DNA from: a virus
Lineage: Duplodnaviria; Caudoviricetes
IMG/VR virus record: IMGVR_UViG_3300044806_000184
Coordinates: 1 to 26,736 of that record
Length of the DNA: 26,736 nucleotides
Strand: one strand, 5' to 3'
Part shown: piece after piece, positions 1 through 26,736 of the stretch
Position numbering within the stretch: position 1 is the stretch's first letter
How the letters are laid out: each line of letters begins with the position of its first letter
Program-made: the position numbers and the translations under genes
Notes under the pieces: generated by a model
Databases searched by the model: none
What the model saw: only the letters and a program-made list of their open reading frames with translations
What the model was told of the DNA's origin: nothing

Positions 1-1611
1 AAAAACAGGTCATGTCCAAGCTGTAGAGCACAAGGTAGAGACAGAACAGGTAATCATCTCTATCTTATGCGAGATGGGGCTACTTGGCATTGTGATAGAT
101 GTCAATATACAGAACGTGAAGGAGAAATTAAAATTGAAATGAACGTAGATGCCATTAGTAAATTCTCCTCATCCTCTATTGACGAACGGAAGATTAAGAA
201 GTCAATAGTAGATGTGTTTAAGGTAAAGATGGGAGTAGATGAAACATCTGGAGAGGTAGATAGCCATTTTTATCCCATCACTAAAGCAGGGAACATCACT
301 GGCTATAAGGTTAGGAAGCTCCCTAAAGATTTTTATATTGTTGGAGATACCAAGGGGGCTATCGAGCTTTTTGGACAAGCTGTCATCCCTAAAGGTGGGA
401 AGAAGCTTCTTATTACAGGAGGTGAGCTTGATGCGTTGGCTGCGTACCAAATGCTTTTGGATAAGTATCCGAATTTCACACCCTCAGTTGTATCATTACC
501 TAAAGGTGAGAATGCTTCAGCAGTAAAGGAAAACTTGGAATATGTGTTGTCTTTTCAAGAGGTTCTCATCTACACAGATATGGATGAGCCTGGAAGGAAA
601 GCTGCTGAAGTTATTGCTGCCCTTGTAGGCCCCGCTAAAGCTCGTATTGTAAGCACTTCCGAGAAGGATGCTTGTGATATGCTTAAAGCTGGGAAACAAG
701 CTGAGTTTATCAATGCTTTCTTTAATGCGGAAAAACATAAGCCTAAGGGTATTATCAATGGAAAAGATATTGACCTGGAATCTGTAAAAAGGGCTACTGT
801 CAAGGGATATGATTTGCCCTATCCCATCCTTAATAGGATGATTGGAGGGTTGAGGAAGGGGGAACTTACTACTCTTACGGCAGGTAGTGGTATTGGTAAG
901 AGTACAATGGCGAAGGAGGTCGGTCATCATCTGCGCTCTGCTCATGATCTCACCGTTGGTAACCTCTTCCTAGAGGAGACTTTAGAGAAAACTATTCAAA
1001 GCTATATTGCCATTGATAATAATGTTCCTCTTGCCATGCTCAGGAAGAATCCTGCTCTTTTAACAGATGAGCAATGGCAAAAATCCTTTGAAAGGATAAT
1101 GGGAAATGACAAATGGTATGCTCTCCAACATTTTGGGTCGTTACCGACAGATGAACTTCTTGCGAAAATGCGCTATCTGGCATATGGTGCTGGTTGTGAC
1201 TTTATTATTCTGGATCACCTCTCTCTCGTATTTAGTGGTCAAGCTAACGATAATGAGCGTATTGCCATAGATAATGCAATGACTGAGCTTGCCGCATTCT
1301 GTAATGAGAGTGGAGTGGGTATTATTACAGTTGTTCATCTTAGTAGAAACAAGGCTAAGGGTAGTTTCAATGAAGGTGCGGAAATTAGTTTGAATGATCT
1401 TAGGGGTAGTGCTGCATTAGAGCAGCTATCCTGGAATGTTCTGGGACTCGAACGTAGTCAACAAGCGGAGGATGAAGAGGCTAAAAATACATCTCGTATT
1501 CGCATTCTAAAGGCCAGGGAAACAGGTTTCACAGGTATGGCTGATGAATGTATCTATGACTTCACTACAGGGAGACTTCTTCCTAAAACTGGTATTTCTC
1601 TTTCTTACTGA
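1..1611 (+). CDS. T7 gp4-like primase-helicase (5' truncated by window edge)
   Basis: Frame open from base 1 (KNRSCPSC...WHCDRC zinc-binding domain), TOPRIM DxD (YTDMDEPG), SF4 helicase Walker A AGSGIGKS, Walker B IILDHLS, LRGS motif. Confidence 0.95.
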   Translation, partial: KNRSCPSCRAQGRDRTGNHLYLMRDGATWHCDRCQYTEREGEIKIEMNVDAISKFSSSSIDERKIKKSIVDVFKVKMGVDETSGEVDSHFYPITKAGNITGYKVRKLPKDFYIVGDTKGAIELFGQAVIPKGGKKLLITGGELDALAAYQMLLDKYPNFTPSVVSLPKGENASAVKENLEYVLSFQEVLIYTDMDEPGRKAAEVIAALVGPAKARIVSTSEKDACDMLKAGKQAEFINAFFNAEKHKPKGIINGKDIDLESVKRATVKGYDLPYPILNRMIGGLRKGELTTLTAGSGIGKSTMAKEVGHHLRSAHDLTVGNLFLEETLEKTIQSYIAIDNNVPLAMLRKNPALLTDEQWQKSFERIMGNDKWYALQHFGSLPTDELLAKMRYLAYGAGCDFIILDHLSLVFSGQANDNERIAIDNAMTELAAFCNESGVGIITVVHLSRNKAKGSFNEGAEISLNDLRGSAALEQLSWNVLGLERSQQAEDEEAKNTSRIRILKARETGFTGMADECIYDFTTGRLLPKTGISLSY

Positions 1612-1619
1612 GGATTGTT

Positions 1620-2069
1620 ATGAAAACTCTTATTGCTGCAATGATGTTGTCCGGTAGCGTACAAGCTAGTGACTATGACTATGTGAGTATGTATAGTCAT
1701 ACCAACAGCTCTGCGGAATCTAAAAGCTTTTCTCGTTCACAGTCTACTGCTATTAGTGGTGGTAACACCCAATCTGTATCTGTAACAGATAGTGGAAAGC
1801 TGCATTACTCCGGTGGGTACGAACTGGAAAATGTACCTGATGTCATGGCTCCTAATGTTTATCCCACCAGTCCTTGTATGGGTAGTAGTAGTATTGGTGG
1901 TGCTGGTGTTGGATTTGGTATCAGCTTTGGTACTAGTTGGGAAAGTGAAGAGTGCCAACTTAGGGAAACTTCTCGCTCTTTTGCAAGTATGGGAATGAAA
2001 GAGGATGCTATTGCCATTCTTTGTACCTCAGAATATGCAAAAAATGCACCATCTTGTAAAGGAAAGTAA
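1620..2069 (+). CDS. Hypothetical exported protein, Ser/Gly-rich, 4 Cys
   Basis: GAGG SD upstream; signal-peptide-like N-terminus MKTLIAAMMLSGSVQA; CMGSSSIGGAGVGFGISFG segment. Confidence 0.75.
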   Translation: MKTLIAAMMLSGSVQASDYDYVSMYSHTNSSAESKSFSRSQSTAISGGNTQSVSVTDSGKLHYSGGYELENVPDVMAPNVYPTSPCMGSSSIGGAGVGFGISFGTSWESEECQLRETSRSFASMGMKEDAIAILCTSEYAKNAPSCKGK

Positions 2070-2333
2070 ATGAACGCAAGCAGTAGGGCCGATAAATTGA
2101 TGCTGACACCCATGAAGGATGTGCCAGCACCAGCAATAGCCTACGCTAAGTACCTAGGAAAGAAATACGGCATGTGTGGGGAGGTATACATGACAGCCTT
2201 CGCACACTTCGCGGAGTGTTATGAGGGTGCTGAAAAGAGCGTTGATAACCTCTACGTTGCTGACAACGAAGCCCGTGCATTTTTCTCCGGCTATCAGGCA
2301 GCAATTTTAGCTGGTGACGCATATGACCGTTGA
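2070..2333 (+). CDS. Hypothetical protein
   Basis: Starts directly after the previous stop; 87 aa ORF in operon orientation. Confidence 0.65.
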   Translation: MNASSRADKLMLTPMKDVPAPAIAYAKYLGKKYGMCGEVYMTAFAHFAECYEGAEKSVDNLYVADNEARAFFSGYQAAILAGDAYDR

Positions 2334-2427
2334 AATTATTCAAGCTCTAGGCATCTATATCATTGGTCCTATCATCCTAGCAGTCATAGTGCTTGGGATA
2401 CTCTGGGTTATTTGGAAAGCGGAGTGA
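2323..2427 (+). CDS. Small single-pass membrane protein (34 aa, not in ORF track)
   Basis: Manual translation MTVEIIQALGIYIIGPIILAVIVLGILWVIWKAE; overlaps previous stop. Confidence 0.6.
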   Translation: MTVEIIQALGIYIIGPIILAVIVLGILWVIWKAE

Positions 2428-2495
2428 CTACGCATGATATTCTTGATGGTCTTGCGCTTATGATGCGCCCGATCAGAGCAAGGAGTGAGAAATGA
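2424..2495 (+). CDS. Possible 23-aa coupling peptide
   Basis: GTGA overlap with upstream stop and ATGA overlap with downstream start; MTTHDILDGLALMMRPIRARSEK. Confidence 0.35.
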   Translation: MTTHDILDGLALMMRPIRARSEK

Positions 2496-2953
2496 ACCTG
2501 AGACAAGCCGCCGTTGCGGCATTAGAAGCATTGGAAATAACATCATCTGAATATTGCCAAGGATGTTGGCTAGAGGTTATTGCCGCACTCAAAGAAGCCC
2601 TGGCCCAGCTAGACCGGAAATGCGAAGCCGGCCCCTCACTCCAAGACCTGTGGGATTGTTGGGATGCTGCGCATGGAGGGCAAACGCCGGTAGCATACAG
2701 ATATAAAGACTCGCGCGCACACTACCGTTACGTCGGCAATCGCCCGAATATGGATACGAGCAGCTATACGATATTGAAATTAGATCCCCTCTATCTCCAC
2801 CCAGCACCAATTCCCGAAGGCTGGCAGCTTGTGCCAAAAGAGCCGACAGAGAATATGATTAAGCTTGGGGCATACGCGGAAAGGTACTCAGGAGTATATG
2901 GTATTTACAAAGACATGCTCGCTGCAGCACCTAAACCGGAGGAAATGAAATGA
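2492..2953 (+). CDS. Hypothetical phage accessory protein
   Basis: AGGAG SD; PVAYRY...PLYLHPAPIPEGWQLVPKEPT...MLAAAP modules typical of proteobacterial phage early genes. Confidence 0.8.
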   Translation: MNLRQAAVAALEALEITSSEYCQGCWLEVIAALKEALAQLDRKCEAGPSLQDLWDCWDAAHGGQTPVAYRYKDSRAHYRYVGNRPNMDTSSYTILKLDPLYLHPAPIPEGWQLVPKEPTENMIKLGAYAERYSGVYGIYKDMLAAAPKPEEMK

Positions 2954-3564
2954 CCAAGCACAAACATTACTACGCTATCCGCGCTTATGCGGATGGATGG
3001 AAGATTGAATACTTGGCGAGTAGTAATAATAAATGGTATCCAAGTGAATACCCAGAATTTGCTAAAAATCTCGCATACCGTGTAGTGCCAGATGAAGATG
3101 GTTGGCTGCCGTGGTACGGGGGCGAGTGTCCGGTTGATCCTGATACGATGGTAGAAGTGAGATATAAGGGCGGCCCAGCCATCGGAGTAGCACAAGCGCA
3201 CTCTATTTGTTGGGAACATACCGATAAAGCAGGAGATGTCATTGTCTACCGCATTATCAAAGAAGCGGAAGCCGATCCCTACGCGGAGTTGAAAGCCGCA
3301 GCAAAAGACCCGACGAAGCAGATTAAGTATACGTTTCCTGACGGGGCTACGAACGGCTGGCATGATTACAACCATGACTGGTCATTTCATGGCCTACTCA
3401 GTGGATACGAAGTCCGCGACAAGCCCAAAGTAAAGAAGATTAAATTGCTGGCTTGGTTAGGCCTAGATCAGTTGCATTGGTACACCGAGGAAGAAACAAA
3501 AAGTCTACCCAAATCTTGGAAGCGCATCCCTTCCGAGGATAAAGAGATCGAGGTGGAAGAATGA
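2950..3564 (+). CDS. Hypothetical phage accessory protein
   Basis: ATGA overlap; contains the WxGGECPV...VEVRY...DVIVYRI module common in phage small genes. Confidence 0.8.
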   Translation: MTKHKHYYAIRAYADGWKIEYLASSNNKWYPSEYPEFAKNLAYRVVPDEDGWLPWYGGECPVDPDTMVEVRYKGGPAIGVAQAHSICWEHTDKAGDVIVYRIIKEAEADPYAELKAAAKDPTKQIKYTFPDGATNGWHDYNHDWSFHGLLSGYEVRDKPKVKKIKLLAWLGLDQLHWYTEEETKSLPKSWKRIPSEDKEIEVEE

Positions 3565-3866
3565 AGGACAAAGAGTTACTTGAGCTAGCTGCGAAAGCGG
3601 CTGGGATTACTTACAAATATTACAGCGATCCAGAAGGACTCATTATAAACGATGATCAATGGCCTCTTGTAGTCTGGAACCCGCTAACTGATGACGGAGA
3701 TGCCTTGCGGTTGGCGGTGAAGCTCCATTTTGCTATTAGCTGGACGGTATGTTTTGTGCAAGTAGCCTATACCCAAGAAGAATACATGGAAGGCGAAGAT
3801 GCTGCACCCGCTACTCGTCGTGCCGTCGTTCTAGCCGCTGCCACAGTTGGAAAGGAAACGAAATGA
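3561..3866 (+). CDS. Phage protein, probably ABA-sandwich-like family
   Basis: ELLELAAKAAG...WNPLTDDGDALRLAVKL...ATRRAVVLAAA signature; ATGA overlap. Confidence 0.75.
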   Translation: MKDKELLELAAKAAGITYKYYSDPEGLIINDDQWPLVVWNPLTDDGDALRLAVKLHFAISWTVCFVQVAYTQEEYMEGEDAAPATRRAVVLAAATVGKETK

Positions 3867-4201
3867 CCGGATACAAAATGGGAATGGCTGAAGAAGCTGT
3901 AATCGCAAACCTAACAGCGAAGCTGGCTGAGTGCCAAGCCCGTGAGGAAAAACTACGGGAGGCTTTAGACAGACTGGCAAGGCTTGGTAATGGGCCGCAC
4001 TACGGTAACAGTGTCGGCAACGACATTGCCAAAGAAGCCCTCGCCCTACCACAAGACGATACAGCCCTGAAAGAATACCGTAAGAAGGTGTTGCTTGGGG
4101 CAGCCGACGTACTTGAAGAGAAAGTATATAGCACAGAAGATGGACATCTTCATAGTGAATATCATGCAGCAGATGAATTACGCGAAATGGCGGAAGAATA
4201 G
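3863..4201 (+). CDS. Hypothetical protein (coiled-coil N-terminus)
   Basis: ATG at 3863 overlaps previous TGA with AAGGA SD; preferred over the ORF-track start 3749. Confidence 0.7.
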   Translation: MTGYKMGMAEEAVIANLTAKLAECQAREEKLREALDRLARLGNGPHYGNSVGNDIAKEALALPQDDTALKEYRKKVLLGAADVLEEKVYSTEDGHLHSEYHAADELREMAEE

Positions 4202-4202
4202 A

Positions 4203-4388
4203 ATGGCTGGATGTTATGGTAATAGCCCTGAAGATCGTTACTTTGAAGCGATGTTATTCCAATACCTAGAGGAGCAGAAAGAGGAGGAAGAGGTGGACCA
4301 ATTCAACGAGGAGATGAGAGATGCTTATGAAGATTTGTTTGGTAGTTCTTACATTGATACTACCTACCCCTCAACCCCAGGGAAATAA
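4203..4388 (+). CDS. Hypothetical acidic protein
   Basis: ATG 1 nt after previous stop; MAGCYGNSPEDRYFE... Confidence 0.6.
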   Translation: MAGCYGNSPEDRYFEAMLFQYLEEQKEEEEVDQFNEEMRDAYEDLFGSSYIDTTYPSTPGK

Positions 4389-4439
4389 TCCACCACAGGG
4401 CTTCCTAGACTGTGCATTTGATACTCATGGAGTATATAG

Positions 4440-5228
4440 ATGCCGACCCTAGTCTTTGACATTGAGGCAGATGGTTTCCTCTATGAAGTATCAACTATCT
4501 GGTGCTTGGTAGCTTATGAAGTTGAAACACAAACTTACCACATTTACCATGTTGACACAGAGGGGGGAGTATGCTACCCTAAAAAATATATACTACATAC
4601 TATAGATAGTATACTTTCTCTTCTTTCTACCTCTACTATAGTAGGTCATAATGTTTATAGTTATGATCTACCAGTATTAAGTAAATTATACAATTTTCAG
4701 TATACTCCTTCAGTTGAGCGATACCAGGATACCATTATCATGTCTAGGCTTTTCTACCCGGATAGGGATGGACATTCCCTGGAGGATTGGGGAGAGAGGC
4801 TAAAATACTCTAAGGGGGGTCATACAGACTTTTCCAGGTTTTCTAAAGAGATGCTCACCTATTGTATACGAGATGTAGATATCACCTATCGAACTTGGTT
4901 GCATCTTAAAGAAGAAGCTGGAGATTGGGATTGGAGTAGGTCACTTCTCCTTGAGTATAGTATGCAGCACATTCAAACTAAACAGGAAACCAATGGCGTA
5001 CTATTTGACAAAGATAAAGCTGAAACTCTTCTTGCTAAAATTCAACTTGAAATTGCTGACATTGAGGCTAAGGTTATTCCCGCCATTCCCCAAAAAGTAG
5101 TAGATATGGGGGAGGTGAGAAAGCCTTTCTTGAAGAGCGGAGAGTATAGTGAAATTACAAAGAGGTGGCTTAATGTACCAATGGCCGGATGTATCCCTTC
5201 CTCCGATCAATCTTTGGAACTTTCCTAG
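4440..5228 (+). CDS. polA: DNA polymerase A, N-terminal part: 3'-5' exonuclease plus first thumb helix
   Basis: ExoI FDIEADG, ExoII GHNVYSYD, ExoIII YCIRDV, then QETNGVLFD; GGAG SD; no polymerase motifs. Confidence 0.92.
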   Translation: MPTLVFDIEADGFLYEVSTIWCLVAYEVETQTYHIYHVDTEGGVCYPKKYILHTIDSILSLLSTSTIVGHNVYSYDLPVLSKLYNFQYTPSVERYQDTIIMSRLFYPDRDGHSLEDWGERLKYSKGGHTDFSRFSKEMLTYCIRDVDITYRTWLHLKEEAGDWDWSRSLLLEYSMQHIQTKQETNGVLFDKDKAETLLAKIQLEIADIEAKVIPAIPQKVVDMGEVRKPFLKSGEYSEITKRWLNVPMAGCIPSSDQSLELS

Positions 5229-5403
5229 AAAGGAAAAAGGTATGATGAGTATTATTCTTACTGACAGTAATGGAACTTACACGGTGAAACTCGATAGAGA
5301 GTTTGTTACTCTTGAGGAGTATATAGAGCTTCTCGTTAAGCCAGTACTTCTCGCAGCAGGTTTCCATCCAGACTCTATTAACCGATACATAGACAATGAC
5401 TAA
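5173..5403 (+). CDS. Small hypothetical protein between the polymerase halves (alternative start 5242)
   Basis: GAGG SD then ATG 5173 (MYQWPDVSLPPINLWNFP); second in-frame ATG 5242 behind AGGAAAAAGG; stop overlaps start of polymerase part 2. Confidence 0.7.
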   Translation: MYQWPDVSLPPINLWNFPRKEKGMMSIILTDSNGTYTVKLDREFVTLEEYIELLVKPVLLAAGFHPDSINRYIDND

Positions 5404-6529
5404 GCTTGTAGGTGGCCCATTCTGTAGGGTAGGCTTTGAGCCTATCAACCTTAATAGTAGTGGACAAGTTAAGGAGTATTTGCTCTCTCAAGGGTGGGTT
5501 CCTACTGAGTACAATTATCGTAAGGATAAGAAGGGCTATTTAGTTAAGGGTGAGGATGGTAACCCCATCCCAACAAGCCCCAAGCTTACAGAAGATAGCT
5601 TTGATAGTGTCAAAGGTGATATTCCTAAGTTGGTAGCACGAAGGAATATTCTTATTCACCGTCAACGTATGTTGAAGAATACGAGAAAGGATGGTGAGGA
5701 GAAAGGCTTATTGAATGCTATTAGGGATGATGGCAGGGTGGAAGCTAGATGTATTCCCCAAGCTACCAATACGGGTAGGGCCACTCACTCTATTGTGGTG
5801 AACATTCCTTCTATTCATGCAGTATACGGGGCTGAGATTAGGGATTTGTTCATCGTACCAGATGGATATGATATGGTGGGTGTAGATGCTGCTGCCCTTG
5901 AAGCCCGTATCTTTGCTCACTTTATGCTTAATTATCCTGGAGGTGATGAACTAGCTAATCTTGTTCTACATGGAGATATTCACCAAGAAAATGCGGATAT
6001 GTGGGGTTGCTCACGGAATGATGCTAAGTCTCCATACTATGCATTGATGTATGGAGCACAGATTCCTAAGTTCTCTGCTACACTAGGTGTAGATATAAGG
6101 ACAGGCAGCCAGCACTATAATGCCTTCTGGAATAAATACCGTGCTCTAGAGTTGTTTAAGCAGGATTTGGTGGAAGCTTGGCAAGCTAGGGGAGGTAAGA
6201 ATGGTGGCTTCATCCGTGGTATTGATGGTAGAAAACTCCATGCTCGTAGCCAACATTCTCTTGTCAACCTTATGTTTCAGAATGCTGGGAGTGTTGTTGT
6301 GAAGGTAGCAGCACTTTACATAAACAAGTGGATAGAAAGGGATAGCCTTGACGTAAAACAACTTATCTTCTATCATGATGAATTGGAATATCAAAGCTGG
6401 AAGGGTCATACTGAGCGGTTTCTTCCTCTTACCAGGCAAGCCTTCAAGAAGGCAGGAGAGTACTTTAAACTAAACGTGGAGATTGTTGGAGAACCTAAAG
6501 TAGGAAGGAGTTGGTATGATGTCCACTAA
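5396..6529 (+). CDS. polA: DNA polymerase A, C-terminal polymerase domain
   Basis: Motif A GVDAAALEAR, motif B RNDAKSPYYALMYG, motif C YHDE, TNTGR, C-terminal SWYDVH. Confidence 0.95.
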   Translation: MTKLVGGPFCRVGFEPINLNSSGQVKEYLLSQGWVPTEYNYRKDKKGYLVKGEDGNPIPTSPKLTEDSFDSVKGDIPKLVARRNILIHRQRMLKNTRKDGEEKGLLNAIRDDGRVEARCIPQATNTGRATHSIVVNIPSIHAVYGAEIRDLFIVPDGYDMVGVDAAALEARIFAHFMLNYPGGDELANLVLHGDIHQENADMWGCSRNDAKSPYYALMYGAQIPKFSATLGVDIRTGSQHYNAFWNKYRALELFKQDLVEAWQARGGKNGGFIRGIDGRKLHARSQHSLVNLMFQNAGSVVVKVAALYINKWIERDSLDVKQLIFYHDELEYQSWKGHTERFLPLTRQAFKKAGEYFKLNVEIVGEPKVGRSWYDVH

Positions 6530-6532
6530 CTC

Positions 6533-6560
6533 TTGACACACTTCGTTGTTGCTGTATAAT
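6533..6560 (+). promoter_or_regulatory. Sigma70-type promoter
   Basis: TTGACA (6533-6538), 16 nt spacer, TATAAT (6555-6560), intergenic. Confidence 0.9.
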
Positions 6561-6564
6561 CTTA

Positions 6565-6586
6565 TGTAGGAAGCTTGCTTCCTGTA
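6565..6586 (+). promoter_or_regulatory. 5' leader hairpin with CUUG loop
   Basis: TGTAGGAAG-CTTG-CTTCCTGTA at the expected transcription start, 9-bp stem including two GU pairs. Confidence 0.6.
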
Positions 6587-6608
6587 CAACTACTAAGGAA
6601 CTAGACAA

Positions 6609-7232
6609 ATGGCACTGAACTTCTCTGAGACTAAAAAGCGTGTTGACTATGGCCGTGTTGAAGACGGCACCTATCCAGCACGGGTAGTACGCATTATCGA
6701 CTTCGGTTTGCAATATGCTACTGACTTCAAAACTGGTGAAGTCAAAAAGTATGATGATGGTAATGAGGTAATCCAACATAAGGTATGGATTGACTTTGAA
6801 CTTCCTACAGAGACTATCGACATTGATGGGGTTAAGAAGCCCCGTTGGTACGGGAAGGAATACACGGTTAGTAGTCATGAGAAGGCAGCTATTCAGGCCC
6901 TATTGAAGGCTGCTGATCCTGATGGGAAGGCTACTATGAAGGGTAAGAATGTAGTAGGACTTCTTGGACTTCCTGTGATGCTTACCATTGGCAGCACTTC
7001 TACAGGCAAGGCTAAGGTAGCTGGTATCACTCGCCTTATTAAGGGTATGAGTGTTGATCCCCTAGCCAATCCTACCCTCTTCTTTGACTTGGATGAGGCT
7101 ACCTATAAGGACTTTGAACTTCTCCCTGAGTGGATGCAGAAACGTATTAAAGATGGTGTAGATTTTGAATCCACTGGCTTGTATAAGAAGTTTAACAGTA
7201 TGTCAGATATTGAAGAGGATAGTCCTTACTAA
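6609..7232 (+). CDS. Probable single-stranded DNA-binding protein
   Basis: Follows the polymerase; GTYPARVVRIIDFG beta-rich N-terminus; acidic tail ending in an aromatic residue (DIEEDSPY) as in SSB tails; TAAGGA SD. Confidence 0.7.
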   Translation: MALNFSETKKRVDYGRVEDGTYPARVVRIIDFGLQYATDFKTGEVKKYDDGNEVIQHKVWIDFELPTETIDIDGVKKPRWYGKEYTVSSHEKAAIQALLKAADPDGKATMKGKNVVGLLGLPVMLTIGSTSTGKAKVAGITRLIKGMSVDPLANPTLFFDLDEATYKDFELLPEWMQKRIKDGVDFESTGLYKKFNSMSDIEEDSPY

Positions 7233-7241
7233 GTAGTTCCA

Positions 7242-7315
7242 GCCGGAGTAGCTCAATGATAGAGTTCTTCACTTGTAATGAAGGGATCACAGTTTGATTC
7301 TGTGCTCCGGCTCCA
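7242..7315 (+). tRNA. trnT: tRNA-Thr(UGU)
   Basis: Acceptor GCCGGAG/CTCCGGC, discriminator T, encoded CCA, anticodon arm CTTCA-CTTGTAA-TGAAG, T-arm CACAG-TTTGATT-CTGTG. Confidence 0.92.
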
Positions 7316-7320
7316 AATAT

Positions 7321-7397
7321 GGCCCTGTACCTTAATTGCATAGAGGAATGCTCTTCTAAAGCATCTTGTGGGAGTTGGACTCTCCCCAGGGCCGCCA
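7321..7397 (+). tRNA. trnR: tRNA-Arg(UCU)
   Basis: Acceptor GGCCCTG/CAGGGCC, discriminator G, CCA, anticodon arm ATGCT-CTTCTAA-AGCAT, T-arm GGGAG-TTGGACT-CTCCC. Confidence 0.9.
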
Positions 7398-7402
7398 TAT
7401 AA

Positions 7403-7487
7403 CCCGGAGTGGTGAAATCGCTAAACACATCAGTCTTAAACATTGACGCCTTTGGGCTTGCGGGTTGGATTCCCGCCTCCGGGACCA
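7403..7487 (+). tRNA. trnL: tRNA-Leu(UAA)
   Basis: Acceptor CCCGGAG/CTCCGGG, discriminator A, CCA, anticodon arm TCAGT-CTTAAAC-ATTGA, long variable arm, T-arm GCGGG-TTGGATT-CCCGC. Confidence 0.92.
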
Positions 7488-7501
7488 TTTAAGGAAACAC
7501 T

Positions 7502-7693
7502 ATGACTAGAGATGAAGCGTATAAAGTAATTGATGAAAGTCTCGGTGGGTATTTGTGTGAGGATTGTCCTTACTATATTGTGGGTGTTGATCCTCCTGAG
7601 TATGGAGATGTGTTCCCTAAACAATGGAAAGATTGTTGTGTAGATAATCCTTTTCATTGTCCTTATGTAGATATGGAGGTAAATAGTGGCTAA
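7502..7693 (+). CDS. Hypothetical Cys-rich protein
   Basis: TAAGGA SD; CEDC...CC...HCP. Confidence 0.7.
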   Translation: MTRDEAYKVIDESLGGYLCEDCPYYIVGVDPPEYGDVFPKQWKDCCVDNPFHCPYVDMEVNSG

Positions 7694-7880
7694 GGTTACG
7701 GTGTTTCTTGATTGCCCTTCTATAGCTCATTACTACTCTGGAGATGAAGATATCCCTGGTGTATTTGTAGGAACTTTTGAGGAAGGTCGTCAAAAGATTA
7801 TTGACAAACTCCATGCTTACATTAAGCAGTTGGAGTCTGTTACCTATAGCGATTGGAAAAAGAATCATGGTGTGCTATGA
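7686..7880 (+). CDS. Hypothetical protein
   Basis: GGAGGT SD, GTG start overlapping upstream gene. Confidence 0.65.
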   Translation: MAKVTVFLDCPSIAHYYSGDEDIPGVFVGTFEEGRQKIIDKLHAYIKQLESVTYSDWKKNHGVL

Positions 7881-8194
7881 TTAATTATGATTTGGCTAGG
7901 AGGAGGGGTCTCTCTCCTGAAACTATTGTGGAGATTGAGAAACTTCAAGAATATAGGGAGCTTCTAGGAAAGCTCTATCTTGATGGGGGCATCTCTGCGG
8001 CACATTACCGAGAGGCTTGGACAATTAATGAATTTAATCTACAGGCTCTCTGGCAATTTCCATTGGATGCTAACTATCATATGTTCTGGAGAATGGCAGG
8101 ATGTACTTGTCCTAAGATGGATAATGAAGATGCTTGGGGTATTGGATGCAACGTATACTCTTCCACTTGCCCTATACATGGAGGTTTCGTATGA
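7877..8194 (+). CDS. Hypothetical protein with CTCP...CPIHG putative Zn site
   Basis: ATGA overlap at 7877; CTCPKMDN...CPIHG motif. Confidence 0.75.
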   Translation: MINYDLARRRGLSPETIVEIEKLQEYRELLGKLYLDGGISAAHYREAWTINEFNLQALWQFPLDANYHMFWRMAGCTCPKMDNEDAWGIGCNVYSSTCPIHGGFV

Positions 8195-8385
8195 CAGATA
8201 TCTACACTCCTCGTCTTCATGGCAAGACTATCTATGAATGGACTCAGCTAGGGCTCTTCACTATGAAGGATATTAAAGCTTATGCTGAGAAAGAGAAGGC
8301 TCAACTTGAGTTGCCTTTTGATGAGGATCGAATTGACATTATAGGAGCCAATGGGAATACGGGGGATCATTATGGAAAAGTATGA
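8191..8385 (+). CDS. Hypothetical protein
   Basis: GGAGGT SD, ATGA overlap; EDRIDIIGANGNTGDHY motif of a kind recurrent in phage small proteins. Confidence 0.7.
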   Translation: MTDIYTPRLHGKTIYEWTQLGLFTMKDIKAYAEKEKAQLELPFDEDRIDIIGANGNTGDHYGKV

Positions 8386-8536
8386 ACAACCTGGAGAACG
8401 TCTTCATAGTAAAGTACCTACAGACAAGTATAAAGAAGCATATGATCGTATCTTTGGTAAAAAACAGTATTGGTACGAAAAGAAATTAGAGAAAGAAAAT
8501 AATGAACATCCTACGGAAACTCAAGAAGACAAATGA
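8372..8536 (+). CDS. Hypothetical protein
   Basis: GGGGGA SD; SKVPTDKYKEAYDRIFGKK motif. Confidence 0.65.
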   Translation: MEKYEQPGERLHSKVPTDKYKEAYDRIFGKKQYWYEKKLEKENNEHPTETQEDK

Positions 8537-8654
8537 AGAAATCTATGAAGGAAACATTCGATCTGACTTCTCTACAACTCGAACAGTAGTTGTAGCTACT
8601 ATCATTGAAGGTTGCTTTTGTATCCTTTGGTCTTCCTTTTGGAATAAGAGATGA
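8502..8654 (+). CDS. Hypothetical 50-aa protein (not in ORF track)
   Basis: Manual translation MNILRKLKKTNEE...ILWSSFWNKR; fills the gap and its TGA overlaps the exonuclease ATG. Confidence 0.5.
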   Translation: MNILRKLKKTNEEIYEGNIRSDFSTTRTVVVATIIEGCFCILWSSFWNKR

Positions 8655-9364
8655 AACGTCAGAGACTCCAGTACAAACCGATTGATGGCACTCTTGCCCT
8701 CTTGGATGGGGACATAATCTGCTACCGCATAGGATTCACTACACAAGATGTTAATGAGAAAATTACTCTCTCTCGTATTAATTCCTATCTGGATAATATT
8801 CTATTTGATAGTGGTGCTAGTGATTATGTTATCTATCTTACTGGAAACAATAATTACAGAAAAGTAATTTATCCTGAATACAAAGCCAATCGTACTCAAG
8901 AGAAACCTAAACATTATGAACTGATTCGTGAATACCTCATGAATCATGAAGCTGCTGTAATGTGTGAGGAGGAAGAGGCTGATGATGTTATTGGGTATTC
9001 CCAAACAGAGAGTACTATCATCTGCACGATAGATAAGGACCTCGACCAGATTCCTGGAAGACACTTTAACTTCGTAAAGAATAAGCATTATGAAGTGACA
9101 GAAGATGAAGGTCTTGCTTTCTTCTATTCTCAATTGTTGACAGGGGATAGGGTCGATAATATCCCTGGTCTTCCTAAAGTTGGCCCTGTCAAGGCTAAGA
9201 AAATCCTAGGAGAGTGGACTGATGAACAAGATGCTAAAACAAAAACTCTTGAAGCCTACAAAGAACTCCTGGGAATGGATGAAGAAAAAGCAAGAGAAAG
9301 AATTAACCTTATTGGGAAACTCCTGTGGATTAGGAAAAAAGAAAATGAGCTTTGGGAATTTTAA
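8651..9364 (+). CDS. 5'-3' exonuclease (T7 gp6 / flap endonuclease family)
   Basis: LLDGDIICY, YKANR, EADD, DKDLDQIPG, LTGDRVDNIPGL motifs. Confidence 0.93.
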   Translation: MKRQRLQYKPIDGTLALLDGDIICYRIGFTTQDVNEKITLSRINSYLDNILFDSGASDYVIYLTGNNNYRKVIYPEYKANRTQEKPKHYELIREYLMNHEAAVMCEEEEADDVIGYSQTESTIICTIDKDLDQIPGRHFNFVKNKHYEVTEDEGLAFFYSQLLTGDRVDNIPGLPKVGPVKAKKILGEWTDEQDAKTKTLEAYKELLGMDEEKARERINLIGKLLWIRKKENELWEF

Positions 9365-9721
9365 ATGATCTGGACCGACGCAAGGAAACGAGGCTTTATC
9401 ATCTCTCTTCTCCGTAAGGGTTTCTCTCGTTTCCCTGCTAAATATGAAGCACTGAAGAAAGCTTTTGTAGGGAGGAAACCTAATAAAGCTACAGGCAGAT
9501 TAGCTGCTCATTACAAATGTGCTAAATGTAAAAAGGAGTTTGTCAAGGTAGATGTTGAAGTAGATCATATAATTACAGTCGTAGATGTTGAGAAAGGGTT
9601 TACAAGTTTTGAAGAGTATGTTGACAGACTCTTCTGTTCTCCTGACAATCTCCAAATTTTATGTAAGCCCTGCCATCGAAAGAAAACTCTTGCTGAAATG
9701 AAGAAAAGGAAGAAGAAATGA
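9365..9721 (+). CDS. HNH endonuclease
   Basis: CAKC...VEVDHI...NLQILCKPCH. Confidence 0.85.
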   Translation: MIWTDARKRGFIISLLRKGFSRFPAKYEALKKAFVGRKPNKATGRLAAHYKCAKCKKEFVKVDVEVDHIITVVDVEKGFTSFEEYVDRLFCSPDNLQILCKPCHRKKTLAEMKKRKKK

Positions 9722-9972
9722 AATTTAAGAAAGAAGACCTTCTTAATGATGTTTTTGAAGAAGTCTATGAGAAAGTTACAGATACTTCTCGTTGGTCCAC
9801 GAATTATGAAAAAGTTTTTAAGTACGAGGATAAATTCTATATTACTTGGTTTAGTAGGGGGGCTACTGAGTATCAAGATGAATCTCCCTATGAGGATGAA
9901 GGAGATGAAATTGAATGTCCTGAAGTAATCCCCACTGAAGAAACTATCATTGTGTATAAGGTGAAAAAATGA
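9718..9972 (+). CDS. Hypothetical acidic protein
   Basis: ATGA overlap; DTSRWS...GATEYQDESP. Confidence 0.75.
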   Translation: MKFKKEDLLNDVFEEVYEKVTDTSRWSTNYEKVFKYEDKFYITWFSRGATEYQDESPYEDEGDEIECPEVIPTEETIIVYKVKK

Positions 9973-10217
9973 AATGGTATGAAGACCTTTTTGCTTGGGC
10001 TTCTATATTTCTAGTAGGTGCAGCCGCTTCTCTTGGTATGTATTTTGTAGGGAAGTATGAGGTAGTTGAGAGTTGTAAACATTATGGAGCCTATGTTATC
10101 TCTGACAAGGAGAGTATTCTTTGTGTAGTTAAACCTATGATTAAAGAGAATCAGGGAGAGCTACAATATCTCCGTCCTAATGGAAAGAAAGTAATTCAAG
10201 TGAAAGGTATCGAATGA
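9969..10217 (+). CDS. Hypothetical membrane-anchored protein
   Basis: ATGA overlap; N-terminal hydrophobic helix; two Cys. Confidence 0.7.
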   Translation: MKWYEDLFAWASIFLVGAAASLGMYFVGKYEVVESCKHYGAYVISDKESILCVVKPMIKENQGELQYLRPNGKKVIQVKGIE

Positions 10218-10972
10218 AGGTTCATGCTGTTATTCCTGACGTTCAAGCCAAACCTGGGAACAACTTTAAGTTCCTAGAGCGGGTCGGTCATTATCTAGCT
10301 GACAAGAAGCCTGATGTTATTGTCCAGATTGGTGACTTTGCTGATATGGAGTCTCTAAGCTCTTATGACAAAGGTAAGAAGAGCTTTGAGGGTAGGAGCT
10401 ACACTCGGGACATTGAAGCTGCTAACGAGGCTATGGATGCCCTTGTAGGGCCTATGCTAGATGAGATGCTTCGTCTTAAGAAGAATAAAGAGAAGCAATG
10501 GAGACCTCGCTTCATCCTTACCCTTGGTAACCATGAGGAGCGTATTAATCGAGCCATTGAAGAAGATAGGAAACTAGATGGCCTTATTTCTGTTTCTGAT
10601 CTGCCTTATGCTGGTTGGGAAGTTCATCCGTTTCTTGAGCCAGTAGAAATTGATGGTGTTTTCTATTGCCACTATTTCCCAACGGGTGTTCTGGGTAGGC
10701 CTGCTGTTACTGCTAGTGCTATGGTTAGTAAGCTGCATGCAAGCTGTGTTGCAGGACACCAACAAGGTAAACAAGTAGCTTATGGAAAACGCCCAGATGG
10801 TTCTATGATAACCTGCATTATGGCAGGCTCTTGCTACGAGCACACCGAATCTTATTTAGACTACCAAAGTAATAAACATTGGAGAGGTATTATTATGCTA
10901 CATGAAGTTAACAAGGGGACTTTTGATGAGATGTTTGTATCTCTGGGTTATTTAGAGAAAAAGTATGAATAA
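10214..10972 (+). CDS. Calcineurin-like metallophosphoesterase
   Basis: IPDVQ, GDFAD, GNHE, CH, GHQQ motifs. Confidence 0.9.
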   Translation: MKVHAVIPDVQAKPGNNFKFLERVGHYLADKKPDVIVQIGDFADMESLSSYDKGKKSFEGRSYTRDIEAANEAMDALVGPMLDEMLRLKKNKEKQWRPRFILTLGNHEERINRAIEEDRKLDGLISVSDLPYAGWEVHPFLEPVEIDGVFYCHYFPTGVLGRPAVTASAMVSKLHASCVAGHQQGKQVAYGKRPDGSMITCIMAGSCYEHTESYLDYQSNKHWRGIIMLHEVNKGTFDEMFVSLGYLEKKYE

Positions 10973-11282
10973 ATATAAAGGCAGAGAGGATTGGTATGCT
11001 GCATATTATAAGAGAAATAAAGAAAAATACCAACACAATCAGAGAAAGAGACTCTACGGGTTACAACCAGAGCAATTAGAATTTCTCCTTATTTCGCAAA
11101 ATAACTCTTGTGCAATTTGCAAAGCACCTTTTTCTGAAACACCCCATGTAGATCATTGTCATATAACTAAGGGAGTTAGGGGTTTGCTCTGTCGCAGATG
11201 TAACACTGGTTTGGGTTATTATGAGAAGTATGCAGAACAATTTAAAGAATATCTAGAGGGCTCCACAAATGAATTTTTGTAA
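10965..11282 (+). CDS. Endonuclease VII family protein
   Basis: CAIC...HVDHCH...VRGLLCRRCNTGLG. Confidence 0.9.
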   Translation: MNKYKGREDWYAAYYKRNKEKYQHNQRKRLYGLQPEQLEFLLISQNNSCAICKAPFSETPHVDHCHITKGVRGLLCRRCNTGLGYYEKYAEQFKEYLEGSTNEFL

Positions 11283-11643
11283 TAGACTTGCTAATGTTTC
11301 TAACAGGTTTCAAGGAGATACTAAGAAAGTACTCTGTGTCTGTAGTGCTGGACTTCTCCGTAGCCCTACAATGGCTGTAGTACTCTCTCAAGAACCTTAC
11401 AACTATAATACTCGGGCAGCAGGCTTGAGTAAAGAATATGCTCTTATTCTTGTAGATGACGTGCTTTTACATTGGGCAGATGAATTTGTCTGTGCTGAGT
11501 CTTGGATGTCTCAGGAGATTGAAGAGATGCTAAAGGCTTTAGGTATGGAACATAAAGATATTATTGCTTTGGATATTCCTGATAAATATGAATATAGGAA
11601 CCCAGAACTCATGCAGCTAATTAGGGAGAAGTATGATGGGTGA
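11269..11643 (+). CDS. Low-molecular-weight protein tyrosine phosphatase-fold protein
   Basis: KVLCVCSAGLLRSPT (CX5RS P-loop), WAD, LDIPDKY acid loop. Confidence 0.85.
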   Translation: MNFCNRLANVSNRFQGDTKKVLCVCSAGLLRSPTMAVVLSQEPYNYNTRAAGLSKEYALILVDDVLLHWADEFVCAESWMSQEIEEMLKALGMEHKDIIALDIPDKYEYRNPELMQLIREKYDG

Positions 11644-11926
11644 TTGTTCAGACATTTTGTATGAAGACCTGTTCTCTGAGAAGATTGGAGGTACATCAGA
11701 CCAACCAATCTATCGTGTATCTTTTAAAGATAAAACTTCTTGGGATTATGTTCTAGAAGATATTGCTAAAAGGGAGAGAATGGGATATAATAAGTATGGT
11801 AAGTACCTCACAGAGGATACTGATGAGGATATGCTAAACCATGCTTATAATGAAGCTCTAGACCTTGTAGTTTATCTTCGTACCCTCATCCTTCAAAGAG
11901 GAGGGAGGTATGATCCAAGTTTATGA
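11633..11926 (+). CDS. Hypothetical protein, possibly all-alpha NTP pyrophosphohydrolase-like
   Basis: R..MG..KYG..L...HAYNEALDLVVYL pattern; the function call is weak. Confidence 0.55.
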   Translation: MMGDCSDILYEDLFSEKIGGTSDQPIYRVSFKDKTSWDYVLEDIAKRERMGYNKYGKYLTEDTDEDMLNHAYNEALDLVVYLRTLILQRGGRYDPSL

Positions 11927-11989
11927 GAAATCCCTCTAATTGTAAATGGTCTTCCCGAAAAGAACAAGCAAATAATAGAAGGAAATTTA

Positions 11990-12187
11990 ATGAAATTTGA
12001 ACGAGTATCTATCCATATTACCAATCATGATGAGGATAACGCAACTGTTAAACTAGAGTTCTTTCCTCCCCTTCCTGAAGATGAAAATGATATTGAAGAG
12101 CAACCTTGCTTGAATGTCCTTGACATGCTTCTGGATACGCTCGCTGAGCTGGGGGAGGCTGATCCACAGGTGGAATACTTGCAATGA
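11990..12187 (+). CDS. Hypothetical acidic protein
   Basis: AAGGA SD, ATG. Confidence 0.65.
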   Translation: MKFERVSIHITNHDEDNATVKLEFFPPLPEDENDIEEQPCLNVLDMLLDTLAELGEADPQVEYLQ

Positions 12188-12375
12188 CTTTTCTAGAGTT
12201 GTGTGAGAAGCTTTCTATGGAGGAGGAGACTATTCTCCTTGAGTTGTTGGAGATTACCAGTGAAGAGATTGTCGAAAGATTCCTCGACCGGATCGAAGAA
12301 AAACAAGAGACCCTCCGATGGAAAGAAGGATTTGAAGACGCCACCTCCGAGGAAGATGAGAGAACTTCTGAATAA
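12184..12375 (+). CDS. Hypothetical phage protein
   Basis: ATGA overlap; LLELLEITSEEIVERFLDRIEE. Confidence 0.7.
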   Translation: MTFLELCEKLSMEEETILLELLEITSEEIVERFLDRIEEKQETLRWKEGFEDATSEEDERTSE

Positions 12376-12433
12376 TCGGGAATGGGATTGTGAATTGAAA
12401 GAAATGTATAAAGGGATTAATAGTGCTACCTAG
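12332..12433 (+). CDS. Possible small protein coupling to nrdJ (start 12332 TTG or 12356 ATG)
   Basis: GAAGGA before TTG; fills the gap and overlaps the RNR start. Confidence 0.4.
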   Translation: MKTPPPRKMRELLNNREWDCELKEMYKGINSAT

Positions 12434-14321
12434 TCTTTATCAAGAAATTATCCATCAAAGTCGTTATGCTCGTTTTCTTCCTGACCAACATCGAAGGGAG
12501 ACTTGGGAAGAAACTGTTCAGAGGCTTATGGACTATCTCTGGAGTAAGGTAAGTGACGGGCTTATCCAGGATAAGGTGAATGAAGTTAAACAAGCTGTCC
12601 TCAATCTAGAAATCATGCCCTCCATGAGACTTATGATGACGGCCGGAGAGGCTTGTGAGAGAGATAATATCTCTGCTTACAATTGCTCTTATCTTGCTGT
12701 AAACAATAAGAGGGCCTTCTCTGAGGCTCTTTACATTCTTATGAATGGTACGGGTGTTGGGTTTAGTTGTGAAAGGCAAGAGGTTGCAAAGCTTCCTCCT
12801 ATTCCTTTTGAACTCAAGCATGTTGATGATGTTATTGTTGTAGGAGATAGCAAACTTGGATGGGCTAAGTCCTTTAAAAAGCTCTTGTCCTCATTGTGGG
12901 AAGGAGACATTCCATCTGTTGACTATACGAAGGTACGTCCAGCAGGGGCACGACTTGTTACCTTCGGGGGACGGGCTTCTGGACCTGAACCTTTGCGGCG
13001 ATTGTTCGAATTTACTATGGAAACTTTTAAGCGAGCAAAGGGTAGAAAACTTAATAGCCTTGAAGTACACGACATGATGTGTATGATTGGGGAGATTGTT
13101 GTGGTGGGTGGGGTGAGGCGATCTGCTCTTATTTCTCTCTCCAATCTCTCTGATAGGCGTATGGCTGAGGCTAAGAGTGGTGCATGGTGGGAAGCTAACT
13201 CTCAACGATCTTTGGCTAATAATTCTGTAGCTTATACGGAGAAACCTGATGCTACGACTTTCCTGGAAGAATGGACTACTCTTGTTAAATCCAAGTCAGG
13301 AGAACGTGGAATCTTTAACCGAGAAGCTTCTCAACGTCAAGCAGCTAAGTGGGGACGGAGAGATAAAGATCGAGAGTACGGAACTAACCCATGCAGTGAA
13401 ATTATTCTTCGTGATAAACAGTTCTGCAATCTTACGGAAGTGGTTGTTAGAGCGGATGACACATTTGACGATCTTAAACGAAAAGTTGAACTTGCCACAA
13501 TTCTGGGAACTATTCAGTCTACCCTCACAAGTTTCCAATTCCTAAGTGAGGAGTGGAAGAAGAATACTGAGGAAGAGAGACTTCTTGGCGTTTCTTTGAC
13601 AGGTATTATGGATCATCCAGTAATGAATGGGACCTATAACTTTGAATTTGAAGCAGACTCATTAGAAGAATGGTTAGAGAAATTACGAGACCATGCAAGG
13701 AATGTAAATGAAGAGTGGGCTAGTAAATTAGGAATCCCCGCAAGTGCTTCAATTACTTGCGTTAAACCTTCTGGTACTGTTAGCCAGCTTGTTGACTCTG
13801 CCAGCGGCATTCATGCTCGTCATAACCCATATTATATTAGACGTATCCGTATGGATAAAAAGGACAGTATCTACAAATTCTTAAAAGACAAAGGTGTCCC
13901 TGTAGAAGATGAAGCTTTTCGTCCTGAGTCTACAGCAGTATTCTCTTTTCCTATGAAAGCTCCTGAAGGTGCTGTATGTCGTATGGATAAGACAGCTATT
14001 GAGCAACTTGAACTATGGCTTACCTATCAACGACATTGGTGTGAGCATAAGCCATCTGTAACCATCTCTGTTAAGGATAATGAATGGATGGAGGTAGGAG
14101 CTTGGGTATGGAAGCACTTTGATGAAATGTCTGGTGTATCCTTCCTTCCCTTCTCAGATCACACTTACCAACAAGCTCCTTACACCGATTGTACTAAAGA
14201 AGAGTATGAAGAGCTTCTGGCTAAGATGCCTACAGTTGATTGGTCTGAATTTGTGGAGAAGGAAGACAATACGGAGGGGATGCAACAGCTTGCTTGTGTT
14301 GCGGGGGTGTGTGAGATATGA
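12423..14321 (+). CDS. nrdJ: Class II (adenosylcobalamin-dependent) ribonucleotide reductase
   Basis: YNCS, GTGVGFS, GGVRRSA, TNPCSEI, FCNL, CVKPSGT, C-terminal CVAGVC; no nrdB partner gene nearby. Confidence 0.93.
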   Translation: MLPSLYQEIIHQSRYARFLPDQHRRETWEETVQRLMDYLWSKVSDGLIQDKVNEVKQAVLNLEIMPSMRLMMTAGEACERDNISAYNCSYLAVNNKRAFSEALYILMNGTGVGFSCERQEVAKLPPIPFELKHVDDVIVVGDSKLGWAKSFKKLLSSLWEGDIPSVDYTKVRPAGARLVTFGGRASGPEPLRRLFEFTMETFKRAKGRKLNSLEVHDMMCMIGEIVVVGGVRRSALISLSNLSDRRMAEAKSGAWWEANSQRSLANNSVAYTEKPDATTFLEEWTTLVKSKSGERGIFNREASQRQAAKWGRRDKDREYGTNPCSEIILRDKQFCNLTEVVVRADDTFDDLKRKVELATILGTIQSTLTSFQFLSEEWKKNTEEERLLGVSLTGIMDHPVMNGTYNFEFEADSLEEWLEKLRDHARNVNEEWASKLGIPASASITCVKPSGTVSQLVDSASGIHARHNPYYIRRIRMDKKDSIYKFLKDKGVPVEDEAFRPESTAVFSFPMKAPEGAVCRMDKTAIEQLELWLTYQRHWCEHKPSVTISVKDNEWMEVGAWVWKHFDEMSGVSFLPFSDHTYQQAPYTDCTKEEYEELLAKMPTVDWSEFVEKEDNTEGMQQLACVAGVCEI

Positions 14322-14425
14322 GATGTATCAAGCAATGTAAGCTCTCTCCCTGTAAAACATATTGCCTTGGTTGTAAACGAACTATGGAAGAGATTAGAGA
14401 TGCGGGTAGCAATCGTAGGAAGTAG
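14318..14425 (+). CDS. DUF1289-like small Cys-rich protein (35 aa, not in ORF track)
   Basis: Manual translation MRCIKQCKLSPCKTYCLGCKRTMEEIRDAGSNRRK; CxxxC...CxGCxRTxxEI signature; ATGA overlap with nrdJ stop. Confidence 0.75.
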   Translation: MRCIKQCKLSPCKTYCLGCKRTMEEIRDAGSNRRK

Positions 14426-14768
14426 ACACATAGATGATAGTCATTATGTTTTTCCTCATATTGCTCGGTTTATTAAGGAGCATACTTTTGGAAATGTTAC
14501 AATTGTTTCAGGTGGTGCGAAGGGAGTAGATAGTTTAGCTAAGGAATATGCTAAACAAAATGGGCTAGACTTTATTGAGTTTCAACCCTATCATGTACTA
14601 GATAAGCTTACACCTTTTGAGAAGAAATACTTCTTCATTAGGAATAGGCAAATCATTGACAACTGTGATAAGGTCTTAGCTTTTTGGGATGGGGTAAGTA
14701 GTGGAACTGAGCACGCTATTAAGTATGCTCAGAAACACAATAAACCAGTGATGATTATTAAATCTTAA
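14400..14768 (+). CDS. SLOG superfamily protein (YspA/DUF2493-like)
   Basis: VAIVGSR, IVSGGAKGVDSLA, RNRQII, AFWDGVSSGT; ATG 14400 preferred over 14367. Confidence 0.88.
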   Translation: MRVAIVGSRHIDDSHYVFPHIARFIKEHTFGNVTIVSGGAKGVDSLAKEYAKQNGLDFIEFQPYHVLDKLTPFEKKYFFIRNRQIIDNCDKVLAFWDGVSSGTEHAIKYAQKHNKPVMIIKS

Positions 14769-15047
14769 GGAGTTTTATATGAATTTTGGACAAGCATTAG
14801 AAGCAATGAAATCTGGTAAGAAAGTTTGTAGAGGGGGTTGGAATGGGAAGAGTAGGAAGCGTATGTTTCTTTTTCTAGTTCCTGGTAGTCACTTTGTTGT
14901 AAATCGTCCTCCTCTTTTAGGTATCTATCCTCCTGGTACAGAAGTGCCCTATCACGCGCATATAGATATGAGGACCGCTCAAGGGGATATAGTTCCTTGG
15001 CTTTGCTCTCAAACAGATATGTTAGCTGAGGATTGGATGATTATTAA
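14750..15047 (+). repeat. 12-bp direct repeat GATGATTATTAA (14750-14761 and 15036-15047)
   Basis: Exact match at the 3' ends of the SLOG gene and tad2; both copies encode MIIK. Confidence 0.85.
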
Positions 15048-15051
15048 GTAA
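14779..15051 (+). CDS. tad2: DUF2829 / Thoeris anti-defence 2 (Tad2)-like sponge protein
   Basis: MNFGQALEAMKSGKKVCRGGWNGK...WLCSQTDMLAEDW signature; TAAGGAG SD. Confidence 0.85.
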   Translation: MNFGQALEAMKSGKKVCRGGWNGKSRKRMFLFLVPGSHFVVNRPPLLGIYPPGTEVPYHAHIDMRTAQGDIVPWLCSQTDMLAEDWMIIK

Positions 15052-15058
15052 GCTTCTT

Positions 15059-15094
15059 GGGGGAGGGCATCTTGCCTTTCCCCTTTTTCTTTTT
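15059..15094 (+). terminator. Rho-independent terminator between the convergent arms
   Basis: GGGGGAGGGCA-TCT-TGCCTTTCCCC stem (11 bp, 2 GU) followed by TTTTTCTTTTT. Confidence 0.9.
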
Positions 15095-15102
15095 ACAGGC
15101 CA

Positions 15103-15330
15103 TTATTCTTCCTTACTGTGTAAAAGATATGCTTCAATACGATCAAGTTTAGCTAGTACAGCTTGATACATATCCCTAAAATCACCTTTACTTACATACT
15201 CTTTAGGTAGATTAATTTCTAATTGTTTCATATCTTCTCTTAGATCAGCTTGAGCATCCCAAAGGGTTTTAACAAACCAACCGATAATAGCTGTGATGGC
15301 ATAAGCACCCCATTTGAGAATCTCTTCCAT
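15103..15330 (-). CDS. Small membrane protein with coiled coil, holin-like candidate
   Basis: One TM helix then LPKEYVSKGDF...KLDRIE; lies in lysis region; AAGGA SD before ATG 15330. Confidence 0.65.
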   Translation of the reverse strand: MEEILKWGAYAITAIIGWFVKTLWDAQADLREDMKQLEINLPKEYVSKGDFRDMYQAVLAKLDRIEAYLLHSKEE

Positions 15331-15377
15331 CAACGCATTCCTTCCCAAGACAAAGAATAATGATTATTGTCGTCCAT
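15330..15377 (-). pseudogene. Relic endolysin C-terminus / 15-aa coupling mini-ORF
   Basis: MDDNNHYSLSWEGMR* aligns with endolysin end KDFNHFSLSHEGMK*; TAATG and TGATG overlaps at its two ends. Confidence 0.8.
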
Positions 15378-15751
15378 TATTCTTCTTTTCTAAGCAGTCG
15401 TCGATAAAATGCAACAGCACGGTGCATCATTCTTACTCTTAATGTAGGCATCCCTATGCTCTCCATTGCCTCCCTAAAGAGATTGTCTGCATCTTCTCTT
15501 GGGATGGATTGGGTGTCACAATAATAGTCATGTAGTACGGCTGGACGATGGGCGGTATTACCTGTAAACCAATAGGCAAAGGGTAGGCGAGGTACAGAGG
15601 CAAAGTCACAAGAATAACCGGTAGGTACAACATGCATATTTCCCTTCTTATCTTCGTAAACAAGCTTATCCCAAAGTCGCCATTCTCCCTGACCATTATT
15701 AGCTAGGTCATCTACCAACTCTACTCTTAGAGGTGTTAAAAATCCGTTCAT
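15377..15751 (-). CDS. DUF1353 family protein
   Basis: VPTGYSCDFASVPR, AVLHDYYC, REDADNLFREAM. Confidence 0.85.
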   Translation of the reverse strand: MNGFLTPLRVELVDDLANNGQGEWRLWDKLVYEDKKGNMHVVPTGYSCDFASVPRLPFAYWFTGNTAHRPAVLHDYYCDTQSIPREDADNLFREAMESIGMPTLRVRMMHRAVAFYRRLLRKEE

Positions 15752-16086
15752 TTCATTCCCTCGTGACTCAAACTAAAATGGTTAAAGTCTTTGAACCTTC
15801 CACCCCAAGTACCTCCTTGAAGCTCCCACCATTCTCCTAACTCTTTATAACCCTTCTCTCCTTGAAGGTACACACCCTCTCTAAAGAGATTAAGGTCAAT
15901 AGCTAGCCTAATCTTATGGCAGGATTTAGGATGTCCATAACGTACTTTGGATTCCCCTATCTCTCCATGTACTCTGGGGTCTCTATAGGCATCCCCTAGT
16001 GTCACTTCATATCCAAGCTCAAAAGCCCTTGCAATGAGGGTGGCAACCATCTGAGCAAACTTCACTTGTTTCTGTCTAAGCGTCAT
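15748..16086 (-). CDS. Endolysin, M15 family Zn peptidase
   Basis: DAYR, SCHKIRLAIDLN (SxHxxxxAxD), WGGRF, DFNHF; ATG 16086. Confidence 0.9.
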   Translation of the reverse strand: MTLRQKQVKFAQMVATLIARAFELGYEVTLGDAYRDPRVHGEIGESKVRYGHPKSCHKIRLAIDLNLFREGVYLQGEKGYKELGEWWELQGGTWGGRFKDFNHFSLSHEGMK

Positions 16087-16354
16087 CCCCAATGACCTTT
16101 CCCTCAAATTTCCAAATATTCAACCAAGATAGCCAAGGGCCTCTCTTCTGATTTATAATTTTCTGTTCTTCTGTAGGTATATACTGTGTTACATTCTTAT
16201 CTAAATCTCTATGTAGGAAGTGTGGAATATAGTAAAGGGGGTGTTTTTTAGTTAAGCCAAAATCCTCTCCAAACCTACTTCTACGAATAAGAAGATAACC
16301 TCCCTCTTTCCATAGTTTCCTAACTGCATAGAGGAGACAATTCACTACGTCCAC
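16076..16354 (-). CDS. Hypothetical phage protein
   Basis: GTG start with GAGG SD; NCLLYA...GGYLLIRRSR...PHFLH. Confidence 0.7.
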   Translation of the reverse strand: MDVVNCLLYAVRKLWKEGGYLLIRRSRFGEDFGLTKKHPLYYIPHFLHRDLDKNVTQYIPTEEQKIINQKRGPWLSWLNIWKFEGKVIGDDA

Positions 16355-16809
16355 CTCTTCATTTTAGTTTTCTGAGTGTGTTCTTCCGCTGGATCATCTG
16401 GTTTTTGATTACGAAGATAGGTAGACCAGAGAGGTAGCATAATATCTTCAATCTCTTCTTCTGGTAGTTTATAAATCCTCCGTAGTTTAATCTCCAATTT
16501 CTCCAATTCAGAAGGTTTACTCTTAACAAGATCAGGATGTTCTTTGTACATCTTCTGGAGAAAAGTGGGTTGCACATCACTATCTCTTTTACCTGCTGCC
16601 CCAGGAAGTCTATCCCAACCCTGTTTTAATTCCTCAAGTTGTTGGTTAACTTTTTCTTCTAAGCTTCTGATTTGGCTATCTACTACTTGAAGTTTATCCT
16701 CTGTTGGGAGAGATTCTTCCGTAACAGGTTTTACCGGCTCCTGAGCAATACCAAGCTTCTCAGCAAATCTACTGCTAATGGGAATACCAGCGAGAAGAGG
16801 GCTTGCCAT
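16345..16809 (-). CDS. Hypothetical protein downstream of internal virion genes
   Basis: TAATG overlap with the 851-aa gene. Confidence 0.65.
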   Translation of the reverse strand: MASPLLAGIPISSRFAEKLGIAQEPVKPVTEESLPTEDKLQVVDSQIRSLEEKVNQQLEELKQGWDRLPGAAGKRDSDVQPTFLQKMYKEHPDLVKSKPSELEKLEIKLRRIYKLPEEEIEDIMLPLWSTYLRNQKPDDPAEEHTQKTKMKRWT

Positions 16810-19364
16810 TATTTCTTCTCCATACTCTTAAGAGGAGGGTTCTTAATACGAGTCTCTACCCATTTGTTAGCTTGAGCAATTGCATTAGACCACTCTAGGT
16901 CAGACTTAGGTAGGTTGATATGCTGCTTAATCCACTCTTTCTTCCAATACTGTTGGTAGAGGTCCTTAATTTGCTCCTGCTTCATCTGTTTAGCTTCATT
17001 CAAAGCACCCTGAGCAATAGCCTTAGAAGCTCCAGAGGAGCCTCCAGCTATGCTAATATTACTAGTGGGTGCCACTACCTTCCCTCCAGCGAACATTCTA
17101 GGAAGTTTCTTAGCAAGAGTAGGGATTGCATTAGTTAGGCCAAAGGCAATAAGGGCAGCTTCAATAGCTGGGCCAGCTCCGGGAATATCATGGAGAGCCT
17201 CGATATAGCTAATACTTTCAATAGCATCTTCCTTACTACTCTTCTTCAAAAGAGGAGAGGATTTAAAACCAGTGGAATCAAGAGCAACTCTTACACTATC
17301 CATTAGAATCTTTCTACTTTGCTCTCTAACGTCCACTTGTTGTTTAGGCTGAGGGTTACGAAGTTCTCTAGCAAATTCCGGAGAAATTCCAGATTGTTGT
17401 GGAGCAGGTTGAGGTATAGAAAGACGCTCTTTAGCCTCCGGAGAAAGAGTGGGAATGGTATTATCCGTAGGTTGAATGTTCAGGTTACTTCCTTGTTCCT
17501 GTTTACCCAGCATATCCCTAACAATAGTACGATAAGTTGGCTCATCAATAGTACCAGCGTCATACAGTTTAAAAGCTTCCTCGGGGGTACGAGCTTCCCA
17601 TCTGGCACCACCAGCTTCTTCTACTAGAGGTTGAGCCTCTTTGTATTTTCCAAAATAGGTTTCATAGAAGCCAGCAGAAGCAGCTTTGATGGTCAAACCA
17701 TTAGCTTTAGCATAGGCTTCAAGGGCAGTATTAATGTTCTTCCCATAAGCCCCATTAAAAGCTTCTGCATCCTTACCAGTAAAGACCAATCTACCATCTT
17801 CCAAGATATCCATCTGAACATCATATTGACTCTTTGCTACATTCTGGAACATACTCTTCAAGCCAAAGGCTTTATCGTCCATGTAGTCACTAATCATCTT
17901 CTGGACACCAAGGATACCTTCGGAATCCAAACCAGTGAGGTCGGACTTGGCAATCTCTCTGAGGTTCTGAGTAATAAAGAGATTCTTGGATTTGCTCTCT
18001 GTAATCTCAGGAAAAGCTTTGTTGTATCCAGCAATAATTTCCTTGAAAGGTTTCCAATCTTGATCCTTCTTAGCGGAAGCTACTCCAGCAGCAATAGCTT
18101 TACTGGACAGGTCATTAGGTTGTTGTACAGTGGGAATATTTCTTTGGAATGCCGGGGTCTTGAACATCGCATTGAAGGTATTAGAGAGGAAATCATCAAT
18201 AGCTTTTAGATTACCTTCTCCCAATATAACCCCACTAGGGTCAGCCATCTTGAGTTTAGCAAGCATATCAAATTGTTCAGGGTTAACCCTACTACGAAGG
18301 TCTTTCTCTTGCATACCCTTCATGATGGCAACTTGGTTTCCTACAGCTTTTGCCATATCTTCTCCACTACCCAACTTAGAGAGATTGGCTTCCATTTGGT
18401 CAGCAAACTTCCTGAAATCTTCAATCTGTTGCTTAACCTCTGGTTCATTCCTAATGTTTAGAGGAATACTATTAGGATAAGCCATTTTGGCTTCTTCTAG
18501 GATTTGCCTAATAGAATATTGAGTGGCAGAATATCCAGCCGTAGGATTATTTTTAAACAATTCTTGCATCTTGACATTAAGTTGCCCCAACATACCATTA
18601 TGATAGTCAGAAAGCTTCCCACCATCTCGCCATTGAAGATAGGTATTTCTATCTATGAATTGTCCAGTTTTAGTAATAGCTTCAGCTTCCTTTACAGTAC
18701 GTTCTTGCCTACGCACTGCATCAATAGACTGCATCTTCTGCTCAACACTCATACTAAACCAACCAGGGATATCTTTCTCCCTACCCTCTGCATCAAGATC
18801 GCTAATCATCTTTTGATAAGCTTCTCCTTGATCTTTCTCCAATTTAGCTTGTTGCTTCATAAAGCTACCGAGGCCAGAAAGCTCCATGTATTTATCAGCA
18901 GTTTGAAGCAACTCTTTTTGAAGGAAGGGGTTACGATTGACAGCTTCTCTAGTGGCGGAGAGGATACGAGTTTGCAGTTGATCCAGACTCATTCTTCCTT
19001 GAGCTACTGCATTCTGATAGGTAGAGAGTTTCTCACTCAAACCTCTGGTATACTGTTCCTGTTCATCAGGAGAGGGGATACCAGAAAGAAGAAACTCTTG
19101 CTCACCCTTAACTAACCCCCCTACTTCGACTCCAAGAGCTTTAGCTTCGTTAGATAGATATCCAGGAGCATTAGTGTTAAAGTAGCTATCTGCTCCCTTG
19201 GTCATTTCCTTTTCCAAGTCAGCCATTTGATAGCCAGTGTATGCTTCTATTCCCATCTTAGCAGCATCACCTAAGAGACCTACCATAGAATTGTCTTGTA
19301 CACCCTTACTGACATGAGGCTCTGCCTTAACTCCACTAAGGATGGGTTGAAAGATATCAGCCAT
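16809..19364 (-). CDS. Probable internal virion (ejection) protein, 851 aa
   Basis: Large helical-looking protein in podovirus core-protein position; TAATG overlap, GAGG SD. Confidence 0.7.
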   Translation of the reverse strand: MADIFQPILSGVKAEPHVSKGVQDNSMVGLLGDAAKMGIEAYTGYQMADLEKEMTKGADSYFNTNAPGYLSNEAKALGVEVGGLVKGEQEFLLSGIPSPDEQEQYTRGLSEKLSTYQNAVAQGRMSLDQLQTRILSATREAVNRNPFLQKELLQTADKYMELSGLGSFMKQQAKLEKDQGEAYQKMISDLDAEGREKDIPGWFSMSVEQKMQSIDAVRRQERTVKEAEAITKTGQFIDRNTYLQWRDGGKLSDYHNGMLGQLNVKMQELFKNNPTAGYSATQYSIRQILEEAKMAYPNSIPLNIRNEPEVKQQIEDFRKFADQMEANLSKLGSGEDMAKAVGNQVAIMKGMQEKDLRSRVNPEQFDMLAKLKMADPSGVILGEGNLKAIDDFLSNTFNAMFKTPAFQRNIPTVQQPNDLSSKAIAAGVASAKKDQDWKPFKEIIAGYNKAFPEITESKSKNLFITQNLREIAKSDLTGLDSEGILGVQKMISDYMDDKAFGLKSMFQNVAKSQYDVQMDILEDGRLVFTGKDAEAFNGAYGKNINTALEAYAKANGLTIKAASAGFYETYFGKYKEAQPLVEEAGGARWEARTPEEAFKLYDAGTIDEPTYRTIVRDMLGKQEQGSNLNIQPTDNTIPTLSPEAKERLSIPQPAPQQSGISPEFARELRNPQPKQQVDVREQSRKILMDSVRVALDSTGFKSSPLLKKSSKEDAIESISYIEALHDIPGAGPAIEAALIAFGLTNAIPTLAKKLPRMFAGGKVVAPTSNISIAGGSSGASKAIAQGALNEAKQMKQEQIKDLYQQYWKKEWIKQHINLPKSDLEWSNAIAQANKWVETRIKNPPLKSMEKK

Positions 19365-22300
19365 TATTTCATCACCTCATTAACTTGTTTCAATCTGGGG
19401 TCATCGGTATTGTTAAGCATATTTCTCAACTGCTGCATATACCCGTCATTCTCTGTACGATAGTTATTCAACACATAGAGGGCCAAACTATCCCCAAGGG
19501 TCTCTTGAGAACGCTTATCCCACTTTCTAATTTCTATGATCATATCATCCTTATACTCTTCAGGAATATTCTGGAGGAATCCTCTTACCCCTTCCCAATA
19601 TTTTTCAAATTCTTTAGGATCACGAGTGATAGTAGTCATCAATCTATCATGGATTTCCTTAGACTTCTCTTTGATATACTTCTCTCGTTTACCCTTAACC
19701 TTCATCATATCCCAAACAGTACTTTCATAATTGGTAGGTATACCAAAGAGCCTACCAATAATCTCACCAGTGGTTTGTACATGACCAAGTTTCTGTCCAG
19801 TTTTTGTTAACTGATCTGCAACAAGCGCCTTATCAATGTCATTCATTGTACCGGCAAAGGTGAGAACTTTCCAAGCCATAGCTTGATAGTTGGGATCATC
19901 TCCTCGAATAGTTGGGATATTGTACATATCATACAACGTATTGGCAGTTTGAAAAATACTAGCAGTGGCATTCATAAATGGGAACTTAGGAGCTTTCTCC
20001 ATATCACCCATAACCATGTCTACCAAACCATCTGCAATATCCCACAAGTATACACTCTCTGGCACGGTAGAGGTAAACTTGCCCCAGAAACTATCTGTCT
20101 TAGTTCCAGTGAGGAAAGAAAGAGCTTCATTCATAACATAGTCAGATGCACCTCTTGCATACTTATTCAAGTTCTCATCAGTTTCCTCTGGCATATACTC
20201 TTGCATGATCTTATACATTGCAGCACCACCAGGGACTCCCCACTTGCCATACCAGAAGAGTCTAGCAGCCAAAAGCTTACCTCTCATAGCAGGAGTAAGA
20301 TCGGGACTACTGAGCATTTGCATGAAACTCTTATGAGGGATGGCAATAAACTGTGCCATCATAGAGAGCATACCCTCCTGCATAGGCATCATACCTGCTC
20401 TGGTAGATGCACCATGTCCCATTCTCCAAGTAAGTTGTCCAATTTCTGCAACGTGCTCTGGGATATTCCAGTTCTTACCAGGATTCTCTGCCATCCATTT
20501 ATGACGAGAGAAAAGCCAGAGAATCACTTGGTTCATCAGTTCAGAAGCATCATAACCTATACTTCTTTGTACCCGAGAGGGGAACATTACAGTCTTTTTA
20601 GCTGTCTGAGCAACCTTGGTTGGCATACTCTGCACCAACTCTTCTGTAGCATCCTTCCACCAACCATGCACCATCTGGTTAGTATCTACAGCTTGCATAA
20701 TACCAGTTTTCTCTAAAGCAGAAACAATCTCATCATACTCTTTTACACCTCTTCTACCTAGAGCATCTACACCACCCTTTATAGGCTTAAGTGTACGCCC
20801 CTTTGAAACCATACCTGCCCAAATAGGGCCTATTTCATTCAAAGCAGATTTAAGGAAAGTAGGACTAATGCTAGAAAGCTCTAGCAACTGTTGAGGTTGT
20901 ACCACCCACATTCTCATAGGTCTCATAAAGAGCCAAAGGTGACTACCAAGAGACTTAACCCACTTAACCGGGAGCATTCCCTTTTCACCAACTTCTCGCA
21001 TACTGGGAGCAAGTTTAGTAAGGAAACTATTTTCCAGAGCATCGGCAATAGCACCTAAAGCACCCTTCCAAACCACGTCAGATCGCAGGCTACTAAACTG
21101 TTGCATCTCAAGTTGTTTATACACTTGCTGGGCAGAACGGAACCTAGCTTCCTCTTCTTTTGTCATTCTTCCTTTAAGTCTACCAGGAGAGATGTCAGTA
21201 ATTTGGTCAGGAAACTTCCCACCAGTGAACTCTCCATAATCCTTTACAAACTGCTTCCTAGCATGCTCCATGTAGCTACCAAAAGCCTCTAAGCGAGAAA
21301 GAGACATAATAGCTTTAGTTTGGGAAACAAGAACATCCTCTACTTCAGTCTCTCTATTTAGACCAGGAAGCTTCCCACCCCTCTTCTGATGTTCAGCAAA
21401 ATACTGTTCATACACTTTACTATCGAAAATAATCTTATCCTCGATATCTTTTCTCTCATCACGGTATTCGTAGCTGTGTTGCGGATTGTCTTGTCTCTCC
21501 CTATCTCTAAGAATTTCAGCTTCCTTCCTAGTCTTTGCCATAGCAACAGCTTGACGATAATTCGGAAGCTCTGCTTCTGTAATTTTGTTTCCATCTACTC
21601 TCAGATTCCTAGGTTGTTTCTCAACAACAAACCACTCTTTGTATTTTCTAGTGATGTATCCAGGAATTTTATTCAAACTACCAGGATGTACAGGGCCAAG
21701 CTGATTACTACCTATTCTAGCATAATTGTAAAGATCATCCCCAATCTTCACTGCATCGTGTAGTTTAACAACAGGAATAGTAGGATCGTGATCTACTACA
21801 CTTCTAGTTGAAAAATCCCAGACCTTCTTAATAGGGGTGTCTGTAGGAATAGTTCTTGTAGCAAAACCAAGTCTCTCTCCGGTAGGAGAATAGAGAGTTT
21901 CATATCCATCTTTTTCTAGGGTATATCTGAACTTTCTATCAGACATATTGTAAAGATAATCTTCAATACGTCTATAGCCGAGATATGAAGCATACAGGTT
22001 TTGAGAATCTTTAGTAGAAAGCTCAGGATGTTTGGCTCTTACGTCAGAAAGCCTCCAAACACTACCAGTAGATTCTCCCTCACGAAGAAGAGAGTTCAGT
22101 TGTACTTTATGATGAGTCTTTAATACCAAATCTCTCTGAGCCTCTAGAAATACCTGTTCCACTCTAGCTTGCTTCCAAGCAGATTGTGCTCCGATAGAAG
22201 GAACCCAAGTCTTCATTCTCATAAAAGAAGGCCAAATCCAACTACCTACATCAGAGCCAGCTAAACGAGAAACATCCACCCCCCAAATATCTGTCTTAAG

Positions 22301-23773
22301 TGCATTTTCCCCAAAGACAAGATGTTCCAAAGGTTCATAAGGACGCTTGAATTCCCATTGAACGAAATACTGTCCATTCCTCTCAACGATATTAAAAGTG
22401 CCTTGTTCTGGCAACTTAGATGTATTAACCTTGAGTTGTTCCAAAGCATATTCAGCAGCCATTTGCGTATCATAGCCATATTGACTATTTCTACCAAAGA
22501 GAGCTTTGCCTTTGAGATAACTAGAAGACTCTGTCCATTCAAAATCCAAAATAGACTGAGAAGTAAGGAGTTTAGGGCCGGTAGTTTCTGTCATCACTGC
22601 AATGTAAGCAGCTTTATCTTCAGCAATCTTACTTACAGGATAGATGTTAGGATCAATTCTAGTTTCTTCATACAGACCAGATAGTCTTCTATCTGTTGCT
22701 ACAATAGCATCTACCAAATCCGGTCTATCTGCCAAATCATCTGCAAGCTTAGTGAGCGTCCAATCTGCTACTAAGTTTTCCCTCGTAGTACCTAGTGCTC
22801 TAGCAAGTTCTCCTGTAGTATCTACAATTGCAGCTGTTCCTAAACTCTCAGCATTTGCTTTATTAGCTTGAGCAGTAGTTGCAGCAGGGCTATCCGGAGG
22901 AATGTTTTTCTTTTTCAAAAGAGCCTTGCCACCCTTGTAGGCACCATAGTAACCTACCATACTAGATGCCGTATAGGCAGCCGTAGCGGCTCCAGGAGAG
23001 CCTGTAAAGTCCAAGACCTTATCTCCTAGCCACTTAAAAGGAATATCAATAAATTCCATAACTTCTTGGAACTTCTGCATCACTTTCTGACTACCAGCAT
23101 TATCGGGCATATAGCCCCATTCCTGTACAGCTTTCAATATTTCAGCAGCTTTAGCTGGGTCTTTTTCCTTCGCCAAGCCATAAATAGCTGCCCAACCAGC
23201 AGGAATAGATAGGGCAATTTGACTAGCAATAGCACCAGTACCTTTCAGTACAGAAGAGAAATCTACATCGGCCTCTTTAATAAGTCTCGCTGCTTCGGCT
23301 TCTTGTTTAATTCTATCTTCCAACAAGATATTATCAGCAACTTTATCCTGCATACTCCTATCTAGCGAAGTCTTAGCAGTATCCATAGAAGCTTGTTGAA
23401 TAAGGTACTTCTTTCTCAGACTATCTGAAATGAAGTCTCCAGCCAAGTAGCTATTAATCGTAGCTCTTTTCTCATAATCCGGTACAGTTGGGTCAATCAT
23501 CATACCAGTGATGACAGCTTTTGCTGTATTATTCTGATCTTCCTGCCACTTCTGTTTAGCCAGAGTTAGGAGAGACGATTCTCCAGTACGAGCTATTTCC
23601 TCTTGAGCATTCTTCCAATCCTTAACGGGATCATACCCTTCTGTTGCTACTGCATAAAATACATCATTAGAAGAAACTTTAGGTTTCTCCTGAGTAATAG
23701 GAATCTCATGGACATCCATCCCAACTTCATCTTCTACCGGAATAGGTGGCAGTTGAGGAACTACTTGTTCCAT
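19364..23773 (-). CDS. Large probable internal virion (ejection) protein, 1469 aa
   Basis: Size and position downstream of nozzle and small core genes; GAGGA SD. Confidence 0.75.
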   Translation of the reverse strand: MEQVVPQLPPIPVEDEVGMDVHEIPITQEKPKVSSNDVFYAVATEGYDPVKDWKNAQEEIARTGESSLLTLAKQKWQEDQNNTAKAVITGMMIDPTVPDYEKRATINSYLAGDFISDSLRKKYLIQQASMDTAKTSLDRSMQDKVADNILLEDRIKQEAEAARLIKEADVDFSSVLKGTGAIASQIALSIPAGWAAIYGLAKEKDPAKAAEILKAVQEWGYMPDNAGSQKVMQKFQEVMEFIDIPFKWLGDKVLDFTGSPGAATAAYTASSMVGYYGAYKGGKALLKKKNIPPDSPAATTAQANKANAESLGTAAIVDTTGELARALGTTRENLVADWTLTKLADDLADRPDLVDAIVATDRRLSGLYEETRIDPNIYPVSKIAEDKAAYIAVMTETTGPKLLTSQSILDFEWTESSSYLKGKALFGRNSQYGYDTQMAAEYALEQLKVNTSKLPEQGTFNIVERNGQYFVQWEFKRPYEPLEHLVFGENALKTDIWGVDVSRLAGSDVGSWIWPSFMRMKTWVPSIGAQSAWKQARVEQVFLEAQRDLVLKTHHKVQLNSLLREGESTGSVWRLSDVRAKHPELSTKDSQNLYASYLGYRRIEDYLYNMSDRKFRYTLEKDGYETLYSPTGERLGFATRTIPTDTPIKKVWDFSTRSVVDHDPTIPVVKLHDAVKIGDDLYNYARIGSNQLGPVHPGSLNKIPGYITRKYKEWFVVEKQPRNLRVDGNKITEAELPNYRQAVAMAKTRKEAEILRDRERQDNPQHSYEYRDERKDIEDKIIFDSKVYEQYFAEHQKRGGKLPGLNRETEVEDVLVSQTKAIMSLSRLEAFGSYMEHARKQFVKDYGEFTGGKFPDQITDISPGRLKGRMTKEEEARFRSAQQVYKQLEMQQFSSLRSDVVWKGALGAIADALENSFLTKLAPSMREVGEKGMLPVKWVKSLGSHLWLFMRPMRMWVVQPQQLLELSSISPTFLKSALNEIGPIWAGMVSKGRTLKPIKGGVDALGRRGVKEYDEIVSALEKTGIMQAVDTNQMVHGWWKDATEELVQSMPTKVAQTAKKTVMFPSRVQRSIGYDASELMNQVILWLFSRHKWMAENPGKNWNIPEHVAEIGQLTWRMGHGASTRAGMMPMQEGMLSMMAQFIAIPHKSFMQMLSSPDLTPAMRGKLLAARLFWYGKWGVPGGAAMYKIMQEYMPEETDENLNKYARGASDYVMNEALSFLTGTKTDSFWGKFTSTVPESVYLWDIADGLVDMVMGDMEKAPKFPFMNATASIFQTANTLYDMYNIPTIRGDDPNYQAMAWKVLTFAGTMNDIDKALVADQLTKTGQKLGHVQTTGEIIGRLFGIPTNYESTVWDMMKVKGKREKYIKEKSKEIHDRLMTTITRDPKEFEKYWEGVRGFLQNIPEEYKDDMIIEIRKWDKRSQETLGDSLALYVLNNYRTENDGYMQQLRNMLNNTDDPRLKQVNEVMK

Positions 23774-24252
23774 GATTTGTCCTCAATAGGGGCACCAGGG
23801 TATTGTGGGATACCTCCTGAGTTAAATACTTTCTTCCAAGCATCCTCTCCACCCATCATGCCACCAACCTTTCCTAGTATTTGGAAACCAGCTCCCATAG
23901 TACCAGCATCAAGAGCAGCTTGATTGGCATCACTAGCTTTCTTCCCGAGGTGTTGCATTGTATTCATATAAGAAAGATTACTACCTAGTTGACTAGAGGT
24001 AGAAGAAGTTGCTCCAGCAACACTAGCTCCAGCAGAACCCATTCCGCTATTACCAGCAGTTGCTAGAATCTCAGAACGTCTGATACGAGCTTCCCTGGCA
24101 GCTTGGATACGTTGTTTAGCATCGGCAGCAGCAGCAGCTCGTTCCTGGGCTTCTTGAGACTTCTTCTGTTGTTTGGCAGCTTCTCTTTGAGAGACATAAC
24201 TCCCAACCATTCCAACTCCAGAAAGGATCAATCCTACTGTTTCAAGTCCCAT
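23761..24252 (-). CDS. Small internal virion protein (T7 gp14-like position)
   Basis: Hydrophobic N-terminus MGLETVGLILSGVGMVGS, Ala/Gln-rich, REARIRR..ILA..GNSG; GGAG SD. Confidence 0.75.
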   Translation of the reverse strand: MGLETVGLILSGVGMVGSYVSQREAAKQQKKSQEAQERAAAAADAKQRIQAAREARIRRSEILATAGNSGMGSAGASVAGATSSTSSQLGSNLSYMNTMQHLGKKASDANQAALDAGTMGAGFQILGKVGGMMGGEDAWKKVFNSGGIPQYPGAPIEDKSWNK

Positions 24253-24532
24253 AATCAAGCTCCATTACTTTATACTGTTCGAGTCTAATACCACTATCTA
24301 CAAATCCAAAAAGTTTTTCCCACTTCTCATCTTGTTCTGTAGAAGGAATAGCCTTTACATTTGTGATGTTTTCTTTCTTCAACTCCACTAGGATGCTTCC
24401 CAATACTTTCAAATACTTCTTATATTTAGATAAAGACCAAGAATACACATGCGTATGCATGAAGTAGTCATTTACTTCTTCCACATATTGAAGTAGTATC
24501 GTGATATCTTCATCTTGGTAGAGAATTCTCAT
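24242..24532 (-). CDS. Small GNAT-like virion assembly protein (T7 gp13-like position)
   Basis: ATGA overlap with nozzle C-part stop; KWEKLFGF resembles the GNAT terminal motif; synteny. Confidence 0.6.
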   Translation of the reverse strand: MRILYQDEDITILLQYVEEVNDYFMHTHVYSWSLSKYKKYLKVLGSILVELKKENITNVKAIPSTEQDEKWEKLFGFVDSGIRLEQYKVMELDYGT

Positions 24533-25257
24533 ACAATTACAGTAGAGGTCATAGGAACAGTCCAACCATAAATCTTCATATCTTTTCCAGCTTCGCTTTG
24601 GAAGTAAAGACTAAGTGCTCTTCCACTACCCCTAAGTTTGTTCTTCGTTACAACTACTTTATCACCAGTATCATAGTCATCTGCTACACTAGAAGGAATA
24701 TAGTTCCTATTGTAGCGATAGGCTTGGAATTGGGTACCCCACTTATTACTAGCAGAAGTGTTAGTCCAGTTCCATTGAGACTGAATAAGACAAGAAGAAG
24801 GATGGGTAGCTACAATACTATTCCCATCGTTAATGAAACCATCCTCTGTTCTTTCAAAAAAGCAGATAAGATAAGTAGCTTGTTTCTTCCGAACACTGTC
24901 TCCAAACAACTCATAACCTGTTACAAAATAACTAGAGAAATCAATACCATTGATAGTAGATGTTTTCCAATCATAGAAGGTATCATCTGTGTATCTCGCT
25001 ACAGTAAATTGTCCAGGAGCAAGATATACTAAGAAAGAAAACTCACTATCTCTAGTAGACATAACGACTGCATTAATCTGTACAATATCCGTACCAACTT
25101 TAACTACATCCCCACCAACATAAACATCCTCTACTTCTGTTGCAGTGGTATAGTTGGGAAGTACAACATAATCCTTCACACCAATACTAATATCCTCTAC
25201 ACTAGATGTATAGAAAGCTTGGAGAGGGAGGTCGAGGATTAGTTCTTTGAAAGCCAT
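24529..25257 (-). CDS. Tail nozzle / tubular protein B, C-terminal part
   Basis: ELILDL..QAFY start; DFSSYFVTGY, KNKLRGSGRALSLYFQSEAGKDMKIYGW end, as recalled for nozzle proteins; position just before core genes. Confidence 0.75.
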   Translation of the reverse strand: MAFKELILDLPLQAFYTSSVEDISIGVKDYVVLPNYTTATEVEDVYVGGDVVKVGTDIVQINAVVMSTRDSEFSFLVYLAPGQFTVARYTDDTFYDWKTSTINGIDFSSYFVTGYELFGDSVRKKQATYLICFFERTEDGFINDGNSIVATHPSSCLIQSQWNWTNTSASNKWGTQFQAYRYNRNYIPSSVADDYDTGDKVVVTKNKLRGSGRALSLYFQSEAGKDMKIYGWTVPMTSTVIV

Positions 25258-25931
25258 TAGCCTACCTTAAAAGGTTCTGTTGGAACATCTATATCCCCAG
25301 AAGTATCATATCTAGCAGCCCTAGTGCCACGATGTTCTGCTACTCTCATGTAATAGGCAGGATCACTACCACCCATTCTCCCAGTAGAAAATCCATCAAG
25401 ATCAGTACTATCTGCAATAGTTGTTGCATGTTTTACGCCGTCTATCCAAGTGTGGATAGTTCCAGATTCTCGTTGAAATACCAGCCAGTGCCAAGTCTCA
25501 GCAGAAATATCTCCTGCAAGGTTTACCCGTCCGGAGACTACATAGAAACCGAAGGTCGCCCCATCTTTCACATAAGAAATATATTGCCCACCACCACCGG
25601 TTACTTCTTCATAAACGTAATGATGGACAGGATGGAAAGGCTTGAACTTGCACCATGCTTCAATAGTAAAATCACCAGTTCCTATAGCAGTATCTCCTGC
25701 CGTTTCATAAGCATAGGAAGGAGTTGAATAGGAATAATTAGTTTCTAAACAATAGTTACCTAACGTATAAGGATCATCTACCGTAAACCTAGTGTTGATT
25801 TGTGCCCCAGTAAGATTACCTTTTTGATCCACTAGATCATTATCATACCGGAAGTACCAAAGTACGTCATCCCAAAATGGATCACCATTTCCACCATTAA
25901 AAAGAAACGCACTACCCGGCACTATAATCAT
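25257..25931 (-). CDS. LamG/concanavalin A-like domain tail protein (putative receptor binding)
   Basis: GDPFWDDV, GTGDFTIEAW, WHWLVFQRESG...WIDG, AARY...VPTEPF. Confidence 0.82.
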   Translation of the reverse strand: MIIVPGSAFLFNGGNGDPFWDDVLWYFRYDNDLVDQKGNLTGAQINTRFTVDDPYTLGNYCLETNYSYSTPSYAYETAGDTAIGTGDFTIEAWCKFKPFHPVHHYVYEEVTGGGGQYISYVKDGATFGFYVVSGRVNLAGDISAETWHWLVFQRESGTIHTWIDGVKHATTIADSTDLDGFSTGRMGGSDPAYYMRVAEHRGTRAARYDTSGDIDVPTEPFKVG

Positions 25932-26374
25932 TTGATATCATTCAACATAGAACAAGTAGCAAAAGTACCAGTGCTATCTACCACATAGCTCATAACATCT
26001 ACTGCACTATTGGCAGCAGTTAGTACACCATCTGTACCACCGGGCCACTTCCAGAAGGCATTAAACGCCATAGTTTTAGGAGAGGCAGCATGCTGGTTAA
26101 ACTGAATAATACCAGCTTGTCCTGCGGTAGCATTAGTAGGAGCAGCTAGGGTTGTATCCTCAGTTAGCGTATGATTAAAGTTGTTACTCAAATCCAAGTC
26201 AATAGCCACAGAACCACTAGAGCTAACAAGGGCTACATAAGCTCCTCTCTGTCCCGCTGTAAAGGTTTGAGCAACATCCTTACGAGCACCATAATCGTAC
26301 ACATGGTCATTGACATCCTGTGCCCAAGTGGAAGTAATTCTTGTTACATAGGGGGTAAAGGTTGTATCAGCCAT
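25928..26374 (-). CDS. Short tail fibre / appendage protein
   Basis: MADTTFT...WAQDVND N-terminus, AQTFTAGQRG, IDLDLSNNF..TLT...LAAPTNATAGQAG.I domain; ATG 1 nt after upstream stop. Confidence 0.78.
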   Translation of the reverse strand: MADTTFTPYVTRITSTWAQDVNDHVYDYGARKDVAQTFTAGQRGAYVALVSSSGSVAIDLDLSNNFNHTLTEDTTLAAPTNATAGQAGIIQFNQHAASPKTMAFNAFWKWPGGTDGVLTAANSAVDVMSYVVDSTGTFATCSMLNDIK

Positions 26375-26375
26375 A

Positions 26376-26735
26376 TTAGTTATCCACAATAGCACAGTCA
26401 ATAATTGCAATCTCTACAACAGAAGTAGTATTGCACTCGGTAGAATCTTCATTCTCAGTATCATACAACCACCTTACTTTATTCTCTTTCTGGTCGTAGA
26501 AACCTTTAGCATTCTCTCTAGATACAGCAGGAAGAGTATCATAGAAAGTTTGAATAGTGGCAAGAGAAATATTCTGAGCTTGTAGTCTTCCACTCACTTG
26601 TTCCGTGGAGAGCATAAAAATTCCACTCTTAGCCCAATAGAAGATGGAATCTCCAGCAACTACTACAGAGTCAGGATTTCTTACACCGATATTAGTAATT
26701 TTCCTCAGAGAGTACTCTGTAGCTTTAAAACCACT
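26376..26735 (-). CDS. Tail nozzle / tubular protein B, N-terminal part (5' end outside window)
   Basis: Frame open to the window edge: SGFKATEYSLRKITNIG...SVVVAGDSIFYWAKSGIF...TIQTFY...KGFYDQKENKVRWLY beta-propeller-like segment, stop at 26376. Confidence 0.75.
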   Translation of the reverse strand, partial: SGFKATEYSLRKITNIGVRNPDSVVVAGDSIFYWAKSGIFMLSTEQVSGRLQAQNISLATIQTFYDTLPAVSRENAKGFYDQKENKVRWLYDTENEDSTECNTTSVVEIAIIDCAIVDN

Positions 26736-26736
26736 A

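Follow-up and report, generated by a model that had tools for sequence, protein, structure and literature searches.

The window (the whole 26,736-nucleotide stretch of viral DNA analysed here) contains exactly three tRNA genes according to ARAGORN. They form a cassette bounded by two ORFs:

6533..6560, + strand: sigma-70 consensus promoter, perfect 12/12 match, 16-nt spacer
6609..7232, + strand: 207-aa ORF, left anchor of the cassette; phrog_862 (unknown function), 97 homologs
7242..7315, + strand: tRNA-Thr(UGU), pair A19 (7259) - U56 (7295), by ARAGORN and RF00005 alignment
7321..7397, + strand: tRNA-Arg(UCU), pair C19 (7339) - G56 (7377); A20 and G73 kept
7403..7487, + strand: tRNA-Leu(UAA), long variable arm, pair C19 (7421) - G56 (7467); A73 kept
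7502..7693, + strand: 63-aa ORF, right anchor of the cassette; sister phages with canonical tRNAs have it too

Five promoter-like sites were found in the region, which is not above the 4.6 found in shuffled sequences; only the perfect match stands out, and it likely drives the upstream gene together with the tRNAs. The 207-aa ORF gave no match in a Pfam search; since it follows polA and has an acidic tail, it probably encodes a single-stranded-DNA-binding protein. The 63-aa ORF had no match in PHROGs or Pfam. Other phage genes in the window include a T7-like primase-helicase, a split family A DNA polymerase and ribonucleotide reductase, with virion genes on the other strand, and the phage is read as a podovirus. 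The DNA polymerase (4440-6529) is divided into an exonuclease ORF (4440-5228) and a polymerase ORF (5396-6529); in sister phages the polymerase part is 72-75% identical as opposed to 99% for the exonuclease part, and the spacer between the two differs. No cultured relative above 60% identity was found for polA or the primase-helicase. The best endolysin matches, to Aeromonas, Pseudomonas and Vibrio phages, point weakly to a gammaproteobacterial host; the single Pseudomonas-phage match is a weak hint of host. A Tad2-like (Thoeris anti-defence 2) protein is encoded at 14779-15051 on the + strand (PF11195, 85 bits), adjoining a SLOG-family ORF at 14367-14768. A 124-aa ORF at 11269-11643 has no PHROG or Pfam match and carries a CSAGLLRS motif, which we take to recall low-molecular-weight phosphatases; this ORF and the preceding endonuclease VII gene find no match in one of the sister phages (L083).

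The G19-C56 pair is taught as an invariant feature of tRNA and makes the corner of the L shape. Its base identity is absent from all three window tRNAs, which have A-U, C-G and C-G instead, and a Watson-Crick partner is present at 19-56 in each. Scores against Rfam RF00005 were 62 (Thr), 53.9 (Arg) and 50.2 bits (Leu) versus a gathering score of 29, and the RF00005 alignment put the changed bases in the G19 and C56 columns in every case, the coordinates of position 19 being counted along the sequence. ARAGORN, the alignment and the positions thus agree on the three pairs reported in the earlier note, and the bases sit at 19 and 56 rather than elsewhere in the molecule. Misnumbering or assembly error is ruled out by the alignment, by an identical cassette in a second strain (L004) and by four DNA runs. 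When set beside the canonical RF00005 elongator tRNA (with its G18-psi55, G19-C56 and T54-A58 elbow), the three genes have the same cloverleaf and lengths and, at the sequence level, keep U8-A14, A15-U48, G18-U55, U54-A58, G53-C61 and the encoded CCA end, the last as previously claimed; the canonical molecule has G19-C56 where all three have A-U or C-G. A pattern consisting of a T-loop without C56 followed by a CCA end matched exactly these three sites in the window; the expectation from shuffled sequences is 0.15. If each tRNA is swapped at the rate sampled for viruses (1/165 pattern tRNAs, 1/141 neighbours), the chance of three swapped tRNAs out of three is about 2e-7; it is 3e-5 at 3% per tRNA, and about 0.014 at the 24% rate seen beside an already swapped tRNA; the three-tRNA swap is beyond chance. 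In the Leu(UAA) anticodon arm (7434-7440), C38 in the loop and a G30-U40 wobble in the stem could be separate escape changes. Contigs from two of four RNA libraries (X15 and X16, not X18 or X19) cover the tRNA sequence; DNA may be present in these libraries, and mature tRNA is not distinguishable in them.

Frequencies of 19:56 swaps were obtained with scans that use one common D-arm pattern, and the rates are valid for that tRNA subset; the stored viral stretches of this type were estimated at about 66,000 in all, about 2,000 of them without C56. With position 56 left free (171 matches, two without an ARAGORN call), 163 of 165 distinct viral tRNAs had G-C, one had A-U and one C-C. Distinct viral tRNAs selected for lacking C56 numbered 119 and comprised 76 A-U, 16 U-A, 11 C-G, 11 G-U and 5 other combinations. 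Watson-Crick compensation was found in 103 of them, 60 of which are tRNA-Arg. A corresponding scan of GTDB genomes yielded 105 tRNAs without C56, mostly Arg and Gly, of which 100 were compensated and 81 had A-U. These counts uphold the earlier claim that selection keeps the pair, as do mutants of Aquifex tRNA-Leu, in which G19C is not measurably charged and the double change G19U:C56A restores 0.54 of wild-type charging efficiency (PMC2377443). The swap is rare, almost always compensated, and found outside phages as well. By title, 80 of the 122 GTDB loci break down into 51 Bacteroidota, 9 CPR, 5 Alphaproteobacteria, 4 DPANN, 4 Firmicutes, 2 Planctomycetota and 5 other; none of these 80 is from Gamma- or Betaproteobacteria. 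Across the GTDB loci (L285-L406), the chromosomal tRNA-Arg(ACG) of Bacteroidota is often A19-U56 and sometimes U19-A56, Gly(UCC) is A-U, and Gly(GCC) of Saccharibacteria is U-A. No description of these Bacteroidota and CPR swaps was found in the literature searched.

Among cultured phages, T5 offers the same A19-U56 pair in tRNA-Ile1(GAU) (T5t02, NC_005859 28210-28286). There, the swap affects one of 25 ARAGORN calls in the T5 region, with no C19-G56, compared with three of three in the window, and the literature examined reports no role in defence escape. Cellular relatives of the state, namely Arg(ACG) and Gly(UCC) of Bacteroidota and Ala and Gly of CPR, show the same kind of compensated pair (A19-U56, U19-A56 or C19-G56); unlike the window genes, they are lineage-wide, mostly A-U, confined to few isotypes and not part of an exchangeable cassette. 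A phage-specific swap is ruled out by the GTDB occurrences, and G19-C56 is better regarded as near-invariant than as strictly defining for an elongator tRNA, being missing also from T5 tRNA-Ile and from Bacteroidota tRNA-Arg. The earlier note had reckoned with the possibility that such swaps are common neutral variation in phage tRNAs. This turned out to apply in part only: swaps recur in phages, at a rate of about 1-3% for viral tRNAs of the type sampled, and the chromosomal tRNA-Arg of Bacteroidota commonly has them.

The cassette itself was compared with the corresponding slot in sister phages and in populations. The strain L004 is distinct from the window phage (92% identity over 6595-9724, 75% in polA) and carries an identical cassette, and contigs of four out of four DNA runs, from four independent studies of which none is flagged as a potential origin of the window DNA, show no differing letter in 7242-7487, with SNPs in the flanks; the 246 nt are thus free of variants across L004 and the four studies. 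Other sisters hold other tRNAs at the same place. In L001 and L003, whose upstream protein is 100% identical to that of the window, the slot holds a 91-nt element followed by a different Thr and a different Arg, both canonical. L002 and L005 (75% identity) have Thr, Arg and Leu, all canonical, and L006 and L085 (67%) have a single canonical Arg. The more distant L096 (35%) carries an Arg with A19-U56 and a Gly with C19-G56, two of its three tRNAs. Window positions 7463-8654 are 89.6% identical to L083. In the DNA runs the alternative cassettes diverge at 7232-7234, where loose ends reveal at least three other inserts. In run X13, where the upstream gene is covered at depth 160, the window cassette reaches 30-39 and is in the minority. 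A different insert there terminates in a tRNA-like arm bearing U56, and in one record a canonical L001-type Thr is fused to the first part of the swapped Arg, up to about 7348 as inferred from depth bins. The tRNA slot is exchangeable, and co-occurring strains hold different tRNA sets. The 91-nt element (L001 6633-6723, also in L003 and L083) replaces the first tRNA and has an 8-bp closing stem and an acceptor-like ACC end; its start appears among the loose ends of X13. ARAGORN does not call it, it matches no Rfam family in its own right, and its folding is not better than that of shuffled sequences (z -1.5); it may be a tRNA-like RNA, or else a tRNA that has decayed. With the exonuclease as a second marker, 23 loci were recovered, none of which, by coordinates, is a new close strain spanning the slot. 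A blastn search of cultured phages with the cassette returned only weak matches of tRNA-Leu type, none reaching 80% query coverage.

The swaps are derived, given that the outgroups have canonical tRNAs. The Thr of the window is 91% identical to the Thr of L002/L005, which has G19-C56. The two differ only at 19, 56, 57, 59 and two variable-loop sites and at no stem base; both members of the pair have changed and the stems have not, in a DNA context that is about 72% identical. These two tRNAs are a natural test pair. The window Arg is unrelated to the canonical Arg of L001, L002 and L006 and, its identical L004 copy aside, reaches a best score of 0.69 among 427 Arg tRNAs compared. The window Leu has the D-arm and variable arm in common with the canonical Leu of L002, from which its acceptor stem and its anticodon stem differ.

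Swapped tRNAs are clustered in phage genomes. A scan for tandem CCA-ending tRNAs, the first with U56 and the second without C56, gave 118 stretches with 59 distinct pairs, 45 of them doubly swapped (29 matches without two ARAGORN calls were dropped). Of 58 distinct pairs headed by a C19-G56 tRNA, 14 had a swap in the following tRNA too, compared with a baseline of 2/306 (Fisher p 1.5e-10, kinship uncorrected; 46 matches without two ARAGORN calls were dropped). Full flanks were examined for 80 loci per scan: 104 of 1497 unselected neighbours in swap-bearing loci were swapped, against 1/141; a first, smaller neighbour sample (11/252 against 1/141, p 0.06) had not reached significance. Related phages inflate these counts because only identical sequences were removed. 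The most swapped of the well-sampled isotypes among neighbours are Arg (27/125) and Thr (16/104), and single phage arrays reach 9/24 and 8/19 swapped tRNAs. Eight loci (L573, L604, L605, L618, L680, L696, L712 and L729) have a similar gene order with swaps in different isoacceptors. The tRNAs of L780 (C-G) and L601 (A-U) are 95% identical and represent two non-canonical states, and the Arg of L273 differs from a canonical Arg by C56U and nothing else. Swap-bearing loci also have changes at 54, 55 or 58, but such a change and a 19:56 swap rarely fall in one tRNA (4/104 versus 223/1393, p 3e-4). A second elbow covariation was seen in L567, L649, L619 and others, in which A18 and G55 take the place of G18-U55 and G19-C56 is kept; L567 has G55 in nine of 20 tRNAs. 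In 36 of 38 cases, unselected T-loops with UGC go with A18 instead of G18 (AG in the D-loop). D-loops with A18-G19, labelled AC/CC/TC by rule, are mostly 18:55 changes and were left out of the 19:56 swap counts.

Published work provides several points of comparison. The elbow presents the flat 19-56 face to many partners, among them ribosomal protein L5, which contacts G19-C56 in the P site (PMC4810234). Phage tRNAs including Thr(UGU) stand in for host tRNAs cut by OLD, whose main target is Thr(UGU) and which also affects Arg (PMC12445682; 10.64898/2026.07.10.737580); the CdiA-CT E479 toxin, a PD-(D/E)XK tRNase, cuts tRNA2-Arg in the T-loop (PMC9086364). The window Thr(UGU) and Arg are thus isoacceptors of known tRNase targets. 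The cassette most likely works, by analogy, like the nuclease-resistant phage tRNAs described for OLD, PARIS, retron and Septu systems, in which altered tRNAs likewise replace cut host tRNAs (PMC12445682, 10.64898/2026.07.10.737580, PMC10264068, PMC11464382, PMC13096335). In those systems, however, the reported escape changes and cut sites map to the anticodon arm or the variable loop rather than to the elbow. OLD reads the anticodon stem (PMC12445682); its CNG motif was considered as a driver and rejected, because the anticodon stem is shared by the swapped Thr and the canonical ortholog and lacks CNG in both, so that the swap is not accounted for by the determinant known for OLD. A bacterial Schlafen makes its cut in the anticodon arm (PMC13056530), and Cas12a3 acts on the CCA tail, its T-arm contact being with the backbone only (PMC12851939). 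No anti-phage tRNase that reads G19 or C56 was found in the open literature, where OLD, Schlafen and Cas12a3 act elsewhere on the molecule. CdiA-CT E479 sets a precedent as a T-loop attacker; it is an inter-bacterial toxin rather than a known anti-phage effector, and the excerpt of PMC9086364 does not state a dependence on G19 or C56. An eLife paper on phage tRNA escape never mentions the D-loop, T-loop, T-arm or elbow in the text examined (PMC10264068). For eukaryotic tRNA-Ala, unusual pairs at 15-48 and 54-58 have been described (PMC7566577), and conserved tRNA positions are listed in PMC10424219. No paper on natural 19:56 recoding in phage tRNAs was found in the main texts of the open literature, although supplementary tRNA tables may already contain such pairs: the exact-term match was a tmRNA paper (PMC10944890) and the match for "phage tRNA" with "elbow" a VapBC paper.

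The explanation that we favour, tentatively, is that the cassette supplies functional replacement tRNAs in which 19:56 is recoded to evade a host reader of the T-loop or elbow. Its starting points are the change on both sides of 19:56 with the other checked tertiary contacts kept, the different tRNA sets with which co-occurring strains fill the slot, and the established replacement, in other phages, of nuclease-cut host tRNAs by phage Thr(UGU) and other phage tRNAs. Published mutants and T5 suggest that the swapped tRNAs would be chargeable and usable, since the ribosome, RNase P and synthetases mostly read a flat paired surface. The host effector would have to contact the bases G19/C56 specifically, or else a T-loop modification dependent on them, and swapped tRNAs would escape it; recoding would remove the G19-C56/T-psi-C signature while retaining the elbow of the L. 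Three unrelated tRNAs all swapped through two different pairs, and the Tad2-like anti-defence protein also encoded in the window, speak for such an escape. So do the Thr pair, the invariance of the cassette beside varying flanks, the alternative inserts, the clustering of swaps, the moves between non-canonical states, the T-loop cutting by CdiA-CT E479 and the rescue from OLD by phage Thr(UGU) tRNAs. Against it, the sisters L001/L003, L002/L005 and L006 persist with canonical tRNAs, and the window cassette is in the minority in X13; moreover, the frequency of the swap in chromosomal tRNAs (100/105 of those without C56 compensated; Bacteroidota 51 of the 80 loci listed) implies that it can be a stable housekeeping state, and structural epistasis alone is also expected to produce one change per elbow. 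The earlier proposal that selection acts to change elbow identity, as distinct from keeping the pair, has no more than indirect support, from the clustering within phage lineages, the elbow-focused change in Thr and the exchangeable slot.

A rather less likely, though possible, account is compensatory drift that is merely tolerated: only pairing would matter, constraint on phage tRNAs would be weaker, and swaps would arise through G-U intermediates and spread by recombination with no benefit. In line with this, A-U, two transitions away from G-C, is the commonest swap among viral (76/119) and cellular (81/105) tRNAs alike, G-U intermediates exist (11/119, with the lone C56U of L273 as an example), and the swap is widespread in Bacteroidota chromosomes. 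Yet a change from G-C to C-G needs two transversions and has occurred in two of the three window pairs, the Thr pair is altered at the elbow with its stems unchanged, and unpaired states are scarce (5/119). The viral baseline of 163/165 G-C indicates that phage tRNAs are not generally relaxed. Drift can further appeal to the 0.54 of wild-type charging efficiency that the G19U:C56A molecule keeps (PMC2377443). We consider it unlikely that the swap tunes T-loop modification, stability or ribosome transit for phage translation with no defence enzyme involved. TruB accepts 53-GUUYRANYC-61 (PMC7912444), a motif that admits U56 and not G56, so that Arg and Leu are predicted to lack psi55; this would fit such tuning, as would the L5 contact in the P site (PMC4810234). 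But two kinds of pair occur among the three tRNAs, and the modification outcomes predicted for them differ; the codons that the tRNAs decode are not uniformly favoured (ACA 19-30% of Thr, AGA 19-50% of Arg, UUA only 7-10% of Leu). For the same UUA share, codon compensation as the reason for the cassette is unsupported in the case of Leu.

The remaining possibilities appear remote. The earlier note had also suggested that a phage enzyme attacks canonical host tRNAs at the elbow and that the phage's own tRNAs are spared. The swap in three of three tRNAs would suit this idea, and the contig is partial (26.7 kb; a 42-kb contig encodes the same upstream protein) with many small ORFs without a family. 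It is nonetheless disfavoured, and we find it very improbable, because canonical Thr and Arg are found in a sister whose upstream protein is 100% identical and whose downstream ORFs are the same; in addition, the X13 record links a canonical Thr to the swapped Arg (extent inferred from depth). No tRNase, RNA ligase or tRNA-modifying family was recognised among 39 ORFs (PHROGs) or 28 (Pfam) of the 26.7-kb contig, which shows no tRNase gene co-varying with the swapped tRNAs; the adjacent ORFs are common to canonical sisters. It is about as improbable that the genes are decoys or decaying and their RNAs not used in translation. The minimum-free-energy folds of Arg and Leu do miss the D-arm, a common outcome for unmodified tRNA. 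However, all checked tertiary contacts are kept, as are what we take to be the identity elements (Arg A20, Leu A73, Thr G1-C72/C2-G71), the cassette sequence is invariant across strains, and the A19-U56 tRNA-Ile1 of T5 becomes an amber suppressor upon a change of anticodon, according to a RefSeq note (NC_005859). Least probable of all is that the phage acquired its tRNAs, swapped beforehand, from a host lineage (Bacteroidota or CPR bacteria, for instance): common as swapped chromosomal tRNAs are in those groups, the window Thr goes back to a canonical phage ortholog in the same slot, none of the cellular tRNAs compared comes closer than 0.69 (in a small sample), the endolysin matches lead to phages of Aeromonas, Pseudomonas and Vibrio, and Gamma- and Betaproteobacteria are absent from the 80 GTDB loci classified by title.

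Returning to escape from an elbow reader, it is conceivable, if doubtful, that an undescribed and widespread class of bacterial anti-phage effectors reads the T-psi-C/elbow face of tRNA. Phages might answer such effectors with one recoded contact per tRNA (19:56, 18:55 or 54:58), traded via cassettes, and the chromosomes of Bacteroidota and CPR may carry scars of the same effectors.

Judged by their sequences, the window tRNAs are ordinary tRNAs with one recoded tertiary pair, and the recoding is real, compensated and recurrent. What is new here is the swap in three of three tRNAs of a small phage, the canonical ortholog with identical stems, and the exchange of genes in one slot among co-occurring strains. 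Because that ortholog is identical in its stems and anticodon arm, the question of why phages carry tRNAs can be tested outside the anticodon arm. If drift is the answer, the ribosome and RNase P would need only a flat pair, and one may ask why, then, most cells have G-C. If escape is the answer, swapped tRNAs would be bait for new tRNA-targeting immune effectors and would provide a design rule for nuclease-resistant tRNAs.
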